A DNA stretch of 63,129 nucleotides, filler included, from Basidioascus undulatus (taxonomy: Eukaryota): assembly GCA_000826855.1 (NCBI GenBank). It is 15 parts of 15 records of this genome, joined end to end, with 100 filler letters (N's around TTAATTAATTAA, not from the genome) between each part and the next. Parts side by side here need not be neighbours in the genome. Positions count along the whole stretch, not along the records: positions 37,845 to 40,587 come from JTLS01002656.1; 14 more parts are not named here. One strand, given 5' to 3'. Under the pieces are notes generated by a model. The model saw only the letters and a list, made by a program, of their open reading frames with translations, had not been told where the DNA came from and did no database searches. Of this stretch, positions 1-63,129 are shown piece after piece (position 1 is the first letter of the stretch; every line of letters starts with the position of its first letter). A program made the translations under genes and the position numbers.

Positions 1-344
1 CCTCCCCCTCCCCCCCCGCGCTCCAAACCCTCTGCCTCTCGCACACGCCCATCTCCGCCTCCGCGCTCATCGCGCTCCTCACCTCCCCGTCCTACGCGCG
101 CCTCTCGGCGCTCGATCTCGAGGGGTGCGAGCTCGACGCGCGTGTGGCGCTCGTGCTCGAGCGGAGCGTGGAGGAGGGGCGGAAGGCGTGCGACGAGGGG
201 TACGCGAGCGGGCGGGGGTCGCCCGTCGGCTGGGAGGCGGAGCTGGAGCTGGAGCAGGGAGGGGATGCGTGGGTGAAGGCCGCGACGTGCAGGGAGTGGG
301 TCGGCCCGAGGCTGAGCTGGGTGAGGGTGTCCAGGTCCGAGTGA
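1..344 (+). CDS. 3' end of an RNI-like/LRR (F-box-type) protein, partial
   Basis: The frame is open from the contig start: SPSPPALQTLCLSHTPISASALIALLTSPSYARLSALDLEGCELD...WVRVSRSE*, with TGA at 342-344. It has LxxLxL repeats and high GC3. Confidence 0.45.
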   Translation, partial: SPSPPALQTLCLSHTPISASALIALLTSPSYARLSALDLEGCELDARVALVLERSVEEGRKACDEGYASGRGSPVGWEAELELEQGGDAWVKAATCREWVGPRLSWVRVSRSE

Positions 345-1009
345 GGAGGGACATCCGACGCTTTTTTTCGCATTTATCCTCTTCCCCTTTTGAGGTTCAC
401 TTTCACATCTCACGGACTTTATCATAGACTTCCACTTAGACTTCCTCTCAGAGACTGTCTCTCGTAGTTTCCACGTTGCTTTGTCCTTTCGCCTGTTGTC
501 TCGCCCGTGCTCCCCTGTAGCCTCTACTGCAGTCCCAATGCCTTGTTTGTTCATCTCTACATTAGAATTTTATCTCACCCCACCTAGTATACTCACATTG
601 TTGTTTCTCACACGCTGTTGTCCTCTCCTGTCTCGTTCTGCATCATTTTCCTGACCGCAACATAGACTTTGTGTAGCCTTTCAGCAGCTGTGGGCAGCTT
701 GGCTCTGCGCGTGTAGGAAATGCCATAGGGTTCATCGTATCTGTGCGAATATCAGTCCTCGTTTTTTACCGGACAAACAAAAGCAATGCTCGCAGGTGCG
801 ATTGTGGAATATCGCTGCGTGAGAGGACACCGCCGGCTGCATGCAGGAAGGGGTGACGGCTGCCTGACGCCAGCCTTCGAGCTTGGTTCGGCGTTGCGAT
901 GTTGCTCTCCGTTTCGTTGCTCTGAATTTCGTTGAATTGCGGTACCGCAACATCTGCATTTCGATATCGATCATCGCCACCTCAAAAGTCATCAGCATCC
1001 TCGAGCCGC

Positions 1010-1755
1010 ATGCCCATGGTGCGCCCACTCTTGCAGCCCCTCCCCACAAACCTCACCCATTCAACCCTCCTGTTCCACCTGCACAGCTATCCCCCAACCC
1101 CCTACGGCGCCACTCCCAAGCGCACGCGCACCCCTCCGCCCACGCGGCCAGCACGCCCTTCTTCCTCTCCCCGCCGCCGTCGCACCTCGCCGGGCGCGCG
1201 CATACGCCCGACCCCGCCCACTGCGCGTGCAACCTCTGCCGATCTGGCCCCGCGGGTGCGCCTGTGCGATGCCAGTGCAATTTGTGGGAGGAGACGTGCG
1301 TTTGCGAGGAAGGGGAGTGCGTCACTGTTCCCCCCGCTACGACCGCAAGGTACTGGCTGTATCTCTCGTCGGGGGAGAAACTGAGGCAGGGAGCGGCTGG
1401 ATTTTGCCAGAGATAGCGAGGAAGAAGGAGAAGCAGAAGACATGGGCAAACCGCGCACGGCGGACTGCGGTGCGCTCAGTCCGAAGGAGCGCGAGCGACA
1501 GCGGCGCATGAGCGAGCCGGAGCAGGTCGGTGCGGACTGGAGCGAAGGCGAACCCGCTCCTGCGTATGAGGTCCGTTCTTCTCCAGAGTCTTCAGAGAGC
1601 TGGGTAGAAGGACTGATGAGGCGTACGCGGTCTGATGGTTTGTCGAACAGGCCAACAAAGACTGCGTGGACGAGGCGCACCGCCGCGGGTGGGCGCGGGA
1701 CGTGCAGGGGACGGTGCTGGATGAGGGCGGGGCGGTTCATCCAGCTGTGTTCTGA
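1010..1755 (+). CDS. Small 4-exon hypothetical protein with a His-rich and Cys-rich N-terminal half
   Basis: ATG at 1010; introns at 1019-1086 (GTGCGC..CAG), about 1349-1410 (GTACTG..CAG) and about 1571-1650 (GTCCGT..CAG) splice in frame. Product: MPMLSPNPLRRHSQAHAHPSAH...HCACNLC...CQCNLWEETCVCEEGEC...VHPAVF*. Confidence 0.55.
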
Positions 1756-3149
1756 AGTTTTTTTTAGGGGACCTGAAGGACTGGAAGAGCTTTGAAGGAG
1801 GGCATGCAACCATGCTTATTGGGTGCTGCTGACGATGTGCCAGTTGCCCCAATCTAGCCTATGGTCCATTGCGAGTTGGCGAACCTTCACGGAACCGCTA
1901 GTTCCGCCAGCCTAGTCGAGACGCAAGATTTTGAGAGGGGTTTATACCTTTACAATCCAAGGAAGGCGGACACATGCCCCTGGGGACAGTGCGAGCGCAC
2001 CCGGAGCAAAGGTCGGGTTCGAGCAGTCGCTCAGGCAGCGCGGATCGGCAGAGGCTCCATAGGCATGCAGGACGACGCGCGCTCCAGATGCCCGTGGCTC
2101 CAAATTGAGCACGGCGGTTGTGTAACGGAGCGAGCGCTTACCTATGATCGCCCTGATGCGGAGACAGGGTGTCAAAGGGGATTGCTGTGCTGTCTGCGCT
2201 CCTACTCGCGCGTACCAGAGCCGTGTCTAATCGCCTCTTGTCGAGAGTGCGTTGCGATACTGGGATTGGTATTTCTCTTGTGCGGAGGGGGGGATGGGGG
2301 TACGGAGCGAAGCTGTGCGCGGGCCGGTGGACGAGCTGGGTCAAGCGAACAGATCGGTGTTTCAGCATATCAAAATGCTTCGGCGGGCCCTGCTTCGTGC
2401 CCCTTTTGCCCAAATGAAACGAAGAATTCATCAGTCGAAATCCTGAGCATACAGCAAGCATGAGGCCCCCCATTCCGCTGATGAGCGACATAAAGCAGAG
2501 AATGGCTAACATGCAACGTCAAAACGTGGTCCAGCTGCTAAGCGCTGCTGAAAGAGGATTAAAGACGTGCAATCTTGAGCCGCCTCTGCACCCTGTGTCG
2601 GTTTATAGTGTTGCCTGAGAAACATCAGAAGACATAGGAAACTAAAGTACTGTAAGGTGGTCCCTGGACGTGTGTGTAGCTTTATTCGTTCCGGAAGTCA
2701 GCTGTGTTGCCTCTTGGAAGACTCGTTCAATTGCTTCGCTGTAATGCGGTTATACTTTAATAAGGAATTAAACATCACACTTTCAGGCATCCCAACTGGA
2801 ACGCTCTCTTTGAGCGTGGCGCTCGACAATTAGTCGGCGTGGGCTGCGAGCGCAATATCAAGAACCACAGGACTTTCTGGCCCAGAACGGCACAGCTTCA
2901 GTCTGAGCTATAGATGTTTAATGTGTGAATTACGGTGTCCTCGAGAAAGCCCGAACATCGGAACTTGATACTCAGGACTGGCAGTATTGCTGAGACGTGT
3001 AGGCATGGTGCATGAGATAGCCAGACTGCAGTGTTTGACGAGGCGCAGACGTAGCATCGAGGATGACAATGCAACAAATCCTAATTTAAAGACGCAAATG
3101 GCCAAAACCGAAATAAAGCGAAGCAATGAAGGCGTCCCTCCCATTCCCC

Positions 3150-6100
3150 TCACTCCCTCGTTCTTCGTCGATCCCGGTCCCTGCCCTCGGCCTTCCCACC
3201 CTCGAACGCCCCCAAGCGCTTGCTCAGCCGCTCTGCCTTCTCTTTTTCCTTCGGCCCCACCGCGAGCCCGTCTAGGAGTACCAGCGCGGGGCACAGCTTC
3301 GCGAGCAAGCCGCGGTATGCGACACGCTTGACGTAGTACGCGTCTGGCAGAGCGCGGCGGAACTTGGCGTCGAGGCTCGCCCAGTCAGGGGTATCGGAGG
3401 AGGGCAGGGGTGCGGGTGGAGTGGCAGACGTCGAGGTGGTTAGGGCGGAAGGCTTGGCGGGCGAGGGGCGAGGGACGATGAGTTTGTAGGAGGCTGCTGG
3501 TGCGGAGGGAGAAATGATGAGGGGGAGGTAGAGCGCCAGCGTGCACGGGTTCATCCTAAGATCGACCACGTTAGGCACAGCGCAGCGGGAGATATGCGAT
3601 GGAAATGGAATACATACCGCAAGTCCAGCAACTCGAGCTCGTGCATGCCCTTCAGCGCCTTCTCGACGCTCTCGACTCGCTCGAGCCGGTTGCCAACCGC
3701 GCTCAGCCGTCGCAGCCGCTCGAGGCCGGTAAGCGGTCGGAGGTCCTCGACGAAGTTGTAGTTAAGATTGACGACGCGGAGGTTCGGGCACAGCGTTGCG
3801 AGGTTGGCGGGGAGGGCCGACAGGCTACACGACGCGAGCTCGAGGTACTCGAGGTGGTAGCACCGCTCGGCGGGGAATGTGGCGGGAATCGAGTTGCCTA
3901 TGAAGTTGTGGGGATTAACTTAGACTCGGAACGATCGAAGACTTGCGCGACTCACTGGAGAGGTACAGTCGTTTGACGTCGCGAATGTCCTTCAAGCTCA
4001 GCTCGCTGAACAACGGGCGCAATGATCAGCAGCCTGAAGAAAGCCCACCCACGGCAGAAAGAACACGCACAACTTCCCGCCCCCTTGCTCACGCAAGCTC
4101 AGGTTTTCCAGCTTGGTCAACGTGCGCGCGTGGAGGATGCGCGCGAGTCGGTTGTTGTCGGCGTAGAGCGTCCGCACGCCCGGGAAGGCATGTGCGTCGA
4201 GGGTCTGCAGGGCGTTCCGGGAGCAGCGCAGCACGCGGAGGCGGGTGAGAGGGGCCGCAGGCGAAAGGGAGATGAGGGCGTTCTCATCTGTGTAGCAGTT
4301 CACTCAGTCAGTCAACTCCTGAAACAAGGTTGCTGAATAGTGCAGACGAACCGAGGTTGAGCGAGACCAAGTTCTCGAGCATCTCCAGCCCTGCGATCTC
4401 CTCCAGCCCATTCCCAGCGAGCTGCAAGCTCTCCAGTCGCGCCCAGCTCGTGCGCGCGCAGTCGACTCGCGCGATGCGGTTGTTACGCGCGGAGAGTTTG
4501 ACGAGCCCGTCGAGTCGCTCCAGGCCGTCAAGCGACGTCATCCGGTTACCGTCGAGCTTGAGCTCGCGGAGACGTCGAAGGGGGGCAAGTTCTGGAGCGG
4601 CAAGCAGGTCGATCGTCAGTGCAAGCCAAAAAGGACTGAAAAGGGGACAGCGACGTACGAAGGACAGAATCGAGCTGGTTGTGCGAAAGGTCGAGGTGCT
4701 CGAGGTTGAGGAGATGGTTGAACGAGGTGAGGCTTGTCAGGCTGTGGAAAGGTGCGAGGTTAGCCTGAAATCTACTCTGCAATGTCGAGGTGCACCGCGC
4801 ACCGATTCCTCTCGACGCTGAGCGTCCTCAACCCGCGCGGGACGCCCGTCAGCCACTCGAGCCTATTCCCCCCCAGATCCAGGACGTCCAGCTCGTCGCC
4901 CACAAGCTTCTTGAGCCGGACAACCCCGTCGAGGCCCTTATCGCGGAGCGAGAGGCTGGTGAGCCTGTCCCAGAAGGGCTCGAACGGCTCGACGTCCGTG
5001 AGCGCCTTGACGATTGCGTCTGAGTTAACACCGAACGAGCACTGCGTCAGGAACGACGCGTCGCTGTTGGGCGGGCGCGATCGGTAAAGTGTCCGGTCCG
5101 GCGCGGAGGCGTTCCGGAGCGGGCGGGGCGGAGGGGGCGCGGTGATGGTGAGGGAGGTGGAGGTGGTGGAATGTGAGCGGGAGACGGAGGGTGAGGGCGA
5201 GGCGAAGGATAGGGATTCTTCGTGCGTGACGCGGCTGCGGCGGCTGGAGACGGGGTCGAGAGCTGCAGAGATTGTGAGTCAGGGATGAAGCCATACTCGC
5301 GAGAGGCAACTGGCTTACAGAGGTCTTCCACATCCCGGCCAAGCTCGTCCAGCTCTTGAACTATCCGCTTGCTGCGCGCCGACATCATGCTTCTCCCGCC
5401 CGGCGCAGCGGTGCTCTCCGTGATTGTCACCTCCCCATCCCCATCCTCCTCGTCCTCACTTCTCTCGTCCTCGCTAGTACCCCAGCTCGACCACCGCTTC
5501 GCGCCGCCACGCTCCTTGCGGAGGCTCCGCGGACTCGGCGCCTGGAACGAGACCGAGCGACCGGGCGTGGTCGCAACGGGTGTGCTGCCCTGCTTGAGCG
5601 CCGAGCGGGGCGGGACAGGCGGCATGGCCGGGCGGGCGGGCGTGGGCGCGGGCGCGGGCGGAGGAAGCGGTGGGGAAGTCTCGGTGGCGGAATCAACCGC
5701 GGACGCTACGGTAAGGTCGGGTGCCTCCTCTTCCTCCACCTCGTCCGCCTCCTGAAGCTGGGTCGTCCGCTCCTCCTCGACCGGCTCGAGTCCGCCCGTC
5801 GCGCCTCCGCCCGCGCCCTGCTCCTCGTCCCCGAAGCTCTCAATCCCCTCAAACACATCGCGCTCCTCCTCGCCCTCGCCCGGCGCGCCCTCGCCAACCC
5901 AGCGCTTGTGTTCCCAATCGAACCGCATCCCGCCCATGCGCTCGATCCCGCCCCATTCCTCCGGCGCGATGCGCGTCAGGTTCGGGGCGCCCGCGACCTT
6001 CCTCGCCTGCGACGACGAGGTCTGCGAAGAGAGCGTGCCGGACGAGGTGGATGGTATGCGCGTAGAGGGCGGGAGGAGGAGGTGGCGGGCGGGGATGGAA

Positions 6101-7901
6101 GAGGCCGGTAGGGAGGCATGCTCGGAAAGGGGAGGGGAGGGAGAAGGGGAGCGGGAGTGTGAGGCGGTCTGGAACTCGACCGCGGGTGGCGGTGGGGGTG
6201 ATAGAGCGCGTGGTGACGGAGGGGCGAACTGGACCTCGTCTTCGAGGCGCTCGCGCTCAATGGATCGTTCCGCCTCTTCGGCAGCCGCGAAGCGCCGGAG
6301 GAGTTTGCGCGGGCTTTCACGCCAACGCCGAACCTCCTCCTTGACCCGCTCGGCGTCGGGCGTGCCTCCGGGGGCGCCGCCACCGACGACCGCAGGACTC
6401 GACAAGCTGCCCTTGATGCGCGCCATGAAGTCCTCGGCCTGCGCGCGGAATTGCGGCGTCCCGTGCTGGGCACTTTGGGGTGCTCTCGCCGCTGCTGCTT
6501 TGCCCGCGGACTGCTCCTCGATGGGCGTGGACGACGCGGGCTGGAAGGTCGGACCGGGGGACTCCACCGCGGCATCGGAAAGGCGCGACGCGAACGATGC
6601 GCGCTCGGACTCGAATGTCCCCGAGTCACCACCCGCCCGCAGGAGGGCCATGAACCCCGCCGCCTCGCGCACATAGTCCCTCCGTGGCGCCTTCACCTCT
6701 TCCTCCTCTTCGCCTTCACCCCTGTGATCCTCCGGGTCCAGGAGCTCCCCCGGCTCCTCGATCAGCTCCGCCTCTACTTCGTCCTGCGGGCTAAGCCGGA
6801 TGCGTTTGCTGGCCCGGTCCGCGCCCTCGCGCGCCGACTCGTCCGCGCTCGAGCCCTCGCCGATGTCGAGCTCGTCGACAAGCGCATCGAGCGCCGTGCG
6901 CGTCGGCGTGTCGTCTCGCACGAAATGGAAGGTCCTGCCGGGGCTGGTGAGGCCCAGGGGCGGCAGGGGCGAGCGCGGCGGGGGGGGAGAGAAGGTGAAT
7001 TGATAGGAAGGGGATGTGAAAGGGTTTGTGAGGGGTGGTGGGATGAGAGGTGGAGCGGGAGTCGGAAGGGTAGGATGGAGAGGTTTGGACGCGGCGGCGC
7101 GGGGAGTGTGGCTGAGGTGTTGGCTGTTGCGTAATGAAGATGGTACGTGGGATGCTGTGAAAATGGTTTTCATATCAATCTTCTTTGTCATGAAACAAGA
7201 CCGACAGACCTTGGCTGTTGACGGTTCCTGTTGCCCGTGGTCGACTGAGGGCACTGGGATAACGTTTCGGTGAGGCTGACAAAATCTCCAATTCATCAGC
7301 AAAGCGAAGGTCCCAGCTTGCAACAAAAATAATGCGCACTTCGTGAGGGAGACGGCGGCAGAGGTGCTGATGGTGGTCGAGCGGAGGAAATAGCCGAAAG
7401 ATCGATGAGCGGAGCGGAGGTGCGACGAGAAGCGGTCAGGCGGAGTGAAGGTGCGTCTGTGAAGATGTACTCGCTGAGCTCAGCTGCCTAGCTACCAGAC
7501 GATGGAAGAGCGTACCACGCTTTCCCATGCTCCCACCCTTCTGCGATCCAATTCCTGACAGCCACAACCGCCCGTCGTTCTCCGGCGCGCGCTGAACGCT
7601 CGTCGCACGTTCTGCCCTCCTCCGCGTCAACCACCGTCATCCTCCGCGCCTCGCTCCAGCCCAGCAACGTACGAGGTTGTTGGAACATGCTTTCTAGCGC
7701 TAGGGGCGCAAAGAAATCGCGCCCTTTGCTGGGTGGGACGAAGCCACCTCGATTGGGGACCGAGTTGTGCACGAGGATGGACCCGACCGCGTTGCCGGAC
7801 GCTGTACGAGCATGGCTGGTGTCGCCGGGCTCGTCATTGAGGATGTCCTGAGCGGAGACCTCCTCCGGCCATTCTGTTGAGAGCTCGTCACCCCAATCCA
7901 T
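3150..7901 (-). CDS. Cdc11/Nud1-like spindle-pole-body septation/mitotic-exit scaffold with C-terminal leucine-rich repeats (multi-exon)
   Basis: N-terminus MDWGDELSTEW..FFAPLALESMFQ, a long disordered exon with GGMRFDWEHKRWVG, then SDS22-like LRR exons (LEHLDLSHNQL, SLDGLERLDGLVKLSARNNRI, LVSLNL, VRTLYADNNRL) and the LRR cap YRGLLAKLCPALVLLDG. Confidence 0.75.
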
Positions 7902-9806
7902 TCCGGCGAATAGGGAAAATCTGAGGAAAGCGAATGAAGAGGAAATGTTAGGGATGGGAGGAGTCGAAGGGGGCGCGACGGAGATTCCGACGCGTCGACC
8001 GTGCACGTGACTTGGTAAATGTTGCGAATATCGCCCGTTTCGATACTGATTTCTGCTGAATTTACAGAGCCCATTATCCACACAGACTTGCTATCAAAAC
8101 GCTTCCTCATCATAAGACTCCAGGGGTTCAAGAAGGATCGATTTACGTACGAAGGTGAACCTCAGTTGTAGTCGGTCCGACGCGAATCGGCCCCTCTGCC
8201 CACTGTGGAAGGCTGTAACCCATGTCAGTAGACTGGCCTGGTGGACCGACGAACTTCAAACCGGACGAACATGTATAACAGTTAGTAGCATCTTCGTACG
8301 TCAGTTACACAAGCAGTGCTGCCTCGCTGGCTGCTTGGACGTTTGTGTCTACACGAGTACCACTTCAGGCAACAGTCGCAATGTCAGTTGCGATGCGCTT
8401 GTACACACTTGTGCCGTAACTACCGCTGGAGCCGCTGCAGGACTCCAACAAAAAAATTCGAGGCCGATAGTTATCGGAGGTTGAATTTGCGCGATCTTGT
8501 CTTCGAAATGTTAGCGCAATCACGGCCTTGCAAGCGGCCCTCCGCTTTTTCGTGCCATTGCCCGTCAGTGTGAAACGGCTTCTGTAGTTGCACGCGGACA
8601 CGTCTGTTGATTGTCTCCGAATACCTAAAGATCAATCAGGACATATCACACTCCCTACTTTCCATCTTTCACCATCATCAAGCGACACATCATGCCCCGT
8701 AACGCGCCGGTTTCGAACCATCCCCATCCGCAAGCGTTCACCCCCTACGCTCGATTCCCGCCCGTCCCCAGCAGCAACCTCGGACTATTGAGGTCGAGCC
8801 TGTGCACCTGCAGCTCCACAAAAGCTTCGTTACCTTCCCACACCCGAGCGTACCAACGCCCAGCATGCCAGTCCCAACCACGGCCCACAGCGCTTCTACC
8901 CGATTGCCTAGCCTCTAGCTACCTCCTTTGCCACCGCGCGAGCACACGTTCACGATGCCCTCCAAGGAACCCACCGATAAACTGCCCGCGTCCTGTTCAC
9001 GTCCAGAAACGCAATGCGGAACAAAACCCGTGCTGGAGAGCATTAAGACTATTGGAAGGGGAGTTCTTATGTGAGCTGAAATTCATCGCCGTGGAGTCGT
9101 AGTCGCACCAGGAAGGCTGTCTGCTAATAACATGACCGCCTCTTCCATGGCAGGTAATGTCTGCGGAATCTAGTATGTATACCGTAGTCACATCCGCCCT
9201 CTTGTTCCCACTTCCAACGAAGATGGTTCACTCACCGCTCTGTCGCATCCCCCTCCCAGAGAAAAGATGAACAAGTCTCCGCGGCCGGCCGTCTTATGGC
9301 AGAAGCCCACGCGCACCCGCCGCAAAGAGCACGTCAACTCCACGAGTATCAAGCAGGGCACAGGGCGCCCAGGAGGAGTCGGTTCCGGAGGCCAGTCGCG
9401 AGCCCGATCAGCATGCCCCCGAGCAGCCCGCCTTCCCCCCGTGCAGCCGCCCGCTGCCGTCGTCCTCGATGCACGGAAGCAGCAGCAGCGGCTCGTACCC
9501 ATCCACTGGTCCTTTTCCTTCCCAACGAACGCGAAGTATACTAGTAGCTCCCACGAGACACTTGGTCCACTACCTCGCATACACGACCCTTGTCCTCTTC
9601 TGATTAAACCACCCCTTTGCACCGGGCATTGACCGAGTCACTTTGGAACACAGAACAGCAAGAGCAACAACCGGACAGAGTAGGGGAAATCTTTCGCAGC
9701 GTGTCAATCTTGCCATGTGCGTTCGTTTGCGGTTGTCACGCTGGCGGCCTGGTGGATGCATTTCCGTGATACGAGAGCCGTCAACTTACCCGTCCCTCTC
9801 GCTCAG

Positions 9807-10243
9807 CGCCTCGCCCACTTCACGTTCGCCCCCTTGCCCACCTCCTCCCGAACGACAGTCGTCCACGTCTCGCACCCCTCCACGCCTGACACCCCCTTCT
9901 TCTGCGCCCACCTCACGCCCGCCCGCTTCCTCCCCCCCATCCCCGCTCGCGTCCCCGTCCTGCTCCTCCCAAAGATCGGGCTGCTCGTACAGCCTCTGCT
10001 CCCGCGCGAGGACGACGTGCTCGTCGCTAGCAAAGGCTGGAAGCTCATCAGGACCAAGGCAAACGTTGGAGTCGCTTGTGCTGGGTTGCTCCGGGGCTTG
10101 AGGGCGGACGGTACGGAGATGGGGAGGCGTTTACGGAGTTGAAGGATGGGCTGAGGGGGTGGGGACTGACCCTGGAGGGGGTCGAGCTGGTATTTTCAGA
10201 GGCCGAGGGGGTAGGGGGCAAGGAGGGAAAAAAGGACAAGTAA
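9807..10243 (+). pseudogene. Frameshifted 3' part of a fungal acetoacetate-decarboxylase-like protein
   Basis: RLAHFTF...PFFCAHLTP..LPPIP..LVQPLLP...KLIRTKAN continues only in another frame as WSRLCWVAPGLEGGRYGDGEAF...VELVFSEAEG..* (TAA 10241-10243). No convincing 5' exons. Family assignment is from remembered motifs. Confidence 0.4.
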
Positions 10244-11249
10244 CCGGTTGGGGGGTATAGTTGATGTTGACAAAACAATATGTACTTCTTCGCATCTGGT
10301 ACCCTTGCAACTGTAACCTGCCTGATTGCGATGGTTTTCTGTGCGTCACGAAACATTTTGTGGGCCCGCTGCTTATCGGCTGCTGATCCGGGGATAAGAC
10401 AGTCTCTTCACTTTGTTCATTGTGTCCTTGTCACTTCAAAGGTTAATGCCTGAAAGGCGAATGTCGCCTTCGCGCCACAAGATAGCATCTTTCATCGCAC
10501 CGCTGCGGGCTTCAGCAGGAGTACAGAGACCGGCAGTGATTGACATTTACCAAAAGTAGTGGGAACTACATTATTCGAATAAAATTTCATAATTAATCGA
10601 GGTCATTGATGCTGTACGATCGCAGCGGATGAGTGGCCGAGGGGTGGATTCGCTTATTGTGCCTGTTGGGTACTTCGCGCTAGACAACTGTGCAAACATA
10701 AATTCAGTGAACGTGAGTCCTTGGATTGTTGCGCTTGTACTCATTCACGGCGAAGCGGTCGAAACGACGTCGCAGCAGAGGGACAAGCAGTTCAGAGCAG
10801 CACGCTTCCCCATTAATTCTCCTCGAGCAGGCGCTGACGAAGTCATGATCATTTCACTAGTGTGACATTAATCAGGTCCATTATCATAAAGGAAGACGCG
10901 TGAGCTCGGTGCGCATGATCCTGCAGGCCCAGCTGAGACAGAAAGCCAGAAGCCGTGAGGAAACTGGCAGACGCATTCGTTAGGCAACAAGATGGCTTTG
11001 ATGAAACTGTACGTCGATGTTTTGAGGGCTTACACTCTTTCATGGCTCCGTCACCAATGCTCTGTGGTTCCAGCTTCGGGTGGCAGGCTCTTCGCATCTC
11101 GGAGGCCCTCCACCGGTTGCGTCAGCTTGCGCATGTAAGGGATTACCGACGTGCAGCGTGCAACGGGTAACCTTCACAAGCTTTCCGCCTTACCACCAAC
11201 TGCGCCTCAACCTGTACATCAGTCCTTAGCATCCATCCCTGTTCTGTCC

Positions 11250-12634
11250 ATGCCCGACGTCGCCGCTACCCTCAACTACCGTTCTCTGGACGAGAGCGTC
11301 CCGGTTCCCGAGTTTCTTCCGAACGCCAGGGAGAAGCCCCAGCTTTTCCGCACGTACATTTCGCAGCGTTGTGAGAACATTATGCAGGCTCAACATGTCC
11401 CCTCTCTTTCTATGCAGTATGGTTTTACAGTCCACCTTTCGGGGAGAAACCCCACAATGCCATGATTCACTCTGTCCCGACTACTATTCACGACCTGCGC
11501 GGGCACGAGAACGAGTTCTTGCTCGAAGAGACCGGCTTCCAGATCGTGTGCCAGGATGGAGTGTGGGAAAACGCGGATTGGGACGATGAGCGGCGGATTA
11601 AGGAAGAGTACTACAAGCTTAGTGAAGAGTACGAGGAATTCTGGTCTCAATCTTTCTTTGCGAGCTGAATTGCTGTTGACGCAAGAAGAGGAACTTGCAG
11701 ACTATTGAAGAAGGTCACGGGGGCGTCGAAGGTCGTCTTTTTCGAGCACACTGTTCGAGTTCGAAGGCAGGAGCACGCTGCTGCAGGCGTGGAGGACACG
11801 CCCGACACGCGGCAGCCCGTCTCACGCGTGCACGTTGATCAGGTACGCATCGTCCTACGGATAAAAGACTCCACTTACAGTTTAAATGCCTAGATGCCAA
11901 AAGCTGCGGAAAAGCGTGCTCGCCGTCACTTCTTAGACGCGGACGCGGAGAGGCTGCTCCGGCGCCGCTATCAAATCATCAACGTACGTCTGGCAGGACA
12001 CACTTCTCCCAATCCGAGGACGTTTCGGGCTGAACTTAGGAAATTAACCTCGGCAAATCTGGCGACCTCTGTGTCTGGAAGGCATCTGGGACGTACCGCT
12101 TGCTCTAGCCGACTATCGCTCGCTCGATCCAGCGCGTGACCTTCATCATGAGGTGAGCCGACGAGCCCTTCATGATACTCTCAGCATGGAACCGGATCTT
12201 ACAAGCATCGTAACACAGAACATGCTCTACTCCCCTGACAGCACCGGTGAACAGCTGGCCGTCAGCCCGCATCGCGACCACAGATTCTACTGGCTCAGCG
12301 GGACACTCGGGACGAGGCCATCGTATTCAAGTGTACGTCGTCCTTTTCCTTTGTAAGGCTTATGCGCATAAGTAGCTGAATATTTGCATGATGATCAACG
12401 TCTAGGCTTTGACTCGAAGCCTGACGTCGCACAGTCTGCACCGTACACGGCCATCGTAGTGCCCGAGGAGCAGCGACCGAAGGGGTCTTTGCCCAGGCAG
12501 TGTGTTGAGCTGCATGAGCTCCATGTTCAGCTCCATATATGAATCAGTGCCCGGAATGTCTTCTAACAGCGTACTTGAACACATGCCGCCAAGCTCTTGT
12601 CTTCTATGAGGATCAGCCCCAGCACGAGCCTTGA
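11250..12634 (+). pseudogene. AsaB/CmcJ-like (GA4-desaturase-like) Fe/2OG-type oxidoreductase, apparently inactivated
   Basis: Exons give VAATLNY, IHDLRGHENEFLLEETGFQ, LLKKVTGASKVVFFEHTVR, RQPVSRVHVDQ, RYQIIN/IWRP, PLALADYRS, HRFYWLSG, FDS and ALVFYE. Lesions: acceptor reads CAA at 12054-12056, frameshift near 12303, and PHTA motif reads PYTA. Confidence 0.75.
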
Positions 12635-14481
12635 AGTCTCTCGAGCTTGGTAAATGCGGTCGCTTGGTAAATGCCCCATTGAAATTGTATTCTGCATGGA
12701 CCTCTTTCTGCTTGTTTCATGGGATCGGCTGCCTCTAGCCTGGTTCATGCCATCTTTCGAAGAAGTGCATCGGCGCATAAGATCTATGGCTACGAATGCA
12801 AGCCGCCAGATATTACAGACGACATCTTGGATTAAACTATGCACAGGCTCTTCTTATCTGAGACTATGCAGCCAAGTTTGCTCGACTGACACTCTCTCGC
12901 AGATCACAAGCTGACAGCGTAGCAAGAGACTTTAAGGAGCCACATGGACAACGTTAAGCACCGATGTCGATCTTCCTCACCAACCCGCACTCTTCCCAAA
13001 CCTCTACCAGTGTCTTCTCTCTGTCCAGATACCCGCTCCCCAGAAGCTCCAGAAAAGCCGGACGATTCAGATGTATGGCGAGAGCGCGTGGGCTGGTGAA
13101 CCTGTGAAGACAAGCTATTAGATGCAGTGACGTTTCGGATCAGAGGATAGGAGGACACACTCTTCAAAGAAAATGAATGTGTCGTTGTCATTTCCGTATC
13201 CACGGCCAACCCGGTATCTGCGGGAGACAGTACGTGTGCATCAGAAGAAGGTCGCGAGTACAGCGAGTTCGCATGAACGACCTACGTCAAAGTTCCAAGG
13301 GGGATCAGCTTCGTTTGCGCTACAAGCGCCGCAATAAGCTCGTTGACTTTGTCGGTCTGACCGGGTAACGCTCTCAACTGATAGTAGCACGGTCGTGAGC
13401 TTTATGTGCTTCTTTCCGGATGTGCAACACAGTCGATACCCGAACAGTCAAAAGGAACTTGTCTTCCAATTGGGGAATGATATCGCTGCTCGACATGGTG
13501 CTTCGAGGAGATGACCAAGAGAAACGAGAAGGAGTGGGTGTGAGTGGCGACGGCATAATTGCTGAGCGAGAAGACGGTCCATTTATCGAGCTCACCGTCC
13601 ACCACGAGCTGCCGGGTGCAAAGCCTCTTAAGAGGACAGTGCGAGGCTACCCATTCTCCGTCTATCGCCAAGGCGAGATGGCTAATTAGAAGGCTAACAG
13701 TCCGAGCTCTTACTCACTGGAGATCAGAGTTTTATTACACTTCGAAGTCTGTGATATGGGCATGCGCTCGCTTTGATGTGCACGCTCCCGTGTGAAGTGA
13801 GGGGACAGATGAAGTCCGCCTCCCGGCAATGCGCTTCACGTCTCGGGTCTGTAAGAGAGCGATGCTTCCTCTCACACTAAATGAAAACGGTGAGGATTGG
13901 TTCAAATTTTAATCTTCCAGATACGGCCCAAATTGGCCTCCACAAAGTGGAGCAGATGTTTCAGGACTGCGCGAGCATTAGCGCTCCTATTCGTGTGCAC
14001 TGTGCACTCACCACTCGCCATAATAGGAATTGCGTGTTTTCCACTACCCCGGTAGAAGATCAGATTCCTTATTCCAGTGGGATTCGCGTAGGGAGCTCCC
14101 GAGTGGCGGTCGCCTCCCGAGCAGCATGGGATGCTCTTCACGGGTGACCGTTGCTATCAAATTGATTACTGTCGCCGCTGTGGTTGGTGGGAGTGGGCGA
14201 GGAAGCCCGAAGGAAGCACACCTCGGCGACACGTCCGCAGCCGCAACTACGTGTTGATGGCGTGCCCTTCTTTTCATTCCCACTTTGCGTCAGCAACTTC
14301 TGAGTGTTGCGAGGCGCGCCATCTTGATGGCAGTGGGCCAACAGTGGGCAGCCTTAGAACTGCATGCAGTTTAGCTGAGCTTTCCCCCGGAGCTTAATAA
14401 GACCCGTTGGGCAACGAGCGGCGACCGAACCGCAACGTCAATCCGGGCAGAGCAGAAAGTGAATCGCAGCCAGATCGGGGT

Positions 14482-16801
14482 TCACAAGCCCTCGACATCC
14501 AATTCAGCAACGAGCCCCGGTAGCGAAGTCTGCTCCAGCACGTCGCTTCCCTCCCGTTCCCTCTCCTTACCCTTCCGACTCTCTCTCCTCTTCTCCGTCG
14601 CCCACCGCTTCAACCGTGCCTCCCAAATAGCCACGACGCTCTCCACCTCCTCGCGGCCCTTAGCGCCAACAAGGCGAGCGGCAGCGTCGAGTAGCTTCTC
14701 ATACGCCTCCGGCATCGTCCCGCACACATCGTGCGGCGCGTACATGGTGTGTTTCGCTGACGGTAGAGATGACGGCGACAGGTCGGGGACGCGCGGTGGG
14801 GGGAAGTGGTAGAGCGGTGCGAGCCAATCGGAAGAAGGTGGTGAGGGAAGAGGCGGAGATGAGTGAGCGGAAGTGGACGCTCCGGCTGTCGTTGAAGCGG
14901 GACCCGTGAGAAAAGAGAGAACAGCGTCGACCCCTGGAGGGAGTGTGCGCGTCTGGTGAGGACAGTGACGAAAGACCATAGCCGACGCTATCGGACGCAC
15001 CTGAAGAGTGCCCGCTCTTGGGTGGCAGAACCCGCTCGCAAAAGTCGAAATACGCGTCCATCTCGGCTTCGGTCATACTCAGCGCGTCGCTGTAGGAGAA
15101 ATCAAAACGTCAGCGAATCGCCCCCAAACGCATCGCAGGACACAGAGCGAACCTCCATCCGTCGGCCGGTTTTCCACCTGCGCTAGCACCACCTCGTTGT
15201 CGATAATGCTTCGCGAGCGTGTCCAGCCAGAGGTCGCGCGCTGGAGCTGCACCGAGCGCGGGATCATCGATGCTGATCTCCCTCAAATCGCGATCAGCCA
15301 AACTGCAACAAGCGGTTAGTTTCGGATCCACTCACCCAGACTCGTCCATCAGGCTGTACAGCAGCTTGACACAAAGTACGACCGCTGCGACGAGGGACAG
15401 CTCTGGGGAAAAGGCGTCGCCGGGTCGGGCATTGTAGGCGTTATGGCCGGCATCTAACGTCCCAGGCGGGATGAGAGAAAGCGAGAGCTCGATGCGTCGG
15501 GCGAGATGCTTCGCTAGAACGTAGATTCTTGCTGCAACCCCGGCATGTCAGGGAAAGCTCAGAGGACATCTAGGGCCGTGGTAACGCACGGGGAAGTCCA
15601 AGGCCGTGCACGCATCGCCAGAGGATCGGGGCTGCGTTCGCTTCAGGGAAAGCGACGTCGGAGTGAGAGTGGAGCAGGCGAGCAAGATGGATTGCAGAGC
15701 GGTGGAGTTTGCGGAGTGAGGGGATTCGCTGTGGGAATGCGGACAGATGAGCGCCACCGAAGGGGAGAGAGAATGACATAACGAACCATTGGGGAAAGCG
15801 CGTCGCGGGCTTTGGGTGAGAGATGCTTGAGCATGGTCGGCGGTAGAAGGTGCGCCGCATCGAGGTAAGGTATTCGACGGTCCTCGATGAGCCTGTTACA
15901 CGCATCTCAGCGCAACTCCGCATCAAATTGAGCCAAGACGACCCACCGACGAAGATCTGAATACATCAGCGGTATCCTGAGATACCAGCACCCGAGAAGA
16001 AGAACGACGAGCGTCCAAAATCCGCTCGCCTCGTCGACGCCCATCGTCCGCTTGCGCCGACGTTTGGCGCCTTTAAGCGCCCGGTGCATTGTCTGCTCTT
16101 CGCCCTCCTCCTCATCCTCGCTCGCCTTCTCGAGTTCCTCGAGCATACGCTGTGCCTTATCCTCAGCGTTTTCCTCCTCCTTGTCCGAGCCCTTGCCGTC
16201 GTCTGACGGGGCGGGGGAAGGCGGAGGACGAGCGTCAAGAGGCGCGGGGGTGAGGTGAGGGAGGAGCGAGAGGCGGACGGCCCAGAGGTCGCGCGTGATA
16301 TGCTATGAAAGAGGGGAAAGGCTGAGCAGCTGTCGAAGACAAATAACTGTGACTGACGTACCTCGAGCTCGGGCGGAAGGTGTAGCAAAGAGACGAGGGC
16401 CGCGACTTGAGAGCGAAGAATGAGCTGCTGCGCCTGATAGTGTAGATAGAAGAGATCTTCGCCGTGATAGTCTTTAGTCGTACAGAGCGTCAGCAGGTGA
16501 GAGTACAAGCCGATGAAATTCTGCACGGACAGTGATCGGACGCAGTCTCCTTCTTCTTGTGGACCTTGGTCTGAACGGTCCTTCGCTTGCGCGTAACGTG
16601 GTTGACTTGATCGGTTTCAGTCGTCTCGTTCCGGTAGCCCTGTTAGTAGTCCGATGCAGTGTCAACGACCGAAGCAAGTCGAATTCGAGACGCGTCGAAG
16701 AGGCGAACCTCGAGCAGATGCCCCTCTGAGCACATGGGCAAGCCGCTGATCGGGTCCCGCCGCCATCGCCGGGAGCGGCATACGGGACACCTCCGGACCA
16801 T
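14482..16801 (-). CDS. RRN7: RNA polymerase I initiation factor Rrn7/TAF1B (multi-exon)
   Basis: Exon 1 MVRRCPVCRSRRWRRDPISGLPMCSEGHLLE is the Rrn7 zinc ribbon. Later exons include YYQAQQLILRSQV-like/LHLPPELE, LLGCWYLRIPLMYSDL and TEAEMDAYFDFCERVL. Confidence 0.8.
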
Positions 16802-17003
16802 TTGAAGTGGGTTTATAGATGAATCGAATTCGAAAAGTCAGTGTGCGAGGGGATGAGAGAGAAGACGCGAAGACGCGTCCAGGCTCATTAGGCGGACTGT
16901 CGGACTTCGGCTGGTAACTCTCAGTCCGAAAGGGAAGCCGAGCCTGGGAGTCTCCGGTGCGCCCGGCTGCCTTCCTTCGCCAACTATCACCATTGCCGCA
17001 CGC

Positions 17004-20000
17004 ATGGCAGTCTCTCTTACACCTCTTTCAGGGTCAGCGGCGGCGACGCAGTCGGGACGGTCTCAAAAGAACGGGTCCGAGCCGCTGTGCTACCTCCTCG
17101 AGCTCGACGAAGCCCGCATTCTCCTCGACTGCGGCGCGCGGGATTGGGCTGGCGACGAAGCCCGGGCGGTGGTCGGAGGGGACGAGATGGAGGAGGAGCA
17201 GGAGCGAGACAGGCAGTACGAGGAAAAGTTGAAAAGGTGGGTCTGCGCTTTTGCTCAGCGTCAGGGCCGCCGACCTCGCAATCAACAATCGCTGTGTCGG
17301 TTTCCCGAGCATGCATTGCTGTTTGATCTGACCTCTGGGAGCTTGAAACCCGCTGCATCTCAAATGTGTGCTGAGTATGGGTCTCTCATGCAGTCTCGCC
17401 CCCACCATCGACCTCGACCTTCTCTCGCACGCCTCGATTCGGCACGCCGGCTTGTACGCCTACGCCCGCGCCCGGCTGGGTCTTACGGCCCCGGCGTACG
17501 CGTCCCTTCCGGTCAAGGAGATGGCTCGAATTGCTACGGCGGAGGACACGCTCGGATGGCGGGCCGAGCGGGACATCGACGCTCAGGAGGACGAGTACTG
17601 GATCCCGAAGCTGGAGGAGATTAGGGAGGCTTGGGCGAGTGTGAAGGACGTGCGGTATCATCAACCCCAGCATCTTACGGGTACGTATTTCTGCCTATTT
17701 CGGATATATCTCTGCAAGCTGAAGTGACCGTGGAAGGACAGGCAAGCTAAAGGGCCTGACTTTGACCGCCTTTTCGTCTGGGCACACGCTCGGCGGCACG
17801 CTCTGGAAGATCCGCTCGCCCGCGTCTGGCACGGTTCTATACGCCGTAGGGCTCAACCACATGAAGGAGCGCCATTTGGATGGGACGGTGCTCCTTCGTG
17901 GCTCGGACGCGCCCGGCGGCGGCGTGGCTGTGCACGAGCAGCTCGTGCGGCCGGGCCTGGTCATCACGGACACGGAACGCGGCTCCTGCGTCAATGCGAA
18001 GCGAAAGGACCGCGATAGTGCCTTGCTTGGTGCGTAGAAGCTATCCTGAGTTTCCTGAGTTCAGCATTGACCAAAGGGCACTCGCAGAACTGATCACCAT
18101 CACCCTCCTCGAAAACCACTCCGTCCTCATCCCCTGCGACCCGACCACGCGCGTCCTCGAGCTCCTCGTCCTTTTCGACCAGCACTGGACCTTCTCGCGC
18201 GACAAGGACCCGACAGGCTTCCGCTTCCCGCTCTGCCTCGTGTCCCAGACGGGCGACGAGATGCTCAAGTTCGTGCGCGGCTTGATGGAGTGGTTCGGTG
18301 GAGCGGCGGCGGCTGGAGAGGGGCCGAGGGAGGACGCGGAGAAGGACAAGGGCAAGTGGGGTCGGAGAGATAGGGAAGGCAAGGGCGTACTCGACTTCAA
18401 GTGAGTGGTTTCCCTCGGTTGCCGCTTGTCAATTTGGGTTACTTAGAAGCTGACGCGCACTTCACAGACCGCTTCACGTCTTCCCCACCATCGCTGCGCT
18501 CAACGCCGCGTTCCCTGCCGATGTTCCGAAGCTCGTCCTCGCGACGCCGCCCAATTTCTCCTACGGCTCTTCCCGCCGCCTCTTCGCCGAGTTCGCGCGG
18601 AACGGTGGAGATCTGGTTGTACTCACGCAGCGCGGAGCGCCCGGCAGTCTCGCTCGCGGGCTGTTCGAGCGCTGGGACGCGGCGCAACCGGATGATCGGA
18701 AATGGGGAAAGGGGAAGATCGGTGACGTTGTGCAATCGGATTGGGCGCTGCGGTTGCGGGTGCGGTCGCTGTTGGCGTTTCCCGGCAACACTATTACTCA
18801 TGAAAGTGCTCCGTTAACAGATGCACAAGAAGGTTCCTCTCGAGGGTGCGGAGCTCCAGGCGCACCTCGACGCAGAGCAACACGCGCGCGACCAAGAGGC
18901 GGCTCGCCAAGCTGCCGAAGCGCGGAAGCGGCGCATGATCGAAGCCGACGAGGAGGAGTCCGACGACGAGTCCGACAGCGACCGCGAGGTCGACGACGCG
19001 CTCGGCGGCCGCAACGAGGAGGACGAGTTTGGCACCCCGGGCGAAACGGGTCGACGCGCAGGCGTCACGTTCGCCGAGCCCGGCAGCTCCTCGCGCAAGC
19101 GGGGCGGCGGTGTGGGCGCGTTCCCGTTGGCCACAGGCGCGACGGGCGACTTGCCCGAGGCGGGCGAGGTCTCGTTCGACATCTATCTCAAGGGCCATTC
19201 GACGCGCGCGGCGAGCTTTTTCAAGTCTGCGTCGAGCGGCGCGCCCCGCTTCCGTATGTTCCCGTTCGTGGAGCGCCGGAGGAGGGTCGACGAGTACGGC
19301 GAGGTCATCGACGTCGACGCGTGGATCTCGCGAGGAAAGGAGCTCGCGAGCGCCGCGGCTGAGGACCAAGAGGAGCGGGAGACCAAGCGAAGACGACTTG
19401 AGGAGGAGGAGCGGAATGTGAGTCCGGCTAATGGCAGCTCTGCTCGCGGAGAAGAGGCGCCTGCAGCGCTGACGGTTATGCTGTTGCAGAAACAACGGGC
19501 CGAACCGCCGAGCAAGTACGTCACCGAGGACTTGGAGCTGCAGATGGTCTGCAGGGTCTTCTACGTCGACATGGAGGGCCTCAACGACGGCCGCGCAATA
19601 CGGACCATCATGCCTCAACTCAACCCGCGCAAGATGGTGCGCGTTTTCGTATTGATCTTGCAATCTCGTGCGCTGTGCTCACCTCGCTTGCGTCTTGCAG
19701 ATCCTCGTCAGCGGTCCGAAGGAAGCTTCCGACGCGCTCATCGACAGTTTCGGCGCGATTGCGGCGATGACCAAGGAGGTCCACGCTCCCGCTCTCGGAG
19801 AGCCCGTAAAGATCGGCGAGCACACGCACAGCTTCTCGTTCACCCTCGGCGAATCGCTGCTCGCGAACTTGCAGATGGCTCCGGTGGGTGTCTCTCAGGT
19901 CTGCAGAAGCGCGTACATTGACTAACTTTATGCACAGTTCGAAGACTTCCTCGTCGCGCACGTCACCGGCCAAATCTCTTACAACTCCGAATCCTCCATT

Positions 20001-20387
20001 CCCATCCTCGGTCATCTCCCCGTCGCACCCGCTGCTGCTTCGACTACCGAAGCCTCATCGGGGACGAGCGTCGCCTCTGCCGCCGCACCCGACGCCCCGA
20101 CCGCCCCGCTCCCTTCCGTTCCGCAGCGCACGCTGCCGCCGTTGCCGTCCTCGCTGTTCGTCGGCGACCTCAAGCTGACGGCGCTGAAGGCGCGGCTCGA
20201 GGCGCAGGGTGTCCAGGCCGAGTTCGGCGGCGAGGGCGTGCTGGTCTGCTCCAAGGAGGGCGGCGGCGCTGTCGCCGTTACGAAGAACGCGCAGGGAAAC
20301 TTGGTGATCGAAGGTGGTCTTGTGGGGCGGGGCGAGGCGTACTATCTCGTGAGAGATACGGTGTACAGCATGCACGCCGTCGTATGA
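17004..20387 (+). CDS. CFT2: Cleavage and polyadenylation specificity factor subunit 2 (CPSF100), MBL/beta-CASP fold, multi-exon
   Basis: PLCYLLELDEARILLDCG, LAPTIDLDLLSH, SGHTLGGTLWKIRSP, NHMKERHLDG, RFRMFPFVERRRRVDEYGEVID, VDMEGLNDGRA, SLFVGDLKLTALKARL...AEFGGEGVLVC...YYLVRDTVY. Confidence 0.93.
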
Positions 20388-21078
20388 ACGTGACTTTGGT
20401 GGATTTCGAGGCATAGTGCGTGCTTTGTCGGTGAGGCAATGTTTGTTGCCAGTGTGCACTTCAGTCGCTGCGACCGCCCCGCTGCACTGTGAAAAGTGTG
20501 ACGCTGACTCCACGTCTCGCGTGACGTGCAAGCCAAAGGCAGCGCTTTCTGTGACATATGCTGGAAATGAGGATAAGCGAACGGTCAGAAAATGCGGAGA
20601 GCAGGGATTTGTGCTGAAGAGTCGCTTGCACTGTACTGTCCTTCGAGAGACACCTCAACTGTAGTTAACAGGGGTCTTCAAAGACCGTCCGCGACCGCAC
20701 GGCCGATATTGAAGCCATCATTTGTAAAGAAAAAAAAGGCCTCGATCGCCCTGACTTGCAATTTCAAGACCAGAAACGAAAAATAAATGGTTCTTCCGTG
20801 GATTGAACACGGTACCTTCAGGACTTCAATCTGACGCTCTCCCAAATGAGCTAAAGAACCCTTGAGACCTTTGCCCATTTAGAAAACTACCACACAACTA
20901 TAAAGAGCACCCCGAGCGCGTTAAGCGCCTAACTGCAGCGTTGCTCCAGAGCTGAACGCACGGCAAGTATGCCGCCCTGTGCACAAGTGCGGTTGCGTGA
21001 AAGCGATCGTATTTCCTTGCGATGTCTAAACTACATTGAGAACGCAGCAAGCATTTCAGGGTATGCATCTGCAGGTGT

Positions 21079-22617
21079 CTACGCGCTGACATCAGGGTAT
21101 ACGTCGAACCTGCGCTGCGTCGTAACAGGAATGCCCGTCCTCGCAGACTTCAAAACGTCGACGTCTGTAACCCAGCCGCTCCCGGTGTCGTTAGCATTCC
21201 TGCGCGCTAGACAAGGCGTGGAAACAAAGCCACTCACCGATGTCAGCGTAGATGATCGATTCCTTCTCGTCCGTGGACGCGATGACTGTGCCCATCGGGT
21301 CGACGACCAGCGAATGGCCCCACTGCGGCGTTTCGTGCTCGAGTCAGGTTTGGTATGTGCGGGGGGACGGTTGCAGGGAATAGGACGCACGGCGTGGTAC
21401 TCGGCCTCCATGTTACGCGCCGGACTGCACATGGACACGTAGATCTGGTTGTCCACGGCGCTTCGCGGGCATTCATGGGTCAGTGTCGTTTGCTCAAAGG
21501 AGATGAGCAGTGCAATCTGAAACGCACCGAGCACGCTGGAGAAGCTCCCAGTGCAGCGGGCCGGTGGTAGTGTTGAACGCGGAGGGGTAGATCATGGCCA
21601 TTGCGCCTGCGAGCTCGCCAATGAGTGAGGAGAGACGCAATGCATGTGCCAGAGCGACGTACCGTTGCGCGCTGCGATCATGGCCAGCTCGGGGAAGCGG
21701 ACGTCGTAGCAGATGCCAAGACCAATGCGACCGAATTCTGAGCAGACAGGAAGTGGTGAGTGATTACCTGGAGGGAATGAGGCACAGCGAGACGCACTGG
21801 TGTCGAAGACGGTCAACTTCGTTCCCGCGCTGAGACTGTCGCTTTCCTGCAGGTACAGCGGATTCAGCTGACTTTCATCAGGATAGAAAGGAGACCGGGT
21901 ACCTTGAAAGTAATCTTCCCCGGGACGTCAATGTCGAACAAGTGCACTTTACGGTGCTTCGCGAGCATGTTGCCTGGCCAGAACGAGCATGTCAGCATCC
22001 CTCCTCCGTGCCGACCAACTTCGCTGGATACGCACCCTCCGCATCATACACAGTCGCAGTGTTGTAGAGCTTCCCCGTACCCTCCTCGCGCTCCGGAATC
22101 GAACCTGTTCCAACCCCGCAACATCAGGGGTAAAGCTCACCGAGGGTGATCGTCTCGCACCTCCGATCAAGTACACGCCCGCCTCCTTCGCCAGGCCGCT
22201 AAGCACCTTGATGCTCTCGCTCTTCTCCAGCTCCTCCGTCGATGCTCCCGGCTCAGGCACGGGCTCCGCATACTTGTCAAAGTACTGTTCACCGCCCACC
22301 GCCCTTCAGCATTGCGCCCCACCCAAGTTCCGCCTTCGCTCTGGCCCCACACGCACCTTGACACCATACGGCGAGTTGAAGCACTCGGGCAAAACAACCA
22401 CGTCCGGGCGCTTGCCCTCCCCGCCAGCAACAGCCTTGAGCACGAGCTCGCGCGCGTGCGCGAGGTTCGCCGTCTTATCCGCGGCCGTGTGCCCCAGCTG
22501 GACGAGCGCGAGGCGGAACGACTTGGGCGTCGGGGCGGCGGCGGCGGCGGCGGTGGACATGGCGCGGGTGAGAGAGGTGTGGATGCGGGCGGTGAAGAAT
22601 ACGCGGGCTAGGACCAT
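21079..22617 (-). CDS. NIT3: Carbon-nitrogen hydrolase, Nit2/Nit3 omega-amidase type (multi-exon)
   Basis: Catalytic triad motifs [12 protein letters not shown] (Glu), [18 protein letters not shown] (Lys) and [13 protein letters not shown] (Cys), plus [23 protein letters not shown] and [12 protein letters not shown]. Confidence 0.9.
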
Positions 22618-23487
22618 GAGCTGGAGAAGGGGGAGGGGTGTGGAAGCTGGTGTCGCCTGGCTTCGTGAAGCGCCGGCTGAGTGGAGGGCCCGTGGGGGAG
22701 TGAGCGCCAAAGAGTCGAGCGAGAAGGACACCCACGTTGGACTTGAGATTTCGAAGTGTTTGGACGCTCGTAATTTGTAGATATTTTTCAAGAACAGGCT
22801 ACTCGGACTGTGAGAGCATTGGGCACGCTTGGGGCCCAAAATGTATCCAGCTCGGCTGCAAGCAAAGCAGCGAGCTCGACCCCGGTGCACATCGAGCTCT
22901 TCAGGAATACAACAGTCCGTCCCTCTCCATGGACTGCGTATGAGTTTGACAAATGAGCGGTGTTCTGCATTTCCCAGTCAACTTCATTTAACTCGGCAGC
23001 ATGCATCCGCCGGCCGCAGTGGAACTCCCTCGGAAGCGGTCCTGGTACTGTGACTATGGTATGGAAACAGATGGCTTGCGAGCATTATGGGTCTTCAGAG
23101 CTGCATAGCAATGTGCATCCACTCGGGGCGAAATTTGTGTGACGAGAGGTTAAGGGCAACTGACATGGCGATGAAAGTACGGCCGCTGTGCTGTTCTGTC
23201 AATTCTGCAGCATCCACGATGTGAATCCATTTACCGGCTGTAAAAATAAAAGAACATAAACATTGCCCTCGCAAGCTGCCTCCCCTGTGCAATCTCCAAC
23301 AAGGCTGTCTGCACGAGTCGGCGCCTCCGTCTGCTGAACTGCAGTGAAAGCGCTGCAGGCGTGCCACCGTTTGGTCCACTTGAGTCACACTTGCCTACCT
23401 CCGCGGACTCTGGGACAGAAGATGTGGAAGAAGTGGAGGGGGGGAGAGGGAGGGTGTTGGTGCAGGCTGGGCTGGTTTGAATAGCTC

Positions 23488-23587
23488 NNNNNNNNNNNNN
23501 NNNNNNNNNNNNNNNNNNNNNNNNNNNNNNNTTAATTAATTAANNNNNNNNNNNNNNNNNNNNNNNNNNNNNNNNNNNNNNNNNNNN
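23488..23587. other. Artificial contig-joining spacer (first of 14)
   Basis: N-run, TTAATTAATTAA (stops in all six frames), N-run. Identical spacers start at 26347, 29205, 32054, 34900, 37745, 40588, 43426, 46252, 49072, 51890, 54705, 57515 and 60325. Confidence 0.98.
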
Positions 23588-26303
23588 CCAGTCCTGCACG
23601 TTGACAACTTCGTAGAATCGGTCGTCAAGGTGAGCATGTGCTGCTGCTGCCCGCTGCCCACACCGGCACCCGCAGAGCCGACGCAGAGCCCGGCCATCTG
23701 CGCCGCGAGCGAGTCGCCGAACGTCGGGAAGCCCGCGTACATGCCCGTCGGGCTCTGGGGGTTGGATGCCGAGGACGCGGCGGCCGACGCAGCGAAGTCG
23801 GCGAAGGGCGACGTGGGCGACATCACGCGCGATTGAGACTGCTGCGTTGAGGTCGGCGGCGGTGGGGGCGCCTGCTGCTGATGCTGCTGCTGAGCGGCGG
23901 CGACGGCGGAGGCCTCCGACTGCTGCTGCTGTTGCTGCGCGAAGGCTGCCTGCGTGTGCTGGTTGTGCGAAGGCGGTGGGGCGAGGTTAGGCGGCGACAC
24001 GACGCCGTATGGCCGGGCATGCGGCTGATGCTGGACCTATTGTAACGAGCGAGCACGCGGGGTCAGCGGGTGGGCAGTGAGGATTGAAGACACGAAGACG
24101 CAGCGCACCTGCTGCTCATGCCCATAGAGGCTATTCAAAATCGCATTCTCTCGCTCAGTCACATTGACGTCCGCGTACAGCTGCGGCTCGCCCTCGAGCT
24201 GCTGCGGTTGTTGGGGGTGGTGGTGGTGGGCGCTCTCGAACGCGCCCCCAACGCGCTGGAGGTGCGCCTGCGGCTGGGGCGGCGGCGGCTGGTGCTGATG
24301 AGGGAGGTGGTGATGCGGGTGCTGCTGGTGCGGGTGAGGATGTTGCTGCTGTTGGTGGTGGTGAGTCGCGTGGTGCGGGAGCTGGGCGGCGCTGCCCACG
24401 GGGCTCATGGCGGGCGAGAACGGGCTGAAAGCGCCTGCGCGAGCCGCCTGCGCCTGGCTAAGCGACGGCGGCGCATGCGCAGCCGCGGAGGGCTCGACGC
24501 GCCCGGCAACGGCATCGTGGAGGTTCAGAGGCGTGCGCATCCGGTCGACTTGCGCAGCCCCCGCACCAGCGCCCGCGTTCGCAGCGGCCGCAGCAGCAAG
24601 TTGGGACTCGAGCGCGCCGACGTTGCCAAGCCCGTAAAGGCTTGCAAGTCCACCCAACCCGCCCAGGCCTGCGAGGCCATTCAGCCCGCCCAGCCCAGCG
24701 AGGCCGCCGAGCCCAGCAGCGGCGGCGGCGTTTACCCCGAAGGGCGCAAACCCGTTCGCGGTCGCCGCCGTTGCGCCGTGGGGACCGAGGCGCAGCCCAG
24801 CCGTCGCCGCCGCGAGCTGGCGGATGACGTGTGCGTTCGCCCCGCCCAGGCCACCGAGACCCTGGAGCGCGAGGCCGAGCTGTGCGGCCTGCGCGGGCGT
24901 CAGGTTCGCGAGCTGCCCTAGAGCGCCGAGGCCCAGGCCGAGCTGTGCGGCTTGCGCTGCGGCTTGTGCGGCTTTGTCCGCTGGAGCGAGCGGGCGAACG
25001 TCAGCTCATGTGACATACGCGCTGTTGAGGGAATGGAAACGAGAATGCACATTGCGAGCGACCCCACGAGAGCCGGATGCGTCCTCCGCCGATGGGGAAG
25101 CCCTGCATCCTCTCGATAGCGCGCTCGGCGTCGGCTTTGCGCACGAACTGGACGAAGCCGCATCCCTTCCCGGGCGGGATCTTGACCTGCGGACGCCCCA
25201 TGCCAATCGCATCAGCACCTCTTCAACTCTTTTTCCACATCTCGAACCATGCCCCAACTCACATAAGTAATCTCCCCAAAGGGCACAAAGAAAGTCTTGA
25301 GCGTCTCCTCGCTGATCAAGCTGCTCAAGCCGCCAACGAACACTGTCGTATTGTTCGGGTCGGCCGCGGCGCCGGCCGCAGCGGCGCTCGTCGCGGCGGA
25401 GGTGGGCTGCTGGCTCGCGAACGAGCTCGCGCTTGTCGGCGTCGGGGGGAAGCCCGCCGCGGAAGTGGGCGAGAGCGGTTGCTGCTGATGTTGCTGCTGC
25501 TGCTGCGCCTGTGCCTGCGCCTGCAACGCGGCCACGAGCTGCTGCTGCGCTTGCGCGAGTGTCGCGTCTGCCGAGGACTGCGAGAAGAGCGGCGAGGGGA
25601 GAGAGTACGGTGCGATGGGCGCGGCTTGCTGCTGCTGCTGCTGGGCGGGGGGGTACTGCTGCTGCTGTTGCGGCTGCTGCTGCTGCTGGGCAGCAAACGA
25701 CGCGTACCCGTTCGGCGTCGGCAGGGTGGGAGGGAGCGCGGAGGCAAGCTGGTGCAGCGGATAGGCGTGCACTGCTTGCGGCTGTGCGGGCACCGATGCC
25801 TGCGCGTTCACGGTCAGGTTGGGCTTGTTCTGCTCAACGGGGAAGGCGGAAGTCAGAAGAATGTTTCCAAGTGAAGGAGAAGGCGCCGCTCGTGGGAAGG
25901 GAAGACTTGCCTTAGGCGTCGCCATGCTGATGCGCATCGCACGTCCGCCGACAAGCACGCCCTGCATCTCCGCCAGCGCGCGCAGCTGGTCGGCCTCAGC
26001 GGTGAACCTGCCAGGCCGATAACCCGTCAGCATCCATGAATGCTCCGTAACGCGATTGGAGATATGAACGAGACGCACCGGACAAACCCGTACCCCCTGC
26101 TCCCGCCGTTCGCCGGGTCCGTCATGATCTTCGCGCTTCGGCAGGTCGCGAAGGGCATGACACCCTGCACGGGCGGCTGGAGGAACGCCGCGACAAGGTC
26201 GTGCTCCGTGACGTCCGGCGCAAGATCGCCGACGAAGATGGAGTACTCGTCGAGGGGGACATGGTGGTGGTGGCTGTGGGAATGGTGGTGCGGGTGGTGG
26301 TGC
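23588..26303 (-). CDS. Nam8/Ngr1/Csx1-like multi-RRM RNA-binding protein, partial at both ends
   Basis: EYSIFVGDLAPDV, SAKIMTDPANGGSRGYGFV, RAMRISMATPK, DPNNTTVFVGGLSS and VKIPPGKGCGFVQF..AERAIERMQGFPIGGGRIRLSWGRSQ, with a Q/A/H-rich tail. Confidence 0.88.
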
Positions 26304-27070
26304 CTAGAGAGAGTGTGGTGTTCGAAAGGAATGCGTGTAGGAAAGANNNNNNNNNNNNNNNNNNNNNNNNNNNNNNNNNNNNNNNNNNNNTTAATTAATT
26401 AANNNNNNNNNNNNNNNNNNNNNNNNNNNNNNNNNNNNNNNNNNNNCGATGTTGAGAAGCTTCGGCGGGAAGGGCGGCGGCGGGGGCAGGTTTATGGAAG
26501 GAAGACGGGGATTCAAGTGTGTGGTGCGCAATGAGAATGCGGTAGGACGAGGATGAGATGGGAAGCAGGCGATTCGGATGCGCCGCAAGGCGACGCAAGG
26601 CGACGCTGCCGGGCGCGAGTCTTCCGCGGATAGATGCGGACATTGTCCGTGGACCCTGATTGCCATTTTGCCGCCTTCTCACCTGTTTCATATTTTTCCC
26701 TCAGAACAGCCCCATGAACTGACCCATATATCTCCCATGACAAACTACAGTCATGCACAGTTCTCACGGATCTTTCATATGAGAGCCTTGCCATGAGTAT
26801 TAATTTAACGTTTAAAGTTCAAGTCGAGACTGTCATGTCGGCTGTCACCGACGTGCATCAAATTCTCGTGTGCGCGAGCGAAGCTTATGTCATCCGAGGG
26901 CTCGCAGAGATGAAAGGTCAGGAAAATGTCGTCTCTTCTCTTGTGCCCCTACTCACCCTCCTCGCTCCCCCCCTCAACACCCCTTCACCTCCACAACCTC
27001 GTTTATAGACACCCCAGCGCCTCTTTTCTTTCCGTTCTTTACCCCCAGAAAAGCGCAGATCCACATCATT

Positions 27071-29204
<2,134 letters not shown>

Positions 29205-29304
29205 NNNNNNNNNNNNNNNNNNNNNNNNNNNNNNNNNNNNNNNNNNNNTTAATTAATTAANNNNNNNNNNNNNNNNNNNNNNNNNNNNNNNNNNNNNNNN
29301 NNNN

Positions 29305-30068
29305 CGCGGGGGACGGGGGCGGCGCGGAGGAGGGGAAGCGGCAGCGACGGAGGGTTGGGGAGGGGGTGGTGGAGGTAGGGGAGTAGGCGCCGGAGCGGGA
29401 GCGCGGGGACGTTTCTGGGAGGGCTCTGATGCGCGTCAGTGACCCCTCGATCTCGAGCGCGACCGAAAACGCACCTTTCGACCCAGCAGCGTCCTTTCCC
29501 TCTCGAGCCCCAGACCCGCAAGCATCTCCTCGTTCTCCCTGATACTGCGCTCTCGCCGCTCCTCGTACGTCAAACCATCCTCGTCCCTCCACGGCTCGCG
29601 CGGCCCCTGCTCCTCCTCCTTCCCCCGCTCCTGCTCCTCCTGCTCCTCCTGCTCTTCCCGCTCCTCCTGCTCCGCAGACGCCGACGCGCGCCTTAACAGC
29701 CTGCGCTCGCCCTCAACTGCATCCTCGTCATCTGGATCGCTCGGGACAGCTACGGGCTTGGGTAAGGGCTGTGAGGGCCCACGACTAACGAAGACGACTG
29801 ACGACCCATTCGAGGGCGCTGGGGAGGGCTCACGCGGGGGAGGAGGTGGGGGAGGTGGGGCAGCGGCGGCGCGCGGCTTTTTCTTGGGTCGGTAGACGGG
29901 AACGACTACGACGGGGACGAGCTTGCGCTTCCTGGGCCGCGCAGAGGAGGAGGCGGCGGAGGTTGGGGGGGTGTGGGAGGACGATGACGAGGGGTAGTCG
30001 TGTGCAGGGGGAGGGTGAGGGCAGGAGGGGGAGGAGGTCGTGGAGAGTGAGGCGTGCTGTGAGCGCAT
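29305..30068 (-). CDS. Hypothetical nuclear protein, N-terminal part (Pro-rich, basic NLS-like, LTYEERRERSIRENEEMLAGLGL motif)
   Basis: 210-aa ORF with RPRKRK/RPKKKPR and a motif of the 'YE..R..NI..N..ML..LGL' type seen in several chromatin proteins. It continues through an intron towards the contig end. Confidence 0.5.
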
Positions 30069-31056
30069 AGCGGGAAGGGCGTCAGAATTGATTTCCGTGA
30101 GCGGTAAGGTCTAAGGGCGCTGAGAGCAACATGGGCCGCTGAGAGTAGCCAGGTGGACGCCCTTGGGCCCAGCGATCTTGCCTTCAACCCCAGCTTCCCG
30201 CACGCCCACAGCTCACTCTCAGCTTCAACACCCCTCAAACCCATACCCCATCCCTTTCCCCTCCCACCTTGCGCAGCGCCTCTGACAAAGAGATTACTGA
30301 CCATCTTGATGATATCACATTAAGTCGCGCATCACCCGCTCCTCAGCGTTCCAAGCCGCGCTTGGTCAAATCTCCTCGGCACAAACAGCGCAGATAGACG
30401 CTCCCTACCGCGGAAGGCGTGCAGCTCGAGTCGCTGAGCCGGCTTAGGGAAAGCGGAAGATTGGCGAGCGGGAAGAGAGGGAGCGGCGCTGCTTGGAGAG
30501 GCCGAGTCGGTAGGTAGCGTAGGATGGCTTGGGAGTATGATGAGGGATATGGGAGAGCGCGTGTAAGCCGTTGACGATTCTGAGGTCGTCGTTGCGGATG
30601 GGCAAGCGGGCGGACGAGGGCGGGAGGCTAGGGACGAGCGAGCTGCAGCAAGGCTCGAGGAACGGCGACGGGCGAGAGGCTCTGCCGCGTCTGCCGCTTG
30701 CCGAAGGAAGCATGACTTGCTTTGCCGTGTACAGTTGCTGAAGCACTCGGCAGCGCATAAAATCATCAACGTGCACCTCGTCCCAACAGGTCAACTTCGG
30801 GACATTTATACTTGGGTGCCAGAATGTGGGAAAATGTTGAGAGAACCACATCCTTATGTAAGGGAGCGAAGGGGCACAAACAGAATGTCGCAGCCTGCAG
30901 ATCGCGCAGTTCTGCCTGTCCCGGTCGAGCGCCGAAAAACGTCCCCCTGCTATCACATGACGCAGCGAGGCCGCGCGTCTTCAGCTCATCCTCGTGCAAC
31001 CACTCCATCTCCTTTCTCTCCATCCATCTTCTTCTCATCCCCTTAAACCAGCCCGG

Positions 31057-31622
31057 ATGACCGACAAAACGACACCCGACCCCAAGCTGCAGCAGGCCTC
31101 AAAGCCAGGGAGCGAGCCGTGCGTACTTCTTCATCCCTGTCGCCCTCTCTCGCTCCTCCTCTTGCTCTTGCTCTAACTCACAGTACTGCCATCTCCACTC
31201 TTGAATCTTCCAGGTCTCACCCTCCCAACACCAGCCAGCAGTCCCAGCCACAATCGCAGCACACAGCAATCAACCCGCGCACCGACGCGTCCGTCCCACC
31301 ATCTGCCGCCGCCTCCTCCGCCCAAGCCGCTCCGCCCCCAGGCTCGCCCGCCCATCTCCCCGAGCATCACACGTGCGCCCTCCCACCTCCTTTCCCCAAT
31401 CCTCCGCTCTCGCTGTTCCTCAACTGGCCTCATCATCTCCCATACAGTTTTGGCCGCCCCTCCGCTAGCATCGGTCAGTCTGACGTCGATCCCCTTGGCG
31501 GGCGCGCCCCTCCCCTGGCGCGCCCTTTCGGCGGGCCCGGGCGTCCGCCACAGTCGCCTTTCGGGTGGATTGGACCGGGGATTGGAGGAGGAGGAGGAGG
31601 GATGGGAGGAGGGGCAAGGTAG
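31057..31622 (+). CDS. Pro/Gly-rich protein resembling the PI31 proteasome-regulator C-terminal region, probably truncated
   Basis: Exons MTDKTTPDPKLQQASKPGSEP / TAISTLESS..HLPEHHT / FGRPSASIGQSDVDPLGG..GIGGGGGGMGGG. The expected HP.F and ARFDP motifs are absent. Confidence 0.35.
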
Positions 31623-31628
31623 ACGGAC

Positions 31629-32000
31629 CTCGTGGAAATCGATGTGGCAGTAGGGCCGCCCGTCCCGCTCGAAGAACTCGACGTGCTCGAGCGCGGTGCC
31701 GCAGTGTGCGCAGCTGTAGTTCGCCCGGTGTCAGCATCGCAGCGCTTTCCCCGGTGTCACGACTCCGAAAGAAGAGGTGATGGGATGACAAAGGAAGAGA
31801 GGGGAGAGAACACGCACGTAAAGCACTCCGGATGCCACCTCGCCCCCATAGCGTTGACCGTCCGTCCTTCGCTACACGGCCGTCCGCACCCGCAGCAGTC
31901 GTTTGGTAATCCCGTGTGTAGCGGATGCGCGTTCGGGTGGGCGTGAGGTTGCGGGAGCGGCCGGGAATGCGGGTGCGCGTGGGGCTGGGGCGGGAGAGGA
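31629..32000 (-). CDS. LIM-domain (paxillin/Pxl1-like) protein, internal exons
   Basis: Splicing across the GTGCGT..CAG intron (31817-31714) gives CCGCGRPCSEGRTVNAMGARWHPECFTCAHCGTALEHVEFFERDGRPYCHIDFHE, a complete LIM zinc-ligand pattern. Confidence 0.85.
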
Positions 32001-32153
32001 GCAGGGCTTCGCAGAGAGAGCAGTTCGCAGAGGAAGAAACCTTATCAGTGGGCNNNNNNNNNNNNNNNNNNNNNNNNNNNNNNNNNNNNNNNNNNNNTTA
32101 ATTAATTAANNNNNNNNNNNNNNNNNNNNNNNNNNNNNNNNNNNNNNNNNNNN

Positions 32154-34899
32154 CGTCCGCCTGCGCCGCGAAAAGCCTGCCCTCCCTCATCCCCACATCT
32201 AACAACGCAGGCCCCCTCCCCACCGACAGACGCCCCGCCACCGCCGCTGCCGACCTCCCCATCCGCCGCATCGCTCTCGCTGCCCGCAGACGCCGGCGTT
32301 CCAGGAGGCGGGGGGCGGTCCTCCTCCCGCGCTTCGTCCGAGTACCCCTCCACGTCGCCCTCCCAGGCGTCCCTCCCCTCCCTCCCTTCCCCGCAGCACT
32401 CTTGCCAGTCGCACGCCCACTCCCCGCCGCTGCCGCCCGACCCCCCCGCCACGACCGCCTTCCCCGAGCGCAAGTCGAGCCACACGCGCCGCACGTCCGC
32501 AGCGACGACGACCACCGTGGGGGGCGGGTACGAGGAGCCGAATGGGACTGGGAATGGTGTTGGAGGCGTTGGGGGCACGCCGTTCCCCGGTGATGTCGTC
32601 CCCGCGACGTTTGATGAGAGCATCTTGAGGGCCTTGTGCGATATGGACGTGCGTCTTCCCATTCCCTCTTCTCCCACTGCCGCGGGGTTCGGCTCACCGG
32701 AGGACTGCGCGCGGCCTGAGTACAGTGCGGCATGCCGCTCCTCCTAGACCGAATAAAGCAGTCCATGGTCTCCTGCAGGGTATGTGGGCATGCCATCGCC
32801 CTCTATCTCTCTTCACGGAAAGCACGCAGTCTGAGCTCCGCCCCCCCTTGGGCGCGCAGGAAGCGTCCATCTTCCTCAAGAAGCGCGCGGCGATCGAGGA
32901 CGAGTACGGGCGGAACATGCTCAAGCTCGCCAAGTCCACGTCCGAGATCTACGCGATGAACGATGGGCGGGCGGGGTGCGTCTCCCTCCGTCTCTCTCCT
33001 CCCTCCTTCCCCATACCCCCCTCTCATTCCTCCCTCCTTTCTCCGTCCCGCTTTCTCCACCCACCTGCCTCCCAAGCTGAGCCCGTAATCTGGCAGGACG
33101 TTCGTCTCCTCCTGGCACAGCATGATGCGCGTGCACGAGTCGCTCGGCGAGGGGCGGATCCGCTTCGGCGCGCGCCTGGGCGAGATGTCCGAGGAGCTCG
33201 CGCAGCTCGCGAAGGAGGTGGACAAGGGCCGGAAACAGGTGCTCTTCCCTCTCTCCCCCCTTTCTCCCCCTCTCCCCTCTCCCCCACACTATCCCGTCCT
33301 GCTTTCCCTGCCCGCCCCTCCTTGCTACTTGGGTCCTGGTGCTGAGGGACGGGGAGGGGACCGCAGGCCAAGGACCTCGGCCAGAAGTACGAGAAGAACC
33401 TTCAAGACGCCGAGATGAGCATGGAGAAGGTGCCGTTGCTCTTCCCTCCTTCTCTCGCGTCCCCATGCCATCCAGAAAAGGAAGTTGAGAAGTGAGCGGA
33501 TGGGCTGGCGTGTGGGGTGTGGGGGAACAGGCCAAGCACCGCTTCGACGCGACGGCGGAGGAGCTCGAGCGCGTGCTCATCATTAAGGAGGGCGAGACGG
33601 TCAAGGAGAGCAGCATCTCGGGCGGCGCGGGCGGGAAGGGGCTCAGTCGAGTCAAGAAGGGCGCGGGGGGGCTTTTTAGGGGGAAGAATCCGGCGCAGGT
33701 TCGTCTACCGTCCTCTTCACCTCCTCCCCTCTTCTTTTACGGACTTGCGGCTGGGGAGATCCGGCGAGGGGTGGGAGTGGGAGGCGTGGGGGAAGCGCGT
33801 GGAGGGAGAAGTGGGAAAGCGGGGCGGGGTGCTGACGCCAGTGGGGATGGAACCCAGATCCTGAAGCAAGAAGAAGAGATCCGCAACCGAACCTCGCAGG
33901 CCTCCGACGCGTTCCGGAAGACCGTCCAGGAGACGCAGCAGCTGCGGTCCGAGTACTTCAACTTGCAGCTGCCGCGCATTCTAAGGGTGGGTCATGCCTC
34001 CTCCAGTTTCTTGCTCTGGGGAATGGGGAACTGACGTGGGAGAGTAGACCTTGAAAGAATGCGCGGACGAGATCGACCTGGGCACGCAGTACCACCTCGA
34101 GCGGTATGCGTTCTTGTACGAGAACAGCCTGCTAAGCGAGGGCGTGACTATTACGCCGCTTTCGAAGGAGGACGGTACGTTGCTCTCTCCTTATTCCCAC
34201 ACACTGCCTCCTTTCCTCCCTCTCAGCCCCGTTCTCCCTTCACTCCCTCTCCACCTGAGATTCCGATCTCCACAACCCCTTTCGCGCATTTTGGGCTTCC
34301 GGAGAAAGAAAGCAACAGCAGCGGCGGTGGCTGACAAGCGAGGAGGCGGGAACAGGCCCTGGATTCCGCCAGCTCGTGGAGGAGATCGACAACCAGCGCG
34401 ACTTCAAGACGTACATGCAGAACTACGCCGTTGCGCAGCCGCGCGCCACGCCCCGGAGGGAGGGGCCGTGGGACGAGGGCGTGGTGCGTTCTTCCGTTCC
34501 TGTCCTACTTCCCGTTCCGCCCTTTTCACCGCGTTGGCAATTGGAGCTGAACAATACCTTCGGAGCACGGCAGTTATCCACGAATCACTACGCATCCCCC
34601 GCCGCCGTGCCGCGCGCCGCGCAGTCGGCCTCACTACGCCCGACCTTCGGCGTCGACTTGACGGAGCAGATGATCAGGGACGACGTGGAGATCCCGCCGG
34701 TTGTTGAGAAATGCGTGGAGGTCATCGAGGCGTATGGTGCGTTTCGCCCTTTTTTTCAGTTTCGTGTCGAGCTGTAAGGGATGATCGTGGACGTGGCTGA
34801 ATGTTTGATGGGTGTGGTAGGGCTCGAGGGCCAGGGCATCTACCGACTGAGCGGAACGACGAGCAAGGTGCAGCGCTTGAAAGCGCGGGCTGGAGGCTG
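32154..34899 (+). CDS. F-BAR/FCH plus RhoGAP protein (Rgd1/Rga7-like), partial
   Basis: FDESILRALCDMD, PLLLDRIKQSMVSCR, FLKKRAAIEDEYGR, EYFNLQLPRILR, LKECADEIDLGTQYHL; RhoGAP start PTFGVDLTEQM..IPPVVEKC..GIYRLSGTTSKVQRLK. Confidence 0.88.
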
Positions 34900-35044
34900 N
34901 NNNNNNNNNNNNNNNNNNNNNNNNNNNNNNNNNNNNNNNNNNNTTAATTAATTAANNNNNNNNNNNNNNNNNNNNNNNNNNNNNNNNNNNNNNNNNNNNC
35001 CTCAGGGGGGTGAGGTCCGACGAGCACAGGACTAACTTCGATCG

Positions 35045-36366
35045 ACCGGGGCTTGGAGTAGCTGTTTGGGGTGGGGTTAGGGGTGCAGGGGTGTTCAGAG
35101 TGGGGAAAGGGAGGGGTGGGGAAGGAGGGGAAGGAGGAGAAAAAACAAAAACGTACGTCTCGGACTCGTCGTAGGTGACGAGGAGGGCCTGGTGCTTCAT
35201 GAAGTAGTGCTTGTCCTCAAAAAGGGGGAGCCAGTTGTCTTGGAGGTAGGAGGCGACGAAGGCTGGATGGAGGAGGGGAATGTGGGAGAGGGGAGGGGGA
35301 TGGGTCAATGAGCACGGAAGCAAGCGGGGTTAAGAGGGACAGAAAGAAGCAAGCGCACAGGTGTTGCTGTCGTGGCCATCGTTCGTGAGGTTGGGGACGT
35401 AGTACCAGTAGCTGCAAGGAAAGAGGGGGAAAATTGATCAGCCTGAGGTCAGACCGGACCAAATGAAACAAACAGAGCAAGAGGGGGGGAGGGGGGGGAG
35501 ACAGGATGCTTCTTACGGAGGGAGGGCCTCGTTCTTGACGTCGTCCCAGAACTGGGCCGAGGGGACGATCTTTGCGCAGCGCTCGGGAGTCTGGTTGTTG
35601 ACAAACTCCAAGTGAGGAACGTGCTTCTCGGCGTAGTGATGCGGGCCGCCGGCGATGGGCTGGAGGTAGCAGTTGCCGGCTGCAAGAGACAAGAAACAAG
35701 ATGACGTTCTCTGTCAGTGGTCAGGGGGCAGCAGGAGAGGATCAGCAAGAAAGATGCCGAAACAACACGCACGGTAGTCCTCGGCGTAGACCTTCCAGTC
35801 GACGTCGTGGGCCTCGAGGAGGTCGACGACGCTGGTGGTGCCGGCGGTGAGGTTGTACTGCTTGTCGTCCTGTGTGTTGCGGGTGGACAAGAAACGATCA
35901 GTACCTCAGCACTTCTGGAATCGGAGCGCCCAGGAGGCGTAGAGGTAACCAAGGGAGACGGCGAGGAGATGGTTGTAAGACAGACCTGGACACCGAAGTA
36001 GGTACCGGCGACCGTGGCGAGGTAGTTGGGGAGAGAGGGGTGCGTGACACCGTAGTACTGGGAGAGCTCACGACCGTAGGAGTAGATCTTCTGGAAGACG
36101 GGGTTGGCTGTTGGGGGAAGGGGGTGAATGTCGGCTTGGAAGGGGAAACAAAAGCAGCTTAGGGAGAAGGAAGGCGTGAACGAACCGTTGGCAGTGTCGT
36201 AGTCGGTGTTCTCGAGGAGGAGAATACCGAAGCGCTTGGGCTGACGACCGTCGTCGTTGTCGTTGCCGTGCTGGCCGACCTGCTGGTCAAAGTCCTGCTT
36301 GGAGGGGAGAGCAGAGACCATGGAGGCGGCGACTGCGAGGGAAGCGATGGCGGTGGCGAGGCGCAT
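35045..36366 (-). CDS. Secreted phosphoesterase-family acid phosphatase, 3' truncated
   Basis: Signal peptide MRLATAIASLAVAASMVSA, then LLENTDY, YYGVTHPSLPNYLATVAG, VVDLLE..WKVYAED, KHVP, YVPNLTNDGHD and LLVTYDESET. Confidence 0.88.
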
Positions 36367-37844
36367 GGTGACGGAAGGACGGGGGGTGATTGGGGGTTGA
36401 AAGCAAGGAACGGACGGAAAGGACGATCGACGCCTGATGTGAAGGGAAGGACGAACGCAGAAAGTAAGGAAAGGAGGAGGAAGAAGGTGGGATCATCTCA
36501 TCGTATAAAGGAGCCGCTCGCTCATCCGTCTCCTTCCTGCGTCGTTCCTTCCCCTGACCAAGGGCATGCGGCACGTTCGCCTCGCGACTGGGCAGTCATT
36601 TGCAAAGTAAGCAAAAGTCCCCCTTGGCGCGGCGAGTGGGCCAGGAACGAGCACGTTCGGGCTGGTTTGCTGCACCCTGAGCGCATAAGCCAGGCACAGC
36701 AGGATGAGTACGGAAGCCCGAGCCTCAGAGCAAGAGTCGTTCCTAATTTTGGACCGGTAGACCTAATTTTGGGCCGGAAGACCGGGCCGCGCAAAAGCTT
36801 GCAAGGGGTCTCTCTCTCTCCATGCGTACTGTATCGTCTGTATCCACGTTCCCATCCTCCCTTGACGCTGTAAAGAGAATTGAGCGGTGTGCTAGGGAAG
36901 GCGGGCAGCAACTTGGGTCAGTGACAGTCGTCATCAGAACAACTGAGCCTGCCTCGGCCATGCGGGGCAAACAGATGAACATGCCCAGCTCAGTATTACC
37001 ACAAGCAGGTTTATCACGGCCAGAAATGAAGAAAGGGAAGAGGGGAAGGACTATCCAAGCCCAGTCGCAATGAAGGTGGTCACATCGCTCCTGAGATCTT
37101 GAAGCATCCGAATCCGCAGGTCTGCCTGTCTTCCTGATAACTTTCCTGACAACTTGTGAGATGAGCCAGTGTACACGGGATCCTGGCCATCAAAGAGGCC
37201 TTCCGGCAGGGAATTGGAACCTGTTTACCCTTTCCACAGAGTCCCCCATGTCGTCCAATGCCCATCTCTCCAACATCTTCCTAAGAGCCTCTCCAACAGC
37301 CGCCCACCTCTCCCCTGTCTATACGGAATCAAACCGACTCACCCTAGTGTACCATCCCACCCCCCATAGGCTGCCTTGTTCGAAGCGGTTCTGCTATTGC
37401 AAAGAAAGACGAGAACAAAAGGGTGACCCCCAAGTGAGGGTCGAATTAAGAACGGAAGAGGCGCCAGCACCTGTCTCGAAGTTCAAGGATTGTTTTTCAG
37501 CCCGATCTGGTCAAAAGGCAGGTCAGAAAGTATGTGAAGGCGCGCTAATGCCTGTTTCTGGGACAGGCTTTGCAGCCCAGAAACAAAGGTCAGAAATGAT
37601 GGGGAAGGGGCACCAATACCTCTTCTCTACAGAGAGGAAGGTGGAAGTCTCAAAAGAACTCTAGCCTTCCGAGTATAACACAGGAAACCAAGGACCTCTC
37701 GAGTCTAGTGCAGGAAACCGAAACTTAGGACCTCCCCCCCCCCCNNNNNNNNNNNNNNNNNNNNNNNNNNNNNNNNNNNNNNNNNNNNTTAATTAATTAA
37801 NNNNNNNNNNNNNNNNNNNNNNNNNNNNNNNNNNNNNNNNNNNN

Positions 37845-37913
37845 AGTCAGATACTCTACCATTGAGCCAGCCGGCCATGACCGACGCAGGGATCGAACCT
37901 GCAACCCCCTGAT
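37845..37913 (-). tRNA. tRNA(Trp)-like halves in permuted order (3' half 37913-37878, then 5' half 37876-37845); anticodon lies beyond the contig end
   Basis: Minus strand reads ATCAGG GGGTT GCAGG TTCGATC CCTGC GTCGGTC A, then T, then GGCCGGC TG GCTC AATGGTA GAGT A TCTGA CT. Acceptor (GGCCGGC/GTCGGTC), D, anticodon (TCTGA/TCAGG) and T stems all pair. Trp identity is inferred from resemblance to fungal tRNA-Trp. Confidence 0.7.
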
Positions 37914-39643
37914 CTCGACTCCCACTTGCTTACGCTTGCGGTGACAATGCTTCAACAATCAAAACACACGTCCATTAATAAAACAATGTTGTCAAGCACC
38001 TGTTCCTTCCGCTGTATATTTTAAAGAAGCCCACTTCTAAAGTCAAACGCAGTTTTTGAATGGATTTTCTTAAGACAGCGAAGGTAGCGAATTAAAAGCA
38101 ACACCGGCAACTTACACAGATCGATGCAATCTCCACTCGAGCCCTGCCGGGCCTCGAGAAATGGGTTTGGACTACTTAAGTAGTAGTGAGAAGGGATAAA
38201 TATTGTACCGAATATGGATTACTGTGTGCGATTGTTCTCGTCCAAGGACATTAGTTTGAAGCCTGACCATTTCTTCCCGCATTCATACGGCCAACTCGAT
38301 CGGAGGTTGAGGTCAATCGAGAAGAAGACAGAGCACAACTGGGCGGAGTTGGTGAAGCTATCTAGATGTAATATCTTGAAATTTTTAATACACACTCAAG
38401 TAACCGAATTCTCAGTGATAGAGAATGCCAATTTGAGCAGTAGCAGTGTACAGCCTCGTGCACTTCTGGCTTTTCCAGGGCTCGGAAGGCCTGCTGTCAC
38501 TTACGATGATAAACCTGACTCCTATCCTTTTATTTCCATTACTATTGCTTTATTTCGACTTAAATGAAAACTTTCAGTCTCGGAGGATCTTCTATTTCTT
38601 GACAGACTTGCTGTCTGTGTGGGTTAACTGCAACCCCGCGACAGGTGCCTGCCAGAACCTCACGGCCTTGGTTGGCTCGGCGCTTCTTAGAAAACGGAAG
38701 TGGGACAATGTCATAGGAAACAAATGGAGATATGCACTACCCTAGTTTAAAGCCTCCAGAACCGCGCGGCGGACAGCAGCTGAGGTTCTGTCACACTGCA
38801 TGCAGGGCACAAACAAATTGCACGAGTGCGTTGCCGGCATTCAAGATCCATGGAAGCTTTCACGCAGTGGTCAAAAACATTCTAAACCCACTGTATGGCT
38901 TGACCCCACTGTTAAGACTGCCGAATTCGGTTCCACAGCTCTTTACCGAGGCGGTACCGCAGCTGCACATCCCGGTCACGACGCCAGACACCATCGGAAT
39001 CAAATCTCTTCAGTCTTCCTTCTCCCCATCATCTACGAGTTTTGTCCAAGATGACATCCACGACTTCATCATCACGTGCCGCTTCAGCCTCACCGTCGCT
39101 GCCGCGTCAATTATGATGCTCATCTTCGGGATCCTCTGGCTCATCCGTCCGTTGCCCACTGCAACCCCTCTGCAATCCTTACATCCGTGCCCGCTCAAGG
39201 CAGCATACGACCGCTTTTCCAAGACGCAACGAAGCGGGAGGAGCACTCCTCATGTCTTCAGTGTCCTGTCGCCCAGTTGCGTACTGCCCACTGCGGCCGC
39301 TGTCCTCCCCACGGAACTGAGACGGATCACTCACATTGGAGGGATATGCGCCGGGCATTAGTCTTGATCTACCTCATAGCATGGTGTACAGATACGTGGT
39401 GACAGACGAGACGTTGTGCACATGGCAGGGCTGTGAAATCCATGAATTGTCCTAACTGCATGCGACGACTCAGCTGCGTTTTAGATGGAATATGGATCGA
39501 GATTTGTGGAGTGAAGGCAAGGCAATCCGAAGAAGCGAATTGTAAACCTAAGGAAGGGCTGGTGAGCGCGCGAAGGTCGAGGTGAGGGTCAGCGACAGTC
39601 CCTGATATGCGTCAGAAAATGCGATGCAATACGTCTCTCTCCA

Positions 39644-40587
39644 TCAAGTACTCCTCCCTGCTAGATCCACGCTCTCCTGCTCCGCAAGCGCCATGAACTC
39701 CTCCCACGCCTCCTTATCCATCCCATACGCCTCCTTCTCCGCAGGGAACGCCCCTTCCCTCACGTCCCTCGCCCAGCTGCCCATGGCCTCCCTGCCCTCC
39801 TTCGCCCACTCCGCATACCGCCTCACAAACTTGGGCTTGAAGGCATCGTACAGCCCCAGCAAATCCGCCTGGACGAGGACCTGCCCCGCGGTGCCTGGGC
39901 CGGCCCCAATCCCAATCGAGGGGACGTCCAGGCGCTCGGTGATGTACGCCCCGAGCGGGGTCGGAATCGCCTCTAGGACGACTGCGAATGCGCCCGCGTG
40001 CTGGATCGCCAGCGCGTCGTGCAGGATGGCCAGCGCCGCGGCCGGCGAGCGCCCCTGGACCTTGAACCCGGAGAGGAGGGTCGCGCGCTGGGGGAGGAGC
40101 CCGACGTGGCCCATGACGGGCACGCCGGCCTCGACGATCCGCCGCACGGTCTCCGCGATCTCGCACCCGCCCTCGAGCTTCACGCCGTCCACGCCCCCCT
40201 CGCGCACGAGCCGCACCGCGCTCCGCACCGCCTCGTCCGCGCCGCAGTGGTACGTCCCGAAGGGCAGGTCCGCCACGACGAAGGGCGTCTTGGCGCCCCG
40301 CATGACAGCCCGGCAGTGGTGGATCATCTCGTCTAGCGTGAGGGACGTCGTGGACGCGTGCCCTAGGCACGTGAGCGCCAGCGAGTCGCCCACGAGCGTG
40401 ATGTCGATGCCGGGGGTGGGAGGGGAGTGGTGCGTGGACTCGATGAGGTTGGAGGTCGGGTAGTCGTACGCGGTTAGGCAGGTGATGGGCGTGCGGGATC
40501 GGTGAAGGGCGTGAAGGGAGGCGATGGTGCGCTTTTTGGGTGGGGAGGGCGCTGGGGGGAAGGGGCTGTGTGAGCGTGCTAAGGACA
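39644..40587 (-). CDS. ECM31: 3-methyl-2-oxobutanoate hydroxymethyltransferase (PanB), 5' truncated
   Basis: ITCLTAYDYP, LVGDSLA, TLDEMIHHCRAVMRGA, VADLPFG, GVKLEGG, VMGHVGLLPQ, GFKVQGR, IGIGAG..GQVLV and PKFVRRY. No intron in the visible part. Confidence 0.95.
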
Positions 40588-41820
40588 NNNNNNNNNNNNN
40601 NNNNNNNNNNNNNNNNNNNNNNNNNNNNNNNTTAATTAATTAANNNNNNNNNNNNNNNNNNNNNNNNNNNNNNNNNNNNNNNNNNNNCCGTAGCAACCTT
40701 CCTCATGTCCACCTTTGTGAGTCTGTAGCGTTTCACGGAGGAGCACTCGATGGCAAGTGCTCCATCGTAGGCTAGCCTGGTAAGCTCTATAGGTCGCGGC
40801 TCGTAGCTCATCGTTGATGTGGCGACCGGCAACATGGCCGGGCAGGAGAGGGGTGGCCATCTTTGCAACACAGGCATGGAAGGCCAAGGTGGCTCGGGTT
40901 CAGGCTGGCCTCCCGCCGCGATCCGCAACGGCGTCACGGTGCAATTGATGAGTTAGTTTTGCAGCTTTAAGCCACAGGATGGCTAGCTGGACCCGGCGAC
41001 TGTGAGTCCTGATGTCCCACAGGCCTCGAGAGCGTTGAACTTAAGAGAGCAGGAACAGACGAGTCGACCACCGCCGCGTCTCGCACTGTCTCAGGATGAT
41101 CGGGAACCTTGACAAAACTACAGCTGTCTTCGTTAGACCCCGTGATCTTCATCCGTCAGTATCAGGTAATGGACGGACGGCAGGTCGAGCACAAGGCATC
41201 ATGGATGTCGGGCTGTCAGTCACGTGCAGTCACGCTCGTCTCCCTCTTCATTTATCCAACGATCGGAAGCATTCGGATGTTTGCGCCATCACCACTCGAG
41301 GTGCAACAGTCGTCAGAAACCGGTGAAAGCCCAACCCGGCTGCTCGCGAAACGCTGCTCCGGCCACTGTGATCCGGGACTCCCTCCCCCGTCCGCGTTGC
41401 GCCGCAGGACCAACAGCGCTCAGACGCTCCACAGGCCCCCGGCGTTACTCGCCGGTCGCAGCGACACTGCATCCATGCAGTTTCAAGCAGTGAAAGCGCA
41501 TTGCCAGCGCTGGTTTCAGACGAAAGCTGCTGCAGTCATGTATAGACGAGTGGGATCTGCTGATGAGGCTCAGCGGACAGTCGGTCGTCGCGTCGGAGGA
41601 TTCGGGCCGCGTTGACACTGGCGGCGACGCATGTGATTCTGCGCTGCAATGCGACGTGCATCCCAGGTTAGGGTTACCCCGCACGTCACCCCGCCCGGAG
41701 CTGGCAAGTCCTCGAGACGACCTCAATCAACCGCCCCTTCCTCTCCTCCCAATCCACTCCTCATCCTCGTATCACAAACACCCTACACTCCCCTTTTAGA
41801 CTTTATATTTTCTCTCCAAA

Positions 41821-43333
41821 ATGGTTAAGGCTGCTGTTCTCGGTGCTGCTGGTGAGTCGGAGGAAGGAAAGAGAGTGACAGCCCGTTGGGGATGCTGAGC
41901 GCGCCGTCGTCATCTAGGTGGTATCGGCCAGCCGCTGTCCCTCCTCCTCGCGAGCAACCCGCACGTTACCGACGTACGCACACAAAATTTATCATAAATC
42001 AGGTGTAATAGTCTGACTCCTCTTCCCATACAGCTCGCCGCCTTCGATGTCGTCAATGCCTACGGTGTGCGTCCTGCGCTCCTGCGGTGTCCCGCACTTC
42101 CGCTGGGGAAGCATCCGGGCTGACTTGGCTGGGGGATGGACTGCATATTTGACTCTCAACAGGTCGGCGCTGACCTGAGCCACCTCGACACCCCCGCGAC
42201 TGTCACCGGCTACCTGAAGGAGAACGATGGCCTCAAGAAGGCCCTCACCGGCGCTGAGCTCATCATCATCCCTGCTGGCGTTCCCCGCAAGGTGCGTTGT
42301 TTTCTCCGTACGCGCTTAGAATACAGCTGGAAGACAGGAAGTTGATGTGGGACTGTGGAGATCGCATAGCCTGGCATGACCCGCGATGACCTGTTCAGTA
42401 CGTGCCGCCCCCGGTGTTGCTCCCCCCCTACGAAGGAGATCGCTCACGCTCGCAGTACCTCTTCGCAGAGATCAACGGCGGCATCGCCAAGGACCTTGCG
42501 ACCAACATCGCCGACTTTGCCCCCAACGCCTTTGTCCTCGTCATCTCCAGTGCGTCTTCTTTCCCTGCCCTCCGAGAGTGAACGACGACTGACGAGCCGC
42601 CCTTCAATAGACCCCGTCAACTCCCTTGTTCCCGTATGTCCGCGCAGGCGAGCAGGCTGCCCGTAAGAGTCGCATTGACCTCTCCTGCACATATAGGTCT
42701 TTGCCGAGATCTTCAAGCAGAAGGGCACCTTCAACCCCAAGCGGTGCGTGTCCGTTCAGACGTGCGAGAGAGAGCACGTGTTGAAACCAGGATTGGGAAT
42801 CAGCCTCTTCGGTGTTACCACCCTTGACATTGTCCGCGCCTCCAAGTTCCTTGCTACCGTCTCTGGCGAGCCCAACGCTGCTCCCAAGTACAGTGCGTCT
42901 CCCTTCTCCCCCCACTCCCCCCTCCTCCCCTTCCCCGCTTCTCTCAACCTTCACTAACCTTCCACCTCCCTCCCCAGCCGTCCCCGTCGTCGGCGGCCAC
43001 TCCGGCAAGACGATCATCCCTCTCCTCTCGCAGGCGAAGCCGCAGCCGCCCAAGGCGCTCTCGCAGGAGGACACGGACGCCCTCGTGAACCGGATCCAGT
43101 TCGGCGGCGACGAGGTCGTCAAGGCCAAGGACGGCGCCGGCTCCGCGACGCTCTCGATGGCGTACGCCGGCGCCAAGTTCGCCTCCGCCGTCCTTGACGC
43201 TGCCTTCGGTGGCAAGGCCGGCCTCGTTGTGCCCTCCTACGTCAACCTCGCTGCCGACCCCGAGGCGACTAAGCAGATCCAGCAGGAGATCGGCAAGCCG
43301 CTGGAGTACTTCTCGGTTCCTGTGCAGCTCGGC
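41821..43333 (+). CDS. NAD-dependent malate dehydrogenase without a mitochondrial presequence, 3' truncated
   Basis: [71 protein letters not shown] and [24 protein letters not shown], split by about 10 introns. Confidence 0.95.
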
Positions 43334-43525
43334 GTACGTCACCCCTCTCCCCCACTCATGTCACTCTGCCTCTTTACCGACCGTTCGAGTTGCTCATGAT
43401 GTTCTCTGTGCCCCACTCTCTTATCNNNNNNNNNNNNNNNNNNNNNNNNNNNNNNNNNNNNNNNNNNNNTTAATTAATTAANNNNNNNNNNNNNNNNNNN
43501 NNNNNNNNNNNNNNNNNNNNNNNNN

Positions 43526-43735
43526 GACACCCACTTCGACTCCCCTCCTCCCCCCACTCCCACACACCGGACATTCGCCGGCATCGGCAGCCCCTACCTC
43601 CTTCACAACAGCGCCTCGGCCTTCTACCCAGGCGTGCGCGACCTGTCGGCGCTCATCAAGGTCCTCACGGGCGCGGGGTTCCTCGCGCTCGGGCGCGGCG
43701 AGCGACTGGGTGTTTGGAGGGCGTCTGGTTCATGA
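43526..43735 (+). CDS. Possible 3' end of an unidentified gene
   Basis: High-GC3 frame TFAGIGSPYLLHNSASAFYPGVRDLSALIKVLTGAGFLALGRGERLGVWRASGS*. Confidence 0.3.
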   Translation, partial: DTHFDSPPPPTPTHRTFAGIGSPYLLHNSASAFYPGVRDLSALIKVLTGAGFLALGRGERLGVWRASGS

Positions 43736-44912
43736 TTTGGTGGCCCTGAGTGTGTGACAGCAGGGGTCGTGGAGGTGGGTGCTGAGGGGTTATGCCGTGC
43801 GGACGGCGGGGTTGTGGGGGTGCGGAATGTGCGGAGGTAGAAATGTGGCAAGAGTGTGAGGAGGAGGTTGCGGCGGAGTGTTGAGTTGACTTTGAAATGT
43901 AGTTTCAGCACTTTCTTGTGTAATTTGTCAGATTTCCTGGTATGCGACTCCAGAAAAGCCATACGGCAGCTGTGAAACAACTTACTGTATGCAACCTGCT
44001 ACGTCGTTCTGGCATGCGGATTCTGTTGAACATAAGAAACTATCAGTTCTAGTTTGAGTGAAATAATTAATGCAAGGATTTCTATGTCCTTGGAATCACG
44101 TCCAAAGAACAAAAGCATCGAGATTGATAGGCGGACAACCCACGCCGCAAGGCTTGCAAGCGACTTCGAGGGTTACCGTATGTCCTGGCCTGAGGATACC
44201 TGCGACCTTTTACGTGGTAGTGCTGGAAGTTCCAATGATTGATTTTGGTAAAGAAGTACGCATCTGACTCCAGGTCGGCGGTGAAGTTTGACCTTTCGGC
44301 TCCAGCACCATCGCACACACCGACCGTAGATACAGTAAACCTGGCCAAGGACTTGCGTGAGCTATTGCTTCAACACTCATTAAAAGCATTCAGAGGTGCA
44401 AACCTTTCGGTTTCATGCCCAATGTATCGAACCCCGCTCAAATCTCCGCGGTGAAACGAGTTGCCGAGTCTTTGCCACTGCAAGCAAGTGCACTTGCACT
44501 CAAGCCACGCTCGCTGTGCGTACCTCTGGTTCTCCTGAGCGCTGTTATCAAGCAGAATTGGGATGTACACCGCTTTGTTTGTTGTGGAGACTGTATCGAG
44601 AGGAGGCAAAAAGTCGAGCGGCGACATCGGAACTTTCGGAGAAGACGCGCGGTTTGAAAGTCCACTCCAGAGCGGCCGATTGAGCGCGCTCGGCGGGCGG
44701 GCGTCTCCGGGCGGCAACCTGCCCTGGCTGGCTCTGGCTGTCTCATCGTCAGAAGTCGGCGAACCCTTCAGGCAAAAAGTCAGACTCGGCTCAGCACTCT
44801 CCGTGCTGCCTTCATTTGTACCGCATCGCCTTCCCCTCCCTTGCACATTCCTCCGCTCCGTTTCCTTCCTTTTCACCTCGAATAATCCATTACTCTCTTT
44901 TCGGGACCGACG

Positions 44913-46251
44913 ATGGCGCAGGACACCGTTTCCCCGGAGCAGCAGCAGCAGCCGCAGCGTGCCGCCGCTGAGCAGGTCGAGCAGCAGCAGCAGCAGGCGG
45001 AGGCTGCGCAGGAGCAGCAGGTCCAGCTTGAGGGTGAGTGGCGAATAGTTGGTAGTGATGGGGGCGGTGCGGGTGGGGCTATACAGTGGCGCCGGGCGAT
45101 GGGAGGTAGAAGAAGACGCAGAGATCGGCGGTCTCGTGCGGGCTGGGGCGTCTTCTCGCTTCGCCCCGGAGGTCGCTTGAGCGTGCGTTCGGTGCGCCCA
45201 CACAGAACCTCGGCAATGTCGGGTCCTGTAAGATGATTAATAGCAAACCAGGATTTTGAGGTTACGCTGGGGTCTGAAGCGCGGCTTTGGGCGTCAACAC
45301 ACTGCTCGACTGCAGACACTGACACACCCGTCCTGCCTCCAGAGCTCCCCCCTCAGTATCAGCTCACGATCATCGTCCCGCCCCGCCCGACGCACTCCGA
45401 ACCGGCTCTCCAAGCGAACGGCAAGTCGCGCAAGGGCGCGCCCGCCGCCGCCGCGCTGAGCGAGCCGCGCAAGATCTCGATCTTGACGCTGCCGAACGAG
45501 ACGTTCTTGGACCTGCGCCAGGCCGTGCACGAGTCGCCCGACGGCCACTGGATCGGCGCGTTCTCGTTCAGGGACGTCAACGCCGAGGGCACGGGCCCGG
45601 CAAAGGAGAAGCTGTCAGACTTTGTCGAGGTGGCGGATGTGCTGGGCAAGCAGGAGCGGGCGGACAAGGTGCTCTACGTCGTTCTCGGTGCGTTCTTTTG
45701 CTCTCGAGTCTGCGAGAACCGGAGTTGGCTGAATGGGGTTTGTGTTTGCAGAGAATTACACCGACATCGAAGCCCGGCACCATGTCATCCGCTTCAGGGA
45801 GTCCGCCTTCGGCCCGGCGCCGTACGATCCCAACGGCCTCGGTGTCGAGGCGGGCCTCTCGATCCTGGACTACATCCACCCCCCTCCCCCTCCCGACGCT
45901 ACGGCCCAGCCTGAAGAGGCTGCCGCTGCTGCCCCCGAGCCCGAGACCAAGTCCGTAGCGGCTAAGGGCAAGGGCAAGGGCAAGAAGGCCGCTCCTGAGC
46001 ATGAGCCCGAGCCTGAGCCCGAGTCCACCGAGCCTGCCCCTGCGCCCGCGAACCACGCCTTCTCCGGCTGGAAGAGCTGGACGTCGCGCCCGCTGTCGAC
46101 AACTCTGCCCAAGGAGCGCGGCCGCGAGCTCAAGACGTCGCTGCGCTCGCTCGCGCTGAGCGCGTGGAACCCGCCGCCGCCGCCGCTCCGCCTCATCCGG
46201 AAATCGGTGCCTCGCCCACTCCATGTCATCACGGCCGACCCATCTCATCTG
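44913..46251 (+). CDS. CLU1: Clustered mitochondria protein Clu1/TIF31, N-terminal part
   Basis: PNETFLDLRQAVHESPDGHWIGAFSF, YTDIEARHHVIRFRE, GVEAGLSILD and LRSLALSAWNPPPPPLRL (CLU_N region). Confidence 0.85.
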
Positions 46252-46351
46252 NNNNNNNNNNNNNNNNNNNNNNNNNNNNNNNNNNNNNNNNNNNNTTAAT
46301 TAATTAANNNNNNNNNNNNNNNNNNNNNNNNNNNNNNNNNNNNNNNNNNNN

Positions 46352-47534
46352 GGCGGCGAGGGGAAGGGGAGAGGGGAGAGGGAGGAAAGGGGAGGAGGAG
46401 GCGCGTCGGGATAGGGGAATGGGGAGGGGAAGGACACACTTTGAATTCTTTGAGAGGGAAGGTGAGGAGCGAGTCGGACTCGACTGAGTAGAGCTCGAAC
46501 TCGCTGATGTCGACTTCGACCTCCGTCTGCGTCGGCATCTTTTTGACCGGGTCTGGTCCCCGCAGCCAAGCAAACTCCGCTCAGCCTTCCCATCAGGCTA
46601 GAAAAAAAAAAGGAAGGAAAGCGCACGCACCCCGCTCATCCACCCCCTCCCCCTCATCAAAGCTCCGAATCTTGCACCACGTCTCCCCGCACGACAGGCT
46701 GACCTCCCCGCCCGCTGCAGAGGCCCCCCCGGCAAAGTGGTCCGTCCACTCGCGCAGGACGCGCGGGGAGACGGTGAACTTGTTTGGGCACGCGTCCGGG
46801 TCGGAGTTGGGGAGGAGGAGCGACGAGGGGGAATAGGTCAGCTTGTGGGTCTTGGTTACTCCTGTGTGAAGGGAGGTGAGTAGGATGGAGAAAGGAGGAG
46901 GAGGAAGAGAGGTGGAGGGAGGAAAGGAAGGGGAGGACAGGGGAGAGGGAGAGGGACAGACCATGCTTGCAGTGGAGCTTGACGATCAGGCGGCACTCGC
47001 CCGTCTCGTTCTGCGCGTCTTCGACGATGGAGAGCTCGCACTTGTTGACAGTCTTGTCGACATTCCGATGTCGGACGATGCTGAGCAGAGCCTGGGCGCT
47101 CCCTCCCCTATCTCAGCTCCGCTCAAGCGGCAAGGAAGCAGGTGGGAGAGGAAGCGCACCTTGACCTGCAGTTCGGCCGTCGGCGCCTCGTCCGCGGTGA
47201 GGCGGTAGCGGTCAAAGAAGGCGCGGTCGAGCTTGAAGAATGCGCAGGCGGTCTTGGAGGCGTTGATGGAAACCATTTTGAACTGGGGGTGAGTCGGGTG
47301 CATGCTCAGTACAGCGTCTCCCCCGCATGAGCTTGGGAAGGATGGAAGCGCACCTCGGTGTCCGTCACGCTGAGGGTCATCTCATCCCCGAACTTGGCAA
47401 GGCATGCGAGGGCCTTGGTAAAAGCTGCGAGCATCCAAGGGTCAGTCCGAGAGAAGGGAGGAGGACGCGTCGTGGACGCGCCGCGCGGGCTGGGACGGAC
47501 ACTTGAGCGCGCTCGCGCTGATGGAAACGTTCAT
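46352..47534 (-). CDS. rad9: 9-1-1 checkpoint clamp subunit Rad9/Ddc1, 3' truncated
   Basis: MNVSISASALK/SFTKALACLAKFGDEM, SINASKTACAFFKLDRAFFDRY, ECRLIVKLHCKH/GVTKTHKLTY, LREWTDHF, TEVEVDISEFELY and LTFPLKEFK. Confidence 0.88.
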
Positions 47535-47926
47535 GTCGTCGGCGAGTGCACCGCCGCGGACGTCGAGGTCGGCGATGGGGACTCGGGCGATGGTGCGAGT
47601 GCGTGCGTGTGCGGGCCATGAAGGCGGGCGGCAAGGACAAGGCAAGGCAGCCGGCGGTGCTCGGCAGGTCGGTCGGGCGGGCGAGCGAGCGCGCTATGAC
47701 GGACGGCCTTTGGGCTTGAACCACCACCACCATCCCCTCCTTCCTCCTCGTATTCTCCTCTCCGGGTTCCGTGTTGATCCAAAAGCGCCTGGGGGCGCAT
47801 TCTTTCTTTGTCTGTTTCTCGAAGCACCCGCATAGACGCTGCCGAATTCGTGCGTCCCCCCTATCCGATCGAGCATCCCCACCTTCCAACTCAAGAGCGT
47901 CTTCTCCCTTTCAGTCCTTGCCCAGC

Positions 47927-49071
47927 ATGCTCCGCACGCCCCCCCTGCGCCTGCGCGGCCCCCCGTCCTCAGCGCGGTCCACCATCCCGCGCCCGCGCCA
48001 ACAAGCTACCGCTGCCCCTCCCCCTCCTCCGCCGCCGCCTCCGCCTCCGCGAGCGAAGAAGGCGCTGCGGCGGATCCTCCTCCCAACGCTGGTGATCGCC
48101 TCCCCGCTCCTCGCGCTCTACTACCTCGACTCGCGCTCCGCACTCCACTCGCACCTCCTCCAGCCCCTCGTCCGCCTCCTCCCCGCCGAGGACGCACACC
48201 GCCTCGCCGTGCAGGTCCTCGGCTCCGGCTTGGGCCCCAAGGACCGCGTGCACGACTGGGAGGGATTGAAGACGGAGCTGTGGGGCAAGGAGCTCGACAA
48301 CCCGCTGGGCATTGCGGCGGGCTTTGATAAGCATGCGGAGGCGATCGATGGGCTGTTTGATCTGGGCTTTGGGTACGTCGAGGTCGGGAGCGTGACGCCC
48401 GAGGCGCAGGTGTGTCTCCTCCTTTCCCCTCCCCCTTTCCTCATCCTCATCCTCAACCCCCCTGTCCCCGGCAGCCCGGCAACCCCCTCCCACGCGTCTT
48501 CCGCCTCCCCGAAGACGGCGCGCTCATCAACCGCTACGGCTTCAACTCTCCCGGCCATCTCCCCGTGCTCGAGCGTCTCCGCTCCCGCCTGCGCTCCTTC
48601 GTCCTCGCCCACGCGCCCGACGCGCTGGCCTACCCGCTTCTCTCGACGGGCTTCCTCTCCGCCTCGCTCTCGACCGAGGCGCTCGGCGTCCCGCGCTCCC
48701 TCCGCCCGGGGCGCGTCCTCGCGCTCAACCTGGGCAAGAACAGGACCTCGGCGCCGGACGACGTGGAGGACTATGTCCTCGGCGTGCGCCGTCTGGGGCC
48801 GTTCGCGGATGTGCTCGTTATCAATGTGTCGAGCCCTAACACCCCGGGGCTGCGCGGCATGCAGCGCAGGGGCGTGCTTGAGGAGCTCCTCAGCCGCGTC
48901 GTCAAAGAGCGCGACGCACTCGAGGGCCCCCGCGTGCCGGTGCTCGTCAAGGTCGCCCCAGACCTCGCCCCCGACGAGCTCACGGACGTGGGCGAGGCGG
49001 CCAAGAACGTCGGACTGGACGGCGTCATAATCTCCAACACAACGATCCAGCGTCCCCCGACCCTGCAACTT
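47927..49071 (+). CDS. URA9: Class 2 (quinone) dihydroorotate dehydrogenase, mitochondrial, 3' truncated
   Basis: Arg-rich presequence and a TM helix, then [80 protein letters not shown] and IISNTT. Confidence 0.95.
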
Positions 49072-49249
49072 NNNNNNNNNNNNNNNNNNNNNNNNNNNNN
49101 NNNNNNNNNNNNNNNTTAATTAATTAANNNNNNNNNNNNNNNNNNNNNNNNNNNNNNNNNNNNNNNNNNNNTCTTCATCCATCTTGCATCTTGACACCAA
49201 CCCTGCTGGTAGTCCCCGCTGCGGTCTGTCTTACCCAGTCAAGTCCTGA

Positions 49250-49850
49250 CAGTCTCACAAAACAGACATAGGTCTGTAATGTCAGACAGAGTGCATCTGT
49301 GCATAGACACATATCTGAAAGTAGACATAGGTCAGAACACATAGACATGTGTCTGAAATTTTAGACAGGGTGTGTCTGGCTGGACAGACACATGTCTGAA
49401 AAAATAAACATTTGTTGGCATGGGGCTGGAATTGCAGACAGGGTGCATCTGGCTGGACAGACATGTGTCTGGCTAGACAGAAATGTGTCTGGCATGATTT
49501 ATAGATTCATGTCCGATTTTTCAGAGATGCGGCTGAAGACATAGACAATGTCTCTGGAATGCTAGACAGGCCACATATGGCTCAACAAACATGTGCCTGA
49601 AGTGTCAGATAGGGTGTGTCTGGCTGGATAGAGACATGTCTGGCTAAGTTTTTTTTATTGGACGACCTGCAGGTGAGGTGTCTGCCACTCAGACTGGCCA
49701 TGTCCTACCCTCAGACATGGCTTGTCTGACCCACAGACATGGCTCCTCTGAACCTCAGACAGGCTGTGTCTTACCCTCAGACATGGCTTACCCTCAGGAT
49801 GGCATGTCTGCAGCTCAGATGGGCTGCGCTTACCCTGAGGTCCAGCTCTG
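49250..49850. repeat. Degenerate array of CAGACA/TGTCTG-based direct and inverted repeats, CpG-depleted; probable transposon remnant
   Basis: Recurrent agacatgtgtctg, tgtctggctggacagaca(ca)tgt(g)tctg and ccctcagacatggctt units; TG/CA-rich with few CG compared with flanking genes. Confidence 0.65.
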
Positions 49851-50547
49851 CCAAAAGATGCAACCAGTCTTGTATTCAGTACACATGAATAGTGCTGCTG
49901 TCCACCTTTATAGTAGCCTTCCTTCAGTAGGCATGCCAGCTTTGCCAACTCTTTGCTGCCTTTGCAAACACTTTGGTGCAGGAATGGAAAGCTGCCTTTA
50001 CATCCTGACTTTTGGTGACTGGGAGTCAGCTCCATGCTTATGACATCCCCCAGGTCTCTGCGGACTGTAACATACACAGCCATTCAGACCACCTAGACCA
50101 CCATAGGCACTTGCAAAGGTCTGACAGTTGACTGGCATGCAGTGAAATTGCTTTCGCCCATCTACTGAATCTACTGAGAGAAAGAGCATACGGGCATGCC
50201 CTGCATGTGGCCTTGAGGTACTTGTATCGAGATGACCAAAAAAAAGGTCCTGATTGGCATAAAGCTCATGACCTCTTGCGTCACAATGCTGGACACACAG
50301 CGGTCTAGCTCCGCAAGGTGTGCAGCTGGATATGGCAGCAGTTGCTCCTCTTCGGGTTCCAAGCAAGAAGTGTGTGGTTGCATGGCTCCTTTCACGGGTG
50401 AACAATGCTGCAGCAATGTTTGTGCGTGGCTAGCCACGGGAGAGCACGACCGCCCTTGCCCTTGTCGCAAACTCCTCTTCCCAAGTCCTCTCAACAACAC
50501 CAACAAGCGCCGAAAAAAATCAGATCATCAATCGATCAACTCAATGC

Positions 50548-51889
50548 TCAGCGCCCCCTCTCCCCAAACGGCATCAGCCGCTGATCCAGTCCCCCCAGCA
50601 TCGACGGCGCCTCCTCCTCCTCCTCCTCGCCCGCCGCCTCCCTCTCCAGCCGCTCCAGCTCCGCAATCCGCTGCGCCTCGAGCACGCGCTCCCACTCCTC
50701 GCAGAAGGGAGCGATGTCCACGCGCGTGCGGATCCCGCGCGCCTCGAGCGTCTGGACAAACTCGAGGATCTCGAACGGCGGGACGAAGGAGCGGATGGGC
50801 TCGGTGAAGGCGAGGATGTATAGCTCTACGTGGGTATGACGGTTGAGTTGGGATGGACGTGGAGGGGTAGAAGGCGGGGTAGAGTAGGGCGGAGGGAAGA
50901 AGACGGACCTTTCGCCCATGGACACGCCTTCACCGCGCGCGTGACGACCCTGTGCGCGTTCCTTACCTGCCCGTGCCGGAGCTCGAACCGGACGTACAGC
51001 TTCCAAAGCGCGATAGACGTGCGTGTCCTGCAGCGCTCCCCCAAACCAACAATCATCAGGACCAATCCCGGTCCGGCCAGACGAGCCAACGTACCGCTCC
51101 TGCTCGACAGCGCGCTCAAACAACGCGCGCACGCGGTGCTCGTTGTAGCCATGCGCATCGCGATGGAGCTCCGACCAGATGGCGAAGATGAACCCCGCGG
51201 CGGTGGCGTGCCTGTCGTCGAGCACGCGCTCGTCGAGCAGCATCCGCACGCGGTTTGCAATCTTCGTGCGCTGCTCGTTCCACGCGTATAGGGACCTGAA
51301 CGCCACCCAGTATTCTCATCAGCATCTCCCGCTCGCCCGAAACAGTGCTAGAAAGCGAAAGAGAAGAAGGAAAGCGCACAAGAACGTCGTATTATTCGGG
51401 AACGCCCCAATCGCTTGCTCGAGCACCGCGCGCATCACGCCCGGCCTAAATAGGCCCCCACGGGCAGTGTGCCGGTAGAGCACAAGCGCGTACGCCATGA
51501 GTGTCTCCTCGTGCTCGATGCTGCCCTCGTAGACGGCGGCCCGGCGCGCCTCGAAGACGGCGCAGGCGGCCTCGATGCCCTTTGTCAGGTACTCGAGGAG
51601 CGCGAGGGAGAAGAGCGCGTGCGCGGTGGATGGGCTGGGTGGGAGGGAGAGGAGGGATTCGTAGTGCTGTGTTGGGAGGAGCGCGTGAGATGGCTGGGAG
51701 GAGGGGCGGACATGGAAGAGATGGACGCACCCGCCGCGCGCGAAGAATCTTCACCTCCGCTGGCCAGGCCGAGGCGGTAACGACCGCAATAAGCGCTTCC
51801 GGGCCTACCGCTCCATCTCACACCATCAGTCCCATCCCCTCCCCACTCCTCACGGAGGCTGCCAAAGCGCGCCGACAGCACGCGACGGG
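50548..51889 (-). CDS. NRDE2/Nrl1-like HAT-repeat protein, C-terminal part
   Basis: RAVLEQAIGAFPNNT, SLYAWNEQRTKIANRVR, RVRALFERAV, SIALWKLYVRFE, RAVKACPWAK/ELYILAF and LEARGIRTRVDI. Confidence 0.8.
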
Positions 51890-51989
51890 NNNNNNNNNNN
51901 NNNNNNNNNNNNNNNNNNNNNNNNNNNNNNNNNTTAATTAATTAANNNNNNNNNNNNNNNNNNNNNNNNNNNNNNNNNNNNNNNNNNNN

Positions 51990-52419
<430 letters not shown>

Positions 52420-52808
52420 ACGGGATCACCACCTACCTCCTTTTCCCTTCTTGTCGGCCGGTGTGGGAACTGACGACAATGAATTAACACACAAAGCGAG
52501 ATGCAATGCCACTTTCCCGGGCTTACCATCTGTGATTCGGAGACCAGTGTATGAAAAGTTGCGTGATGTCCAGTAAATCCTCACGTTCCGTCCTGACTCT
52601 TTGACCGTTTATGAGCGTGACCGCTAGAGCTCCGTCTCTCATCCTCCACCACTTTTTCAGATCATTACTACTGTTTGCCTGAAAGCTCAATTTGGTCAAC
52701 ACACTAGCCATCTCCAGCCGGCACACTCTGAAGCCCTGCTGCACTTTCCTCACTCTGTTTACCATTGAGCCATCTGCTAGCTGCAGCATCTTTAGAAAGT
52801 CACGCCAT

Positions 52809-53237
52809 TCAAACACAGCCATCCCATTTCCCAGTGTATTCTTTGCCTGTTTGCTTCCTCCACTGCTTCTTGCAAAATATCACCTTCTCAAGCTCGCCAT
52901 TGAGGGATGTATTCAAGATGTCCATCTGGTGAATGTGCCAATTGTGCAGGGCAAGAGCAAAGATGATGTGGATGAAGGTGAGGCAAGTGAGGGGAGTGAA
53001 GGTCTTGTTGAAGCCAGTGCACTTGATCTGTGTGAAGCCCTTCACAACAAGGTGGCCCTTCTTGCTTTTCTCAGTGCCATCAGAATTGAACTTTGTTTTG
53101 AAGACCCACTTTGGGACAAGCGTTTTGCCGTGGGTTGGCATGGACAACCACAGGATGAGCTCCCAGGTTACCATGTGGGCAACTGTGTCCATCTCGACTT
53201 GGGCAATGATCCCCCACTTGCAAGCTGCCAGTCCCAT
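52809..53237 (-). mobile_element. Degenerate Ty1/copia reverse-transcriptase fragment
   Basis: TWEL..KWVFKTKFNSDG..KKGHLVVKGFTQ..FNKTFTPL..IHQMDILNTSLNGELEKVIF, a decayed RVT_2 motif set. Confidence 0.88.
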
Positions 53238-53554
53238 TATGGCAGTGCATCAGGATGATGGGTGCGACTTGGCTGGGAAGCATGAAGTCACCCAAGTCAG
53301 ACTGCTGCCTGTGTGCAATGGCAGTGTAGTACTTGTCACTGCTGATGATGTTGAGCTGGGTTGGCAGACTCGTCAGAGTTGTACTGCGCTCCCCCCACTG
53401 GCTGCTGTGCAATTTGAACGAAAAAGTGATTGAGGAAACACAAGGTAATATGCAAAGTAAAATAGACCAATGCAAAAGTTTGTTGAATCTTTGAATCACT
53501 TGTGTATCGGAAGCAAACAGCACTCAGCCACTGAGCCAGGAGCAAGTGTATCTT

Positions 53555-54095
53555 TGTCAAGAGGAAAGTAGAGACGATGAAGTGGCCCTTTTATCATGGC
53601 TTGAATAATGACAATGTGGAGGAGTGAAAGGGAAGTGGACTGTTGGACTGTTTGTGTGGAGGAGCGAAAGGATAACACAGGTGAAAGGGCCATGCAAGTG
53701 CAGGGGAAATGGACAACATGATCAAAGGGAATGAAGACACAATCACATGCAACTTTAAGGTGAAAGAAGGGTAAGAGATGTAGGGCGAAGAGCGGAGACA
53801 AGGTGAAGTGTCAAACAGAGAGGGAAGATGAGAAGGGGGAAAGAAGTGTGCATATCGACACCCCCACTCGCTCAAGGCTGTAGTCCAAGTCATTCAGCAT
53901 GATGGACGTGCTTGATGCACTCGACACCCTTAGTGAGAATGTCCGCTGTCATGTCCTTGGTGGAGATGTGCTTGACCTGGACATCGCCACTCTCGATGAC
54001 CTCTCGAATCCAGTGCCACTTGATTGCGACATGCTTGGTCGCAGTGTGGACTGCTGGTTCCGAGTGGTGGAGAGCATGGCCTGGTTGTCACCATA
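53555..54095 (-). mobile_element. 3' end of a Ty1/copia element: RNase H tail, polypurine tract and an LTR of about 306 bp
   Basis: YGDNQA..(frameshift)..TKHVAIKWHWIRE..ISTKDMTADILTKG; PPT GAGTGGGGG directly before TGTCGA (53860); putative LTR end TTGACA at 53555. Confidence 0.75.
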
Positions 54096-54099
54096 GATG

Positions 54100-54704
54100 A
54101 TCAATCAGCACAGAAGGCTGGAGGCGAAGCTCGGAGAGGAAGGTGGCCAAAGGGTGCTGGTCCTCTTATATACAGTTGGGGGTATTGCTAGGAAAGTGCT
54201 AGAAAGATCTTGGAAAGTTGTGGAAAGAGATGGAAAGCGGTGGGAAGTTCTGGAGGGGTGGCAACTGGGGTGTGGCTGGGAGGACTTTGGGTGTGATGCA
54301 GGGGAGTCCACTCACACCACCCCTCTTTCTGATGTCTCCAACATTGTGTTACAGTTTGGCCAGAAGGTAATTTCTATGCAGTAGTTCATGTGGCCTAAAA
54401 TACCGATGATGTTCACTTGAACTGTGCTCAACTACTGTCAAGAATTCGACTGGGCAGGGCAGACCACAGCGGGGGCTACCAGCTGACAGGGCTTTATGGT
54501 GGCAGGGATAGATTATGCGGCGAGGTAGGGCTAGGGCGAAGACTAGGGCTAGGGTGGGAGTGGGAGAGCAAGACCAGATGGGGAGCAGTAGAGGGTAAGG
54601 GGGTGCTCTTATAGCTACCCGATGTCAGGATCCGGCAGAGCGAAGCAGACCGCAACGGGGGCTACCCGGGGCTTGTGGGGGCAATGGTTGATTACGAGAC
54701 GAGT
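54100..54704 (-). mobile_element. Two further LTR-like fragments (about 54100-54352 and 54436-54704)
   Basis: The first starts TGT.. and has TATATAAG followed by a pyrimidine tract. The second has CTATAAG and short internal repeats (agggctaggg, gggggctacc) and ends TTGACA at 54436. Confidence 0.4.
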
Positions 54705-55451
54705 NNNNNNNNNNNNNNNNNNNNNNNNNNNNNNNNNNNNNNNNNNNNTTAATTAATTAANNNNNNNNNNNNNNNNNNNNNNNNNNNNNNNNNNNNNNNN
54801 NNNNGGGGGGATGCAAGCATTGGGCGTACACAACATTTCGCTGCGCCGGAAGGAAGCGGGACGCTCAGCCGCTGGCCTACGTAAGGGACGATGCGCTTAC
54901 AAGAAACATGCCTATTCAGGGGAATGTCAGAGTATTCCTCGTAAAAGAAAGTAGCTTGCGCACAGATTGGAACAGTCCCGCTGCGAGAAGGAACCAGACG
55001 AGACTCTTGTTGATTAATGAGCTTTGGTGGGGAAAGCCTTCAGACAACGCTCAAGGGACGCAGGCGGGAATCTACTCGCTCGTTCGGGAAGCTATTCACG
55101 AAATTCCGTCAATGGTTGGCTTCGAGAAACGCAATCCAGTCGACATACAGTCCTGATGCAGGAAGAAATTCAGTGCTGGAACGTTGTTGCATCGGACGTG
55201 TTGCATCGGACGTGACTCACTGAAATAATCCATCCCTTGAATCGCCAAGACTCCCTACAGATGCATATGTGAGCCTCTGGTTTTAAAATGTGCAGTGCGC
55301 GACCAAAGTAGAAGACTGGCAGAGCAAGAAGTAGGGCAGAGAGCGTGCCGACAGTTGGTCGGCCGCCGGTCACGTACGCTCCCTCTCTCTCCTTGCCTCT
55401 CCCGCTCTGCCTGTCCTGCCACTGACAAGGACAATGAAAGCACTTCACTCA

Positions 55452-55560
55452 CCATCAGAATGAGGTTCAAAACACATCCTATCAGATAAGGTCCCAGCTG
55501 CTGGTGCCGGGTCTCGTAGATGTGTTGGTGCAAGGCGTCTCCCTGAATGATGGTAGTCAT
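55452..55560 (-). CDS. First exon of a basidiomycete-type multi-pass membrane protein; downstream exons not recognisable
   Basis: MTTIIQGDALHQHIYETRHQQLGPYLIGCVLNLILM followed by a GTGAGT donor; TATA-like CTATATA about 150 nt upstream. Confidence 0.35.
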
Positions 55561-57614
55561 GGTCGCGTCGCGTCCGAGCAGTTGGAAGTCTCGGGGGAGC
55601 GTCGAGTCCTGTGCGCTGCGCTTGGGACCCGAGTTGGATGCGCAGTTTAATGAAAAGAGGAGTCAGGAGGAACGAGTGTGAGTGGGTATTCGACGGACTG
55701 GCGTGGTATATAGTTAGGCAAGATGAGAAGACGGTCAGCGAGGGAGAGCTTTGATGATCGAATCGCGGTCGTCCCTGCGCAAAATCGTACCGGCAACCTT
55801 CGCGACATCCACCCCACGCTCGCGGTGGCAGGGGCCGGCGCAAGGGCAGAGTTCGGTCATTATAGCAGGGCTGCGCTCGGCCCTGACGGGAGCCATAACC
55901 GTCCGTCAACACGTTGAGCCAATCGATGGAGGAAGCAAAAATCGCAGGTTTCCCGGGGTTTCCGCCCATTCCGTCGAGAGATGTTCACAATATCACTTGA
56001 TTCTAGCACACCACTTCTCGGGATGGGCCAAGTCTCTTTAGCGAGTTCTCGGGAATGATACTATGCAACACTTAGACTCCGGGGTCACTCTTCGGAATCG
56101 TACATGCCAGTTCGGCCTTGGCCAGTCGACGACCAAGCCGTCCAAGTGGTACTAGATAGTTGACAGGCTGCACAGCGCACCGCTCTGAAAATCAGTGATT
56201 TTAAGGTTGCGATGGTCGATAATGAATACCAGAGACCTGGATAAGCTTCACAGCACGCCCTGATCACGTTCGGAGCTAATTGCAGTGTGCTGCGGCGGCC
56301 GCAACCGAAATTTTGACGAGACCATGCACCCTGGAGGGAGACCACAGGGGACCACCAAATCCACACAAGATTGTGCTAAAGTACAAGACATGACAACGGA
56401 ATGCTGCATTAATACAAGAGGTGCCAAGCCCGCGCCGGACGGCAGCGTGCTGTTGTGCGGTTGCCTGAAAACTGGACCTGTAAATGGTATCGGATTCCTA
56501 GAGCTACAGAGGGCGGGAGTACCCACCCCCATACCACAAGTAGACTTGAAGTAGGAGTGTTTCCACTAGCTGGGTGAAGTTTTAGTGATACCCACCTGCG
56601 CCTTGCGGCAACATTCGCTCATCACCGCGACTTGGAAGGCATTTTCTCAGCCTGTACTGGAGTCACCACGGCCGTGTCTGAACTAAGAAGTATACAGAAG
56701 AGTCGCACTTGTACAAAACAAGGCTCAGTTCTGACGGACATGGAATCCGTTGCGGGGGGGACAAGCGCTACTCCGCGCTGCACTGATCCCTTCATCCCTG
56801 GAGCTAAGTGGAGCTTTCAGACGGCTATCAAGAGACCGAGATGGCGACGAAAGCATCAACACCAACATTTTGCAGCTGTGACCGGTTCATCATGGACGGC
56901 AGTCCTTGAAGTCTGGAGATCCCACATAGAGGCAACACCATGTATTTGCCGATGGCTGTGCATGGTAATGCATGCCCATGACTTTGTATGTGGAGGAAAA
57001 CTCTGGATTCAAATTGGAGGACTTCGCTGAGACGAACGGCAGTTCCATTACTCGGTTACGCTGGTGACAGACCGGTGATTGACCGCTGCCTGCTGCGTAC
57101 GATGCGCTCAGCCGAGGCCGAAAGCGCTTGACTTCCATCTACTCTGAGTATCCGAAAGTGGCCCCCCATACCCTCGCTTCACTGAAAATGTTCCCAATCT
57201 ACTCCAAGCCAATATCCCTGCGCACGCAACCCAGCCTCACACCTCGCCCGCTCCTACCGCTGACCGCCCCGCTTCCCCTTTGACCTACGGCACTCCCCGT
57301 CGCTGGATTCACCACACCCAGACTTTATCTTTACCACCCACATGTACCCTTCTCCCACCCTCGCGGCCTGCAGCACAGCATCTCCCCACTGTCCCCTCGG
57401 CTTCCTCTCGCGTCTGCGGACGTGTCGAAAGCGGCGCGGCCGGTAGCGGTTGCCCGAGGACTAGAGGAGATTCTTAGGTTGACGAGGATGGCTGAGGCAG
57501 AAAGGGGGGGGAGGNNNNNNNNNNNNNNNNNNNNNNNNNNNNNNNNNNNNNNNNNNNNTTAATTAATTAANNNNNNNNNNNNNNNNNNNNNNNNNNNNNN
57601 NNNNNNNNNNNNNN

Positions 57615-59545
57615 AGACCACGCCGGAGGCGAATGTATCATCTGCCTCGCCGCGGCGCGGGACGTCCTCCTGCTCCGCGACCCTCTCCCGCTTCTTCTCC
57701 CCCCGAACATTCGGCGCCGGCCTCCGACTCATCCCGACCTCCCGATTCCTAAATAAGTTCCGAGAGCTGACGACCCCTCCTCTCTGTGCGCCGTCCGCCG
57801 TGCCAGGCCCGAAGGATGGCTCGCGGGAGAATGCGCGTTTCGCCGCCGGGTCCGCGGGGCCGAAGGACGGCTCGCGCGAGAATGCGCGCGCGCGGGGCCC
57901 AGGACCGAAGGATGATTCGCGGGAGAACGAGCGCCTGGAGGAGGGCCCGAATGAGGGCTCACGTGAGAATGATCGCGTCCGCCCGTCAGCGGCGGCGGTG
58001 GTGGTTGTTGAGGGCCCGAAGGAGCGCTCGCGCGAGAAGGAGCGCTGCGAGTGAGAGTGGGAGCGGTCGAGCGAGATAGAGGGCGTGCGGGAGAACTCGC
58101 GCTTCCGGACGGCTTCGCCTAGGGTGAGCGGGGCGGAGGAGGCGGAGGATATGGACTTGGAGCGCTTGGGTTCTGGGAGGGGGACGGCTGGCGGAGAAGG
58201 CGAGCGGGGAGGCTCGTCGGGCGTGTCGGAGGGGAAGAGCTTGGCGTGGAAGGTCTGGACTATGCTGGGGAGGGTGGAGGCGAAGCTGTGGCAATGGATC
58301 ATGTTGAGTGAGCGTGAAGGAGCGTGAAAGAGCGATAGAGGGATGAAGGAAAGACGCACTGCGGCTCCACGACATCCCTACAGAACCGTTGCACCTCGTC
58401 AAGTTCCGGCTCGGACTTCCCCATCTTCCCTCCCTTCCCGCCCGCCCCGCCCGCTCCAGACGCAGCGGCAGACGAGCCAACGTCGAGCTTAGCGAGCGCC
58501 TGCCAGACGCAAAGGCGGTCGAGAAGGTACTCGAGCTCTTCCTCGGGAGCGAGCGCGGGAGAGGATGCTCCACGGCGCTTCCGCTTCTTGGCCTTGGGCT
58601 TCTTGACGGACTTGCCTGGTTGGAGATCGGTGGCGGGCGGCGCGGGGAGGGAGGGCGCGGGGACGGGATGGAGGATGAGGTGAAGCAGGAGGAGGGTCTG
58701 GAGGTGCTTCCTGTTGGTTGGATCAATGGGCGGTTAGCTCGGGCAAGAGATGAAGAGGGGCTGGGCACGCACTCTCGCATCTCCAGGGAACTCAGCCAAG
58801 CCCTCACGTCCCGCACCTCTTCCCTCTCCGCCTCCTCTGCGCCCTCCGCCTCCCCATCCGGAGCGCCTGTCGAGCGCCGCTCTTTCCCCCGGCGCTTGAG
58901 CATCCGCCGCAGCCCGTCGCGGAGGTACCACCCCTCGAGCTCGCCGCGGACGCCGTCCGGCCATTGCGTGCCTGCCGCAGCTGGAGCGTCGGGCCCCAGC
59001 GCACTGAGGAGCTTGGAATGGTGGGAATCGGGGAGGGCGGTGCGGTATTTGCGCTCGAGGGTGGGTATGGGGAGGAGGAGCTCGGGGATGGGCGCGGATG
59101 AGGGAAGGCGGTGGAGGGAGCGCAGGAAGAGAGGGAGGGTGTGCATGGGCTGGACATAGGGCATCACACGAATTGATCAGTCAGTCCGGAGGAGGGATGT
59201 TGGTGGCAATCAGTCCGACTTACGTCCCCGACGTGCAGCGTCTCAAGATATCGTCGGAGCAGGTACACGGCAGGCGTCTCGTCCTCGACCTGAACCGATG
59301 TACTCGCTTCAAACACGTTTCTGTGTTTGAAGCGATGAGTTTTCCAGTCGAGAATTCCTGAGATACTCGTGAAGAACTTACCTCTCATCCTTGTCTTCCA
59401 TCTTCAGATCACCCTGCCCCAAGCCCACCCAAAGCGCGTCGAGCGCAAGCTGCTCCTTGAGCGCGTCGGTCGGCTCTATTGGGAACGGTACGGGGCAAGT
59501 GAGGTCCAGCGTATATGGATTCGCTATGAGCGTACCGCCGGTCAT
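57615..59545 (-). CDS. SLD3: Sld3/Treslin-domain DNA replication initiation factor, 3' truncated
   Basis: YLLRRYLETL, LLLPIPTLERKYR, WLSSLEMRE/KHLQTLLLL, LEYLLDRLCVWQ, DEVQRFCRDVVEP/HFASTLP and NREVGM match the Sld3 core pattern (RE.QLQ..., LDRLCIW, FC..V..P.F...LP). Confidence 0.7.
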
Positions 59546-60582
59546 TGTACCGGGGTGTGCGGATGAATGATGGGCAGTGGGTGATGGAGGAAATTGTTCA
59601 AATGGGCAAGACGCGACTTGGTCGCGACGCGTCGTTGCGCGTCGAGCCCCGGGATTATCGCCTTTTCCCCACGCTCTCCTTTCCTTCGTTCTTCTTGCCT
59701 TCTCGCCTCGTTTTCTCTTTTTTCTTCGAACCACTCTCGTCATTCGCCTTGCTCATTACATGTGTTGACTTCTCGCTGCTCTCTAGGACTGCGCATTCAC
59801 GCGGCTCTAAATTGGTAGCTTGATGGATCTCGATCCATGGTCACGCCCAACTCGCCCATGCCAGGGCGGCCCGGCTCGACCTTGCCACTGCGTACGCAGT
59901 TCCGCCATTCACCGAACAACCCATTCTCGCGCATGCTCCCGCCGTCGCCGCCACCTGAGACGAGTGCCGGGCATCGCCAGCTTGCCACCGGCCACACTCT
60001 CTCCTTCCTGGGCATGCTCTCACGTGAGCAGCTCCTGCAGTTTTCGCCACTGCAGGCATAACAGCAGCCCACCACTCTGCCGCCCATACCTCCCTCCCAA
60101 CCACCTGTGCCGAAGTTCGACAAGACAAAGGTGATCCTCAACTGGTCCTCGCTGCCAGTCTTCGAGGTGGTGACCCAGGAGGGTGACAATGTCGAGGTCT
60201 GGGTGCTGTCATGAATACCCTCCCTCCCTTCACCAAGGACATCTACACCCTCTGCTACCCTCTCCCTATTGTCACCTTCCTTTGTCCTATCATCCTCCTG
60301 TCCACCTCCTTGCCTTCCTTTGTCNNNNNNNNNNNNNNNNNNNNNNNNNNNNNNNNNNNNNNNNNNNNTTAATTAATTAANNNNNNNNNNNNNNNNNNNN
60401 NNNNNNNNNNNNNNNNNNNNNNNNTAAATTCCCCTCCTTTGAGCGCTGTTTTCGATATTTCAGGTTCAACAGCAATCGTAACCGGAATAAAACAGGATGC
60501 TCCACAAGCTGACGCATACATGTTGATTTGCGTTTAAAACTGACCCACCTTTTGCGTTGAATTTTGACCCACCCTTAATGGT

Positions 60583-61371
60583 TTATTTTACGGGTTTGGG
60601 TTGTGGATAAGTTGTCGTCTTTTTCTCCTTTTTCGGTTGTGCTGAACTCTCTTTGAAACGATAGCTGTCATTGCCGGTTTCAACAATATGGCAGTGATGG
60701 GTGACTCGATCTAATAGCGCTGTTGTCATCTTTGCATCGCCAAATACATTCGACCATTCGGCAAAGCTGAGGTTGGTGGTGATGATCATGCTGGTGCGTT
60801 CATACAACTTGCTCATCAAGTGAAACAACAAAGCTCCACCGGTTTGGCTGAAGGGTAAATAGCCCATCTCATCCAGAATCACTAAATCGGTATGCATGAG
60901 TCGCGATGCAACTTGTCCTGCTTTACCTTGCTGCTTTTCTTTCTCCAGTGCATTCACTAACTCAATCGTGGAGAAGAAGCGGACACGGCGATGCAACTGT
61001 TCAATCGCTTGAATGCCGATAGCACTGGCAAGATGGGTTTTACCCGTACCGGGACCACCGACAAGCACAACATTCTGTGCGCTATCCATAAAGTCACCGG
61101 AGCACAATTGCCGGATCAATGCTTCATTGGCCATGCTGTTCGTAAAATCAAAGCCACTCAGATCCCGATAGGCAGGGAATTTGGCGGTCTTCAGTTGGTA
61201 AGCCACCGAACGCACTTCACGCTCGGCCAGTTCGGCTTTGAGTAAATGATCGAGGATGTTAGTACTCGCCTGGAATGCCGGTGAATCCTGTTCAGCAAGA
61301 TCACTTAGCGCATGTGCCATGCCGTAGAGTTTGAGTGACTTCAATGCGGGAATCATGGGGTTAGTGTGCAT
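60583..61371 (-). CDS. istB: IS21 AAA+ ATPase helper IstB
   Basis: Walker [12 protein letters not shown], Walker [29 protein letters not shown] and GNDSYRF; GGAGG RBS; 11-nt overlap with the istA end. Confidence 0.96.
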
Positions 61372-62893
61372 GCTGACCTCCGTGTGTGCCGATGGTTTGC
61401 GCGCGCAACTTGTCGTAGCGATTGACGTTGGCGAGCGGTTCGATGCGCAGTGCTAATGCGGGCGGGACTTCAATCGGCGCGATAGGCGACCCTTCCAGTA
61501 ATCGACTCAGAATGTTGATGACGATTTGTTTGGAGGGTGAGCCGGTTTCCAATGCGAGCTCAACCGCCGTGAGAACATCTTGTTCATCGTGCAGTAAAAC
61601 CAGTGCAAGAATATCCACCATCTCCCGATCACCACCGACACGCTTTAACAAAATGGTTTGTAGTGATTGAAAGGCTTGAGGTAATTCTGCGAAAGGCGCA
61701 CCGTTGCGAATCGCTCCGGGTTTGCGTTGCAACACCGAGAGGTAATGCCGCCAGTCATACACCGTCGTTACCTGCTCATGCTTGCGGTTAAACAAACGCG
61801 TATGCACCGCGATGATATTACCTTCAGCAATCACTTCCAGATGATCATGATAGATATGCAAACTCACCGGTCGATTAGCGAAGGAAGACGGGACACTGTA
61901 ACGCGTGCGTTCGAAGGTGATTAAACAGGTGGGCGAGATACGCTTGGTCTGTTCGACAAAACCATCAAAGGGCTGACCCACCGGCATCAGGAAGGATCGC
62001 TCATGATCCAATGCCGCTTGAATGGTTAATGCTTCAGTGGGATGGATGGATTCACTCCAGAGTTGAATGCAGCGCTCTCGCAACCAGTCATTCAAGGCAA
62101 TCAATGAGGGTTGTGCAGGCACCTTCTGCCAGAGCCTTCTTCGCGCATCCTGCACGTTCTTCTCGACCTGTCCTTTCTCCCAACCGGCGGCAGGATTGCA
62201 GAACTCTGCATCAAATAAGTAATGGCTAACCATCGCGGCAAAACGTGCATTCACATCACGCTGCTTGCCACGTTTTACCTTATCGACAGCCGTCTTCATG
62301 TTGTCGTAAATACCGCGCTGCGGAATCCCGCCCCACGCATTAAACGCATGGTGGTGAGCATCGAACAGCATCTCGTGGGTTTGCAGTAAATAAGCACGGA
62401 CGAAGAACGCGCGGCTGTAACTTAATTTGAAATGGGCGACTTGCAGCTTTACCCGCTCACCGGCAATCACCGCCCAGTCTTCACTCCAATCAAACTGAAA
62501 GGCCTCGCCGGGTTTGAATTGCAATGGGATATAGGTGTGCTTGCTCGCACCTTTACTCGATTCCAGTTGCTGGCGACGCCACTCGCGGGCAAAGACAGCA
62601 ACGCGGTCATAAGAGCCTTCAAATCCCAGCGCACACAAATCGGCATGCATCTGTTTGAGTGAACGGCGTTGTTTACGGGAGGTGCGTGCGGCATCGACTA
62701 GCCATTGCCGTAACTTATCCGCAAAGGCATCAAGCTTACTGGGTGTCTGTCGTTTGGGATAAACCGGTTCGCTGATCTCATCGCGCAGGTAGCGGCGAAC
62801 GGTATTGCGGGAAAATCCGGTACGTCGGGCAATCTCGCGCAGCGAGAGTTTGTCACGGAAATACCAACGTCTGATCTTGCTCAAAATGGCCAC
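61361..62893 (-). CDS. istA: IS21 DDE transposase IstA
   Basis: [51 protein letters not shown] and YSVP. Likely GTG start at 62893, 8 nt after AGGAG. Confidence 0.95.
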
Positions 62894-63129
62894 GTTAATC
62901 ACTCCTATCTCCCGCTCAAAAAACAAGCAGGATAGTCGGTTTACGTGGGTCAATTTTCGACGCAAATATGGGGGGTTAGTGGGTCAGTTTTAAACGCAAA
63001 TCAACATACTGCTTTATCAGAAACAAAATCAGCTATCAACGCAATTCCTGTGCAGGGGCATTTGCGCAATCGTACATTGCCCAGGCGATTCCCAGGGCTT
63101 TTCCTGGTATTCGAAATGAATATCTACGG

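Follow-up and report, generated by a model that had tools for sequence, protein, structure and literature searches.

Two tRNA halves at a contig edge

The DNA analysed here is a window of 63,129 nt (the whole stretch, linkers included) from Basidioascus undulatus. The feature under study lies at the low end of a contig of 2743 nt (37845-40587). Reading along the minus strand, this contig presents a PanB exon, AT-rich tracts, a candidate tRNA intron end, the 3' half of a tRNA, one T and the 5' half of a tRNA, after which comes a linker (Table 1). The best named relatives of PanB (ketopantoate hydroxymethyltransferase) are all fungal, mostly from Basidiomycota, with at most 62% identity, and they support the statement of the initial annotation that the host is a fungus. 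No close sequenced relative was among these hits, and a protein atlas returned mixed taxa for PanB, of no use in placing the host. The interval of about 1.7 kb between PanB and the element (37950-39640) holds ORFs of 78 to 209 aa, and an ORF of 279 aa lies over PanB on the opposite strand, with no Pfam match at E up to 0.1. No transposon protein was found beside the repeat: the seven ORFs between the element and PanB matched zero Pfam families at E up to 0.1.

The window consists of 15 contigs (one of 23.5 kb and 14 of 2.7 to 2.76 kb in falling length) separated by 14 linkers of the same form. GC content differs between contigs, from 0.50 to 0.675. A run of 11 C closes the neighbouring contig (37733-37744), and several other contig ends are G- or C-rich and of low complexity, which suggests assembly breaks at homopolymers and not biology.

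Table 1. Features at the locus and elsewhere in the window, with positions counted along the whole window.
Feature	Positions	Strand	Remarks
Assembly linker, N44-TTAATTAATTAA-N44	37745..37844	.	Non-biological; marks the contig end
tRNA 5' half, G1-U33	37845..37876	-	32 nt; ended by the contig edge
Single T spacer between discriminator A73 and G1	37877	-	Sequence reading
tRNA 3' half, positions 38-73	37878..37913	-	36 nt; all stems pair; inside the high-depth block
Leader, candidate tRNA intron 3' end, ending in GGGAGTCGAG	37914..37947	-	Common to other family copies
AT-rich, TATA-like tracts	37973..38023	-	By eye; 60-110 nt upstream of the 3' half
PanB exon	39644..40393	-	PF02548, E 9.1e-89; about 1.7 kb upstream, same strand
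tRNA-Phe(GAA), intron-less, ordinary	20788..20860	-	ARAGORN and Rfam; only standard tRNA gene found in the window

The 3' half is made of the anticodon-stem 3' strand, a variable loop (GGGTT), the T arm, the acceptor 3' strand and the discriminator A, and CCA is not encoded after A73. The 5' half comprises the acceptor 5' strand, the D arm, the anticodon-stem 5' strand, C32 and U33; it stops at U33 because the contig ends there and the linker begins. The order on the minus strand (3' half, T, 5' half) is that of a permuted tRNA gene. The initial annotation had read the locus as a 3' half, one T and a matching 5' half that runs off the contig, and both the sequence and a pairing script confirm this layout. 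The four stems that it described do pair: acceptor stem 7/7 (two G-U), D stem 4/4 (one G-U), anticodon stem 5/5 (one G-U) and T stem 5/5. The T loop is TTCGATC and the D loop is AATGGTA. Anticodon positions 34-37 lie off the contig, and the cloverleaf was rebuilt with N in the anticodon loop only. When the halves were joined in the script with NNNN filling the missing loop letters, ARAGORN reported a tRNA of unknown anticodon. As a chance control, full 7-bp plus 5-bp pairing was obtained in 2 of 200,000 random draws within the contig. Rfam aligned the 5' half to positions 1-32 of the tRNA model with 17.8 bits, the alignment being cut off at the 3' side by the edge. ARAGORN (with and without intron mode) and Rfam at the gathering threshold gave no match at the locus itself and yielded only the tRNA-Phe(GAA) gene in the window.

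Short-word blastn of 37845-37960 against the whole window detected no second 5' half on the contig and nothing longer than 13 nt elsewhere, which bears out the earlier observation that the 2.6 kb upstream contains no 5' half. By blastn against all 15 contigs, no other copy of the element is present in the window. One account of the break at U33, based on k=33 and a repeat starting at G1, was set aside; it depends on the assembler.

Before the 3' half the leader has the terminal letters GTGGGAGTCGAG (minus strand). The G at its third-last position can pair with C32, in agreement with the initial annotation, and GAGTC is complementary to G30-C34 if position 34 is C. The annotation had further matched GGAGTC with GACTCC and so with a CCA anticodon. 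The GACT part is visible and stands; CCA is not singled out, as an extra G in the leader (GGGAGTC) fits CCC equally well. Since only GACT of the proposed GACTCC partner can be seen, we infer the anticodon rather than read it, and the tryptophan assignment is weaker than the layout. The tRNA body at the locus presumably resembles eukaryotic tRNA-Trp. Both the leader end and the AT-rich tracts at about 60 to 110 nt upstream are present in the sequence as had been annotated.

Copies of the segment in public sequence data

Logan contigs of four public runs (X1 to X4) were aligned on 37845-38600, and the individual records described below come from the 22 of 104 aligned pieces that were listed. X1 and X3 are from one sample, X2 is from another study (2014) and X4 is a soil metagenome, giving three samples from three studies; none of these four listed runs is an RNA run. 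X1 and X2 are probably from the same strain because both have a contig of 17,080 nt, and the two together therefore give no independent support for the family. The X4 soil run contains 151-nt contigs that are 95 to 99% alike to the unique flank (37999-38370) and to the repeat. The likeness to the unique flank indicates that the same or a close species occurs in that soil at low depth.

The junction at 37876-37878 is spanned without gaps and with one to five differences in 10 of the listed records (11 pieces). Four of them are from X1/X3, four from X2 and one from X4, and the tenth is a second record of X3; contigs of 18.5 kb and 50.7 kb are included. The length of the spacer, 1 nt, is the same in every other copy listed. 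The check proposed in the initial annotation, a search for data across these three positions, thus found gap-free sequence in contigs of three studies. A chimeric join made by the assembler inside a repeated tRNA gene might have been suspected from the position of the feature at a contig edge in a fragmented assembly, and the own-locus Logan contigs of X1 and X2 both stop at 37897, short of the junction. They stop there because the words beyond are common to other copies. The 10 gap-free records, drawn from all four runs, make an assembly chimera so improbable that we give it hardly any weight.

Depth over the tRNA halves is far above that of the flank. Summed contig depth over 37845-37922 is 5745 to 7400 in X1, compared to 51.1 in the unique flank, and 1918 to 3453 in X2, compared to 19.2. 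The ratio is about 100 to 180 at 37845-37922, about 12 to 15 at 37923-37948 and 1 beyond; summed depth is not a copy number and the ratio is used as an index only. A 56-nt contig across the junction has about nine times the flank depth (472.7 in X1 and 175.4 in X2). In each of X1 and X2, 49 contigs match the segment. Those with a non-fitting part number 9 in X1 and 15 in X2, six in each run extend over the ends of the stretch, and 34 and 28, respectively, are short contigs wholly internal to the repeat. Many units with few boundaries fit arrays.

The listed pieces also include long contigs of single-copy depth (17 to 51 kb in X1), each of which ends in a copy with three to five differences. 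One copy begins only at G43 (records 2 and 10), and in some copies 57-72 nt contain five differences. In records 1 and 9, which represent at least one copy, the contig does not stop at U33 but continues for 18.5 kb or 4.2 kb. The segment at 37845-37922 forms a family of high copy index, whose members include diverged and truncated copies as well as copies with internal deletions.

Similarity to other copies continues into the leader. The word length of Logan contigs is 31, and by our own arithmetic with k=31 the exact sharing of 31-mers with other copies begins at 37926. Matches of at least 90% likeness reach 37945-37947 in some copies; among the listed pieces (22 of 104), records 6, 8, 13, 14 and 16 match up to 37932-37947. 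In hand alignments of the minus strand, the loose ends at 37926, 37932, 37933 and 37938 resemble the locus leader with substitutions and small indels. By these alignments, about a dozen copies carry family sequence for some 35 to 50 nt beyond the 3' half on its upstream side.

Two junctions in one molecule were found in record 18 of X3, a contig of 93 nt with a depth of 32.7 in a low-coverage run. On one strand its nt 1-30 map to 37885-37856 and its nt 31-93 map to 37918-37856. The order is the end of a 3' half, T, nt 1-21 of a 5' half, TCGAG, a whole 3' half, T, and again nt 1-21 of a 5' half, so that two A73-T-G1 junctions lie 63 nt apart. The 63-nt variant unit has its 5' half cut at nt 21 and is devoid of the anticodon arm; a longer unit, perhaps of about 84 nt, may exist beside it. 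The first and last 30 letters of the record are identical and 93 equals 63 + 30; with a word length of 31 the record looks like a cycle in the assembly graph. A soil contig of X4, with two differences over 37845-37920, has a minus-strand loose end with the same GGTAG/TCGAG joint. This joint can be explained by a putative deletion between two similar words, TGGTAGAG in the D arm and TGGGAGTCGAG at the intron end. Such a deletion would require a 5' half upstream of an intron end in one molecule. Taken together, record 18 and the X4 joint indicate that head-to-tail units, some of them lacking the anticodon arm, exist at high depth. The presence of two or more units in one molecule, as in a tandem array or satellite, is thus seen for the family through record 18 of X3; the locus itself displays one junction only.

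Explanations for the permuted order

Our preferred explanation, held with moderate confidence, is that the locus is the boundary of a multi-copy head-to-tail repeat family that arose from a tryptophan-type, intron-containing tRNA gene. Unique DNA would pass into a unit truncated within its intron-like sequence (about 37947-37914) and then into the 3' half of that unit. The next unit would open with its 5' half after one T, and the assembly would have broken there because the sequence of the 5' half is repeated elsewhere. Any head-to-tail series places the 5' half of one unit directly after the 3' half of the unit before it, and this gives a permuted look that needs no dedicated permuted gene. 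The locus presumably continues with one or more further units; it is possible that one, many or none follow. Outside the depth data, the repeat boundary is supported by the lack of a 5' exon upstream on the contig and by the leader, which ends like a tRNA intron. Other points speak against it. Much of the depth could arise without arrays if one copy sat within a high-copy unit such as rDNA, and an old decayed repeat would not be expected to keep an intact tRNA body like that of the locus.

The junction coincides exactly with the sites where RNase P and RNase Z cleave, intron-like sequence is attached and CCA is absent. These three features suggest that a processed pre-tRNA was copied into DNA, and we infer an origin at the RNA level followed by amplification. 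A reverse transcriptase that had reached the 5' end of one end-processed pre-tRNA may have jumped to the 3' end of a second such molecule, or a circularised pre-tRNA may have been reverse transcribed. In yeast, CCA is added before splicing. If the same order applied here, the CCA-less junction would fit an end-processed pre-tRNA template poorly. The two routes match scenarios B and C, which section 10 of a review discusses for how permuted tRNA genes arose (PMC3978253).

Of the two readings of the locus in the initial annotation, one was a permuted gene that functions and the other a head-to-tail duplication templated by RNA. The second fits better and is here widened to a multi-copy family, because a dedicated permuted gene would not be expected to show such a copy index, copies that are diverged, truncated or deleted, or tandem junctions; the first is not supported. 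If the locus were a true circularly permuted tRNA-Trp gene, or one of a few such genes, it would be transcribed from the AT-rich upstream region. Splicing at a leader-trailer motif would give a circle, which RNase P and tRNase Z would open with removal of the single U, and CCA would then be added. The two halves do pair in all four stems of a cloverleaf (the anticodon letters being off the contig), AT-rich tracts that look TATA-like by eye lie upstream, and the leader ends like an intron, with its -3 G opposite C32 and with GAGTC opposite G30-C34 if position 34 is C. The 1-nt spacing is also kept without gaps in all 10 listed records. The initial annotation noted as a caveat that the 1-nt spacer is shorter than in other cases. 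This caveat does not count against permutation: in the text of the review available, the sequence between A73 and G1 in permuted genes ranges from 1 to 74 bp, and a 1-nt intervening sequence occurs in tRNA-Tyr of Thermofilum pendens (PMC3978253). Among the junction types of green algae, moreover, type II (37/38) is the most frequent (PMC3978253). On the other side stands the depth index of about 100 to 180, far over any plausible number of Trp genes. Fungi typically have fewer than 10 tRNA-Trp genes. The copies that differ by 5 in 57-72 nt, the one truncated at G43 and the high-depth variant without the anticodon arm are likewise not what an intact, low-copy gene would give, and the trailer, anticodon and terminator lie off the visible sequence. 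None of the titles listed from the literature on permuted tRNA and fungi reports a fungal case. The accessible text of the review gives none for Opisthokonta or fungi, the latter appearing there only in a remark on the TATA box (PMC3978253). We regard a permuted gene as a distinctly improbable reading of the locus.

Somewhat better placed, though still unlikely, is a dispersed SINE-like retroposon with one permuted module per copy (leader, 3' half, T, 5' half and tail), spread by a LINE enzyme with variable 5' truncation and without tandem arrays. Several long single-copy-depth contigs each end in one copy, the upstream break points vary (37908, 37920, 37926, 37932-37938 and 37945) as 5' truncation would have them do, and at least one copy, that of records 1 and 9, runs beyond U33 into long contig sequence. 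However, several of the break points are really divergence, as the loose ends at 37926-37938 align by hand to the locus leader. Flanks occur on only 9 to 15 of 49 contigs against a depth index of 100 to 180, and the tandem arrangement in record 18 of X3 fits a dispersed element poorly. The visible part also has the B box (T arm) ahead of the A box (D arm), the reverse of a tRNA-derived SINE, and the module is therefore not a normal Pol III SINE head.

Another permuted arrangement of T arm, capped acceptor stem and D arm is that of the tRNA-like domain of bacterial YrlA RNA, and the locus might encode a non-decoding RNA of this kind. In cmscan, 37845-37932 (minus strand) aligned to positions 1-89 of YrlA (RF02553) with 34.2 bits and E 5.1e-05. 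The 63-nt variant without an anticodon arm would suit such an RNA, and in the minimum-energy fold the T and D hairpins are accompanied by an acceptor hairpin of 6 bp that is closed by a CAUG loop. However, 34.2 bits falls short of the gathering threshold (69), and there was no hit in the scan at that threshold. The match rests on generic T-arm and D-arm consensus only, YrlA is a bacterial RNA that binds Rsr/Ro60, and the fold is no better than those of shuffled sequences (z -0.38). We consider this reading very improbable. The YrlA model pulls in any sequence with the order T arm, acceptor, D arm.

Some further candidates were tried and rejected. The junction letters CA/TG could be taken for an LTR next to a primer binding site (PBS); the complement of CCA is missing, no polypurine tract (PPT) adjoins, and the upstream side of TG is conserved from copy to copy and is not target DNA. 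In metagenomes, the pattern of a T arm, 14 to 24 nt and a D arm was found at seven loci. Each of the seven consists of normal tRNA genes of bacterial type that differ from one another and lie close together, and matching halves occur at none. The exact 26-nt junction word had zero matches in prokaryote genome contigs and zero in viral contigs.

Comparison with known systems and significance

Permuted tRNA genes are known from Cyanidioschyzon merolae, prasinophytes, the Bigelowiella nucleomorph and Thermofilum pendens. The available text of the review agrees in this with the list of organisms in the initial annotation, and in these genes, as at the locus, the 3' half comes first on the same strand (PMC3978253). 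The break at 37/38 (type II), the short A73-G1 spacer and the lack of an encoded CCA are also shared, and the AT-rich tracts upstream look TATA-like by eye. As the same source describes them, permuted genes are single and intact, are needed for decoding, and have a T stretch as well as a splice motif formed by leader and trailer (PMC3978253). In contrast, the locus belongs to a family of high copy index in which copies are decayed, truncated or deleted and a tandem arrangement occurs. To account for permuted genes, section 10 of the review considers either co-transcribed tandem intron-containing tRNA genes or a circularised pre-tRNA that is reverse transcribed (PMC3978253). These scenarios need head-to-tail intron-containing units joined at or near the mature ends, as in the family described here. 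They are presented there as hypotheses for algae and archaea (PMC3978253), whereas the arrangement described here is known at the level of fungal DNA.

Among basidiomycetes, a comparison can be made with the Helenus elements, which are miniature retrotransposons with terminal repeats (TRIMs). These are non-autonomous LTR retrotransposons with tRNA-like sequence in the LTR, and are described from Pucciniales and some Agaricomycetes in the available text of their report (PMC10886601). Like the present family, they supply basidiomycete genomes with numerous tRNA-like sequences, most of which are unlikely to encode working tRNAs. The Helenus sequences have the normal order of A box to B box inside TG...CA repeats, with a PBS and a PPT (PMC10886601). 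The order at the locus is permuted, and neither PBS nor PPT abuts the junction CA/TG. In the Helenus supplement, the 14-nt D-arm word of the locus occurs four times, and the two occurrences displayed are in rust LTRs of ordinary order. The T-arm word occurs zero times in the supplement, and no junction of a 3' half to a 5' half is described in the available text (PMC10886601).

Head-to-tail amplification of tRNA genes, or of elements derived from them, is the property that the family shares with tandem tRNA arrays and SINE-derived satellites. Entamoeba has tandem arrays of tRNA genes. Known arrays are made of whole genes with their own terminators and with spacers of tens to hundreds of bases, whereas a single base separates the units of the present family, and its 63-nt variant has no anticodon arm. 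The Ser/Tyr cluster of Arabidopsis is reported as a tandem tRNA gene array (PMC12308677, as far as its available text goes), and SINE-derived satellites are known as well (PMC10702118, likewise in part). A head-to-tail tRNA repeat joined at mature ends was not found for any fungus in the titles and opening lines of abstracts of a literature that consisted mostly of journals other than subscription journals.

It is conceivable, at long odds, that transcripts crossing the junction are true permuted pre-tRNAs, which would become circles through the splicing endonuclease and ligase and finally a working tRNA-Trp. If so, no permuted tRNA would have been known before beyond algae and archaea, and the family would show in a living organism the intermediate, tandem or circular RNA, from which permuted genes have been proposed to arise.

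For the head-to-tail repeat family that we favour, the meaning lies in the units themselves. Units joined exactly at the RNase P and RNase Z cuts, with intron-like sequence kept, have the signature that would be expected if processed pre-tRNA had been copied back into DNA, by template jumping or from a circular pre-tRNA, and in the published scenarios they are the raw material from which permuted tRNA genes arise. Where permuted-looking tRNA halves are met at contig edges, their copy number should be checked before they are called genes. Repeats of this kind can inflate or confuse the counts of tRNA genes in fungal assemblies.
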